From positions 12,028,001-12,092,000 of the forward strand of contig CAIIXF020000001.1 in assembly GCA_903813345.2 (NCBI GenBank): DNA of 64,000 nt. The letters run 5' to 3'. Shown here in pieces: positions 1-64,000 of this stretch. A program made the translations under genes and the position numbers. Numbering within the stretch: position 1 is the stretch's first letter; each line of letters opens with the position of its first letter. Under the pieces are notes generated by a model, which saw nothing but the letters and a program-made list of their open reading frames with translations, had not been told where the DNA came from and did no database searches. This DNA comes from Owenia fusiformis (lineage: Eukaryota).

Positions 1-3000
1 GGTTTCAATAACATTTTGATACTCATCACATTTACTTGAATCTTACAGTAGATATTCCAAATACAGAAATTGTTATGGTATTCTACGTTTTATCAATGCC
101 AAATTTGATATTTTCCTCACAACCATGCAGACAATTAGTAGACCTTCACTTGAATATCTTAATTAATCAATTAGATGATATCCACCAAACAAGATTCTGA
201 TAATTATCTATCTCTACTATCATTCTGATATTAATAGGATTACTTGTGTTGTCATAGATACATATGATATAACAATTACACTGAAACGGATATGTGTAGA
301 AATAAACATTATCAAAAGTCAATAAAGTAAGCCAGAAGAGTTGAAGAATAAAATATGAATTGAACTCAAATTAATCAAAGTGAATATAAAGCTCATCTAG
401 CACAAATCATGAATACCATAATAATGGCAATATGAACTTCATTTTTATCATTTAACTCTTGACTGACTAGTAGCCAACCGTGATGTTTTCTCAGAAAAGA
501 CAAGACTGAGAAAATAAGATTCAATTTTGAAATCAGAAAACGTAAGGAGCAAGGCTAGAAAAATCTAGAATAAATTCAAGAAACCCGAATTCAAAATATA
601 ATCATTACTTCTTCAAATGGAGGTGGGTCAAATTCTCAAAAGTGACAATTTGCCACATACCTCCCCTAGTTGATGTATGATGATATAACTATGTAACTGA
701 TAATTAGCAGATCCTAATCTGTCATTAGGATGTTAATTTTCCCTCCAGTTCTAGGATGCACTAATACAGGGGAATTAAACACCTAATGGGGCCATTAACA
801 AGGAGTAATTAAATCAAGCTGTCTTTGATGGAATAGCTTACTGGTTAGAAGAGTAATATTTCAAGAATATGGCTAACCCTCATCTCGATTCATAAAGTTC
901 CAGTTGCTCCAACTTATTACCACTTAGACGTCTAAGATGGCCAAACCCTGTGAAAAGATCTTTTCAAATCCAAGATACTGAATGAATTCTATGATATGAT
1001 GAGTATAAAAATTCAAAAAGTTCCACCTCAAAAATTCCTACAAGTTAACTTGAGAAATCAGTCAAGATTCTGCAAAGCGGTATTTCACACAAAGACTGAT
1101 ACGTTCAGCACCAGTTGCCTCTTGGCACACCTGTGCACTGATGTGTGACTTTGATTCACTTCACAACATGTCAACCTTCATTTACTTCATCATCAATTTT
1201 CCTTACTTCCTGATAAACTGCTGATTGATGGCAAACTGAGAGTTCAAAGTTTTTCAAGACTATAAATGTCAAGATCATTTCATTATACCCTTTTCAATTG
1301 TTTTCTTCAAAAGAGGGTTTCTGTATTTAACTACAAGCCACTGGGTACTTTCACCATGATAATAACAAAAAATGTCTTATGACTCCCCCCTGTCCACCAT
1401 AAACACACACCATCTCCTTGGTAGGAGGATAGGGGGGATTTGTTGTAATAAGACCAAAAGGAATGTCTTCAAATGTTAAGCAATTTATCTAAAAACTGGG
1501 TGTTTCAGAACTATTTTGCAACAAGAAACAAGAAAACTTCATAAAAAACTCCTTATTCATTCATATCATGTAGAATAAATCAGCACCACAAGTGTTCCTC
1601 TGGAGATAAATGACTTGCAACCATCTCAAACTTTGGACTACCTACTAGAAAAGTAAATCTCCTCCATAAATTTGATATGGCCAACAGGTGCAATGGCCAT
1701 TAATTCAAGACTTTGGAGGTTGGTCCAGCTATAAAGACAACATCTGAAATCTATAGCTTTCTCTACTTTGAAAAAAGATATCAAAGATGCAGACTTGTAT
1801 GTGGGAAAATATCCATCAGCTAAATTCTACTAATCTTTAGACACTTAACTTCAACTATCTATCATTAATAAGATAATGAACTAAATTATAAATGATAATT
1901 CAAAATTGAAATTTCCTGGTCATCTTCACGCGAACTCTTGTTGGTTGCTCTCATTGGATGAGGAACAAAATTTATAAACAATAATTAAAAATTGAAATTT
2001 TGTGATCATTTTCACTTGATAACTTGTGGATTGTTCTAACTGGATGAAATAGTACAATATGACTAATGGTCCATCTTTAGTCCAATATTTAATCACTTTT
2101 TTGCAATGAAGTCTGATATGAAAGATGCCACATTCAGAAATCAGAATCTTCTTGCAAAGACAGATAAAAATTACAGTTATAACCTGGTCTGGTGTGTTCG
2201 AAATTCTTTCTACTCAAAGTGATAGCAGTTACTCTATAAAACAGTAAAGACCAGATTGATTTCATGGCCTTCACTGTTGGGGGACTAATAAAACACAGCA
2301 AGTTTGACAGTCACTGAGAGTTCAGATCCTTTTCAATCAAGAATCTGATCATGAATATGTTCCATAAATCCCTATGCCAGAATGATAGATGATTAAGTAA
2401 ATAACATAAAAGTATACATTTTCATCAAATTGTTTCATTTTGAATACATACATGTTAAACATGATTCAGAAAAAAGGAATGGCAACTCTTCTCTGGTTAC
2501 TGTGGTTGATAAGGAAGCTCAATGTTCCACACCAATGGAGTGATCTATAAAACATGTGTTGGAAGTGGTACCTACAAATACAATATCACATGAGACAATA
2601 TACAAATGAAAACATTGCACAAAACACCATTATGGAGGCGTAAAGTTTTATTTTTGAAAATTGTTCATATTCTAAATGCTGTATAAGTGCTAAAAACTCC
2701 TTATCAATCAACATCTAATAACAAATCAGACTTTAGAAGAGGAATAAGATGATAATTTATCCAGGGTTGGGTTGATATATACTCCCTCATAAAACCTCAA
2801 GCCGGGGCAGGTTTCAGGCATATGTACCACATAAAGGAACTAATCACAGCTCTATGTGATGTGTTGCTAGAATATAAAGCAAACAAATACAAAGAATAAG
2901 CTGGAACATGGAGTAAAACAAACATCCAATCTCTTTGAGAAGTATCTTTAATTGAAAATGGCCATATTTATATGAGATAGATGGCACTAACTCCAATGTC

Positions 3001-4690
3001 ATATGCTTTACATAAATTGCATGTACAGTGTACTTGTATATTTTAGTGTTTATGATGACTGTCTATGATGTATTTTTTCTTTTCAGTTTTACTATATGTT
3101 ATTTGATCAACTTGTGATTTTTGACGCAGGAAATGAGACGGTTAATTTGGATAATTGAACGGAAATAAAGTTTTGCAAAACATTAGTTTCTTTCTTTAAA
3201 CCACAGACGATATTGTCATATTTCAAGCATGAGGTGACTGGCAAAACCACATAAAAAATGTCGGCATGTTGACATCAGATTGAAAAATTAAAACTAAATC
3301 TGTGAACTTTTATTTTTAATTCATGAATAGGTTTTATGAATGTATCCGAATGTGTCTGCAATAATTCTGTGTCAATTTGTGGATAACTATTGGTAAATAT
3401 GTATAGTAGTTGTGATTAGGACCTAAGCATTTTAGCAAATAAAAAATTCACAGAAAGTTCAAAGCGTGTGTTTATTCTGTTCTTTATAAAGACTCGCAAT
3501 GATTTTAACAAATAAACCAAGTGTTTATTCAGCAAACAAAGCTACAATTCGACTGCCACTGAATCTGATCAAATTGTAAAAGATTTAACATTTCAGTGAA
3601 AATTCAATTGAATTATTTATTAGATTTCGGCAATAGAGTCGTGTAGCTGATATTTTGATTGGATATTGAGACTAAATAAATCTTGCAAATTAACCCTATG
3701 TCACAAGTGGCATAAAGATTATACCCTTTTTCTCCCACCTGACGGCATTACAAATAAAAAAAAACATACAAAGCATTACTTCACATTCACAAAATAAATA
3801 ATAATTCAGTTACTACTTTTTCAAATTTCAAAGACTTTTGCATGTAATATTTTTTTCAGGATATTTGCAAACAGTACTTATTCATAAATTTTCATTACTG
3901 GTAGGCCTAGATATAACATTTATATATCCCGAAGAAAGCTTTTACATACTACTTTTACCTCCCTGAAATCTAACTGATTATGGGATCAATGATCGTTGCT
4001 GCGAGGAATTGAATATAGGGTTTATTCTAAGGGAAATATCTATATCTCCTGGCTGGGTCACTGGATGGACCAAGGAGATATACAGATATTTCTAGGAAGA
4101 TAAATAAGAGTTAGATGTGCTGGAAGGTTCTTGATATAGATTTATCCAGAGATAGATATCAATAGTACTTTCTTCGCTTACCCAATATCCATAATTTATA
4201 GAACAGTTTGACTATACTATCGTAATACAATTGTCCACAGAATCTGGCATATCTAAAACTCATAATCGGCAGAATTCATATTTTGTTTAAGTTCATTAAG
4301 GAAGATCCACATCATGTAAATCTTTATGTGGGTTTCAAGATTATGGTACCAATAATTAAAAAAATCATCTTGATATTATTTTAAAATAATTGTGAGGATA
4401 GAATTAATTGTATCAGAATTGAAGTGACTAGTGACGGTAGTGGGGAATGTCACAAAAGAGAAATAGCACTGTTTCTTCTGGAAATACAATCAACAGGTCT
4501 GTCTTATTCAAAAATATCTAAATTGTTGAACTTCAATCCGCTTAGATAGTGATATTATCATCTAAAGGTGGTAGGTTGGTTGACACAGGTAAAATGGACA
4601 AAATTCGTACTATTCTATCAAATAACAATGAACAACAACTGATATAGATGGAGATATGAACTCACACACCACAACATAGAGATACATGAA

Positions 4691-4955
4691 CTATGGCGGA
4701 TCCGGGGGGTTGGCCCAGAAAAAAAAAAGTTGGGTCCAAAACAATTTTAGGCCAAAAAAGGCCTTAAGGCCCCAAAAAGTGGGCCTTTTGGTCATTATTA
4801 GGCCTTTTTTTAATTTTAGGCCAAATTTTGCAGAAAATGGGCCTCAAATTTTCAAAATTTGAGCCCACTTTTCGGTTTTAGGGGCCCAAAAATTTTTGGA
4901 GGTTCTTTCGACCTCAAATTTGGGCCCCCCCTGTTGGTTCCTGGATCCGCCACTG
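4691..4955. mobile_element. MITE, CAGTGGCGGATCC-type TIR, 5-bp TSD (hAT5-like)
   Basis: Left CTATGGCGGATCC / right GGATCCGCCACTG inverted ends, flanked on both sides by ATGAA. Confidence 0.7.
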
Positions 4956-5189
4956 ATGAAGGTTCATATATGTTCAGTCATGGTTCTGGTTCAGTATAAT
5001 TCTATTCATAAATAACAAGCGATTATTTGATTATATTGCAAAAATGTTAAAATTCAGCTGGAGATGTGAAAAGCTGAAATCTGACATACCACAGACCCAC
5101 TTCTAGAGTTTTTTTAAAATATTTTCCTGGCAAAAATTGTCAACCTGGGCTGTCAAACACATATAGTGAGATCATAAATATTGTCACCC

Positions 5190-5712
5190 ACATCTATAAA
5201 TGTTGGCCAGATCGTTTGGTAGTAGGATCTCATAGGCTCAAAGAATATTTCAAAAGATGAGACACTAAATTGGAAAATTTCAAAGAACAAGTGACCACCT
5301 TTCAAAACGTTTGTTATACAAAATGGTTCCTGCTTCCCCGTGACAGATTTTGCACTTAATTTATAGCTGAGATCTTCATCTATCTATTTCTACTTGTTTG
5401 GTTCGAGTAAATAACCTATGGACGCTGTAATTTGACTTTTAATACGGCAAATATTTTTCACTTGATCCAGGTGATAAAAAAGTTAAAGAATAACAAGACC
5501 CAGCAATGACCCAAGAATGAGGTATAATTTGTCTCATGTTTTTGAGAAATGGCTGCACGATCGTCACTTTAAAATTTCGAAATCTCTTTGGTGTCTCCAT
5601 GGGCTTTCAAGAGAGTGAAAGCCCATGGTGTCTCATCTTGAGGAATATTTATTGAGCTACTGATCCTACTACAAAAGAATCTGGCCGGGATCTATGCCCA
5701 CATCTAGAGATT
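5190..5712. mobile_element. Degenerate fold-back MITE (boundaries approximate)
   Basis: GGCCAGATCGTTTGGTAGTAGGATC..AAGATGAGACAC (about 5205-5265) is inverted relative to GTGTCTCATCTT..GATCCTACTACAAAAGAATCTGGCC (about 5628-5686). Confidence 0.55.
5598..5627. mobile_element. 30-bp micro-MITE with 7-bp TSD
   Basis: CATGGGCTTTCA-AGAGAG-TGAAAGCCCATG flanked by GTGTCTC on both sides. Confidence 0.75.
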
Positions 5713-6030
5713 TCAGGAAAAATATCATCAACTCATATCTAGGGTTTTTAATCAAAAAAGGTGACCCACATGGAGTGATTTCTTAGTGAAAATTGACCCA
5801 CTTTAGGCGAGCGGCAAATCTCCATTTATAGCCAAAAACGGAAGTACAGTACCCCCTAGTATGTATCCAACAGACCGAATATAATATTCGGTCTGAATTT
5901 ATTCAAACAGGGTTACAGTCTACAGTACCCCCCCCCCACCAGGGACTTGACTTAAAGCTAGAGTATGTGGTCCACCAAGTTGAAGACTACTTTAGTATGT
6001 CGAATATTACTCCTAACAATAGATTACTTC

Positions 6031-6397
6031 TACCCTGCGTGCAGAGTCTAGTTAAACTACACTCTGCCTAGTAGAGACCATATTACAGTTTAGTAGCCCT
6101 GCCCCCACAAAGGGTACCGGTGAAAGTTTGGGTAAAAAATCACTTTTGACCTACACGCTGACCTTTCTTCCACCAATCAGCGAGCTTGAAGAAACATGCG
6201 TTCTAATTAAATATGCGCATGTCATTGGTCAATCCCGAGCTCAACGATGACGTCAGAAGGAATGACCATATAGAACGTCGGTCAAATTTGGCCGATGAAC
6301 ACTGATTGGCGCGGTGAGTTCACAGATTTATTTTAGTTTGAAAGAGTGAAGATGAAGCTCTGTTTTAAGAAGTGAAGTCAAACGAATGCAAAGGGTA
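6031..6397 (+). mobile_element. Non-autonomous DNA transposon, 9-bp TSD (AcademH-like), copy 1
   Basis: Ends TACCCTGCGTGCA...TGCAAAGGGTA; perfect TSD GATTACTTC; inverted copy at 39567-39941. Confidence 0.85.
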
Positions 6398-6447
6398 GAT
6401 TACTTCATGTATAAACGATAATGAGTCTTGGATTTAAATTCACATTT

Positions 6448-9400
6448 ATAAGTTTATAAGTTTATAAGTAATTTTCCGTCCTAGGCAGACATTGCCTGTA
6501 TGACAGTTCTGATACTTTTTGAAACTAACGTAGCTTGGGGGCTACTTGTACGCCAGCAATTTCGTAATTGAATTTTAAAGGATGGTGATACCAATGTGCA
6601 TCTAGGCGGTTCTTGAACTGGTTGACATGGACTGACTGCACTACGTACTCTGGGAGACTGTTCCAATTGTTTGTTACCCTGTGGCTGAAAGTGTTTTGTC
6701 TCATTGAGGTTTTGCAGTGGGCTTTTAGGAGTGGTTGGGAATTTCCTCTTCTATTGTGTGTTTCTCTTGCTTGGAAATTAGGTAATGTTGCTGTTGTGTT
6801 GACATCATAGTATGAGTTGATGTATTTGAACGTCTCTATCATATCACCACGTAGTCGTCTGTAGGCAAGTGTTGTAAGGTCTAGTGCCTTTAGTCTCTGG
6901 GGGTAGGGTAGAGCTTTAAGTGTTGGAACTATACGCGTTGCTCTTCTTTGTATTTTCTCTAGGGCTTCTATATCCTTCTTCATGTAGGGATTCCACACTG
7001 ATTGTGCAAACTCAAGTTTGGGTCTGACTAAGCCATTGAATAGTAATTTAAATGTATCAGTGTCCCAGTATGTAAAAGATCTTTTTACCATTCCAAGCAC
7101 TTTGTTTGCATTGTTTGCTATGGTTTTGACATGGTCACTGAATTTGAGATTTGTATCCATATAAACTCCAAGATCTCTTTCACAGTTACTATGTCTAATT
7201 GTAGATTTCTGGTCTGAGTTGTTGTCTTTCATCAGGTAGTCGAAATTCCTGTTACTTCTTCCAATATGTAGTACGCCACATTTTTTAGTATTGAATTTTA
7301 ATTGCCAATCTTGAGTCCATTTTTGAACATTGTCAATATCCCTCTGTAGTAAAGTTTGATCATCTATGGAGTTAACTTTTCTATGGAGTTTAGTATCGTC
7401 AGCGAACAGGCTTATATTACTGTGTTTAACAACGTTTGGCATGTCGTTGACATACAGTAGGTAGATCAAAGGTCCAATTACAGATCCCTGAGCTATTCCT
7501 GACCGTACAGGGGTCCATGGTGCTGATATGTCATTTATAACTACTCGTTGTTCTCTATGTTGGATGAAGTGCGAGAGCCACATCAGAGATTTACCCCTAA
7601 TTCCAAAATTTCTTTCCAGTTTGAGTAGGAGTCTTTGGTGGGGCACGGAATCAAACGCCTTGGCATAATCAAGATAAATAGCATCAGTAGCGCCCCCTGT
7701 ATCTAGTAGATTTGACCATGCTTCAACTATTTCCAGAAGATTAGTTGTACAAGACCTATTTGGCAGGAAACCATGTTGGGCTGTATTTAGGAGATTGTTT
7801 TTGTAAAGGTGTTCAATCAGTTGCCTTCTGATGATGCTTTCAAGTATTTTGCAGGTAATACATGTGAGACTTATTGGGCGGTAGTTGTTAGGACTTGACT
7901 TTGAACCGCTCTTATGTAGAGGGGTTATGTTAGCTCGTCTCCAGTCTTGTGGTAGGTATCCTTCATCTAGTGATTTCTTGTAGATTAAATAGAGGGGATG
8001 GGCTATAGTGTCTGCTAGTTCCTTGAGGATAATTCCTTTGATTTTGTCCGGTCCTGGTGATTTGTTGGTTTTCAGATTTTTTAGTTCAAGGGTCACTTCT
8101 CCTTCGCTTATCTGCCAGTTGGTAATATAAGACCCTATATATATGTAGTCTATGACTGGTATATTCTTTGTGTCCTCATCTGTAAAAACTTCTGCGAAGA
8201 ATTCGTTAAGGACTTCTGATTTTTCTAGGTTTGAATTTGTTTGTGTTCCATCCTTTCGATCAAGATCAGGGATTCCTACTCTGGATTTTTTCTTATTGTT
8301 GGCATATTTCCAGAATGGTTTTTGATTATATTTTATCGTTTTTGCCATTTTCTTTTCATATCTTCTTATGGCTTTTCTTACTTCTGACTTGGCTTGATTA
8401 CATGCTTTCCTAAATATCATTTTATCTTCTTCATTCAGAGTATCATCTTTCCTTTTTCGTGTCATCTTGTTAAAAGCTTTCCGTTTGGTTCTTATCGCCT
8501 TCATACACTCCGTATCTATCCACGGTTGTCTCTTTTTTCCCGGTGTAATTTTGGGGATATGTTTTTCTGTGGTTTCTTCTAATTTGGTTTTGAATATTGA
8601 CCAGCTTTCTTCAGTTGTTTGGCCTTCGAAGATTTGTTCCCAGTCTACACTTAAATCACTTCTCATTTTCTTGAAGTCTGCTTTCTGTAGAAGTTCTATC
8701 TTTTTCTCATTTGGTGTGAATTTTTGTGCACAGTTTATAGTCATAGAAAGCATGTGGTGATCACTTCTCCCCAGCGGTGGGTTGTTTTCTAGGTTGCTTA
8801 TTGTGTCTGGCTCATTTGTAAGTACTAGGTCTAGTAGATTTCCTTGTTGTCCTGTTCTGGTTCGTGTGGTTTTCATCTGATGTTGGGTCAAGAAGTTGTC
8901 ATCAATTATTTCAAGCAGGTATTCCGAAGTTTCCTTATTTGGTCCATTTAGCGCCGATTTGATTTCCCAGTCAATCTGTGGTAGGTTGAAATCTCCAACT
9001 ACTAACATGTGTTTGGGTGACTTTCCACATATTTCTGTGATTTGGTTTAGTACTGCAAATGAATTGTCTTTGGTACTGCTCGGGCTGCGATATATACATC
9101 CTATTGTACATTCATGTTGTCCAGATCCTACAGTGATCCATATAGATTCAGCTTCGTTTCCTGATAATTCAATTTGTGATGATTTGATGTGGGATTTCAC
9201 ATATATTATTGTTCCCCTGGTGTTTGTCGTATCAATATTGTGGAAACTGTTGTACATATCGAGTTTAAGTTCTTGTTCTAGAACTGGGTATTTCGAGTTT
9301 TTTGGTTTAATTTCTGTTAGAGCAATGATGTCTGGATCTTTCATCTGGATAATGACTTTTAATTCGTCTCGTTTGTTCATTAGTGAATCACAGTTTCCAT

Positions 9401-9989
9401 AGATGACTGTTAATGGTTTCAGGTTTCTGTCATTACTAGGATTAGTCAAATTTACAGCTTTTTCCCTTTGCTTTTTGTTGTTTCCTATTGTTTTATTTAC
9501 ACTATTTACACTATTTACAATTTTTTCCTTCTTCTGTCAGTCTTTTTTGCTACTGCTCCGGTAGCTTGTTTCTTCTATTATTTCAATTTGCCTGTCTGGA
9601 GTATGATATTCACTTGTTGTTTGAGGTAGGGGGGAGGGATTGTCTGCTCTGTGGTAGCTAGCTGATTTTTCTATCTCAATTCGTCTGTTTGAGTTTGGGA
9701 AATGTTGGTGAGGTTGCCATGGTGATCGTGGTGGATGGTTACTCGAGTCTCTAGCTTACAGCTAGACGAAACTTCATTGATTTCGTATGTACTGTGCTAC
9801 ACGCACCTACACGCACCTAGAACTCATTTTTAATAAATTTTATAAATATTTTTAAGAATATTAATCATATTTAGGATGAAGCGTTGCTTGTCTGGATTTA
9901 GATATTTCAAAATTTCATTTCGGAGTTTTGACACATGGTGAAATTTTCTCGCTGTAGCTAAAAATGGCTTCCGGTTCTGGACGTGAATA
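6448..9989 (-). mobile_element. CR1-type non-LTR retrotransposon, apparently full length
   Basis: Intact EN+RT ORF; short 3'UTR ending in (CTTATAAA)n octamer tail; candidate TSD ACATTT at 6442-6447 and 9990-9995; the 5' boundary is less certain than the 3' boundary. Confidence 0.85.
6525..9449 (-). CDS. LINE ORF2: APE-like endonuclease plus reverse transcriptase (CR1 clade)
   Basis: EN motifs ALTE, IYRSP, GDFN, LDLV, SDH; RT motifs QHGF, LDYAKAFD, GIAQGS, LFADD, RDLGV; CR1-like C-terminus RRLRGDMIETFK..FSHRVTNNWNSLP..FKNRLD; no stops in 974 codons; true start unclear. Confidence 0.97.
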   Translation of the reverse strand: MTNPSNDRNLKPLTVIYGNCDSLMNKRDELKVIIQMKDPDIIALTEIKPKNSKYPVLEQELKLDMYNSFHNIDTTNTRGTIIYVKSHIKSSQIELSGNEAESIWITVGSGQHECTIGCIYRSPSSTKDNSFAVLNQITEICGKSPKHMLVVGDFNLPQIDWEIKSALNGPNKETSEYLLEIIDDNFLTQHQMKTTRTRTGQQGNLLDLVLTNEPDTISNLENNPPLGRSDHHMLSMTINCAQKFTPNEKKIELLQKADFKKMRSDLSVDWEQIFEGQTTEESWSIFKTKLEETTEKHIPKITPGKKRQPWIDTECMKAIRTKRKAFNKMTRKRKDDTLNEEDKMIFRKACNQAKSEVRKAIRRYEKKMAKTIKYNQKPFWKYANNKKKSRVGIPDLDRKDGTQTNSNLEKSEVLNEFFAEVFTDEDTKNIPVIDYIYIGSYITNWQISEGEVTLELKNLKTNKSPGPDKIKGIILKELADTIAHPLYLIYKKSLDEGYLPQDWRRANITPLHKSGSKSSPNNYRPISLTCITCKILESIIRRQLIEHLYKNNLLNTAQHGFLPNRSCTTNLLEIVEAWSNLLDTGGATDAIYLDYAKAFDSVPHQRLLLKLERNFGIRGKSLMWLSHFIQHREQRVVINDISAPWTPVRSGIAQGSVIGPLIYLLYVNDMPNVVKHSNISLFADDTKLHRKVNSIDDQTLLQRDIDNVQKWTQDWQLKFNTKKCGVLHIGRSNRNFDYLMKDNNSDQKSTIRHSNCERDLGVYMDTNLKFSDHVKTIANNANKVLGMVKRSFTYWDTDTFKLLFNGLVRPKLEFAQSVWNPYMKKDIEALEKIQRRATRIVPTLKALPYPQRLKALDLTTLAYRRLRGDMIETFKYINSYYDVNTTATLPNFQARETHNRRGNSQPLLKAHCKTSMRQNTFSHRVTNNWNSLPEYVVQSVHVNQFKNRLDAHWYHHPLKFNYEIAGVQVAPKLR

Positions 9990-12900
9990 ACATTTGAAAT
10001 TATTCTCGCTTAAAGAAATCAAATATAACAAATTTCAAGACGGGGATGTGAGCTGATGTTCTTCAAATCTATACATAAAGGTATATTTCATATTATTATG
10101 CCATATTTACTGTGCGTGTGACACAATGATTTACAATATTTATAATACTAAGGCAGCTCAATCTTCCTCCTCAAAGCCGGAATATAGAGAAGGCTTTGGA
10201 CCGAAGTAAGTGGATGGTACATTTGGCTTTCCATGTCTGATTCTATTGTATCATCAGTGTGGGTTGAGATGTTATCCTCTTCGTCTGAAATCTCCCTTAC
10301 ATTTGTATCAAGTTGTGGTCTGCGTGTATACTGTTGTCTTGGTGGATCAGCTTGGCGTTTCTTTGTTATCTTTCCATGAAAGGAAAAGATATACAGTTGG
10401 GGACATAAATAAATGACAGGTGGATTTGCTGAAGTGAGGATTTCCCATGTTAAAAATAAGAGAATTTACAAGAGGCCATACATCAGTGGATGAGATTATA
10501 CAAAATGTAAAATATACAAATTTTAAGCGATATATATCTAGACAATATTGGAAATTATGGGCTTTCAGACCACCATAATTAGGAAATGGTGATCGAAAAT
10601 CGACCTGTCATTTATTTTTGTCTAAAAGTTTTGTGACCGCGCTCAGTAACATTTCTGATCTTCATATGCATGGGCCTGTTTGTTCTCCAAATCAATACAA
10701 TCAATCCAATTCCATTTACAATCAATATAAACTGAAAAATACGAACAAAATGAACTATATTTACCTTCAAAAACTTCCGCAGATTTCTTCCATGCGAACT
10801 CTAGGTGTCATGACCTCTCTAACTTTATATCAATCCGCCAAGCAGACGCCGGTCTATTTACTCATTATATTTCTTTTCTATAAGACAAGTCCGTGATTAT
10901 ATTCATTATTGACTTTGATTTGTTTTCAAACCAATTTAACATTACTCTGAAACTATCCTTTAGTAATGTGATATGATTCGAATGTCTTGAAGAAGTTTAG
11001 TGAAGATAAATGTAACAGAACTATATCCTAATCAATCAACGATTGATTTAAGAGACATCTATTTAAAACTTAGAAACATAAACTACTTCTGCGTTTTATT
11101 CAGTAATATCCATAAAAGTATAGTCCATAAAAATTATGTATATACATGCCAACAGCCATATTTCAACTTTTGTGCTACGTTGCTGATTTTATGACAACCA
11201 TGGAAAGCGACAACTAAACAATTAGTCGGTGATGTTACATGTCATCTTGGATTTCCAAGGTATGATGTTTTAATATGATTGAAAATCAAACTGGGAAACG
11301 AGTTTGGTTACATGTACCAATCGAAAAAAGTGTTGATATGTATTTTGGGTTTTACCTCATTCTCTTTGTATCCATTCAGAAAGATTCCATAACGAAAAGA
11401 GTTTTATATGTCTCTGATACAGTGGATCCAGGAAATATAGTCTTTTCATGAAATAATAATTTCTAAAAATATGGGATGCAGACTTCAACCAATTGAGCCA
11501 AAATTATTGTAAAAGTGATACTTTTTGAAGGAATTTAACTCAACATGTCCATTATAGATTCCTTACACAAAAGGACTTTGCTTATTGGGTTGAGGAACAT
11601 TCATTTATGGGATAATTCATGGATAGATCAAACAATACATTTAAATAATAAAATATATATTTATTGAAATATAAAAGAAATAAAAGATCTACAAAAAGTT
11701 ATCAATTCCACAAAAGGTGCATAGAATTATCTTCATAATGTTTTGTGTTTTCGTGAGAGTATAAATTCTATAATACAATGGCATGCATAATTGCGAAGTT
11801 AACCATCTATCCCAGATTTAAAGCAGATATGAAATGGTATTTTTAACCTAAAGGAATCAATATCATTTTTTGATAGATGTATTTGGACATGTTTTCTCAT
11901 CAGTAGTGTGAAAATTATTTCACTCTAACGATCGTTATAGCTGCTTAATAAGCAATATTCGAATTGGTTGTGACATTATTGGCCCCCAGGTGATCTTTCA
12001 CTGGTCCCCACGTGGCTCGTTTTGGTCCCTTAGATCATGACGTCATAATGCCAAAATGTTTTGTTATTTGTTTACACAACAATCTTATGGTTGCCGTGAC
12101 GTTGTGATTACTAAGGAACCAATAAACCAAAGCTATATTTTGTATATGACATTACTAATCACGTGAGGGCCAATTTGATTGATCAGTTAGTTTTATTTCG
12201 TTATCTATGACCATTAGCAGTGATCTAACATTTATTTTATAATGGCTATCGCGAGAACTCTACGTTGGGCTAATGGAGAAAACCGCATTTTTGTAGCTGC
12301 AAGTTGAGAAAAGCTATTTCAGTTGTCCTTTAAGGATTTAGTAAAACAAAAAAAAATTGAATTCACCCTTATATAATGTATGGCCTTATGGGCCTACCTC
12401 TTAGAATATCTTTTAATTAGCTTACATATGCCCCCTCTGTATTTGCAGTCTTGCAGTATCTGTGCCCCATGCTATTGTCAAACCAGCTAGAATTAACCAG
12501 ATGCAAGTAGGTAGTTACCAGTCTCATCACTAGGTGGCTCATTCGGGTTCAATTTTCATATTACCCTTATGTATCTGATAGTTATACAAATGAAAATATG
12601 TCCAGTAAAACAAAATATCATCTGTCCAAGAAAAGATATTTCACTTTTTGTGATTTTATAACATGAGGTCTACGGTGAAGCGTCCCGACCTACATGTAGA
12701 AGTCACACTTTCAAAGAAAATTAAATTTTCAAAGTTGATCAACAATTTTTGAAACCACATTTCTTGATGTAATTCAACCTGTAGATTTCAAATATGACAT
12801 CACTTTGACTGAATTTTGAATAGCCTATCTAATGATTATTTCTACGCATCTAGCCTATTGAGGAGGATGACTCAATGAATTTCTCAAAATGATTTTGGAA

Positions 12901-13180
12901 TGGACTGTGTCTATACTAACTAAAAGTGGTCCAATTTTAAGTGTGATATTCCTTCATGACTAGATATGTGTGACAATGCTCATAACACAGTCTGGAATCT
13001 AATTCATATTTTGTCATGCCTCTGCTCCATAAGGCTTAATCCATTACACAATCAATTCAGACTCCTTTGCACTTATCCATGAATATTGAAGAATATTCAA
13101 TCCAAATGTGACCCCTCACACTTCATGATTCATTATATGGCATTTTTTATTTCACCATATCACTTATAACAATTCATGTA

Positions 13181-13372
13181 TTATGTGTCAATGTTTGATA
13201 GTTCCCCAGTTATATGACTGTCATGCATAGCAGCCAAATGTTCCACAATCAATTCTTCAATAGCAACATTGTTTTTTATTTGTTCTTCACTCAATGCTAT
13301 TTTCTCTGCACAGTCTCTTGTAATAAGGACCACCTCAAGCTTCCTGGTTTCCAGTATGTTGGCTATCACCAC
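13181..13372 (-). CDS. PPCS: PPCS terminal exon 7 ([11 protein letters not shown]...NIDT*)
   Basis: Acceptor CTTTGCTTCAAG; resembles the PPCS C-terminus. Confidence 0.93.
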   Translation of the reverse strand: MVIANILETRKLEVVLITRDCAEKIALSEEQIKNNVAIEELIVEHLAAMHDSHITGELSNIDT

Positions 13373-16300
13373 CTTGAAGCAAAGAATGACAATTCAGTGC
13401 TATTGAGGCTTAAGTAATACATTTATGTTTAGAATTAATTTGTAGCTGTATGATGAAAGGATGGGTATCGATATGGTGAACTTTTTGAACACGCGTTTCT
13501 TTTAAACCGGTCATCAAAAATTTCTGCAAAATTTTACATTTAGTCAATTTAATGGTCATCTTTTGAATGGTAACAATATAATTTGAAATAAATATATATA
13601 CTTTTCTCTATATTGTTTTAGAAAACACATCAGACTTTTCTTTTGTTCTTGGCATCATATGTTCAGAATGAAATGAAACATCTATCCGAACCTCATTGGA
13701 ACAAAATGACATAAACACAACGTGCTTAGGTAGGTCTCTCAATATTGTAATTGTACAAAGAAACGTTTGGTTGGTTTAAAAAAAAAATCTAGGTTTATCT
13801 TAATTTCTATCTATTTTGGGGTTTTTGTTTTAATTTTTTGAATACTTTGTGCTTAATCAACCAAAATTTCCTTTGTATAACTATAATATTGAGAGGTCTA
13901 AGAAAATTTTGTATATGCTATTTTGTTCAAACAAGCTTTGGAAAGATATTTTATTTAATTCTCAAGAATTGGTAAAAAGGAACAAAAAACAATTGCACTA
14001 AAAAACAAAAATGTTAACAAAAACAGTTATATGTATAAAAAATATATCATAATATATATAATTTTCGCATTAAACTGTTGTCAATCAGTCAAAATTACAT
14101 AAAGGACAGTGTTTTTTTACAGAATGTTTTCAGTAATTGGTTTAAGAGAAAAACATTGTTGAATTCAGTTCACCATATCGATACCAATCCTTTTGTTTTT
14201 TATTTCATTTTTTCTCATATCATCTAGCTCTTCTTTTTTAAATGCATCTTTATGTTAGATAAGATATGCTAGAATCAAGTTTGTTTTCCATCATTAATCC
14301 ATACATATCATATTTTGAGATACAATGTACATGTAGATGACTGAGATCAACTAAGCATTTTATCTATTAACCCTTATTCATTAAACCAATGATAAGCTTG
14401 CCATATATGTACCTGATGGTCGTATGTTTGTAATGCTTTTCTGGCCTTAGACTCGAGTAAACTGACATCAGTTTCCAACTGTAAAATAAAAATAATCACA
14501 AGATGTTGACTTATAACATTTTCTGTCAAAACGACACAATATAAGAATACATACCTTAGTGAACATTGAGATTCTCCAATGATATACTTTAAAACAATTT
14601 CAATTTTGAACATATAGAACCTGAAGAATTTTAAATGCTCTTTGCATCAAGCCTCAAGTCATCTCCAGAATATATACAGATTATTATATAAAAGTGCATC
14701 TCCAATGATGTTATGAATGATTGTCAAATGACACATTCTTCATGAGTGGTCCAGAACCCACCTTAAACGATGTAATGAATGCTTGAGGCACCCACTCTTT
14801 CACAAGTGGTCCAAGCATCTTTGGAACCAGCTGGAGATGTATCTGAAGAGGACCACCTGATGACTGGATTTTATGTTCAGGCTGAAATATGATACGATGA
14901 TTTTTACTTTACTTTTTTTTTTATTTCGTAAAATACAAGAAAATCTATTTTTACATTAATTATATAATAAGATCAATTAATGAATCTCTTACATCAGAAA
15001 AAAATGGGATATATGGGCTTGGCTATCAAATCCAAGATGCACAAAATATTTACAAACAATTCATCATATAAACTGCTCTTTTCATGGCAGCCATTTAACC
15101 AACATTAGTGAAGGGAATGGAAGTATTCCTTAAAAACAATCAAAGCTATTTCAATCTTACCATTTCACTGCTAGGAATGTAGAAATCTGAAACAGCTGCT
15201 GCAAGGTAGATCATCACCTTGCTACCAACTTGACCCAACACCTGGCATGCAGCCTTCAGTAGATACAAGTATTCCCCTACTGCATTGAAGTCAACATTGA
15301 GTAGTCTCCGCTCACTCTTTGATTGTTTATACTTGACCAGGATGGAACGTAGATTTGGTGCTTTCGCTTCATCAACTACAAAATTGCATAGAAAATTGTA
15401 TAAAAGTTACCCTTTGCATCCATTGGACTTAGATTCTTAAAACATAATTTCATCTAGACTCTTTGAATTATTTATGGCTGGGCTGTGGCAGCCACTGGAA
15501 GTGGGGCAGGGCTGCTGAACTGCAAAATTGTCTTTACTATTCAGAGGTTGCTTTAAAACTTACTTCTGTGCTCAGGGTTTATATGAGTGACATTTACACC
15601 TACACTATGGGGATTGGATCCCTGATCAGAATGCTTTTTATAATGTTTTAATCCACCATTTTTCAGATTAGATGTACAAAACTTATCTGATCCAATTTAC
15701 CTCATATTTTTTTAAAATACCTGAAATGGTATCATCCTCTCCTACATGTAGTGCATCTAGCATGGTTTGTTGTGAGAAGTGCCTGGTATAGGGCTCTAGG
15801 GATCTGTGGCGATGGAGAAATATCACAGCATACCCAGAATCTAAGAAGTGTCTTGAGAATGTTAAGAATAAAATAATGCACAGGTATTATTTATATACAA
15901 AGTAACAAGCTCAATGAGGTATAGTACTGATACAAAATAATAAAGGGTGAGTTTGCAAACTAAACAGAGTTCTCCTATCAAAATGGATTTGCCTATATAC
16001 CCCTGAGACTCTTATCTGATAGATAGAATGCACAAATAAAACAATAGTTTTGCTATTATAGGTAAAAAGTTCTCTTAAAATTTCGAAGTGATTTTTCCTG
16101 TTAATTCTGTCATTGATCTGCCATTTTTTGGAAAGTTACACTGAAACACAAACTCAATGAAACGAAATCACTCGAAAAAGACATGGCACACATCGTGAGC
16201 ATGCGTACTAAAAGTTTAAACCAATCAGATTATTTGATTATTTTGCGCACATGAATTATTTGCTTCTGAGCACTTACCATAAAAGCTAACCACAATCAAC

Positions 16301-17046
16301 AAACCTGGCGGAGATTACCCTGGCCCTTACTTAATTTTGGCGAAATTTCAGGTCAAACTCGTGACAAATACATTATACATACGCTGGTATGAAGCCTTGG
16401 AGAAACTCATTTTGGTAATTATGATTTACGGTGTATACCTTTCTGCAGTTTGGGAAATTAAATGTTAGAATTCAAGAAAATATGAGACTTATACAACTTA
16501 TCAATTAATTTATATCAGCATTGTACCTGTCGTACCAAATATCCCCAACAGGCTCAAAGTTAAATGGATCTCACTCAAACTTTAAAGGATACTCTGCTGA
16601 TGATGCCCCTCTAGTTCCAATGCTAAAGTTGTCAATAAATCGAACTGTACGGCTCTCCAAGGGTACTGTTGTACCACCCGACTGAAATTATGAAAGTGGA
16701 AATTGGCTCAGAAAATATTAATACTGTTCATATATGAATAGATGTGAACATACACTTATGAATGTATATGAATATACAGTGTATTCAGCACAAACAGCAA
16801 TGATTGTCACTGAAATCAAATTTATTAAAATTAAATATTTCCGTGGGTGATAATTGAGCACAAAATAAAGTTTGATTTTACTTTTAAATGATTTTAAAGA
16901 GTAAATCTAAGTTTTACTGTTATCAAAACAATCTTTGTAGTCTTCCGCCTGTGAAACTCAACAAACTGTAGCATAGCTTGCTTCTTTGCATCGTAGTTGT
17001 CAGGAACTTTCGTCTGCTCAAAAAAATCTGAGGCCGTGGTCGCCAT
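13181..17046 (-). CDS. PPCS: Phosphopantothenate--cysteine ligase (CoA biosynthesis), 7 coding exons, 313 aa
   Basis: Spliced translation contains [66 protein letters not shown] and VVIANIL, which are hallmark eukaryotic PPCS motifs; all introns GT-AG with consistent phases. Confidence 0.97.
13459..14190. mobile_element. MITE inserted at AAA^TTT without TSD (Spy-like), in PPCS intron 6
   Basis: TIR GGATGGGTATCGATATGGTGAACT / AGTTCACCATATCGATACCAATCC, flanked by AAA and TTT. Confidence 0.75.
14413..14478 (-). CDS. PPCS: PPCS exon 6 ([22 protein letters not shown])
   Basis: Acceptor TTTACAG, donor GTACAT, 22 codons. Confidence 0.95.
14762..14881 (-). CDS. PPCS: PPCS exon 5 (PEHKIQSS...FITSFK)
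   Basis: Acceptor TTTCAG, donor GTGGGT, 40 codons. Confidence 0.95.
15161..15375 (-). CDS. PPCS: PPCS exon 4 (DEAKAPN...[16 protein letters not shown])
   Basis: Acceptor TTTGTAG, donor GTAAGA, conserved motif. Confidence 0.95.
15721..15851 (-). CDS. PPCS: PPCS exon 3 ([14 protein letters not shown]...DDTIS)
   Basis: Frame-consistent with exons 2 and 4; GYAVIFLHR motif. Confidence 0.95.
15852..16592 (-). other. U12-type (GT-AG) intron, PPCS intron 2
   Basis: 5' site GTATCCTTT; branch motif TTCTTAAC (15868-15861) just before CAAG; no long pyrimidine tract. Confidence 0.88.
16593..16681 (-). CDS. PPCS: PPCS exon 2 (SGGTTVPLE...GASSAE)
   Basis: Acceptor TTTCAG, donor GTATCCTTT. Confidence 0.95.
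16918..17046 (-). CDS. PPCS: PPCS coding exon 1 (MATTASDFF...KIVLIT)
   Basis: AAAGATGGCG start context, 43 codons, donor GTAAAA. Confidence 0.9.
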
Positions 17047-17427
17047 CTTTGATTTCAAATCTCTAATTATCTCGCATAACTTTGAATCCTCATTCCACTA
17101 GTTACAATGAGTCAAACATCTTGAAATTTTCCTGCAGGTATCTCCGTGATATAGGAAATATATGACATGTATTTCATATCTTAATATATCTTATTGATAC
17201 CGCAATCTGGTGTTGAATGTAGTCTCCGAGTTCAAGGTCACCGAAATCTCGTCAATTTTTGCAGCAGCAGAAAAGGTTTGGAAAATACAATTTCTTCAAA
17301 ATATACATCTTTCATGTATCAAATATCCAAAACTTATTAATTTTGATATATTTTTAGATTTAAGTTTACGACTGATTCATAAGTTCAACGGCGAAAGACC
17401 AATGGCTCTCCAGACAGCTTTGAAAAG
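17047..17427. promoter_or_regulatory. Probable bidirectional promoter and first exon of a divergent plus-strand transcript
   Basis: PPCS ATG at 17046 (minus); perfect plus-strand donor AAG|GTAAGT at 17427/17428; strong acceptors downstream at 21073 and 22078. Confidence 0.45.
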
Positions 17428-18023
17428 GTAAGTGTTATTTTTTGCATGCATCCATGAAAATCAGATCATGAAGATACGATCATGTTCGGCCCCTAAGACA
17501 ATGATAGATAGTAGCCTACCACTAGGCATGGTAATACATGGTTCTTAGTTCATGTGAAAGCATACTTTCAGATCCCATTTATGTTCAGTGGATTGTTGGC
17601 CTCAAAGTTCTTGATACAAACCTACATGTAGAAATAAGGACGACAGTGCAATATTTCATTAAAAATACACTCCGCTTTTAGATGCAAAAAACTTGTTTAT
17701 TTCAGATAAATTAGTTTTACGTGCAGTAAACCTGTTTGACCTTTAGTAATTAGCCATGACCACAAGACAGTCTATCAACCTGTACACTCCTGTAGAAGTT
17801 CCAGTTGTCTTGGCAATTTCTTTTAAGTTTCATCGATACACAACCTATTTGACTTCTACTGTAGTCATCATCTTCTTTGTATACTTGATTCTAAACTATT
17901 GGAAATTGGCTCCCTGTACCCACCCATGCTGTTTAACATAACATAACAGTGAATATAAATCAATAAAAAGTAATCCGAAACATCTGTTTTAAGTAGAATA
18001 CTGCACAATACAAGTCCATATAC

Positions 18024-18850
18024 TTGTGTTGTCGCGATTAATCGATACATCGCGATATACATCGCCAAAGCTGATTCTGGCGATGCATCGATGTCTGAAA
18101 CAAAACATTGATGTTTTAAAAAAAAATTGATTTGTTAAGAATCGCCCTTTCTTATCTTATTTTGACGCATATAGCTTACCTTTTTTCATGTCTTTTTCAT
18201 TTCATTTTCCAATGTTTTCTGATATTATTTCGCTAGTCGAAATGAACCATTAATCTAAAAAATGTATTTACTTTCATTTTACCGTTCCTAGAAGTTCCCG
18301 GATGTACCAGCATACTCTTATTAATTTGTTCTGTTTGGTATTTTAGTGCATTAGCGTTCGGTATTTCAGTGCACTTTTCTCAAAATTTTTTCTTGACGAT
18401 TAGGCCATAAGAAGTAGGTTATTTGTTTTGCGTCATGGCAAAATCCAAATCATGCAAGGGTACAAGGAAAACAAACACAAACTCAAGAAAAAACAAAAAC
18501 TTGTTTAAGGGCATATAAAGGAATGACATGCCAATTTGCAGTGATTACAAACACATATCTTTACATCCTATACAATATATTTAAGCATAGCTATTATTCA
18601 AGGGTACAAAATAAGAAAATACAAAATGTATGCTAAAGTAATCAATAACACTGTCAATTTTGACGCACATCAAATGATCTGCCATTTCGTCCGATTCTGA
18701 TTGAATGAAATGCGATGGTATTTTCAAACCCTTGTAATTGCTATTTGGATGTGTTTGTTTTTTTCTGATTTACTCAAAATCGTGCAAGCAAGGGGACGCA
18801 AAACAGAGAATGTACTTCTTATGGCCTTATGGCACATCGCGACAACACTA
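18024..18850. mobile_element. hAT-like MITE, 8-bp TSD
   Basis: TTGTGTTGTCGCGAT / ATCGCGACAACACTA; TSD CCATATAC on both sides. Confidence 0.85.
18403..18826. mobile_element. PIF/Harbinger-like MITE nested in the hAT-like element
   Basis: TIR GGCCATAAGAAGTA / TACTTCTTATGGCC, TTA on both sides. Confidence 0.75.
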
Positions 18851-19090
18851 CCATATACATGTACCTTTGTACCAAGGTTCATTAGTTTTTGCCATTGTCC
18901 AGTTGAAGTAATGTGAAATCTCTTGAAAATGGTTTGACGAAAATTGTACTACAACTGTTGATTCAGGTCAAAATCACAGATAGAAAATTATCCTTCTTAC
19001 GATGACAGGCTCTGGTTGGCTTGGTAAATTCAGTGGTTTAAACTCAGAGAATGTAGCTTCAAGTTAGATGAATACAAAGGCTGTCACTTT

Positions 19091-20811
19091 CACACCATGC
19101 AGACAGATCGCTAGCCTTGCCCAAGTCGGTATTTTTTTTACTAATCTGATCTTGAATTATTACCGCCTTGTACAATCCAATACATCTCCGCTGATATTGT
19201 GATGAGATATTCAATGGTTTCGAGATTTCCATAATACGTACACTATCAGGGGTATCGCGAAACCTTATTGATTGACAGATCACGTGGACGACGCGACGTG
19301 TGTCTTCAGGCTGATTGACCAATCAAAACGTTATCAGGTTGAGCTGCATAAACAAAGCAAACTTCCCGTCTACGACTTGAAATTGATCTGATCGAGTGTT
19401 TCTTTAGACTTGCAATATCATTCATGAAAATATTATGTAATTAAATGTACATTGGAATGTAAGAGTCATTAATATAAATTAAATCATGCGATTCAATGTT
19501 GATTTAAAATTGATTTCGCAATGAAAATGCACGATGAAAATGTAGCGGGTCATTGATCGAGTCGTCAATCAGTGATTCAATCTCAGCCTACATGTTCGAT
19601 CATTTGAATTCAGCGATCGTTTCAAAGTTTATTGTTGAAATCTTATCACCTCCAGTTATCCAATCGATGCTCCGGCATCCACTAAACTCTGATTGATATT
19701 TATCTGATAAAATATTTGTATTAAGTTTCATGATGAATTCGTGCAAGATTTGTTCGTGAAAAGTCCCGGTTCAAAGTGAAAAGTGTTCTTGTTTTTGACC
19801 GTGCATAATAATGAGCTGACGCTACTGGGCCGTCGTTGATTGGTCAAATGTTACCGACATCAACAAACTGTCGGTAAAGCATATGGCTTTCTCTTTGGTA
19901 CAAGCCGGTCATAATAGAAATCAAGATAAGTAAAAGAGACCGACTTGGGCAAGGTTAACAGATCGCCTAAAATTGCATTCGTATGATGTGAGACCCGACA
20001 TTCACCGGGAAAGTAGAAACATTTTGTCACCCATGATGCAGATTAATTTTTTACTGCTTAATAAATGATGAATGACAGTCATATTAAGTTCTATATGTTT
20101 GAGAATAGCATGTCGTCTTGATATTGCAAGGTAACTCGTTCGAAAAATGATGACGGTGATTGAAATGATGATGTAAAGATAAAATGCAACTAAATATTTG
20201 TAAATTTCTTTGAAAAACTAAGAAAATCTCATATTGAATTTTCCAAAACAGGAAAAACATGTATAAATATTAAGGCATGAAGGTCCGATTCCCCCTGTTA
20301 TCATTAACATTGGTCTCGTATAAGTCATACAATTGATATTTGAAACCCAAATATTATTCAAACTTATGATAGGACATAAGTATGATGTGTACTTCAATGT
20401 AATATTAATCATACTGATAACCGATCATAAGTTCGAATGATAGTTGTATGAGACCAATGTTGATGCTACCAGGGGGAATCTGACCTACAGGCCTTACTTT
20501 TTATATATGTTATGTGCTGGTGTGAAAAATTTGATATGTGATGTATATTTCTTAGTTTTTCAAAGAAATCTACAAATGTTTCATTACGGTTTTATCTTTA
20601 CATCGTAAGTACGATCACCGTCATCACTTGAAATATCAAGACTTCATGCTATTCTCATACTTATAGAACTTAATATGACTGTCATTCATCATTTATTAAG
20701 CAGTAAAAAATTAATTTGGTTCATGGGTGACAAAATTTTTCTACTTTCCTGGTGAATGTTGAGTCTCGCATCATACGAATGTAATTGTTGGCGATCTGTC
20801 TTCATGGGGTG
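19091..20811. mobile_element. Fold-back element with 6-bp TSD, interrupted by a nested insertion
   Basis: CACACCATG / CATGGGGTG ends, CACTTT on both sides; arms at about 19967-20125 and 20632-20790 plus inner arms are inverted. Confidence 0.75.
19112..19957. mobile_element. Non-autonomous DNA transposon, 9-bp TSD (AcademH-like)
   Basis: TAGCCTTGCCCAAGTCGGT / ACCGACTTGGGCAAGGTTA; TSD ACAGATCGC. Confidence 0.85.
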
Positions 20812-22129
20812 CACTTTGTTTGGTCTCTGTAATTGACAGATCTATGTATATGTGCTGCCATCTTTACAACCAGCAGAATCATAATTCTTTCAAGATTTAA
20901 AACTTTGTAATGAACAAGAGGCAAACTCTGATTCAGCATCTAATCAAAATATATTGTCAATTTCTTCAAGGAAAATACACTTTTATTAGTGTAATGTATA
21001 TGTACATGTCTATGTATTAAACAGCAATATCAGTTAGCTTCTGAATAGCAATTTGCTTCTTGATTTGTTGCAGGTTGCAAATGTTTGTTATTGGTGAAGA
21101 TCAGACCCTGTATGATATATGTATAATATCTAAGGAATGAATAAGGATAGGCCATTCAATACGGTGAAATTCAGCAGGAGTTGGACAGAATGTCAGTATA
21201 AAGCATGAACTGAAAGTGAGTGCATTTGTACTGACATACTGTCCACCGAGTATGATGTCACAGAGTGTGATGTCCCAGATGTGTTGTCACAATACAATTC
21301 AGATTCCTGGATGTGCATAATACACGATTGTTCATGTATGGAGAATTAGAGAAAGGCTATGCTGCATTCTGATTGGTTGAGAAACTCACTTAGAGAATGG
21401 TCATGTTTGACTATTATATAATATACATACCCCCTCAAAGTGAAAAATATGCCAGGTACTTATGGAAGCATAAAATTCAGTGAATGACATGCATTTTGAT
21501 TTGGAAGGTGAATTTTTTTATTGACCATATTCCCAGTATTGTGGTTGGTCAAGGGTAGATTGAAAAATTATGTCTAATTCAAATATTAGAAAGGGTAGTC
21601 AATAATTCAATGTAGAATCCAAATAAACCCATAACATATCGAAACGGTTTTTATTTTCATTAAGGAAGTGAGTTCCATGACAGTATGTTAACTGTAATAA
21701 TATTCTTGCATGTCAGAATGAAAGTATCAATTATGATATTTATGACCTTGACGTAAATAAGTTGTTATGATGTTGAACCAATCAGTGTATGTTTTTTCAC
21801 CAAAATAAAAAGTATGTATCCAGTAACATTCTGTCTAATCCATGAAATTAAATAGAATATATTTTAATTAAGAACTTAAGCCTTTTAAGGTTAATTTCTT
21901 ATTGATATGTGTGAAAGACCAACCATATAAAATCAAATATAGCATTCAGAAGAACTGTTTGAATGCTATTAATTCATTGTAAGTGTGTAAGCCCATTGAC
22001 ATTCTATAAATATTTTTATTGAGAGTGACTTACAATAGAAGGTAAAATTTTAGTAAAGTAAATTAGAATCATTTTTAGGACTTCACATACTGTATATTGA
22101 ATACTGTGATATTCATGTAATGAACAAAA

Positions 22130-22843
22130 ATGGCAAGATTTTATTTGAAACAATATTGGACAACTTTCATGGTGTTGAGTCTCTGGCTATTATGGACTAT
22201 GCTTCATTCAGCTGTTGATAAGTGTGTTGCTAATAATCCATCAACTCACTTGATTGGTGAAATAAAATTAGATGAGATCTTTAGAAAAGACATGAAAAGA
22301 TGGGACTCTAAAAAGCATGAATCTGTTAACCACTCTAAACAAATAGACACTGAATTGGCACCAACGTTTGGACAATATCTGACAAGTCTGAAGAAACGTA
22401 AAAGAAAACCAACTGCAACTAAAACCAAGAAGAGGATGAGTCAGAAAGGAAAGGATTTTAATGGAGATAGTAGAACAAAGAATAAAATTATTCAGATGAG
22501 TGGTCAGAATCATATTGAATCACTAAAAAAACACTCAAATCATGAAGGATATCATAACGAAATAGACCTTAATGATAAGACTCAGAAAGTTTCGAAAAAG
22601 AGAATTATCAAATTTGCAAATAAGTATCCTAACAATCTTTTGGAAGATCCCATAGATCCCAAAGGTAATGAAGGCACATATCAAGTAGACTTTCCAATGG
22701 ATGTTGATGATAATGTTGATGATAAGGATGATGATGCTTTGCTTGGTGAACTTGAGATAGACCTTGACTTTGAAGGAGTTGTTGCGTTGCATGAATTTCA
22801 GTCGTACAAGTACATGTATGTGCCAGAGCTAGAAGAGGAATGA
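22130..22843 (+). CDS. Uncharacterised 237-aa protein: N-terminal signal/anchor, basic middle, acidic C-terminus
   Basis: 714-nt ORF in AT-rich DNA; AAAATGG start with upstream in-frame stop; acceptor TTTTTAG at 22078; ATTAAA near 22927; no family recognised. Confidence 0.65.
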   Translation: MARFYLKQYWTTFMVLSLWLLWTMLHSAVDKCVANNPSTHLIGEIKLDEIFRKDMKRWDSKKHESVNHSKQIDTELAPTFGQYLTSLKKRKRKPTATKTKKRMSQKGKDFNGDSRTKNKIIQMSGQNHIESLKKHSNHEGYHNEIDLNDKTQKVSKKRIIKFANKYPNNLLEDPIDPKGNEGTYQVDFPMDVDDNVDDKDDDALLGELEIDLDFEGVVALHEFQSYKYMYVPELEEE

Positions 22844-24402
22844 AAGTGAACAAGTGAAAAAAATTAAGAATTGAAGATGATAAAATATTCTGTTATGCTT
22901 GTCCATTTACTTGTATGTAATTGACAATTAAAACTTTATTCATTCTTTCATGAGACAATTTTGGTTCCCAAGAAAAACAGAATAATTAATTTGGAGATAG
23001 GTTCCGTAGTTAAGCCACCGACTCGAAGATAAACACAACAGTTAGGATGGATGTTAAAATGGACTTGAATAAATTTTTACCATTTAATTGATATACAAAA
23101 TAAGATAGAGACTAAAATTACGAATCATACCAAAAAGGTTTTATATCCTAGCTATTAAGGTATATTAACAATAAAATATAGATGGAAACCTACCTGAGAG
23201 GGTATTGATTGTTTTTTTCACAACATCTCTAGTATCAGATCAAAGTTTTATAGATGGCGGCATATATGTCCCTATTCGTCATGAGGAATTGTGGATTGTG
23301 ACATAATTAATCAAATGATTTTAATTTCCTGTTAAAATAACACAGTGAGGAAACATTTTATCAGGTGGAAATTGACTAACTAAAGTAATTTAGAGTATGG
23401 TTCATTTTGTTAATGTCATGAACAGTCGTATCAGAACTAGCCTTTCTGTACTCCTTATTGAGGATCCGATTACCATACATGTAGTTACCTTTTTGCATAG
23501 AAAAAGATGCATGATTTAATTTCTCAAAACAGAGATGTATCAACCTTCTCGAAAGCAAAATAATACAAATATTTAGTCCAATAACACCTTAGTGCTTTTT
23601 GAAAAAATGCTTCAAGCAGATTATTACAGGCTCATTAGAGATCATATTCACACGCTCGTTCTTGTCTCCGAACAATGGGAGCCGAGTGAGTGAAGATGAA
23701 TAGAAATAACTTTGGAACCATTCTGTCCAATATAAAACTAACATAAGATCTTCTTGAAACTTTTATAATATTGTTTATTTATTTTAAATCATTTGTGATT
23801 ATTTATTTATTTACATGTAGCAATTGAAAATTATCTACCATACATGCATATCTCATGACCAATTTATATAATGCAATTAAATTATTTTTCAGTAATTCTC
23901 AAAGGTACATCTTGATGAGCTTTCTAGACTTCTAACTCAGATGATGCTTTTTTAACTTAATTAAAACAATAATACAACTCCTTGTAGGTTTAGGGTTGAA
24001 AAGGGTGATATAGCCTAATGCATAGACTCATGAGTTTGAAGAAAGGCACATTACCTTTCCAACTGATTTTGTCTTCTCGAGGCTGTGTACTAGACTCAGT
24101 ATATGCAATAAAAGAGTTCCATTTATATAATGTACATGTATTACATGTATTTTATTTATAATTAAGATCCCAGCAGGTCATTTGATAATTTAACTGAAAA
24201 AACATTGTATGAACCAACCCTTTTCTTTTGCTCTAAAAATGCAAAGAAATAGTTGAAATAAAAGAAAACAGGTTTGACCAGGGAGAATTTTGATTGACCT
24301 GGTAGGCACAACTAAACAGACAAATAATTTGTAAGGGACTAACTGGCACATTTATGAACCATTCTTGTGCACAGACCCTAAAATGTGATATCATAATTAA
24401 CT

Positions 24403-25564
24403 CACACTACCCTACCTCGATCACGCATGCGCGAATTTTTTGGCTTTCAATCGGGTCGCTTTTGAGTATATCGACTGCTTACTCAAAAGGTTAATACGTT
24501 TGGTGCTCGGAGTGAGTCAATATTGCTATTCGCTACACTTCAGTGGTGCAATAGTGAAGTCGATGTTCCAAGTTATATGATAGTTATAGAAAGAATGAAA
24601 ATAATATCGTTTTAAATTTTAAAATATTTGATATGTCATAGTACACGGTACACAGTTGCAAAAGTTGATCAATACAGGGTACAAGGAATGTAAATTGTTC
24701 AATAGTACAGGGAGCGAGAAAGTAAGCTGATTATACAGACATACTATGTCCCGACCTCATGTACATTTACGTTGCAAACAGTGAAAGTAATGCTAAAAAG
24801 GCCGCCTGTTGATGCTTTGGGGTGTCATCAATTGTTATTCAATCCAAATAAAGTAAACATTATTTTGTAGATTTTGACACGGGCTTTCAGGTCGTATGCA
24901 TTTTAGTCATAAAATTAACAAGAACGCTAGATTATACGTGTTACTAAGGTATCAAATTGAAATAAAATAACGAAATTAAATATTAAGACGTTAATGATAA
25001 ATGACTATCCGCTATCAGTATTAATGACTATCCGCTACTCAGAATAATTAAAATTGCCTGAACTGCATGTGCAGAATCTTTCTATATAACCCCTTGAATG
25101 ATATAATTCACTACCGTCCTCAAAAACCGATCATTTAAAACGTTTTGTTCAAATTCACAAAAATACAGTTGAATAACATACTAGAAAACGTATCCACCTA
25201 TAACACGATGACACGCAGTTTAAATAATAGTTAATTGGGTTTTTTGTTACATATCAATGTAACATTTTCGAAGGGAAACTTACATGCTCCCTGTACGTTG
25301 ACAGATTTACTGAAATGTATCGTGTATTGCATTCGAGTTTTGCTTCACTGCGCCCACTATTATCTATCTTTGCCTATAGTGGTCTTTTGCCAACAATATT
25401 CTAAAAACTGCTTGATGAATCAATTCTATATCTGATAGAACACTAGAAATAAATGTAAAATGTATTTTACGTTCAGAAATATGGAATTAAACCCACGTCC
25501 TCCATTTGCAACTTAGCTGTACCCTGTCTCCATTTTAAACGTGGTCACGTGGTAGGGTAGTGTG
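24403..25564. mobile_element. Non-autonomous element, CAC..GTG ends, 5-bp TSD (Transib-like)
   Basis: CACACTACCCTACC / GGTAGGGTAGTGTG; TAACT on both sides. Confidence 0.8.
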
Positions 25565-26752
25565 TAACTGTATCATACCCATGAATTGAGGGGTTGCTTC
25601 CATTTGAGGGATTTCTTGTAGTTGTGCCTAAGCTTTACTTTCATTAATGAATGATGTTTTTGGGGCCCTGTTATTACTATGGTTACTAATGTTTTATTCC
25701 ATGGATTAATTAATTCTGACTCAACAATTTCTCATGTCAAGGATAAAATGGTATAAACACGCAATATGCAATTTTTATTATTTCATTGTTATTGGTTATT
25801 TATACGCAGTATCTATGTATACACCATGACAGACCTGTTATATCTCTTGCAATAACCATAAATGTCATTTCATGATACTTGATATCTTCATTTTATAGCG
25901 TTACATTCTGTTCTGAACCTCAACTTTGGCTGTTTTAGTCATGTTTTTGTTATTTAACTTTAAAGAGAGAATCAGATTTAGTGAGCATGCTAAACAAAAA
26001 ATTTTCAATTTTGGTAAAACCCAAAGTGCCTAAATATGACAAATTTTCAATTTACATAAATTATGTTTCGAAAAGTGTGTAATTTTTGTGCATGTTGTGA
26101 CTAAATCAAAATGAAATCAAACTCTGTATATTGATACAGCAATATCATTATAGCAAAAGCAAGGAAATGAAAAATGCCCTGGTAGTTGTATACGATACAG
26201 GCAATATTATTTATAACTTTTATTGACATATTGTATCATATCATGATAACATTAGTCAAAATCCTGTTATCATGATATATTTTGTACTTTAGTCTTTTGT
26301 ATTATGTCTTGATTTGTTATTAACATTGATCCTATGATGATTTACTAACTATTTGCTTTGTTCTGATGAGTCTGGATCTTAGTGATTAGAGCTTATATAC
26401 AGTGTATATATAATCTGAATTTACATGAACATTATCCTATATCAGTATTTGGCACTGTGTCACTTAGAAATTTCAGTTAGGGTGAAAACAATGTGAAACT
26501 AATCGGAAAATTTATGGTTCACTAATAGAGTAACCGGGTCTCTATGAAAAAAGTCCTATCCCTTCTCTCACATTAGTTTCATATTACCCTTCATATTTTT
26601 AACAGAGAAACTCTATAGAGGTTTTGGAATAATCTGCTGTTAAGTATAAGTAATAATGAGTTTGTCTAATAATATATATAAAATCTTTTATACAAAATGA
26701 TGTATATTTGGCACAGTCTGTATGGATACACTGAACAAAATCTTACTCATAC

Positions 26753-27093
26753 AATTGAAAATTTAGTCACATAGCTCTCCCTGTTAAAGAGGGATATGTC
26801 GATTATGATGTTTTTAGTAACAGTGCATGTCTCTTAACAGAAGCTCAAGTAAAGTGGTTTCTGTGTCATACAAGGATTTCAATGATGTCTTGTTTCTATG
26901 ACACAATCATGTACATTTTATTAGACCTATAAATAATCAAATTGAAAATAAAATGAAATCTGTATTATATATCACAAAAACTCCAGAAACCACTTTATTT
27001 GAGCTTCTGTTAAGAGACATGCACTGATACTAAAAACATAATAATCAACATATCCCTCTTGAACAGGCAGAGCTATGTGACTAAATTTTCAAT
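26753..27093. repeat. Inverted repeat with arms of about 110 bp (MITE remnant)
   Basis: AATTGAAAATTTAGTCACATAGCTCT..GTGGTTTCTG versus CAGAAACCAC..AGAGCTATGTGACTAAATTTTCAATT. Confidence 0.8.
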
Positions 27094-27891
27094 TTTAGAT
27101 ATCTTCTTAGTCTTGAAACAAATAAAGATTTTTCATTTTGAATTATTTTTCATTTACATTAGTTTGACATCAGTCAGTGCCCCTCCAGTATCTATGCTAT
27201 GCCTCAGTGGCAATCTCCTTAAGTGATTGATCTGTGAGTTGTTTCCTATAACGTGGATGTAACCCTAGTATCTTATTCTATTTTTGTAGTCAGTGTGAGG
27301 TTAAATAACTCATTCTCTATTGTGCGAATTGATTTATAGTGCCTGCCAGTTTATCAGCATGGGAGCTTTATAATTTAATGTACTCTGATTATAGTTGATC
27401 TGTTTCCAAATACTGTAACATTAAAAAGTCGTTTCGGAACATCAAGGCTGAGTAAAAAATTAATTACAGGATATAGATGACTTTAATATAATACATACAG
27501 TACAATAAAATGATACATTATTGAACAATCATCATATATTATTTATTTTGTGACAATGTAATGTGACTAAGTATTTTTCAAAAGGTATAGGCTATGCTGA
27601 GTGCCATAGACTTTTTCTGACTTTGGTTAAAATAAGCTTGTACTTACTTATATGATTCCTAAATATGCTTTAATTTTTTAACAAAATGAGGTAATTCATC
27701 AACAATACACTGAAAAGGTATTCTTGTGAGATATCTAGAATTTTTTCTTGAAGGTGCTCATTGAACTCAAACGAGCTTTATGTTAACTCATCGTGCCATG
27801 GAATAATAATTTCTATTTTCTAGCTTATACGTCAATTATTATAGAAGTTAGACCAATCTGACATCCTTGTTTAGTGTACTTTAAGTTTACT

Positions 27892-27929
27892 CATGGGCTT
27901 TCGCGAAAGCTTTCTCTTGAAAGCCCATG
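27892..27929. mobile_element. 38-bp micro-MITE, same family as 5598-5627
   Basis: CATGGGCTTTC..GAAAGCCCATG flanked by GTTTACT/GTTTAAT. Confidence 0.7.
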
Positions 27930-27941
27930 GTTTAATGCATG

Positions 27942-28571
27942 TCATAATAGTTTTTCTTGAACCGCATGATGCTCGAATATAGGAGAGTTTCCTTCAGATT
28001 TATCTTCATCAGAATCAGCCTCGATCCAAGGTATATTAATCAAAGTATCTGTAAAATCTTTGGGCTGATCCTGCATACATAGTACCTCATCAGATATGGT
28101 CATTCGGGAACTACAAGGCAATATAGATGTTTCTTGTAAATCTGATATGCTACATTTATCATTTATACTGCCGTTGCAACTAAAATTGGTATCACTTAAG
28201 ATTTTATCAATGATAGATATTGATATTATCCTCCTATTTTGGTTTCCTTTTTTGAGAGTACTTGGTATATATGATGTTATATTTTGATTTTGATATCGTT
28301 GAGTCGCTTTAAGGGATTCAAGACCTGAGTCGACAGATTCGCTGTACGATTTATGAAGTCTCGTGTTATTTACTACTGTTTGCCTTGATCCTCTGTCATC
28401 CTTAATGCTGAGGGATATTGTTCTGGGTACTACATGCATACCAATGGGTGTTAGGAGCTGCTCCTCTCTATCCATGTGGTCAGTTCTCACATACTGTAAG
28501 GCCTTCTGTGTTGGGTATTGGATCATTGTAACAAATGTATCATTCTTTGAGACACATTGTCTGGCCTGTTG
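27942..28571 (-). CDS. 209-codon open frame continuing in frame after the UGA of 28572-28913 (candidate readthrough extension)
   Basis: TGA CAA CAG GCC AGA CAA TGT GTC TCA AAG AAT GAT ACA TTT GTT ACA ATG ATC.. open to TGA at 27944-27942; low-complexity/disordered composition with DSGLES and terminal EKLL. Confidence 0.6.
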   Translation of the reverse strand, partial: QQARQCVSKNDTFVTMIQYPTQKALQYVRTDHMDREEQLLTPIGMHVVPRTISLSIKDDRGSRQTVVNNTRLHKSYSESVDSGLESLKATQRYQNQNITSYIPSTLKKGNQNRRIISISIIDKILSDTNFSCNGSINDKCSISDLQETSILPCSSRMTISDEVLCMQDQPKDFTDTLINIPWIEADSDEDKSEGNSPIFEHHAVQEKLL

Positions 28572-28913
28572 TCATAATAGTGTTTCCTCTTGACTAGGGG
28601 CCCGAGCATCTTCTTCAACAACAATTTGGAGGATCTCATCCTCCTCTTCGTCATCATTATACTGTCTTGGATCATTATCATCCATATCTTCATTGGAGCT
28701 ACTGTCATCAAACTCGGGGACATCATGAATTACATGGTCATCAGTGTCAGTTATAATAGCATTTCGGTTAACTGTCTCCACATGTGTTTTATAGCAACAG
28801 TGTACTATAATCGCTATGACGATTATTGCTGTAAGGAGCAGTATCACAACTATGATTGTTATCTCCATGGAGTGGCTTGTTCCCAAGCTAGGTTGAACTC
28901 CATTAGGGTCCAT
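28572..28913 (-). CDS. Small single-pass membrane protein (113 aa) with acidic tail
   Basis: Hydrophobic ITIIVVILLLTAIIVIAIIV, then HCCYK, a D/E-rich tail and terminal EETLL; TATATAA at 29008-29002; paralog at 30280-30474. Confidence 0.75.
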   Translation of the reverse strand: MDPNGVQPSLGTSHSMEITIIVVILLLTAIIVIAIIVHCCYKTHVETVNRNAIITDTDDHVIHDVPEFDDSSSNEDMDDNDPRQYNDDEEEDEILQIVVEEDARAPSQEETLL

Positions 28914-30279
28914 TTAGAAACAATGTTTTGTGGGCTCTGTTAATGCCTCATATATTTTTTCAGTAATGGGCTCCAAGTGCCCTCATCCATTTAAATCCCA
29001 CTTATATATTGTCCCTCATGTGCAACCTACATCTGAGTGAGGTCAGTTTCTTTAGGAACACCATTAAACTAAAAGCTTATATATATTTTCATCAGTGTCT
29101 TACATAAATAATGTTAAGTCAACCAACCCTCATGTCATCATTAATGCTCTCTGTATGAGGATTAAATTCTGAGAATACAGAGAATCATTAATTTTCTGTT
29201 CTGGAATTTTCAGCAGTGCAGAATGTTGCTTTAATCCCTTATGATAGCTTCTCAGTGTCTAATTGAAATATGATTCATGGATCAATGGCCTCAATAGTGA
29301 GATATCCCGTTGTATTATAAACCGTCTAACCATCTCAGATATGATCACATATTTCTTTAACACACGCAAATCAATCTGCATCTAATTCATCCAACTCACA
29401 GACCCATCACTTTGTGCAGATATTAACCTATCGCTCTTATTAGATCACCTAAATTATTTAAAATCGATCAATAATTTCATTATATCAACTGATATCTTCG
29501 CAATCTGGCAAAACTCCTGCTTGGTATGTTACATTGTCAAGAGACTGGTTATGTCAAACGAAGAGTTAAAATAATGATTTTACTATTATAAAATTGTCAT
29601 TTCCGATCTTGTCTTATCTCGGAAATAAATGCATTTGTTAATGATTTTGCCATTCACTGAGCTCTTTACTCAATTATCTTGAGGACATATTTTATTTGCA
29701 TTTAATTGTTGTTTTTACGAGTGATGAAAATGTTTTATTTTCTTTTTCTATAGTAATAATGATCGGAGAGTATTCACATCCTTAGATATTGTTATCCTAT
29801 GAAGTGTCTAAATAACTTGTGAGTTGTCCTCAGAATATTAGTCAAAGTTATGACTTTCAATAATGCCTTTTATATATAGGCTATGTATTGAATGTCATTG
29901 TCCTTTCCATTGATGGACTTAATTGCTCTTTCATTAGCTGGAACAATTGAAGCTGTACTTTCAGCTTGGTTATTGTCTTTGTATTACTGTGTCCTAATTG
30001 TGTCAATTAGCAAATGCCATGTTAAATGCCATTTGCCCGAAGAACTTTTGAATACGTTGTGATATTTTTGTCCGTAAATTACATGTGTTTTTACTGTTTA
30101 TATGTAAGAAAGTTATACTTTTATCAGTGAATCATTGCATTTGTCCAAAGAATACCTGATTCTTATTGTAAAGTTAATTTAAGATTGGTCATCAATATTA
30201 ACTTGTACATAAGTTTGTTTCACAGTTCCACATTGTTTTTAATCTGTTCTCTATCTTTAGGTGATTAGTTTTAATTCTC

Positions 30280-30474
30280 CTAGAGCTCAACTACAACAGT
30301 TAAAGGTGTCCTGTCAGTGGTTCCATAATTATCATCATCTTCTTCCTCTATAATCTCATCCTCTTTCATAATATTCTTATTTTCCAGATGTTTAATGTAA
30401 CACGTATGGAGCACACCTACTAGAATTCCTATTGATGTAGTAGTCAGAATGATCACAATGATAATTGCCTCCAT
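30280..30474 (-). CDS. Small single-pass membrane protein (64 aa), paralog of 28572-28913
   Basis: MEAIIIVIILTTTSIGILVGVLHTCYIKHLE aligns without gaps to MEITIIVVILLLTAIIVIAIIVHCCYKTHVE; acceptor TTATTTTTCAG upstream at 30670. Confidence 0.7.
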   Translation of the reverse strand: MEAIIIVIILTTTSIGILVGVLHTCYIKHLENKNIMKEDEIIEEEDDDNYGTTDRTPLTVVVEL

Positions 30475-30773
30475 GTGGAATGCTGCAGGAATCTCAGTTT
30501 AGATTTATCCGCTTTACATTAATTAACTGGCAGATTCCATCGAGTTATTTCTATTGTTCTAGCGAGATTCTTACATTCCTTGTGCTCACTTGGAACTGTT
30601 TTATTTAAGTGTCAGATGCTGTTTTGTGTCAAAATTGTAGAATTTGTCTATTCTAGCTCATCTTTGTACCTGAAAAATAAAACATAATATAGATGTATTA
30701 AATCAATGCAAGAATAGAAACGTACAAGTATCAAGCTAAAAGGTTACTAAACTGTATGTAATGTTTTTTAAGT

Positions 30774-30972
30774 CAGGCCCGTAGCCAGGATTTGCCAAAG
30801 GGGGTTCAATTTTCAAAAATTTCCAGGGGGGGTTCACATTTGACAATTTTGGCCCAAATATGGCTAAAATCACTTGAGAAGTGCTCAAAATGGTGAAAAA
30901 CTGCATGATTTTGAAAAAAATTTTGGCCAGGGGGGGGGGTTCGCAGGGTTCGGTCCCCTGGCTACGGGCCTG
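30774..30972. mobile_element. MITE CAGGCCCGTAGCCAGG, 5-bp TSD (hAT5-like)
   Basis: Perfect TIR, TAAGT on both sides; diverged inverted copy at about 41902-42089. Confidence 0.85.
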
Positions 30973-31366
30973 TAAGTGATGTTTATAGGTCAAGGTCATT
31001 TGAAGGTCAAAGGTCTTGCCATTGTAAGTCTAAGTATGGATACGGAAAAGCCATTCATCCAACAATCTATTTGTCTGTTCAGATGATAGCTAAAGTACTG
31101 TTTATCGGATTTGGTATAGGCATTAGACTTCTGCTCAATATGGTCACTCAAGTCAAACTGGTTACCATGTTTCATAATATAATTTTTGATTATTCAGATA
31201 ATTCAGTCAATTTTGGATATAACTTTTTTTATTATTTATTTTTTCTCGAATCTCTCATTTCCTCACTTGGATCATATTTAAAACCAATACTACTTATGTG
31301 ATTAATAAATGTGTGAAACAATGTGAGATTTGATGGGTGACTTAATAATATGTTTTGCCTTGTCAG

Positions 31367-31501
31367 TAGTCTAGCTACAAGCCCCTGTAACCCCCTCCCA
31401 CTACTTGACTACACACCTTCTCACACAGGCGTAAGGAGATTTGTAGTGCCTGTTGTAGATAGGGGGGGGGGGGGTGGTCACAAGGGCTTGTAGCTAGACT
31501 A
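31367..31501. mobile_element. Short MITE with TAG..CTA ends (AcademH-like)
   Basis: TAGTCTAGCTACAAGCCC / GGGCTTGTAGCTAGACTA; imperfect 9-bp TSD CCTTGTCAG/CTTAGTCAG. Confidence 0.75.
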
Positions 31502-33377
31502 CTTAGTCAGTGGGATTTGTTACTCCTCAAGGATTAGTTAAAATGGCTCTTGTAAAGGTCAAGGTTAAGAAAGTCACATAAAATATAAAATGCATTAATG
31601 CAGTTTTATGCACATTTTCCAGGCTAATGGCCACCTTTAAGTTTACCATAACCCCAGACTAAGCCATTTGCACAGAATGGGTGCTCACTTCTAATTAATG
31701 TACTTTTCGTATGATTAATTGAAGGGTCAAGTGATCTCACTTTGATTGATAGCTTCCTACAAGAAAATAGACTTACAAGAATACTGTCCCTAATTTAGAG
31801 AACATAATACCATGTGTTCATTGATTTACGTAATGGCATTTCGTTTGTCTTTATATACTTGGCTTTCCATTATTTCCATCTTTAGATACGCTTGTAGAAA
31901 GAATATTATTATATTATACAAACATAAAGTGGCATCATCTTTAAGCTTGATGTTCTTTTATCTCATCTATTACAACTGTTCATTTCTTTATGGAGGATTA
32001 GAGATGTGATAAATTGTATGGTACTTAAAGTATAGTAAATGTCATCTTCCCTCACCTACGTAAAATAACTCTTAAGATGCATTGTTTATAATGATTTTTC
32101 AATTATATCAGTCAACATTTTAGACAATCCAATCTTCAATAACGGAATTATCGGATTATGGTGATCGCATATCAAATTGTCTTAGAAAACCCATTACATT
32201 TTCACATTGGTAAGCCAATCATGAAATGACTTGTGTATTTTCTTTCAATTAATTTCTTGTAGAAGAGAAAATCTGTTCTTTAGAGATGCTTTATTATTCT
32301 GAGTGATGGGTTAAAAGCTCTATTGAATTCCATCTCTCTCATTGGGGATTAATTTAGCTCCAGACTTAAGTTGGACCTTAGAGGCCCAGTAATCTCCGCC
32401 TATGATTCTGAGGAAATTAGACCCTGTTGCACCCACATATTTGTGTAAGTTTTCTCGCAGTGGGTGTCTCTGTTGGAGCATTTATTGCCAGGGCTCAAAA
32501 CTAGTTATTATTGCCCATGGGCAATCATTTTTCATTTTGGCAATTAACTTTAAAAAAGTGATTGTCAACTGAGTATTGAGATTAGTTTAATGATTATTAC
32601 TGTTGAACACCCTAAATCTTATTACATATATCTATTTTGTACATGGGAAGTTTTACTTTGTATATGTATTGCATATTGAGAGAAAATTTGATGAATAATG
32701 GTAAAATATTGCTGATAATTTGATAAACATATTCTTCTTGTATAGTATGCTTGATAAGGATGGTGAATAATTCAAAAATTGATGACATTAACACTCAAAT
32801 GTTGCATTTTCTTTATTTCCCTTGATACCATTGTACTATACAATATTGCAAGCCCTTGTTATATGTCTGCCTTGAAGCTTATAGAACATAAAAATCCGTA
32901 TTCACAAGATTAATTCTTGGGAATATTTCTGTCAACATATATAATCTTGGCAACTGATTATTAATTATTTGTTGCATCCGTATGGGCTGTAAAAACTTAC
33001 AAAAAAAATATTGGCTGGATAACTAGTTTCCATAATTCTGTGGCCTGGACAGAATTCATCAAAAGTTCAGGATTTTGTAGAATTCCTGATTTTCCTGAAA
33101 TTCCCGCGGAATTACCAGAATTACATGTTTTTATAAGCTCCTACCATTGATTTTTTTGGAAAATTTGTGCAGAATTTCGATTTTCCCCCAGCAGAATTTC
33201 TTTTTTCTTGCATGTTTTAAAATCCCTGAATATTTCATTTGCAACTCAATTTTCATTTTGAACTCAAGAAAATAAAAAGTAAAAAAGGGAAAAATCAAAA
33301 CCATAATATTAACTTTCTCTAGCCCAATAAGAGTAAATTAACTTTACAGAACTGTTCATTTGTAAATCATAAAATCT

Positions 33378-33413
33378 ATCCATCCATCCATCCATCCATC
33401 CATCCGTCTGTCC
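33378..33413 (+). repeat. (TCCA)n/GTCY microsatellite
   Basis: Direct reading of the sequence. Confidence 0.8.
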
Positions 33414-34043
33414 CGAATTGTAAAAAGGATGTTTTTCTGCATTTTTATGTTGCAACCAAGAAGTGATGACTTATCACTATTCCCATCATGTTATTTGTGA
33501 CAGCTATTCAGCATCAGGATCTGTAACGATTGTTACATTTTCCCAGTTAGTGATATTTTGTCATGAATAATTCTGACAATTCTGATAACTATATTCAGAT
33601 ATTCCTATTCGATTAATGTACTAATAGGCTTCTTTAATTTTGACCTTTGAACAGAAATTCTGTTTTCCATCAGCATATTTTCTCAATCAATTTGCGTGCA
33701 TAGACTGTTTTCTTATCTTTTATCATAAAGAAGTCTATTACTTTGACATGACAAATGAAGAGAGTATGGAACATTGCGTCATTCATGATAAATGTTTCAA
33801 TTGTTTTTGAGTAATTTTGTACCCTCATAGTTGACCTACTAAAATTGTGTATTTCTGCATGGAACATCTCCATATAACCGTACAAAGAACACCTCTCTGA
33901 ACCTGACAAATTTGACCAGATTTTAGCAGTTGACACAATTTTCAATTTTAGCAAATTAGCAAAAATTATTCAAATTAGACAGAATTAAGCAAATTTGGCA
34001 AAATTTAATCAATTTTTAGTAAATTTGGCAATCTTCTAGCAAA

Positions 34044-34432
34044 GGACGATTCTCGGTTTGGAGAACAGTCTCCCGGGCTAATAATATTTTTCATGAAAAA
34101 TATAGAAATATTACCCAAATTAAACTATGAATATTCAAAAGAGGACATTTAAATCTACAAGATGTAAAAATAACAAATTGGTCTGAAGCAGGGATAATGC
34201 TCAATTAGACCGATTCAATAAAATACAAGTCTCGATTTGGGGAAAAAAGTTCATCAGTGTACTGCGCTAATATTTTTTTTGCAAAAAATCTAGAAATATT
34301 ACCCAAATTAAATTATGACTATTCGAAAGAAGACATTCAAATCTATATTAAGTAAAAAAATCAAATTTGTCCGAAGCAGGGATAATGCTCATTTATATTG
34401 ATGAACTTCGTTCTCCAAACCGAGAATCGTCC
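34044..34432 (+). mobile_element. Spy-like MITE copy A (AAA^TTT target)
   Basis: TIR GGACGATTCTCGGTTTGGAGAAC, flanked by AAA and TTT. Confidence 0.85.
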
Positions 34433-34452
34433 TTTGGTAGAGATTAAGCAAA

Positions 34453-34839
34453 GGACGATTCTCGGTTTGGAGAACGAAGTTCATCAATCTAAATGAGCAT
34501 TATCCCTGCTTCGGACAAATTTGATTTTTTTACATAATATAGATTTGAATGTCTACTTTTGAACAGTCATAATTTAATTTGGGTAATATTTCTAGATTTT
34601 TCGCGAAAAAATATTAGCACAGTACACTGATGAACTTTTTTCCCCAAATCGAGACTTGTATTTTATTGAATCGGTCAAATTGAACGTTATCCCTGCTTCA
34701 GACCAATTTGTAAATTTTACATCTTGTAGATTTAAATGTCCTCTTTTGAATATTTATAGTTTGATTTGGGTAATATTTCTATATTTTTCATTAAAAAAAT
34801 ATTAGCCCAGGAGACTGTTCTCCAAACCGAGAATCGTCC
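34453..34839 (-). mobile_element. Spy-like MITE copy B, inverted relative to copy A
   Basis: Same TIRs; interior is the reverse complement of copy A with scattered substitutions; flanked by AAA and TTT. Confidence 0.85.
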
Positions 34840-35334
34840 TTTAAGCAGATTTTGCAACTTTCACAAAATTGTTGCAGGCCGAAACAAATTTAACAGAAAA
34901 CGTTAGAGCCACCGCCTCAACAAATCGTGGCTAAGCCACTGTCGTGTATGATTTTGTCTGCAAAATCAAATCAAATTATTGCATTTTGATTTCAGCTGGA
35001 ACTTCAAGAAAATTCTAATCTATTGGCTTAGCTTATAACCAGGCTGCAAACATATAAGAATAATAAGTAGCTTCAATCCCCTAATAAATCATCTGGGGAC
35101 TAGACTTCATTTAAATCTAGGAATAAGGTGATATTTTATGTCAAGTCACTCTGTTCTTTCAAAAAGCTTTTTCGCTTTAAGGGGATCTTATATACAATCA
35201 AATTGATGTTACATTAATGCATATTTAAGCAGAATAAAGTAGCCACTGCAAAAGACATTTGAGTTAATCCCTTTTCTTGAAAAGTACATTAAGTACAGTA
35301 AGTTCATGGAGGAAAATCTTCTTGTGTCACTTTG

Positions 35335-35508
35335 CAGGGGTTTCATTAGCAGCAGGCAACAGGGGATTTTCACTAGTTGTTTTCACAAAATCGCCTGTTG
35401 TTTCCAGGGGCTTTTCAACTTTTCCATGTTAAATTCATGATTTCTTTTAATATTGCCTGTTGTTTTCATTTATTTAGCCTGTTTTGAGAAATTTTAGTGA
35501 AACCCCTA
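35335..35508. mobile_element. MITE CAGGGGTTTCA.., 5-bp TSD
   Basis: CAGGGGTTTCATTA / TAGTGAAACCCCTA, CTTTG on both sides. Confidence 0.65.
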
Positions 35509-36680
35509 CTTTGTTAATTGTTATTGAATTTTGTAAGACACAGTCCCTCTGTTCCAGAATAAACTCATTGCCATTTTGTTATTGAGCCATCTGACTGCTT
35601 TCGTATGGTTTTAGTGACCAACAAACACTTTCAGTGTCATCCTTGTTGGTGACATCCTTTGTTTTAATATTAACCTGTGTTAGTGAACTCAAGTAGGCCC
35701 TCTGTAAGGAATTTCTCTAAATTTCAGTTTATCATGTTGTTTTGACTTCATATACAAATTGCATGTAAAGAACTATAGGTTTTATTATGTCACTACCACA
35801 AGTACTGTTATAGTCTCTTTTTGTGGATGGTGTTCAGCATTTGTTGGTTAGTATTCAGCAGTTGATATTTGGTATGTGTAACAAATGACAGGTGGTGACA
35901 TTTTGCAAACATACCTACAAAAACCTCTTCAGAACAAGGTTTTCTTCTCGATTTTCTATGGACATAATGGGTGGGAATATATAAATAGTGTATCTAGGGG
36001 TAGGATAGATATTTTCTGTATCTATCCCGCTATGGGTGAGGTCTGTTATGTCTGTTAAATGTCTGTTAAATGTCTGTTGGGTCCAGGATTTCTCCCTCTG
36101 GAATTATGTGTATCTCCCTTGGTCCCTGCAGTTCCTCGAGAAATACACATATTTCCCCCAGGATAAAACATGTATCCAAAACCCTCCAGTACGTTCTTAT
36201 CTATCTGAGCCAAGATTCTTAGGTATAAGATTATCACAGTAGGAACATTTATTGACTTAACATCAGGGACTCATTTGAATTAATGAGGAAGACTTGACCG
36301 CACGTTTAATTTCTCCTATAACAAAGTTTCCAATTAATTTATCTCTTGTTGTTTTTCCGGATGGTCTCCCCCTGATTGAGTCTGTTGATTGAGGCATTTA
36401 GAATTGTCTCTATAATCCATGCTACTGAATTAACCCACCATTGCCTCTCTCCTTTAAGTCAGTATAACTGTATTAAGATCGATCCAAATGAAGTACTTTT
36501 GATTAAAGTCAGATTTGACATTATTAATTAGGTTAAGGTTCATGTATTTTAGAGAACTGTCATGTAAATATGTAGAGCTATGGTCCTATTTTTTTTATAT
36601 GGATATTTACGTGATATTGTAAAATAGATAGATCAAAATATTTTGAAATGACATCTCTTGAAATTTTTGTTTGCATGATA

Positions 36681-37673
36681 CACAGGCAAATTACATCGGA
36701 TCTTGTACAAGCCTGTACGGAGCTCGTTGTGTCAACGGACCCTGTACAACCTCGTACCGGCCTCGTTACGAGTCTCGTAATTGCTTGTAATTTTCAAGCC
36801 TCGTAAGAGCATGTGATTACAAGGCCCGTAATAGCCCTTAATTTTCGAGCCTTGTACTTGATCGTACGGTGCCCGTAATGAGCCCCGTAATAAATCGTAA
36901 ATTTCGATCCCTGTTCTTGCTCGTACGGTGCCTGTTATGAAGCCCGTAATAGCTCGTAATTTTCGAGCCTTGTACTTGCCTGAGCGATGCCCGTAAGAAG
37001 GCCCGTAATGGCTTGTAATTTACGAGCACTGTAGTTGCCCGTATGATAATTGCTCGTTTATTTTGATGAACACTCTTTGATCGATGAAATAAAATACAGC
37101 ATACTTGAGAAATGACATTTCAATTATATCTAATTATGAATGAATATGTATTCAATAATTTCAAAATATTTGCATGTCTGTATCAACATGAAAAACAGTA
37201 TAAAAGCTACGAAACAAAATAAACAGGAATGTCACCAATAGGAGACACCATATTTCTCTACAGGTAAAGTAAATGCCTATAAAATCATTTACACGCGGTA
37301 TTGGAATAAATTGAAATGTGATGAAAATAAATGTCATTGTTATCGAATATCTGAAAAAAATTATCACTCTGAAATGATTAAGGATACATAACGTGATCCG
37401 GATAGATCATGTAGCATGACAGCTTATAACTTTTTTGTTCGAAGTTCGATAACGGGCCTCGTACAAGCTCTTACAGGCCTCGAAATTCCGAGCCTCATAC
37501 ATGCTCGTACGGACCTCGAAAACAACAATTACGAGCATCGTACGAGCTCGTACAGGCCTCGATAACGAGCTTCGTACGAGCCCATTCGAGGATGGTGCTC
37601 CTTTTTGCACGTTATGACTCGTAATTCTCGAGGCTCGTACGAGCTTGTACGGGGCCGATGAAATTTGCTTGTG
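36681..37673. mobile_element. EnSpm/CACTA-like non-autonomous element with subterminal short repeats
   Basis: CACAGGCAAATTACATCGG / CCGATGAAATTTGCTTGTG, TA flanks, many CCTCGTA/GCCCGTAA motifs near both ends. Confidence 0.7.
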
Positions 37674-39566
37674 TATGGTAAAATAAGGCATTTGAAAACA
37701 TGCAAAATGTCATCACCTGCCATTTGTTACAGATGCTAAACTCTGAACACCAACCAATGATCACCGATCAGAAAAACGTTGAAGACAATAACAATATGTC
37801 ACTACTTGTGGTGGTAACAACAGACTATAACAATATATCACACTTTTGGTAGTAACACAACAGACTATAACAATATGTTACCATTTGTAGTGGTAACATA
37901 AGCAACTATAAAAATACTTGTGGTGGTGACATGACATGATTTTGTTTCATAATTAAGCAAAAATGGCTCTTGTTTTATTATTAATTCTATAAAGGTCTTT
38001 TATGTATAAATCTAGAATTTCTTGAGCTGAGATGAGCTCATTTATATTTCTTAAAAGATAATAAAAAGGACCTTTGCTCTTCTGTGAACATTAAAGAGTA
38101 AGTCCCATACTAATGTCCTTAGGATTTCATACCTAGATGCTGTATACTAATTACAAATATGCGGCTTGGGAGTTCTTTGCACTTTTCTCATTGGAAATAT
38201 AATGACGTTTATTATAGGGTCTGCAATATAAGCTTTATGCATTCATGGAGAATGAATACGTGTTTAAGGAAGGTAATACAGAGTGGATGAGTCTTAAATA
38301 GTAGCTAATGAATATACTTTGCTAATGCTGTAAAACAAAAAAATTGACATAAAAACAAAACAAGATTTTCTGATTATTTCCATGGAAATAATATTCTACA
38401 TAATTTTTTTTCAAAAATTATTTTTATGTTATCCCCTGATTCCATGATACTGAAGTTTGTTCTAAGCTCTACATGTAATTTGAAGTAAATCCAACCAAGA
38501 ATTACTTTTTCAAATGTTGACTCTTTTTATGTCAGTTTTGTATGCTCTTCCATTATCCCATTAATAGATACTATTCCAAATTGTAGCATACAAATACTTT
38601 ATTAAAGCTGTGAAAGTAACATTTTTGATTTATGATACATCGATGAATAATAACTGTGAGAGAAAGCAAAACTAAATGGCAGTTTTGAAAGCTTTTCATA
38701 TTTACAGCTGAATTAAGCAATTACCACAGGATTTCATGAAAAAAGTCAAGTTTGTAACTAAAAATTTAGACGATTTTTGGTCACTACCAAGAACTGGTAA
38801 ATATTGTTATAGCAACCACTTTTGTGATCCATATTTTTTAGTATCTGTGACAAATGGTTACACTTTTATTATTGCAGCAAGGTTGTGATATTTTGTAATG
38901 CCATGTTATTTGTTATTATATTTAAGGCATCTAAAGCATCATAAAAAATATATTTGAAAAAAAGCTCTAGGGTATGTTCTATATTCATGAAATACAGAAA
39001 CAAATGCTTGAGAGATTGTCAATTAATTGCATTGTAATGGTACTTAGTATTAAATCATCCCCTGACACGCTGTCTCATTATATGAAACACAATATAAAAT
39101 TATGGTCATTTTTCTGTTTCATCACTCATGTTTCTGTCTTCAATTGACAAGTTATACCTGTTCCCCTCTATCATTATCCAACCAAGGGAGATTACGCATG
39201 CAAAAAATCACAATTGTTTTGTTTTAAATCCTCAACTACAGTCAACCATTGTCAAGAAAACTGAAAGAGTAAACATGCATATTTTTTCAATATAATAATT
39301 ATTGAGATGCTAGAAAATCAGGTGATTCATCACTTTTTTAGAGAAAGCTAGAGCTAAGTGTATATTTTAAAAGTGACATTTTAAACCTGATCAGATAGAT
39401 TAGCTCCTTACCTGTAGGCAATAATTACTTGGTGTTTCTGAGGATCTTGTTAACTCTGTATATCTCCCTGAGTCATAAACAATATAACCCAACACCTTGT
39501 ACTGAATCATGACACAAGTCATAACATAAGTCATAAATCTAAGGATGTCTTCAATACCTGCGATAA

Positions 39567-39941
39567 TACCTTTTGCATTCGTTTGACTTCACTTCTTAAA
39601 AGAGAGCTTCATCTTCACTCTTTCAAACTAAAAGAAACCTGTGAACTTACATACCGCGCCAATCAGTGTTCGTTGGCCAAATTTGACCGACGTTCTTTAT
39701 ATGGTCATTCCTTCTGACGTCATCATTGAGCCCAGAATCGACCAATGACATGCGCATATTTAATTAGAACGCATTTGGTGTATGTTTCTTCAAGCTCGCT
39801 GATTGGTGGAAGGTCAGCGCGTAGGTCAAAAGTGATTTACCCAAACTGTCACCGGTACCCGTCGTGAGGGCGGGGCTACTAAACTGTAATATGGTCTCTA
39901 CTAGGCAGAGTGTAGCTTAACTAGACTCTGCACGCAGGGTA
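39567..39941 (-). mobile_element. AcademH-like element copy 2 (family of 6031-6397)
   Basis: Reverse complement of copy 1; perfect TSD CTGCGATAA. Confidence 0.85.
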
Positions 39942-41901
39942 CTGCGATAAGGATTTGGACCCTTGAACCGAAGTAGTTCAGCAATGGTTGTTCAATGCTT
40001 TTTCATGAATATTTTTTTTCAATAGTTGAAGAAAACCATGACTTTTTCATTGATTCTTGAAAACATATTTCAACACCTTGATGTTCATCTTCAACCCTTG
40101 AAAATTAATTACGGTTTATTGTGATTTCAAGGCATGATGAAACTTGTTATTTATTAAACACACTGAAAATATAAGCCTGTTACAAAAATGGATTCATTTC
40201 AACAACAAAGTGCAGCAAATAGGATTCTGTTTCTTCAAAATCAACCAAGTCATAGTACAGTATATGATTCTCTATTATATTTTTCACACCCACATGTATA
40301 AGTGTACTTGCTTCTGGAAAACAAAGTTTTAGTAAACATAGAAGCTCTTGGGACAATACCATCCAAGATATAATTTTGCTATGAAAATGAAAACAATGAA
40401 AATGTTGCATTCTCACTTTTAACATTTCATTTGTGTCACAAATGAGAAATATGCCCCTAATGAGGGTCTACATTGCTAAACTTATTTTTCACAATAGAAG
40501 CAGTCATATTGATACTTTCGTTGGAGATAAAAATATGAAAGTAGATATATTGGTTCATTATAAAGAAAGAAAAGTTAATTATAAAAATGTCTCTGGCGAA
40601 AATATGTCAGCGGCACCTGACATAATTTACAATGAGTCGATAATTTAAAAATAAATATAAAAACAAATTGATCATTTCAGAGCCAGCTGAGAATTTCAGC
40701 CTCGACTTGTAAATTATAACATGATACTGAAATTCTGTTCAGTTGTTTTGAAGGCCTATGACGCAACACGGCATGATTGTCTTGTGTCTCTAAAGTAATT
40801 GAAACAAATATTTTGTGACTGACGCAATCATCAAAATTAATTTGCATGCTTAGACATGCGTCAGTGTAAAACTAATCTTCTGCTGGTTTAATGCCCTGGA
40901 TACAAGATGTTCTGCAAATGGCAAATAAACGTGTGTTTACAGGAGTTTAAGTAATTATGAAAACTAAGGTCTTAGTAACCTAAGTTAGATGTTTAGAATA
41001 CTGAACAAACATGTCATGAATCTTATAGAAAATTACACAAATCTGTCATTTACAGATGTACTTCAGATGATGACTTCTAGCTGCTAAGCTCATCCTAGGA
41101 AGATGATTTTCTTCAATTTTGGATTAGTTTTAACTTAGCTCCCTGAATTTATGTGAGGCTATAATACTATGTCTCTGTCCCTTTTTACTTCTGAATCAAT
41201 ATTTCAGATTTACTTCGACCGATGACTTGTTTTGAGATTATAGGCTGGGGTAATAGTTAACACAACATAAAATAATAGTTTTCTAAAAATTTTCCCTTGT
41301 GGTGCAAGCCGTGGGAAAAGCTGGAGTCAACTCGACTGAAAAATTATATGAATTCACTTCCAAAACAGTTTATCGTAGCTTTAATTAACACAAAGATCTA
41401 CATTAGATCATTATGTTTCTATATTCTTTAAATAAGCATTTATGTCATATATTTTCCTCTGTGAGCATCTAAAATTGGTTGTAATGATGTTCACTATAGC
41501 GACTCAAAACATACTTAAGTAAATCGCGATCATAGACACTGGAGTCCACATGATTATTTGAGATACTCAATGCAGCAATAACGTGACTCTACGATTGAAA
41601 ATGAGGGGTATAACAACTGAGAATGACAAAAATATTCCATCCCAAATTTGTTATTTCAAAGACAATTGAATGTCATTTAAATCCATTTGCAATTAAATGA
41701 TAAAGGTAGGCCTACTGGAGTAAATAAACTTAGTTAATTAACTTTTGATTGAACTGATGTACGACGTAAACAAGTCTAAAGGTTGTCTTCAAAGCCTAAC
41801 TTAATTATCAATTAATTGACAGCCTATCCTGAAAAACTTCTCTTAATGTAACAATCTTGGATTGTCAAATGTTAATCAATATGCCAAGGGATTTCCCGTT
41901 C

Positions 41902-42089
41902 CTGGCCTGTAGCAAGGGGGGTTCAATAAATTCGAGCGAACCCCGGCCAAAAATCCTTTCAAAATCATGCAGCTTTTCACTATTCTGAGCACTTTTTAAG
42001 TGATTTTGGCCATTTTTTGGAGCAAAAGTGAACTTTTCTGAAATCTTTTAAAAAGTGAACCCCCTTGGCAAAACCAGACTATAGGCCTG
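41902..42089. mobile_element. Diverged copy of the 30774-30972 MITE
   Basis: Shares TTCAAAATCATGCAG..TGAGCACTT..AGTGATTTT and degenerate TIRs. Confidence 0.65.
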
Positions 42090-43952
42090 AATTCCCCAAA
42101 AATTATTCTACGAGGGTCACCTTAAGATCTATATATTAATGTGCGCAGAGAGAAGAGAGTTCTGCTTTAGAATGATATCTATTGGGTTTGCAATTCTGAT
42201 GAGCAATTATCATAATTGTGCAAAGTGTAATTCTAATTGATCCCAGGGGAAATATGAAGAATGATACTGAAGTGAAATAAGGTATTCTCAAAGTGACAAC
42301 TAGATCCTTTGTCCATTAGCAATTTCAATATGCGATAAATAAAATGCCTCGTTGGGCTCTTTAGTTTGTATTATTTTAATTGATTAGTTGTCATTTGTAC
42401 ATCTACATTATACCGTATCTACATAAGGACTTTTTTGATTAGTGTCATTTTTATATTTTTATCATTGCATGGTTGAAACACAATCAGTGCTCTTTTATTA
42501 GGTGCGGAAGTCAAAATATCGCTTTCAAATTCTCATAATTTTCCAAATTGCCGTGTGGGCGTTTGTGGCCTGGTGCGGTTAATTCAATGTATCTTCTTAT
42601 ATAAAAGATTAATGAAAGTGGTGGATGTGGCTGAATCAGAATCCTATATGGGTCTATTAACGAAAAGGAACAAAAGAAAATTAATAACTTTAAAGGTTTT
42701 TGAAAGAGTGGTTTGCAGTTGTAACTATGATTGTAACTTGTCAAGCTACATCTTCTGCTTATTTCACTTGTATGTCCGTTGTCTGGCTGAATGGGTTTGA
42801 TGAGATTAACAGAGGTTCCTCATTCATTTGCATTTCAGTCCCTCTTTCAGAACAAAAAGTTGATTAGATTAATTCAAAAAGGTGACCATTTAGCCTGTCT
42901 TTATGCATGGATTCTATTGTCTTACTCCCCTAATTTACTGAAATTATCTCAAGTTTGAAGGTATTCTTATCTTTTTTGTTGTTCCTTGAGAATGAGATCA
43001 GTTCTTCCTTTAAAAATCTAAGATTGCTCAGGAATGCCCCCTTATAAAAAAAATGTTTTATTAATCTACAACTGTTTTTGAATGGTTATCAATGAAAGAC
43101 ATATCTGATTTACTATTCAAAATGTAAATGTGAAAAATGTCAAATAAGAAATCTATTAAGGCTTTATATTAGTCTGAAGAATGCTATTTTTCTTTTCTCT
43201 CTGAAAAATTATTTTCAAACTGAAATAATTATAATTGACTTGTTCATGGTTAAATACTTTCGACCAGTTATATTATGTGTTTAAAGTTCTTTATACTGTA
43301 ATTGAACAACAAATCCATGGTATGTAAGTTGCATTGTTGAAATCTGTGATATAATTCCAGATGATCCAGGGAACAATACTTTGACATAATTCCCAGGTCA
43401 GACTGAACTATAAATCTTGTCTCATAGAAGAAAGCCAGATAGTTGAATTGCAATATTATAGTGAATTGAATTAGAAATTCAGATTAGTAATCTAATCATA
43501 ACTCGCAGTTTTCTATTTCCCAGACCATTGGCAGAATATATCCTAGATTTGCAGAATCCTAAATTTTGATCAATTTTCTCAAGAGATCTCACAGAATCGA
43601 CAATTTTTCACAATATGATGAATAAGCCTTAACTCCGTCATTTTATGTTCATGTACAGTATTAGGATTTCAGTTGTCTAACAAGATGACGGTACTATGAA
43701 TGGGCGAGTAACGTTGCCAATATTTTTCATATTTGTCTGATTTTTCATTTGAAGTAGCAAGGAACTTCCAAATAATTCATGTAGAATGGGACGTTTCCTT
43801 GCAGAATCCACAATTCATCAATTTAGATGTCTGTTTTGTTCATTGGCACCTACTTATTCATTTAATATTCCTTAAATAACTCAAAGAACAATTCCAAAAA
43901 TAACTTTCCAAAAGTGACATCAACCTGAAAAGAAACTGCCTGAAACCAAAGC

Positions 43953-44090
43953 ACAGTAAAACCTGTGTAAGTAGAACACGTTTGGCACAAAAATGTTGTA
44001 TATTGCTTCATTTAACATTGAGTCAGTTTGTCTTGGAACTCTGAAGTGTCCCACTTATAAAGGTGTTCCAATTTACAGGTTTCACTGTAC
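43953..44090. mobile_element. Small Tc1/pogo-like MITE
   Basis: CAGTAAAACCTGT / ACAGGTTTCACTG-TA. Confidence 0.55.
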
Positions 44091-44642
44091 AGTATAATTC
44101 TTAATACATGTATAATAATGGACCATATTTTATTCATTTATCATCTTACTTGTGTTTCGCTGATGCTGAAGTCTTGTTCTCAAGCACTTAACAAATCCTC
44201 ACACAACATCCTATTCTAACAGGTGCCAAGAATGATAGGTGTAAACTCTACCTAAATATAGACAGGTGGTATTGAAGGTATGTGTGATGAAGTGCATGCT
44301 GCTAGGTTGGAATTGATTTCTTGAGCCAGAACATCAATGTTTATAGATCCCTTACTGACGGTTTGAAAAGATTCCCAAAGTTGTGGATTCCATCTTAAAA
44401 AACATCTATGTCTTTAAAGGTATTGAAATAATCAAATGAAATCACATTTAAAAAGTTGTGGCCCAAACAACCTCGAAAACACCAAGTTAAGTAAATGATA
44501 TATGGTACTATTGACATATCAAATATTGTAGTACCAAGCAAGCCATGTCGATCATCTTCACTAATTATACATTTCTAGATAATTGATGATATACTAGTCT
44601 GCCTTCAAGATGTTTTTTTTGGTCTGACATTCTTTATTCTAG

Positions 44643-44715
44643 TACCCTGCATGCAGAGTCTAGTTATAAAGACGAAGCTCTCTTAAGAAGTGAAGTTGAA
44701 CAAAAGCAAAGGGTA
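44643..44715 (+). mobile_element. 73-bp internally deleted copy of the 6031-6397 family
   Basis: Both termini retained; TSD TTATTCTAG/TTATTCTCG. Confidence 0.8.
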
Positions 44716-44972
44716 TTATTCTCGCTGATTCTCCAGAAAAATGAGTTTTACTATTTGAAACTGAAATGAGTAAAGATAGAGATGATACCATTGAGGGAAG
44801 AGGGAGGGGTATGTGTGGAGATTGGACCAATGCCTTAGGAGAGATAACATGTCAATGAAAACATGTCTGTAACAAATAGCAGGTGGTGACATTTTGCATG
44901 TTCATGCCTTGTTTATTTCTATTACAATATCTCGGATCTTGATTCACGAGGTTTCAGTTGCTATATATAGAG

Positions 44973-45530
44973 ATTATCCTATATGAGGTTCAGGATATTG
45001 GGATTATCCCGAGGCCAATATAATATATTTGCCCGAGGGCCGCAGGTCCCGAGGGAAAATATATTATATTGGCCAAGGGATAATCCCAATATCCTGAACC
45101 GACTATAGGATAATATGTTTATCCCATACCAATCTTGGTCATCTGGTTCACATTGTTCAATCGTGGAAATATTTAAGAATATTCATGTCCAGTTTTGTTT
45201 TCTTGGCCGTGGGCGGATTTTCCTGTTCCCTCAAATATTCCCACATTTATTTTCTCGAATTTTTTGATTGATTAAGTGGATGCTCCTTCCCTTTTTTAAA
45301 CCATCAAACAGATCCCGATTGTCTATGTTTTCTCCATTGTCGTTTACAGTCATTACGCGAACGTTACAAATTAGGAACAAATATGCGAGCGGCGATTATG
45401 ACGTAGCGGGCAGATATACTATATCTGCCCGCTCGGAGCGGGACGTAAAGCTATATCTGCCCGCTGATGAAAATATAAGTTTTTACAAACCGGCTTTATG
45501 TACCTGTAACACGTCCAAGTATGGGATAAA
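44973..45530. mobile_element. Hairpin-ended repeat (possibly a Crypton-type non-autonomous element)
   Basis: Palindrome of about 140 bp around CCCGAGGGCCGCAGGTCCCGAGGG, followed by a segment bracketed by TTTATCCCATAC / GTATGGGATAAA. Confidence 0.55.
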
Positions 45531-46485
45531 TCATTTTATCCACCTTGGAGGTCCAAGATGATATCTCCTGTAATATAAGATATCAGATAAGTCTCTGGAT
45601 TGTTCTTCTTGTCAGTATCGAATACTTACTTCATAGAAAAGCCAAGCTATATCTAGAGAGGCATAAAACACTGATAGGAACAAGAATACAATCTTGAAGA
45701 GGGCTACAAAATGAACAATTTCTATAATTTTAATGAAAATCGACCATAAATCTACCCCATAACACTTAAGTGCAGTAGTTACTCTTATTGGCTTTCATCT
45801 TTCTTTTCATTTGGCAAGTAAACCCTAGAGTGTCTCGAGTGGAATATTTGTAGTCTTGATATACTACGTATCCTCATAAGGTTACATAGAAACATGCTTC
45901 AATATCTCACCTTCCAGTTTTGTTATGTAACATATGTTCAGTTACATTTCTTTGAAGCATATTTTGGAAATAAAAACTTATTTGTGAGAAGTTACTGAAT
46001 ATCATATTTTCAGCTTAGCAATTGAATTTGTAAATAGTCATACAAATTGTTATAGCTTAAGAAATTAAGAGGATTTATGTTGTCATTGGTATCTTTTATT
46101 CATTGCTCTTGGAAATCATTTCTCAGCCATTTATTAAAAACAATTGTGATTGTTTTTATGAATACTTATTTCTTAAAATAGCTATAACATTAGAACATGA
46201 TTTTTCTGAATTTCTATCTTATGAGTGTTTTTATATATTTACTTGTAAGACAATTCTATTCAAGTGAAAGCTTTAAAAAGGTGAAATTTTGTTTATGGGT
46301 TCCCTCTGAGATAAGATATGAGGCATCTATAATGGATTACACCATTCTGTAGGTAAATAAAGTTGATTAAGAAGTAATAGAATAAAAGGCATTACTATTT
46401 CAGCTTCTTTAAATCGATTTTGTTATATACTGCAGAACAATGTTTTCCAATGTATAGACTGACTTCAGTTTTTTCAAAAAGGTCA

Positions 46486-46705
46486 AAAAGGTCTTTTCAA
46501 CTTGCTTCAAATTGACCATTTTTTTCAAAATCATCTACAAGTTATCAGAAGTTCAAATCTGACTTAAGATTTGACCTTTAATGACATTCTCAAGGTCAAA
46601 AAAAGGGAAAAAGGTATTTTTTCAACTTGCTTTAAATTAACCGATTTTTTTAATCAAAATCATCTGCAAGTTCTCAGAAGTTCACATCTGACTTAAGATT
46701 GAACT
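46486..46705 (+). repeat. Diverged tandem duplication (period about 123 bp)
   Basis: TTCAACTTGCTT..AAAATCATCT..CAGAAGTTCA..TCTGACTTAAGATT occurs twice. Confidence 0.7.
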
Positions 46706-49258
46706 CTTGATATTGTGAGCAACTTGAAGGTGGTAACATTTTGTTATATTGATGCCTTGTCATAATGTTGATTTGCCATTCACAAACATGAGATGTCAGT
46801 TAAATGTAACATTTTCAAATACAATATCTTAGTTTGTTGATAGTTGGACAACTTCCTTTAAGGCACAAACTTTTTTGCAATGTTTTCTAGCTATTAATTG
46901 TTCTAATGTTTACATTGTATTTTTTTAATGACCTTACTTTGGGTTTTTGCGCTAAATACTGTGGCATCTCCCAATTATAAATTCAATAGAGTCAGGAAAT
47001 AAAGAATTGTGTGAAAACTCTGTTCTGAAAAAGAAAGATAACTGGCGCTGATCTATGATCAATACTTGTTAGATAGCATTTCTCATGCTTGAAATATCAC
47101 TGGCTGTTTGTTTACTTCATACCAATCTTCTCTTAACTCTGAACGGATCACTTTTTCTGGTATTTTTGTAATATGATTTTCAGTTTTTCTATTTACTCCA
47201 TATCTTGGAAATACCATACTCCTCTTATATGATTTATTTCACATCTATATGCTTAATCACCCGAGATTTTTATCAGTAGGAGGATAGGCGTTATGTAGAA
47301 ATCAATTTGGTGTCACACAAGTAGATTTAGAAAAAATGTGATTTACTATAGACTTGATAAACTTTACATCATACCAATATATTACATGGAAAGTGAGTCA
47401 ATAGAGAATTCAATTACGCTTGCAGGAGAACACCATTTGCTTGGTTATTAGAAGTCCTCTTGGAATAAAAATGTAATCGTTAAATTCAAAAATACCAAAA
47501 ATGAGTAGACTTAGATTAGAAATAAATTGACTTGTAATAAACAGACATGTAATGAGAGCTCAAAATTGTGTTTTTTTCAGATAGGGAATTATGGGTACAA
47601 AAATGGTGGAGCACCCTTTTCCTATTTTTGGCAATTATGGTGACCCTAATGGAATCAATCACTTGTTTATGAAATCACACATCCAGACCACCTTTATATA
47701 TTCATGCTGCAGACTTTACTCAACTGAGCTATATTTGAAATTTGAATTTTGACAATTACTGTAAATTATAAATTTATATAAATAATCATGGCATTACAAA
47801 TTGTTTTAGAACATGACACGTAATTAGCTGAGGAAGTACAGGGATGGAATGTTAAAGGTAAATATTACTCGTTGGAATCGAGCCGCTAAAAACAATGTAA
47901 TAAAATCCTTTGATGCTGCAGTTTTATTGTTTTTAGATTTATCGATTAGCTCAGCGTAACTCATTTGTTTTATTTCTCAAGATTCTATATTAAACTGTCT
48001 CTAATTCATCTTTTTGTTATTTCGAAAGAGAGTTACATCTGAGATTTCAGACTGCTCTATGTTCATCCTCAAAAAATGACATTGGTATTTCGCATCAAGA
48101 GGAGATGTGATGATGAAGTAGGATTTTTACATCAGTAGAACATTTTGACATGTTCACGGCTGTCTTTTGAATTGTCAGCCATTTTGATCCATTATGTAAT
48201 TGTAGTCATCCATCTGGGTCTTCATTTAAGTGATTAATGTTCTGTCAGGCGCAAATGGAGAAAATGAGCAATATGTTTCACTTTTCAGTAGTCATCTTAT
48301 ATCAAAAATTCTGTGTAATTAAAATATACAGGAGAGGGTAGATAGATTGGATAGATTTTGTAGACAAAAATCATCAGAATTATAAAGAATATCAGCATGG
48401 TGCCAAAGAAGAGGTGAGGTAAACAAGGGTTGGTATGGTAACTCAATATTTTGGTAAGGAGGTTTTTGTGGCACACTGGAACTTTTCAGTTCAGTTGAAA
48501 AAAAGTTTAAATAAAAGATAAATTGTAAATGTTAGACAGAAAATTTATAAATATTTAGAAAATACCTATTGCATGGAGTATATTATTTTATTTGAGATAA
48601 TAAAACATCTGAGTTAAAAAAATAGTGAGATTTTCTTAGTATTTTTATGAAAAATAGCGTAATCCCCTCTTTATACCGGACAAATCTATCAATGTTTTGT
48701 TTACAGGGAAAAGGAAGCTATTAGCTATACTATACTACAATTTCCAATTAGTAGAACCTTGACTGTTTCATCTTCTTTACCTCTTAAAGGCACAAGGAGA
48801 TTTAATAAGGTATTTTTTCTTGATGAGAAAAAGATCAAAAGTGAGAATTACCTGACTGAAGGTACATGCATCTTACAAACGAATCACAATGATTTCTAAT
48901 CAGTTGACTAAGTTTCGTTTTAAATCATGAACCTATTGATATAACTTTGGGGTGAAACCATCCACAGACAATGATATTTGTAATATTATGACATGAAAAA
49001 AGTCTATAATAATAGATGTAAACTAAACATAACACCTGGGTATATATTTGATATTGAAAGAAAATCGAATTGTCTCACTCAATCCCACTCACAAAAATTA
49101 TATTCACCTCCCGGGAGTTTTTGCCGAACAAAGCTTCTTATTTTGTTTATTTGGGTCAATATAGAATGCTATAATGATGATCGTATGTGAGGGACGATAT
49201 TTTCCAAACAAAGTTGAAAATGGAGATTTTGAAGCTACAAAAGCCTATTAATGTCATT

Positions 49259-49372
49259 GTCACATTTGCTCCGATTTTTACTTCGACACCTGGCAGATTG
49301 AGTATTTTGTACAATTTTGAACAAAATTCTCATCGGCCGGGCACCGGTGCTGAAAATCGGAGCAAATGTGAC
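49259..49372. repeat. Short palindromic MITE remnant
   Basis: GTCACATTTGCTCCGATTTT / AAAATCGGAGCAAATGTGAC. Confidence 0.7.
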
Positions 49373-52300
49373 CACAGCATAAACACAGGCAAATTTTATT
49401 TTCATCGTCATGCTCTGACACAGACAGTCAAAGTCTGTTGAATTTTTGATGTTGATGTGTTTATGTTATACAATAAAACTTTTTATTCCATAATAACATG
49501 TTTTCCCTGGGAAATAAACAGGGAATGCAATTGATATTCAAAAAATTCTGTATCAGATCCCTTATCAGGCAAAATCCTGTATCAGTTCTATATCCGGGGA
49601 TTTCTCTTGATTTTTACATTTTATGCTCTATATCCCTCAGTAAATACATTATATCGTATAGATATATTGTATTTCCCTCAGATGTACTCTGTGTCAAAAA
49701 CGGCGCATGAAATAACTTTGATATTTTAAAATGTCATATAGTTCTTTTTCACGCAAAAATCAGATATGGATTTTGTACTAATGACATTATGATTGAATAT
49801 CATGGGATAAAAACCTTCAGGATTAAATATGGATGTATTCCTCGTGACAATATGATATTTCCCCCTGGGCCCTTGGTAAATATCATATTGTTCCTCAGAA
49901 TAAAACCCATATTAAATCCATCCCAGTAAATAACCTCTATATCTTTCCTTAGATACATAATAGACATGGCATTTTTTCAAGTAAGTGATAATGTGAACAT
50001 TGATCTCAAATTAACCATAAAACTGTTTTTAAACATGCAAGAACTCCACACATTAGAATATTTCCTCTTCTATTCTTTGATACTAAGTTACCTATTGAGA
50101 AATTCTTAATGGAAATTTAGTAGCTTTTATCAAGATTGAAGAGTAATTGTGTAAGTGATCATTGAGGGGTTAAAAAGTATCTGCTAATTATATGGTGCTT
50201 TGATCAGCGTATACTTTGCGATAATTATTCATTACTCTTACCTGTACAAATTAAAAGTCAAGTTAAGTCATTTATAAAGATATAATATTTCCTTTACTTT
50301 AATCTGGGCATTTAACACTCAAATCAACATCCAAAGGAATCCTTGATTTTCAATAAGGGATTTGCTTAATATAGCTGAATCAAGCTGAATAGAGGTCAGC
50401 ACTTGTTTTGGTTGGGCCAGACTGCCATAGGCTTCAATGTTAATTAAAACTTGCAATAGTCACTTTATTTCATTATTTATCAAAATGTGTGTGTGGTATC
50501 AGTATTTGGTATCTGAAACAAATTGTTATTACACTTTTGTTATCAAATGGTAAATTTTTTCATGTTTAAGCATTGTTAATTAATTCAGTTAATCAAAACT
50601 ATATCTTAACCCTACTTTAATCTTCAAAAATTCATATTAGGTTCATTTTGAATTACTTTGTGTCAATGAATGGAGGGTTCCGAAGATGTAATACAATGTA
50701 AATTCATTTCTTTAGAGAGTGCTATTGTTTCAGACTGATTGATTCTTATATACTAGTCATGAGAGTTTGCCTTGGATGTGCTTGTTCAACATAATATGTT
50801 TTGTATGAACTGCCAAAAGAACAATTTTTGCAAATTACTGAATTTCCCAGAGGCATATAACATAGCCGTCAGTCTTGTATATTTCATTACCGAATGTTAT
50901 CCTTCTATTTGGAACAATTCACTTGTGATGTCTTTTTAATTAAACTATTTTTAAACTATTGATTTGGTATTGTAATTTACTTCATAGAATTCTATCGTTT
51001 TAGTATGAACATTTTCCCACAGTGTTTTTTGTTTAAATGTCACTTTAGATTGATTGCAGACATATTAGTATTAAACTAGGTTTCTGCTTTTACCATAAGT
51101 CTTCCTGACCAGAATAATAGATGTGTTTTGGAAATGTCTTTCTTTTCACAGAAGTATTGTTATGTTGGGATATGTGATTGTGATTCCAGGTTATTTATAT
51201 AATCCTACATTGTCTTCATTGGAGTATGACTGATAGACTTAGGGAAGGTCTATCCCCATGCCCTTATAAAAGATTGGCCTCAATCTTTGAAAAACTTGAA
51301 TTTTCAGAAAGGAAGGCAAATTTTTTTCTTTTTCTTTGCAAGCTCAAAAAGGGATTTTCTAAAGATATATTCTTTGGTCCCCTTTTCAATTTAATAGGAT
51401 CTAAAAGAGATACTCTCGGAATCTTGACAATCGTGCCTACTGCTGTTTTTAATAAACCCTTCATTATCATTGTTATGCTTAAATCAACAGTAATTACAAC
51501 TGACTCATCATAATTTCATAACCTACTCATACACTGTATTTACAGATAGTAAACAAAAAAGGTTATGTTATTGGACAACCTGTATATCCTCTTACTTTCT
51601 CATATTTTCTTAGTTTGCATGTTGATTGATGGTTCAGCATAATCCTAATCAATTCCATGAGCAATGGCATTTCATTGATATTACACAAATATAAACAATA
51701 TAATACAATATTTATTGTTTATTTTTGATAATGTTTGATTTTATGCTCTTTAATTGTACCACTCATAAAAACAATATTTCCTTTTGTAATTTTCTTTGTT
51801 TTTGTTTTATTGCCATGACATTTACAAAGGTTAAGTGCCAGTAAATAATATTGAGCAATAAAATTTCCGCAAATAATGACTTAACTTTTATTGTCTATTT
51901 CCTTTTTATTACATTTGTTACTAAACTTACAGAATAACGCTGAAAATGTTTCCTTATGACATTTTGTGTATTTTACATCTGTAGGTCTAATTTTGTATAG
52001 AAAACTCTGAGGATTTTTTACGGGAATAGAAAAGCATTTTTCTATTTGTTTCACAATTAGGGATATAAAGAGTTTGATGATTCTAAGCTTACCTTGTACA
52101 TGGTTGAGAACAGCTCCACTCCGCAAGCATCACCATTCAATTTCCTCTTCATGAACAGAACTTATCTGCCGTTCTGAGTCCTAACTCTGATGTATGCCTC
52201 TGAATTAATTGAAACTGATCTTACAAACATTCCGCTATCAGAAATAAGCTCCGCATTACCATACTTCTGATCTCTGTTAATATTTCTAAACTTCCAATCA

Positions 52301-52904
52301 ATGTTTGAATCCTTGCTTTAGAGCCAGCCTGGATGTCGAAATTTATGTCTTGGCTTAATCTGCAGTCTCACCTTTAGTGCTTTATTTTGCTTATTACCCA
52401 TTTACGTGAAAGTTTATAGCCCACTAGCTGTAACAATAGACTCTCTGAGAAGTAATTCAGCAAATATTTCCATGATAGATGTGTATTAGGTAAGGCTAGA
52501 GCCCAGTAATTGTTCTGTCATAATGCTTTATCTCATTGTAGGCCTCACTAAGTTGGTGAGGTGGTTAATCACTGAGATTAGTTATTAATACAAGTAGGTT
52601 GATGTTCTTGTGTTTTATTATTTTCTATTTTTTACTTACTTACATTATTGACTGATGGATATATAATATATTGATATCACTGAGTTGGCTGGTCACTGAG
52701 ATAGTTATTGATAAGAAAGTTGATGTTCTTATTTTTCATTTTTATGTGACCACCACAAGTGGTGACATATTGTTATTAGTCTCCAACTTTTTTTTGTGGA
52801 TGGTGGTTGGTGTTCAGCGTTTGGCAATAAATGCAGTTTTTGGTAACAAATGACAGGTGGTGATATTTTGCATGCTAATGCCTTGTATATTATTTTACAT
52901 AGTA

Positions 52905-53548
52905 CAGGGTGTCCAGAAAGTATGGCCCCCCCCCCTAGGCAGACATATTCCAGTGTCCTCATAGTATGTGTCATATATCATTTTAAAGCTTATCCAAAGT
53001 TACATTGATTTGCCAAGTATCATGGTTTAACTCCCAAATGGGAAAAAGTTACGATCATTTTAAAAGTTAGTGTTTTGTCAAAATAAAGTTCAATTTTACA
53101 CCACATTACTAGTCAATGTGTCCCCCCTTGGCCATGTTAACAGCAGCAATTATTTTCAGATATGTCCTTAAAAGCCCTTCAAATAGGGGTGTGGAATTTT
53201 ATAACCCTCTAAAACCTGTTAAGGGACTTTAGAAGAGTTTCCTTAGAGTTTCTACCCTCAGCATTCTCTTTTTCCAACTCAATATCCCTCCGACCAGAAA
53301 AGAATTGCTGCTTTTAAGATGGCCAGGGAGGACACATTGACTAGTGATTTGGTGTAAAATTGATCTTAATTTTGACCAAAAACTAAATTTTGAAATGCCT
53401 GTAATTTTTTCACATTTGAGAGTTGAACCATGATACTTGGCGAATCAATGTAACTTTGGATAAACATTAAAATGATATATGACACATACTATGACGACAC
53501 TGGTATATGTCTGCCTAGGGGGGGGCCCCATACTTTCGGGACACCCTG
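52905..53548. mobile_element. Tc1/mariner-type MITE with long TIRs, TA TSD (copy 1, empty)
   Basis: TA-CAGGGTGTCC..GGACACCCTG-TA; TIRs longer than 200 bp. Confidence 0.9.
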
Positions 53549-54208
53549 TATATAGAGATTTTTTATTAATATCACTGAGTTGGTGAGTTGGCTATCACTG
53601 AGACAATTATTAACACAAATGGGTTGATGTCGTTGTTTTTCATTTTTCATTTTATATTATATTACATTATATATGGAGATTATGTAGCTGATGTGATAGT
53701 TGATATTCAGTCAGAATACAAAGTCTATAAGTATATCCTCCAGAGGATAAATTGAATATTTTTCATTCCCTGATGGATTTTGATTTCTTGCAACATCACT
53801 TCATTGAATAAAGGGACTAAAATGGATAGAGATACAATGGGTGTAAGAGCCTAAGTTAGTATATAGGTAGATGAATCTCTCTTTAAGGAAGCAAAATCAA
53901 CTATTAGAAAGAGTAGGATAACGACAATTTCGAAAAAATGTCACAATTTTACAATGCTTTTTTGCACTCATCATTCCATGTCATGTCTATTTTCTAAAAA
54001 GTCAGTTTTGAAAAGGGCAGTGGAAAAAGAGGGTATTGTCATTTTTACTTCTAATGAATTTGGAGATTTCTGCATCTTGGATAACTTCTATTGCCAAAGG
54101 GAAAAAAGGGGGTAGGAAATGTCAGTTGTGCTTCCTCTAGTGTGTTCGAGCGTTAACATCAGCTGCCTGTAGTCAGATCGACTAACAAAACAATCTTTTT
54201 TTGGGGTT

Positions 54209-54296
54209 GTCAAGTTGGCCGAGAGGGCTTGAGCGCCGGGACGTTCAGGCTAGGCGATTGGGCGCCGTAACCACGAGGTTGCGAGTTCGAGATGCG
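54209..54296 (+). pseudogene. tRNA-Leu-like degenerate sequence / SINE head
   Basis: GTCAAGTTGGCCGAGAGG (A-box-like), CGTTCAGG, GAGTTCGAGA (B-box-like); no acceptor-stem partner. Confidence 0.5.
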
Positions 54297-55090
54297 TGTG
54301 TTCCTTGTGTTTATTCATTCTATATTTGATCAGATATCTCAATTCCGTTTTCAGTGTTTTTAGAGATTGCTTATAACATTTATACTCTCTATCCCTTCTT
54401 ATTTCTAAATAAGTTGATAACCTGTATTTCGTGAACATCTATGGAGCCACAAAAAAGTGTTCACAGTAAGTAGGTAGGTGTGCACTACAAAGAGGGAATT
54501 TTATACAGGAGTCAATATAAAATATGTTGGAGCTGTGTTTACTAAAGACAGGTACTCACTAGAGAGAGGTATTCACTTAGGTCTTAATACATAACCATGC
54601 TTATATGTCTTCATATAAATAAGGCCAAAATAAATTGATGAATTGGTTTTGTAATATGGCCTTAATGAAGAATTCTACTTGTTCTTATTCTTGATTACTG
54701 GTTTAGCCCCCAAGGCCCTAGTTGTATATGCTATCCCCAACTTACAAGGGATTAAGTTAATGCCAAGTCAAGTTTGGAAATTGATTGATTTCAGAAAATG
54801 TCAAGAATATGACCAAACTTGTTCATCTTTTGGCAGAAGATTAATTGCCTCATCAACTCTGTTGTTATGCTCATCCTCTTCTTCCTAGGGATACACTAAT
54901 AACACTAATGTGTTTTTTTGTATTTTGCTGTACTGTCATATCAACTGCATGTATGAAGTAGTTTGTGGTTCCCTATTTGTTCTCATGTTGTTAAATATTA
55001 TATGAAATAAACCAAATTGATGAAGACACAAAAATGGTCTAAATGTTGCTTGAATTGTTTATTCTGATGGATTAAACAAAAAACAATATA

Positions 55091-55139
55091 AGAGCAATCG
55101 CCTTGTAAACGAGGGTTTGTGGGTCGATCCCCACTGGGG
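55091..55139 (+). pseudogene. tRNA-Thr(TGT)-like fragment / SINE head
   Basis: AGAGCA..CTTGTAAAC..GGGTCGATCCCCACTGGGG; 5' part missing. Confidence 0.45.
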
Positions 55140-55786
55140 TGGACTGACTTTTTCACATCAGCCATTAGCATGAAGGATTTCATTCTGTGTTTTCATTAAT
55201 TAAATAAAAACAGGTCTTCACAAGCACATGTTTTTGGATTTCTGGCAGTCTGAGACTTATATTTATGGATAGCTACCCATAAAAGGATAAATCATTATAC
55301 ACATAATTCATAAATGTAGAAATCAGGCTCATGGCTCATTTACCACAAGTATCCTAAATGTCAGACGGATACTGAAAAATGTCAATAAAAATGACGAAAT
55401 GTCAACATTTACTGATGCCATTATTAACATGATTAATTTCACAGGTCAGAAGAACGAAATGATGGGTCCCTAAATACAGCTCTAATTGAATCTCTCACAT
55501 TTGTGATTATTGAAAATAAGATGAGAATATCGAATGTGATTACACACCTTCAAATTGTATAGTGTAAATTGTCTTTTGTGGCTATAGCAACTGAACCTTT
55601 ATGTTTATGATTATTTTTTCTCTCAATTCTATTCCATCAAATGAAGTTTGGGGGATATAGAGAATGGCACCCTCAATCCGTTTGTCTGTCCATCCATCCA
55701 AACATCTGTCTGTCCGTCTGTCTGAACATCCATCCGGTCAATTACGAAATACAATTGACCTAATGTTTTAATCTGGTGAAGCTTTA

Positions 55787-58700
55787 CAGGGTGTCCCGAA
55801 AGTATGGGGCCCCCCCTAGGCAGACATATTCCAGTGTCGTCATAGTATGTGTCATATATCATTTTAAAGCTTATCCAAAGTTACATTGATTCGCCAAGTA
55901 TCATGGTTTAACTCCCAAATGGGAAAAAGTTACAGTCATTTTAAAAGTTAGTGTTTTCACACGGTAGTATCTCTTCGGGACGTATCGAAACCACTCCGTC
56001 CCGAAAAACCGTTAATTTGAATTTAAAACCTACCCCAGTGTTTGAAAATCAAGGATTGTGAGTCTCACACTTCACCGTTTTTCTTCAAACTTGTTCCGTA
56101 CAAAGCTTCACAGAAATACCTTTCAGTCGATACATTGTGTTCGTGTACAAAGTACCTCGTTTTAGCTGCGTTTTGGTCCTCAGCTGCGAGATAAAGCAAA
56201 TTTTCATAACTTTCAACTGTAAGTCAAGTTATCTCGCCAGTCTTTTACCCATTCTCGCTCATAATTTCAGAATGGACTCCCATTACAACCTTCCATCGCT
56301 ACGTTTTGATTTTTGGGCATCAAACGCAGCAGTTTCTAAATCATCCACACATCTCTTAAAATTTGACTAATACGTCCCGTCACCTTCCACTACGCCCCGC
56401 CGAGTCTATGACTACAAACGTGGAGTTGTATTCTAAAACATTTTGTTCATCGTTGTGTAATTTTACATAGGTTTGCCTTGGTCGATTCTTAACACCAGTC
56501 TTAAGTTTAGCATACATACGGAGTATAACTATAACTGATTGCCTGAAATTGATAATTTAAATGTTTGTGAAGATGTTGCTTTTTTACTTTAATTATATGT
56601 AATTGTCCTGTATTTGATTTTGTGAGGAAACCAAGTGTCTGGTTTGAAACACAATAAAATCTGGAATCTTGTTTTGCTAATGTTCAACATAAATAATTTA
56701 TAAATTATCGGCCGAGGGCAGATTAGAGCGGATCAATCAATGATGTACAAAAAGTAACATGTAAAAGAAAAAATGCTATACTATTGTGATGACTATTGCT
56801 CTCGACAGAAAGCTTCAATTTTCATTGCATCATATTTATTTATTTACCTGTATTTAAACAGAGTGGTTTTAAACATATGCAGTTACTACTTAAATGATAA
56901 TAACACTATTTGCTTAATTCTATGAAGAATGTTTTTATAGTTTTTAATATTCTATCGTCCAGCGCATTCTCTCCGAATTATTGATCTGGACCACTTACGC
57001 TTTTACACCGGTGTAAAAGGGTAGGTGGTCCTCTCAAATTATGGTCCTAGTCTCTATTGATTTATATGGTGACCTAATTACAACTATTTTCCTTATTATT
57101 TATACAGGGCCAGTAAAGGCCGTTGGGAAAGGGGACCATAATCCCCAGAGGACCATAATTTCTTTCACACCGGTGTAAAAGCGTACTCACCTATTTTGAC
57201 AATTCTGTAAACTTTTGTAACGTTAGGTAGCTACATTGAACAAAAAATATAAATTTAAAAAACTCCTACTGCATTGTTGAAATCATTATCCCGGTACATT
57301 TCACTGATTCAATTTTCACTGATTGCACTGGACGAAATTAGTTGAACTCTTCTATGGGAAGGTAGCATACTTCATTTTACCGTCAAGTTAGGTACAGTAG
57401 ACAGCTGAATTTGCTATCTTTATTTAACAAAAAAGTTGATACGTTTCTTCAGGTTCAACAAAGTTATAGGTTAGGGTTGTCCAAATCTGCAAAATTTTCC
57501 AAAAATCTGTCATCTGATAGATTCTAGTTACAAATTGACTCTTGGTACAAATATTTCCACTCTAGACCCCTGGGAAATTTTGCCACGCGTCTCACTTGAA
57601 GTTTTGGTAATTTTGACAAATATGCCGTTTTCATAAATGGTTTATAACTCAAAATTAAACTGTTATATTTCAGGAATATGTATTTTTTCTTCATCATGTA
57701 TGATTTTCAATAACCCTACAGGCACCACTTTTTTAGCTAAATCCATCGGGAAACTTTGCCACGCTTAATTTCAAAATAACGGAGATGTTATCAAAATTGA
57801 GCAATATTGGCACAAAAACGTTTCTAGATTCATATAAAGAATGCATCATCATACAACACTAATTGGTATACATGTATAAACAACATCTACTGACTTGGTC
57901 TGATAATGTAATATAAAGATTTTAACTGTTGTGTGTCAACCTTTCTTCTGTATGATTCCATTGGATTACATTATGAAACGTGTACCATATAAAATGATAC
58001 ATGTTTCTAACGTTATGCTGAAAATAATATAATTGACATCACCCATCCTTTCGCATTTTAACATTTTTTCAAGGATAGGGCACTTTAAACGTTTCTTAAA
58101 AATATTTTCAATTGTTCAGTAATTAAAATCTTTATATTGCAATATCGGGAAATCTAAATTTTAGGGAGATTTTGGACCACCCTATTATAGGTATATTGAA
58201 AATGGACAAGAATGAGCAAATCTTAAAACACAATCCGATTGGTATTTAGAATCGACAATGGCAACCTACAAACGGACACATCGATGGACAAATTTTTTAG
58301 AATGCAACTCTACGTGTATAGTAAGAGACTCGGCGGGGCGTAGTGGAAGATGACGGGACGTATTGGTCAAATTTGAAGAGATGTGTGGATGATTTAGAAA
58401 CTGCTGCGTTTGATGCCCAAAAATCAAGACGTAGCGATGGAAGGTTGTAATGGGAGTCCATTCTGAAATTATGGGCGAGAATGGGTAAAAGACTGGCGAG
58501 ATAACTAGTTGAAAGTTATGAAAATTTGCTTTATCTCACAGCTGGGGACCAAAACGCCGCTAAAACGAGGTACTTTGTACACGAAAACAATGTATCGACT
58601 GAAAGGTATTTCTGTGAAGCTTTGTACGGAACAAGTTTGAAGAAAAACGGTGAAGTGTGAGACTCACAATCCTTGATTTTCAAACACTGGGGTAGGTTTT

Positions 58701-59244
58701 AAATTCAAATTAACGGTTTTTCGGGACGGAGTGGTTTCGATACGTCCCGAAGAGATACTACCGCGTGGTTTTATCAAAATAAAGTTCAATTTTACACCAC
58801 ATTACGAGTTAATGAGTCCCCGCTTGGACATGTAAGCAGCATCAATTATTTTCAAATATGACCTTAAAAGCCCTTCAAATAGGGGTGTGGAATTTTATAA
58901 CCCTCTTAAAACCTGCCAAGGCACTTTAGAAGAGTTTCCCTTGAGTTTCTATCCTCATCGTTCTCTTTTTCCAACTCAATATCCATCCGACCCGAAAAGA
59001 ATTGCTGCTTTTAAGATGGCCCAGGAGGACACATTGACTAGTGATTTGATGTAAAATTGAACTGAATTTTGACCAAACACTAAATTTTGAAATGCCTGTA
59101 ATTTTTTCACATTTGAGAGTTGAACCATGATACTTGGTGAATCAATGTAACTTTGGATAAGCTTTAAAATGATATATGACACATACTATGACGACACTGG
59201 TATATGTCTGCCTAGGGGGGGCCCCATACTTTCGGGACACCCTG
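55787..59244. mobile_element. Tc1/mariner-type MITE copy 2, split by a 2.8-kb insertion
   Basis: Same sequence as 52905-53548 once 55958-58772 is removed; TA flanks. Confidence 0.9.
55958..58767. mobile_element. Non-autonomous long-TIR element, CAC..GTG ends, 5-bp TSD (Transib-like)
   Basis: Near-identical inverted arms of about 480 bp; GTTTT duplicated, and single GTTTT at the empty site near 53072; no coding ORF. Confidence 0.88.
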
Positions 59245-60879
59245 TATAAAGCTATTAAAGAAGATGCTATATAACATTTGTACCCTGAATCCCCATAGCA
59301 GTAATCCAACTTCCCTCTGGCTGTAGGTGTTTCAATTTTTTTCTGATAAAGCTTCGTATTATATGATCTATGATTGCTAAGGCACACCACAAAGACTTCA
59401 GCCAAAGCAGGCATTATTTGCCTAATCCCCTCATAGGCGTAGCCAGGGGGTCCAACCAAAAAATATAACCATTAGATAGAGGAAAATAAGAGCTTAAAAT
59501 GCTCTATTTCAATTTTGAAGGAAGTTGCATCAATTTTTGTAAAATTCAAAACAAATCTTTCAAAAAAAATTTGTGATCTGAAAGCTGACATAAAGCTGAC
59601 TATGCCCCTGCCCCTGATGATGATATCTTACAGTTCATAGGTTGAATGGTCTTAATAATCTTAACAATATTAAAATAGTTTTCATGGCATTCTATGGTTT
59701 GAATGTTACTGAATTGTTATTTGCTTACATTCAATAGAAGTATTGTGATTTTGACTATACTTCTGAATTGAAATTGGCTAAATCAAGTAAAGTATAACAA
59801 AGAAGAGGATATGAATTGATTCCTGTAGGTGAATCTCTTATTTAAGAGTGCGGGGAAAGCTGTTTTCTTGTAAAGGGTAGAACTATTCATGATTGGAGCA
59901 GGTGAAACAAATTAGACTTTTTCACAACCATCACCTTGCCAATAATTGCAAATAAGCTAACTGCTCCATCACATCATGATAAACCATGGCATCTCATTTC
60001 TTCTCATCCCTTCAGGTGAAACAGAAAGATGCTATGAGTATCAGAATGGCTCCATCATGATAACCACGTCCCCTTTGTCTTTATCCTCTAAACAGCAGAA
60101 AAGGGGGTCTGGTATACCAAAATGTAGTTCAGCCTGGGTAATGAAGTCAGATTCAAGACAGATAATGATCAAATACCATCAAGGATATTTAAAGAACACA
60201 AAGGGCAAAATTTGAATAAACCCAAAGTATATTTTATTTTTATATACATGTAGTCCCTAACCTAAAGATTTCATTCCTTTGATATTTTGATCAATAGAGC
60301 AAGCCACAAGCCATGTACTTGTCTCACTTTTCACTTGTAATTCTTCCCTATTATACTATTAATTGCAGTACAAATAACCTAAACAATTTGATCAACGTAA
60401 CTCAGATAAATCGGCATGAAGGCTTCATGGTATTTGTTTATATCCATTATTTAGTTATTTACTTATACAATTAAGCAGGATTAACTGACATAAAACACAA
60501 ATAGATGAACAGCTTTAAATGGGAAAAGTATTTATCTAGGAAAATTAGTACTATAAGGTCAATAAATGAGCATGAGGAAACATAAAAAACTAACAGAGCA
60601 AAATCACTCTCCTATACCTAACCCCTAGAAATGCATAAGATATTCTGTTTGTCTAATTGTTTTGTTTAGTATATTTTTGAAAGTACCTTATTAACATCTA
60701 ACAGTCATATAATAAACCATTAATAAGGAACAGACACATAAAAACAAATAACATAATCATTACTCATAAGGCAAATGGGTTGCTCATGAACACCTAATGC
60801 AAGGTATAGTATACAAGCATAGCTTCTAAAGCCAGGATAGCACACAGCCCCTCAACAAAAATATTTCAGAATGATTCTT

Positions 60880-61177
60880 AAAAGGGAGTTTCATCTTCAC
60901 TCTCCATTTACAATAAATGTCTGAACTCACCAAGCTAATTAGATTTCATCGTCGAAGTATAGACAACTTTCCACATGTGGTCATTTCCTCTGACCTAATC
61001 CAATAGTTAATGAACACGCATTTATAGCACTTGTTCTTTCCAGCTTGCTATATTGCTTGAGAAAAGGCCAGCGCGGTAGGTTTGAAATGATTTAAGACTC
61101 ACACTGTCACCGGTACCAGTAGTGGGGGTGGGACTGTTAAACAGAGGGTAGTTTATAACTAGACTGCGTGCAGGATA
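60880..61177 (-). mobile_element. Old diverged relative of the 6031-6397 family (left boundary approximate)
   Basis: Shares TTCATCTTCACTCT, ACTGTCACCGGTACC and TAACTAGACT..CAGG.TA. Confidence 0.5.
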
Positions 61178-62384
61178 GGAAATTGTAAAATGAATCAAAC
61201 ACAACCTCAATATCACGCTAGACTTGAGGCAGTTTTGAATAAATGTATTGTTGGAATTTATCAATTTTTCCTGTAGGTTAAGCCAGTCTGCTAATATAAT
61301 TACCTTTCTTTTAGCACCTCCCCAAGGATGAAGTCATTTCCTGAATACACAAATAACTGTAATGCATATGGATTCAAACTTTTATCAATGTTAAGGATTC
61401 AGGTTCTGTATTACAGTATTTCATTTCAATAATTTAGTATTTTATTTTGTTGACACAAATAACTCTAATGAACATGGATTCAAAATTATATCTATTTTGT
61501 CTTAATTGTTAAAACTGAATGGTTCAGGTTCTGTTCTATTTCATCTTCAACTAATGTTCAGATATTTTTACTTATGTCATAACAAGATGGAGGGATTCTC
61601 AAGGTTGGATTAAAATATGTTAATTTTGTGGTTACGGTTATGCATGCATTTTCTTTTGTATTCTCTTTCAATTTGCTTTTAATTTGTCTATTGTTATTTG
61701 GGATTAAGAGGAGACACCTGTCTGGATGATAATTTATTAAATACTTTTTGGATTTGACTCATTTTAGAGACTAATGTCTTTTGGGCAAAAAACCTATACA
61801 TGTTATTTCACGATGCAGTGACAGATTTCAACTTACCACTTTTGGTCAGCAAATAAAATTAACAGTTGTTTTATAATTTTTGTCTTAAAAATTTGGTAGC
61901 ACTTTTTTTGATAAAAAGCACACCGATTTTTGACTATGAGTTTCTCTCAGAATATATACTTAAAATTTGATTTGTTGATCACAGTTGTATGTTGGAAGCT
62001 ACCTCAATGCTTTACACAAGACAAAAATACAAGCTCAATTTAAAAGGCTGTCATATTTGTTAGCTATGTATTGAATGCCTCAAAAATATTCTTATTTATG
62101 TAACGTCCTTTTGGCTAGATAGAGCATTGCCTCCAATAGTTCAAGCCCTGATCCATTGATTTATTATGTGATACAAAGCTATGTTGTTTAAGATGTTTGA
62201 TTATAGTTGATATATCAGTATAATAGCAGATATAAGAAGCTTGAATTCTTAATCAAGCTAATTTAAAGATATAGAGGATGTTATCATTTGTTGTGATTTG
62301 TGCAGATCCTGATTGATTGTTATGTCATAGTGAGCTGATTAGAGATAATGTTCTATCTCTAATTACTTATCAGATGTTCGGTAT

Positions 62385-62955
62385 AAGAAAATGTAGTACT
62401 AGAGAAGAAAGCAATAGAGGAGGTAGAACTAGATGAGGTAGAACTAGAGAATGTAGCACTATAGAAGGTAGCACTATAGAAGGAATCACTAGAGAAGAAA
62501 GTAATAGAGAAGGTAACATTAGAGAAGGTAGCACTAAAGAAGAAAGCAATAAAGAAGGTAAAACTGTGAAAGGTATGACTAAGCACTATAGAAGGTATCA
62601 CTTAAGAAGGTAGCACTAGAGAAGAAAGCAATAGAGAAGGTAGAACTGTGAAAGGTATGACTAAGCACTATAGAAGGTATCACTTAAGAAGGTAGCACTA
62701 GAGAAGAAAGCAATAGAGAAGGTAGAACTGTGAAAGGTATGACTAAGCACTATAGAAGGTATCACTTAAGAAGGTAGCACTAGAGAAGAAAGCAATAGAG
62801 AAAGTAGAACTTTGAAAGGTATGACTAAGCACTATAGAAGGTATCACTTAAGAAGGTAGCACTAGAGAAGAAAGCAATAGAGAAGGTAGAACTGTGAAAG
62901 GTAGCACTAGAGAAGGAAGCACTAGAAAAGGTAGCACTAGAGAAGGTAGAACTTG
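62385..62955 (+). repeat. Minisatellite: 15-bp monomers with four 82-bp higher-order units
   Basis: Monomer about AGAGAAGGTAGCACT; GGTATGACT recurs at 62572, 62654, 62736 and 62818. Confidence 0.9.
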
Positions 62956-63489
62956 AAATGTAGTATGAGAAGCTAGCACTCAAGGATCTCAGTAGATTAT
63001 CCTATCAATCATGATATTTACATGCTTTTGGCAAGTATCAATCTATATAATCAATCTTAAACTGCCTGTGAAAATTTGGAATCATTAAATGCTATCTCTC
63101 TGTAGATCCTTTTGTTTATTCCGCAGAATCCTATTCTTAAAACTTTTGGAACTGGAACAATTTATTTGACATACTGAATAAGATATTTTTATTTTACTTT
63201 TAAATGATGACAAGATTAAGTATAATGAATCAGTGTTGATAAATAAGCTTAAAATCCCTATAGATATGAGGGTTGATCCAAAAGTTCAGAACATTGCTCA
63301 GAGGTTGCCATGATGGCAGTCTTTATAACAAAAGGTCACAGGTTAAACAATAACAAATTTATATTTGAATGCATTCTTCATAAAAATACAAGTACTTTTT
63401 TATACTGTTTATGGATATACGTACATTAGTCTACATGTACATTTACTAATATACTGGAATGGCAGTGCTTATAAAGATGACATAAAAAA

Positions 63490-63760
63490 TGGACAAAAGA
63501 TACAACTAAAAGATAGACTCTGTTTAAATTGTAACCTAAATCAAATAGAGGATGAACTACATTTAATTTTTTACTGCCCTTCTTATACAAACCAGAGAGC
63601 AATATTCTTCAAAATACTAGCTGAAAATATTCCTATTACCAACTTAATGCCTGAATTCTTAATAAAGGAGATCATGAACAGCAAAATTAACATATTAAAA
63701 TATTTTGCCAAATTCCTCATAGATTGTAACAATGTAAGAGCATTCATATCCAGTCTTTAA
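63490..63760 (+). mobile_element. 3' fragment of a non-LTR retrotransposon ORF (CCHC finger, RTE-X-like)
   Basis: RLCLNCNLNQIEDELHLIFYCPSYTNQR motif typical of the C-terminus after RT; upstream domains absent. Confidence 0.7.
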
Positions 63761-64000
63761 CATTGTATAAGTTTGTAAATATTTGTAAATTTAGTTTGTA
63801 TCATAGAATATACATTTTGTAGCAATTATGTTTGTCAAGCCTATTTGAAAAGGTGTTTTCAGTCTGAATGTATATATCAACACTACATTAGAATCATGAT
63901 GTAATGTATTTTTCCATTTTGCTTATGACTGTATATTTGTATATAAAACACATGTAAATAACTGTATAGTGACCCATGTGTCGGAGAGACTGACATACAT

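Follow-up and report, generated by a model that had tools for sequence, protein, structure and literature searches.

On the minus strand of the 64-kb stretch of DNA analysed here (the window), a gene for a small, predicted single-pass membrane protein ends in a genuine UGA stop codon that is followed, in the same frame, by 209 open codons. We tentatively favour the reading that this second frame encodes the tail of a selected isoform produced by low-level stop-codon readthrough. The frame may be such a long readthrough tail or, almost as likely, a very young evolutionary leftover.

Two open reading frames share one frame across a UGA stop

A sequence-only reading of this DNA had treated two separately listed open reading frames as a single frame split by a TGA and 15 sense codons, and all of its coordinates proved correct. 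Read from 28913 to 27942 on the minus strand, the frame spans 972 nt or 324 codons, its only stops are codons 114 and 324, and the first in-frame ATG of the second part (ORF2) lies at 28526, with 15 sense codons between the TGA and this ATG. The frame consists of the following elements:

28572..28913, minus strand: ORF1, 113 codons plus TGA
28572..28574, minus strand: first stop, TGA, next base C at 28571, context TGA-CAA
27945..28571, minus strand: ORF2, 209 open codons in the ORF1 frame
27942..27944, minus strand: second stop, TGA, followed by CA

The openness of ORF2 had been described as very unusual, and our calculations bear this out at about 3e-7 to 6e-7. Stop-to-stop ORFs in the 64-kb window have a mean length of 14.1 codons and reach at least 200 codons in 3/8449 cases; the probability of 209 open codons is 6e-7 when calculated from the stop frequency of the window and 2.7e-7 from the local composition. 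Over the 630 nt of ORF2, the remaining five frames contain 12, 26, 13, 7 and 12 stops, and no frame-preserving tandem repeats were found across the block. The coincidence in frame of ORF1 and ORF2, taken alone, is weak evidence; random placement would put ORF2 in frame in 1 of 3 cases, and for any unrelated ORF further downstream, the chance of sharing the frame and having 15 open codons ahead of its ATG is ~11%.

The ORF1 product has the features of a small single-pass membrane protein, with an N-terminus of 15-17 aa followed by a hydrophobic segment, HCCYK next to the membrane, and an acidic tail that ends in QEETLL. The K/H residues that follow the predicted transmembrane segment point to a topology with the N-terminus outside and the C-terminus inside. 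Upstream of the gene, a pattern scan detected a TATA-like box, which we presume to be the promoter of an intronless transcript. RNA depth begins in the bin 28921-29021 and is zero at 29022-29223. The relevant features around ORF1 are:

28803..28862, minus strand: predicted transmembrane segment, residues 18-37; in Kyte-Doolittle windows of 19 residues, hydropathy peaks at residue 18 with 3.51 (residues 18-36)
29001..29008, minus strand: TATA-like box TATATAAG, ~90 nt 5' of the ORF1 ATG
30280..30474, minus strand: neighbouring paralog, 64 codons plus TAG, with a transmembrane segment, H-x-CY and an acidic EDEI..EEED tail in an ORF1-like architecture

The short paralog that had been noticed beside the gene does exist, at 64 codons. 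It matches ORF1 in tblastn with E 3e-6 and 5e-7 (40% identity over 47 aa) and in BLASTP with E 0.004, ends within ~5 residues of the ORF1 end and lacks an in-frame extension, with many stops after its TAG. On the other hand, the proposal that the short form closes on a dileucine motif did not survive. Acidic dileucine and DxxLL sorting signals are defined by the patterns [DE]xxxL[LI] and DxxLL; these gave 0 matches in the whole 323-residue product, neither end fits, and the supposed motif amounts to two terminal leucines.

The stop is real and no splicing is seen in the RNA reads

The first TGA is real and does not stem from an assembly error, as an independent contig and RNA reads agree on it. 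The contig (X2, 2898 nt), which comes from another study and represents a second haplotype, differs from the window at 13 positions over 2061 nt, keeps the TGA with ORF2 intact and runs unbranched through the ORF2 block. It differs at 0/342 positions of ORF1 and, in ORF2, by two synonymous changes and one V-to-L exchange. Within the entire 972 nt, 3/4 polymorphic sites are synonymous and one changes V to L; the probability of at least 3/4 synonymous sites is 0.03 for the whole 972 nt and 0.11 for ORF2 alone (2/3). Polymorphism in ORF2 and in its flanks (3/630 vs 10/1089; Fisher p = 0.40) is based on counts too small for a meaningful comparison.

In total, 29 RNA reads were placed (8 from run X21 and 21 from run X23), all in one orientation and distributed over both ORFs, and the 100-nt bin with the first stop has an RNA depth of 1.4 in each of the two runs. 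RNA from X23 carries nine differences from the window, eight of which are shared with the X2 contig while the ninth (28791) is synonymous, and RNA from X21 carries two, at 28937-28938. None of the placed reads from X21 or X23 has an altered letter at 28572-28574. No splice joint was found in any run, at an RNA depth of 1-2 reads from which a minor spliced or edited form could escape. Consistent with the earlier remark that no convincing splice pair is present, a scan with a crude consensus, which is not a trained model, finds no in-frame donor and acceptor. The ORF1 gene is expressed, apparently as an unspliced transcript, which is represented by sparse reads.

Downstream of the second stop, X23 RNA depth reaches ~27204, in part through repeat-family reads (loose ends at 27570). 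An ATTAAA at 27936-27931 lies directly before a hairpin of -26.3 kcal/mol (z = -5.2; 0/200 shuffles as stable), and a pattern scan found a sole canonical poly(A) signal in the RNA-covered 3' region:

27892..27929, minus strand: strong hairpin with an 11-bp and an inner 4-bp stem, beginning 13 nt past the second stop
27542..27547, minus strand: AATAAA

ORF2 resembles coding sequence

ORF2 looks like real coding sequence with a host-like codon usage. Against codon tables compiled from three local frames (ORF1, the paralog and one further ORF), its usage fitted better than that of stop-free random sequences of equal composition (z = 3.0, with 9/3000 simulations as high), and the tables of ORF1 and the paralog alone gave z = 2.95. 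With the codon table of the LINE described below, ORF2 (z = 1.2) and ORF1 (z = 1.5) fall in the same range. The encoded stretch is rich in Ser, Thr, Asp and Gln, is predicted to be disordered (pLDDT 0.34 in the Atlas model) and contains a DSGLES motif at residue 195 of the fusion as well as an acidic cluster. It closes on QEKLL, so that both forms would end alike, the short one in QEETLL and the long one in QEKLL. No hydrophobic segment was detected in ORF2 (hydropathy maximum 0.92), and its first in-frame ATG comes after 20 other ATGs. These two properties make scanning to, or reinitiation at, ORF2 unlikely. On a colinear mRNA, ORF2 would be translatable by readthrough alone, an independent start being unlikely.

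Searches for relatives returned little. A protein search with ORF2 matched only itself, as did the 323-aa product, in which X stood for the stop, against 1.84e9 representatives; ORF1 gave no match even at E up to 10, and 5.8e9 clusters together with JGI metagenome loci contained no relative of ORF1 or ORF2. The ATG-started 194-aa version of ORF2 has its own entry in the searched protein collection (P0001). In Pfam, neither the product nor the paralog had a match with E < 0.05, the best Atlas feature score was 0.79, and every structure compared had a TM-score < 0.35. The window also contains an active-looking LINE with a 1003-codon ORF and the 3' end (ACTTATAA)3. In the searched collection, the best matches of this LINE ORF are merely 41-42% identical, which indicates that the collections contain no close kin of the organism and that the blank homologue searches are therefore weak evidence. 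An Rfam scan of the whole window at gathering scores detected no family, no tRNA was found, and a local Rfam scan of 26800-29100 with E up to 10 found neither a SECIS nor any other family near its gathering score. All that this local scan returned was a resemblance of a long MITE-like hairpin to plant miRNA models, far below thresholds.

Both stops lie in copies of the same 17 nucleotides

The TGA-CAA context and the AGACA-ATG-TGTCT repeat that had been reported for the first stop are both present in the sequence. Published work describes UGA-C as a weak stop and regards a long second ORF as a supportive feature (PMC4132726, PMC5100048). UGA-C is found here, CUAG is absent, and CAACAG fits CARYYA at 3/6 letters, namely the first three; in a published assay, all six letters of CARYYA matter (PMC4132726). 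The short inverted repeat that follows the stop can be written as a hairpin, but this is no more stable than shuffled sequence. No stimulating structure was found 3' of the stop, where a 126-nt fold has z = +0.29 and 123/200 shuffles are at least as stable. The elements around the two stops are:

28550..28562, minus strand: small inverted repeat AGACA-ATG-TGTCT, 10 nt past the first stop
28570..28586, minus strand: copy 1 of a 17-nt direct repeat, GAAACACTATTATGACA, which spans the final ORF1 codons, the TGA and the 2 nt after it
27940..27956, minus strand: copy 2 of the 17-nt direct repeat, GAAAAACTATTATGACA, around the second stop

The two copies of the direct repeat, recovered by the repeat search as family D6, are 16/17 identical and are spaced exactly 630 nt apart. 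For this one pre-defined pair of places, the probability that at least 13/14 non-stop positions match is ~6e-7, and the 12-mer ACTATTATGACA has just two occurrences in the 64-kb window, both within the repeat. Since the repeat holds both stops, we conclude that a duplication or an insertion created the junction, and the matching context of the second stop implies that the context of the first stop was copied and not tuned. A large tandem duplication was considered and rejected, as the similarity at offset 630 does not reach beyond ~30 nt around the stops and ORF1 compared with ORF2 gives a BLASTP E of 5.5.

A model for a readthrough isoform

In the model that we favour, the gene is intronless and lineage-restricted, and its product is a small protein that would cross the membrane once, the short N-terminus facing outward and the acidic tail lying in the cytosol. 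The UGA-C stop would act as a weak gate at which most ribosomes halt, yielding the 113-aa form that ends in ..QEETLL, while a minority, probably much less than a few percent, would decode UGA by a near-cognate tRNA and add a 209-codon disordered, Ser/Thr- and acid-rich cytosolic tail ending in ..QEKLL. ORF2 would stay open because the minor long isoform is somewhat useful. The junction may date from the addition of an in-frame block of ~630 nt after the original stop, along with a second copy of the last 17 nt of the gene. Without selection, a 627-nt frame would be broken in 50% of cases at 0.5-0.9% divergence and in 91-98% at 3%. Readthrough above background and selection for the tail are tentative inferences of this model. 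The central proposal of the sequence-only reading, one mRNA with a short and a long isoform, is partly supported by the real TGA, the RNA coverage of both ORFs and the coding-like ORF2, but no strong readthrough signal or structure was found, and a truncation or insertion of very recent date would account for these observations as well.

Alternative explanations for the open frame

A possible account in its own right, if short of probable, is that ORF2 is a young relic without useful translation, which is still open since the event that placed the stop is very recent, and which will decay. Two origins, sharing this likelihood between them, can be envisaged: either a 613-nt coding fragment was inserted after the original stop and duplicated 17 nt of its target, or a patch of ~20 nt with the end of the gene was copied into a formerly longer ORF. 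The 17-nt repeat at both stops, 630 nt apart, has the look of a mutational footprint and not of a tuned signal, the similarity at this offset is restricted to ~30 nt, and the paralog, which stops at nearly the same residue with no extension, makes the short form look ancestral. Neither a readthrough motif nor a structure was found, the in-frame placement is the 1 in 3 coincidence noted above, and recent nonsense changes are the standard false positive of readthrough screens (PMC5100048). With regard to insertion, direct repeats of ~7-20 nt flanking the insert are a LINE target-site criterion, the repeat observed here has 17 nt with 16/17 identical, and an active-looking LINE resides in the window. 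However, the block lacks an A-tail, terminal inverted repeats and a tail of the (ACTTATAA)3 type seen in the local LINE, no second copy of it exists in the window, ORF2 has no Pfam domain, and the X2 contig passes through the block unbranched. A foreign fragment would also have to be coding, in sense orientation, in frame and open to its last base. A relic must moreover be younger than ~1-3% neutral divergence, as the probability of an intact frame is 0.45-0.27 at 1% and 0.09-0.02 at 3%, yet the TGA is present in every sequence source compared and the repeat copies already differ at 1/17 positions.

Readthrough would be dispensable if ORF2 were reached by another route, such as a minor splice form in which ORF2 is linked to the membrane part of ORF1 or to another exon upstream, a shorter transcript from within ORF1 or A-to-I editing of UGA to UGG, which we regard as unlikely. 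Published screens remove such alternatives by hand (PMC5100048), and the read depth of 1-2 leaves room for minor forms; moreover, a donor-like GTAATT is located at 28733, TATA-like strings occur inside ORF1 at 28793 and the ATG at 28526 has an A at -3. Against this, no joint appeared in any run, the crude consensus found no in-frame pair and, from the stop to 27960, no AG with at least 65% upstream pyrimidines. All differences in the RNA reads are explained, with none at 28572-28574; a transcript from beyond 28793 would still bear many upstream ATGs, and ORF2 alone would be a soluble disordered protein without relatives. A gene on the opposite strand is countered by 7-13 stops in the antisense frames of ORF2. 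One particular splice, from a donor-like GTCAAG at 28593 to an AG in repeat copy 2 and leading to a ..PKKLL end, was rejected, as it has no reads and its acceptor fails the pyrimidine test. It is highly improbable that selenocysteine or a variant code reads the UGA as a residue. Three consecutive in-frame stops are all TGA (3/3), which would suit this idea, but no SECIS came near the gathering score in the region searched. SECIS elements feature a kink-turn, and the hairpin after the second stop is fully Watson-Crick without one. A variant code is further contradicted by the 1003-codon LINE ORF and ORF1, which are open under the standard code, and by the TAG at the end of the paralog. A ciliate-type code or an excised segment, to which the flanking repeat and the TGA-only stops had drawn attention, was rejected on the same standard-code ORFs and paralog TAG and on the presence of the block in RNA. 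Finally, an assembly or sequencing error as the source of the stop is scarcely credible, given that the TGA also occurs in the independent contig of the other study and haplotype, from the one DNA-like run compared, and that the RNA reads show no other letter.

Comparison with known readthrough genes

The selected readthrough isoform that we favour has a structural parallel in L-MPZ, where readthrough likewise extends the cytosolic C-terminus of a single-pass membrane protein and gives a minor long form beside the main short one. L-MPZ is conserved among tetrapods and has been demonstrated as a protein, whereas here we have a candidate extension of 209 residues. The extension of L-MPZ is much shorter than this. 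AQP4ex, OPRL1, OPRK1 and MAPK10 share with our gene a membrane protein product, a UGA stop and a C at +4; the conserved part of their extensions is the C-terminal end, and in the present case too the extension closes on the motif of the short form. They differ in having a conserved CUAG and extensions of 13-34 residues, in contrast to CAAC and 209 residues here (PMC4132726, PMC6444679). In LDHBx and MDH1x, readthrough exposes a short C-terminal peroxisomal signal via a few residues, whereas both isoforms end in -LL here and no new terminal signal is obvious (PMC4359377, PMC5133446).

Readthrough genes of Drosophila and Anopheles resemble the gene in layout, with UGA-C and a second frame-0 ORF of >100 codons on the same mRNA, and their extensions are, like ORF2, likely disordered with short motifs (PMC5100048, PMC3840789). 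In this literature, exceptionally long second ORFs were accepted by length alone (Jungreis et al. 2011, 2016; Dunn et al. 2013; PMC5100048, PMC3840789), while the calls in general relied on multi-species coding signatures and a stop conserved past close relatives; here no relative was found (PMC5100048, PMC3840789). Recent nonsense substitutions and new C-termini likewise present a stop followed by coding-like sequence in one species only, but in our case the stop is part of a 17-nt duplicate of the downstream end and is no point change of a sense codon (PMC5100048, PMC4494051).

For annotation, we recommend the 113-aa protein as the gene model in either case, with a flag on the 209-codon frame and no separate 194-aa gene. 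If ORF2 is a relic, the finding would be an unremarkable recent structural change of a 3' UTR. Should the long isoform be produced and under selection, an orphan family of membrane proteins would gain a readthrough gene with a long extension, and the duplicated stop context would offer a rare view of the birth of an extension. In a more specific scenario, which we consider improbable, the extension was born in one step, when an in-frame coding block of ~630 nt arrived together with copied last codons and stop, so that both isoforms end in E-x-L-L-COOH and the copied weak UGA-C sets their ratio. Abundant readthrough is reported in insects and crustaceans only (PMC5100048). If true, the one-step birth would be a caught-in-the-act origin of a readthrough extension in an orphan gene, possibly outside the insect and crustacean clade.

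ORF2 is coding sequence, at present or until very recently

The sequence-only reading had described two ORFs in one frame, split by a single TGA in the context TGA-CAA and 15 sense codons, and had taken them as a candidate UGA-C readthrough gene for a short and a long membrane-protein isoform. The coordinates and the stop context are all correct, and the small inverted repeat AGACA-ATG-TGTCT is present at 28562-28550.

28913-28572, minus: ORF1, 113 residues, closed by TGA 28574-28572 (stop 1), then C
28571-27945, minus: ORF2, 209 open codons in the frame of ORF1; first in-frame ATG at 28526, 15 sense codons past stop 1
27944-27942, minus: TGA that closes ORF2 (stop 2)

The open length had been called very unusual for such AT-rich DNA (30-40% G+C in the window), and this is borne out: stop-to-stop ORFs across the whole window average 14.1 codons, 3 of 8449 reach at least 200 codons, and the probability of 209 open codons is 6e-7 by the window stop rate and 2.7e-7 by local composition. 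The remaining five frames of the same 630 nt contain 12, 26, 13, 7 and 12 stops, no tandem repeats were found in the stretch, and ORF2 codon usage agrees with a table drawn up from ORF1, its paralog and one other local ORF more closely than composition-matched, stop-free random sequence does (z = 3.0). When a 1003-codon transposon frame (LINE ORF) supplied the codon table, ORF2 scored z = 1.2, in the same range as ORF1 (1.5). From the open length, the stops in the other frames, the absence of tandem repeats and the codon usage we conclude that ORF2 is coding, now or until very recently. An unrelated ORF would fall in frame, its ATG preceded by 15 open codons, in about 11% of cases.

Stop 1 is present in a second haplotype and in RNA

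Two raw-read RNA runs (X21 and X23) and the contig set X2 were compared with the window over 26800-29800. An X2 contig of 2898 nt spans 27740-29800; 13 sites and 2 indels set it apart from the window and mark it as another haplotype. It is identical at 28572-28574, and ORF2 is unbroken there. In all 29 RNA reads (8 X21, 21 X23) the first mate lies on the plus strand, which in usual stranded libraries denotes minus-strand RNA. X23 reads span 27204-29021 without a gap, and depth in the bin holding stop 1 is 1.4 in both runs; of nine differences from the window in X23 and two in X21, none falls on stop 1, so that the TGA stands. RNA depth is zero across 29022-29223, and a pattern scan placed one TATA-like motif about 90 nt upstream of the ORF1 ATG.

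29008-29001: TATATAAG, pattern scan

Given this drop in depth and the motif, the gene is probably intronless, with a transcript start near 28970.

A second RNA block of the same orientation (29224-29728, minus) lies between the paralog and ORF1, a 200-nt zero-depth gap away from the ORF1 transcript. It has no long ORF, a TATATATAAAAGG string occurs near 29880, and it may belong to the paralog as its 3' UTR, serve as a 5' exon or represent a non-coding transcript of its own. At the other end, four X23 reads leave 27570 into unlike sequence, and the motif ATGTGACTAA at 27561-27575 is found again at 27075 and 26758; part of the 3'-UTR RNA cover therefore stems from other repeat copies.

Both stops lie in copies of one 17-mer

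Stop 1 and stop 2 sit in a shared 17-mer (repeat family D6) that the first reading had missed.

28586-28570, minus: 17-mer copy 1, GAAACACTATTATGACA, holds stop 1
27956-27940, minus: 17-mer copy 2, GAAAAACTATTATGACA, holds stop 2

The copies are identical at 16 of 17 positions and spaced exactly 630 nt (210 codons) apart, and their 12-mer core has no further occurrence in the window. Such a match has a probability of about 6e-7 for one pre-defined pair of places, or about 7e-4 once the amino acid identity is taken as given. Similarity at offset 630 is limited to about 30 nt and ORF1 and ORF2 are unrelated elsewhere, which rules out a large tandem duplication that has since diverged. The junction was thus made in a single event, either the insertion of a 613-nt block that duplicated 17 nt of its target or the copying of a short patch from one end onto the other. 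The block carries no retroelement marks and has no second copy in the window, and the X2 contig passes through it unbranched. It follows that the 'leaky' context of stop 1 is a copy common to stop 2, not a tuned signal.

The ORF1 family and the ORF2 protein

The ORF1 protein has a single strong hydrophobic segment (residues 18-37) followed by HCCYK and an acidic tail. Upstream lies a smaller frame.

30474-30283, minus: 64-codon ORF, 1.4 kb upstream of ORF1

By its similarity to ORF1 (40% identity over 47 residues; tblastn E 3e-6 and 5e-7; BLASTP E 0.004), this ORF is a diverged paralog. ORF1 Met16 pairs with its Met1, both share an EDEI..EEED stretch (also repeat family D4), and it ends within about 5 residues of the ORF1 end, at a TAG followed by many stops. 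The neighbour is thus short, as had been claimed, and the old state of the family would appear to be the short form. The 'dileucine motif' reported at the ORF1 end was overstated, there being merely two terminal leucines. Dileucine-type patterns are [DE]xxxL[LI] and DxxLL, and a pattern scan fitted neither of them to either isoform end.

Ser, Ile, Asp, Gln and Thr abound in ORF2, which has no hydrophobic segment (hydropathy maximum 0.92), is disordered in its Atlas model (pLDDT 0.34) and returned no Pfam family. Its DSGLES string and acidic SDEDKSE cluster may be a degron and kinase sites. No relatives of ORF1 or ORF2 were found in the sequence collections searched, a blank that says little because the best relatives of the LINE ORF there are merely 41-42% identical.

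Surroundings in the window

The window is eukaryotic DNA, in all likelihood from an animal. The LINE ORF (6525-9536, minus) is uninterrupted over its 1003 codons, encodes endonuclease (APE) and reverse-transcriptase (RT) domains, and is followed near 6445-6470 by three copies of ACTTATAA rather than poly-A; the element may be active. The longest non-transposon open frame (22124-22843, plus, 239 codons) has a hydrophobic start, a very acidic end and no Pfam family; it is possibly a large exon or a further orphan gene. No tRNA or Rfam families were found in the window.

A hairpin at 27892-27929 (minus; 11-bp stem plus inner 4-bp stem, -26.3 kcal/mol, z = -5.2) begins 13 nt past stop 2, directly behind an ATTAAA, and its position would suit a putative 3'-end or stalling element; the frame past stop 2 runs for 17 further codons and ends in its 3' arm. 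An inverted repeat at 26750-26863 / 26984-27097 (114-nt arms, 94% complementary, 120 nt apart) forms a MITE-like foldback over which the X2 contigs break up and gain depth, as expected of a repeat family; plant miRNA model matches there were sub-threshold and spurious. Two G+C-rich inverted-repeat pairs upstream of the paralog, unlike their surroundings, are likely small foldback elements (30774-30789/30957-30972, 16 nt, 100%; 31368-31399/31469-31500, 32 nt, 88%), and the window has further MITE-like inverted repeats.

Routes to ORF2 and rival explanations

A ribosome scanning from the ORF1 start would meet 20 further ATGs before the one at 28526, and ORF1 would be too long for efficient reinitiation. 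A crude consensus scan found a single reasonable donor (28733) and no in-frame pair, and past stop 1 no acceptor reached 65% pyrimidines, in agreement with the earlier statement that no convincing splice pair removes the stop; an Rfam scan of 26800-29100 returned no SECIS or other RNA family. For the mRNA observed here, the sole route to ORF2 is readthrough. A splice form, internal start or editing is unlikely, with no joint reported in the RNA reads over 26800-29800, although their depth is far too low to speak against minor spliced or edited forms. Selenocysteine, a variant code or an assembly error take up the little probability that is left, given the lack of a SECIS and the TGA in the X2 haplotype.

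Known stimulators are absent at stop 1. The context UGA-CAA-CAG is not UGA-CUAG and matches CARYYA at 3 of 6 letters, all six of which matter in the readthrough assay described in PMC4132726, and the 126 nt from the stop are no more stably folded than shuffles (z = +0.29). Stop 1 would therefore be expected to leak about as much as any ordinary UGA-C stop. Of the readthrough interpretation, the real stop, the coding-like ORF2 and the lack of another visible route thus hold, and the special signal does not. We tentatively favour a low-level readthrough isoform kept by selection, at somewhat less than even confidence. A very young, untranslated relic of a duplication or insertion event is a serious if doubtful contender: the 17-mer at both stops is the trace of a single event and the stop 1 context was copied, yet the TGA is in every source compared and the two 17-mers have already diverged at one position. 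Random substitutions in ORF2 create a stop in 4.8% of cases; with an indel rate assumed at 0.1-0.2 per substitution (the flanks show 2 indels and 10 substitutions), a neutral ORF2 would be broken with 50% probability after 0.5-0.9% divergence and survive 3% with P = 0.09-0.02, so any relic must be very young. Between the two haplotypes the flanks diverge by 0.92% (10/1089), ORF1 by 0/342 and ORF2 by 3/630 (two synonymous changes and one V to L), which leans towards constraint without significance (ORF2 against flanks, Fisher p = 0.40; P of at least 2/3 synonymous = 0.11).

The pattern fits the class of animal readthrough genes that PMC5100048 and PMC3840789 define by a second ORF, long or conserved, behind UGA-C. 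The defining test of that class is conservation of the stop beyond close relatives with coding constraint behind it, and the chief source of false positives named there is recent nonsense change. Abundant readthrough is, in PMC5100048, reported in insects and crustaceans only. As membrane proteins with readthrough tails, L-MPZ (PMC7070019) and AQP4ex (PMC6444679 and PMC4132726) resemble ORF1 plus ORF2. If readthrough is real here, the gene would join an already known class, its duplicated stop context being the one unusual point.
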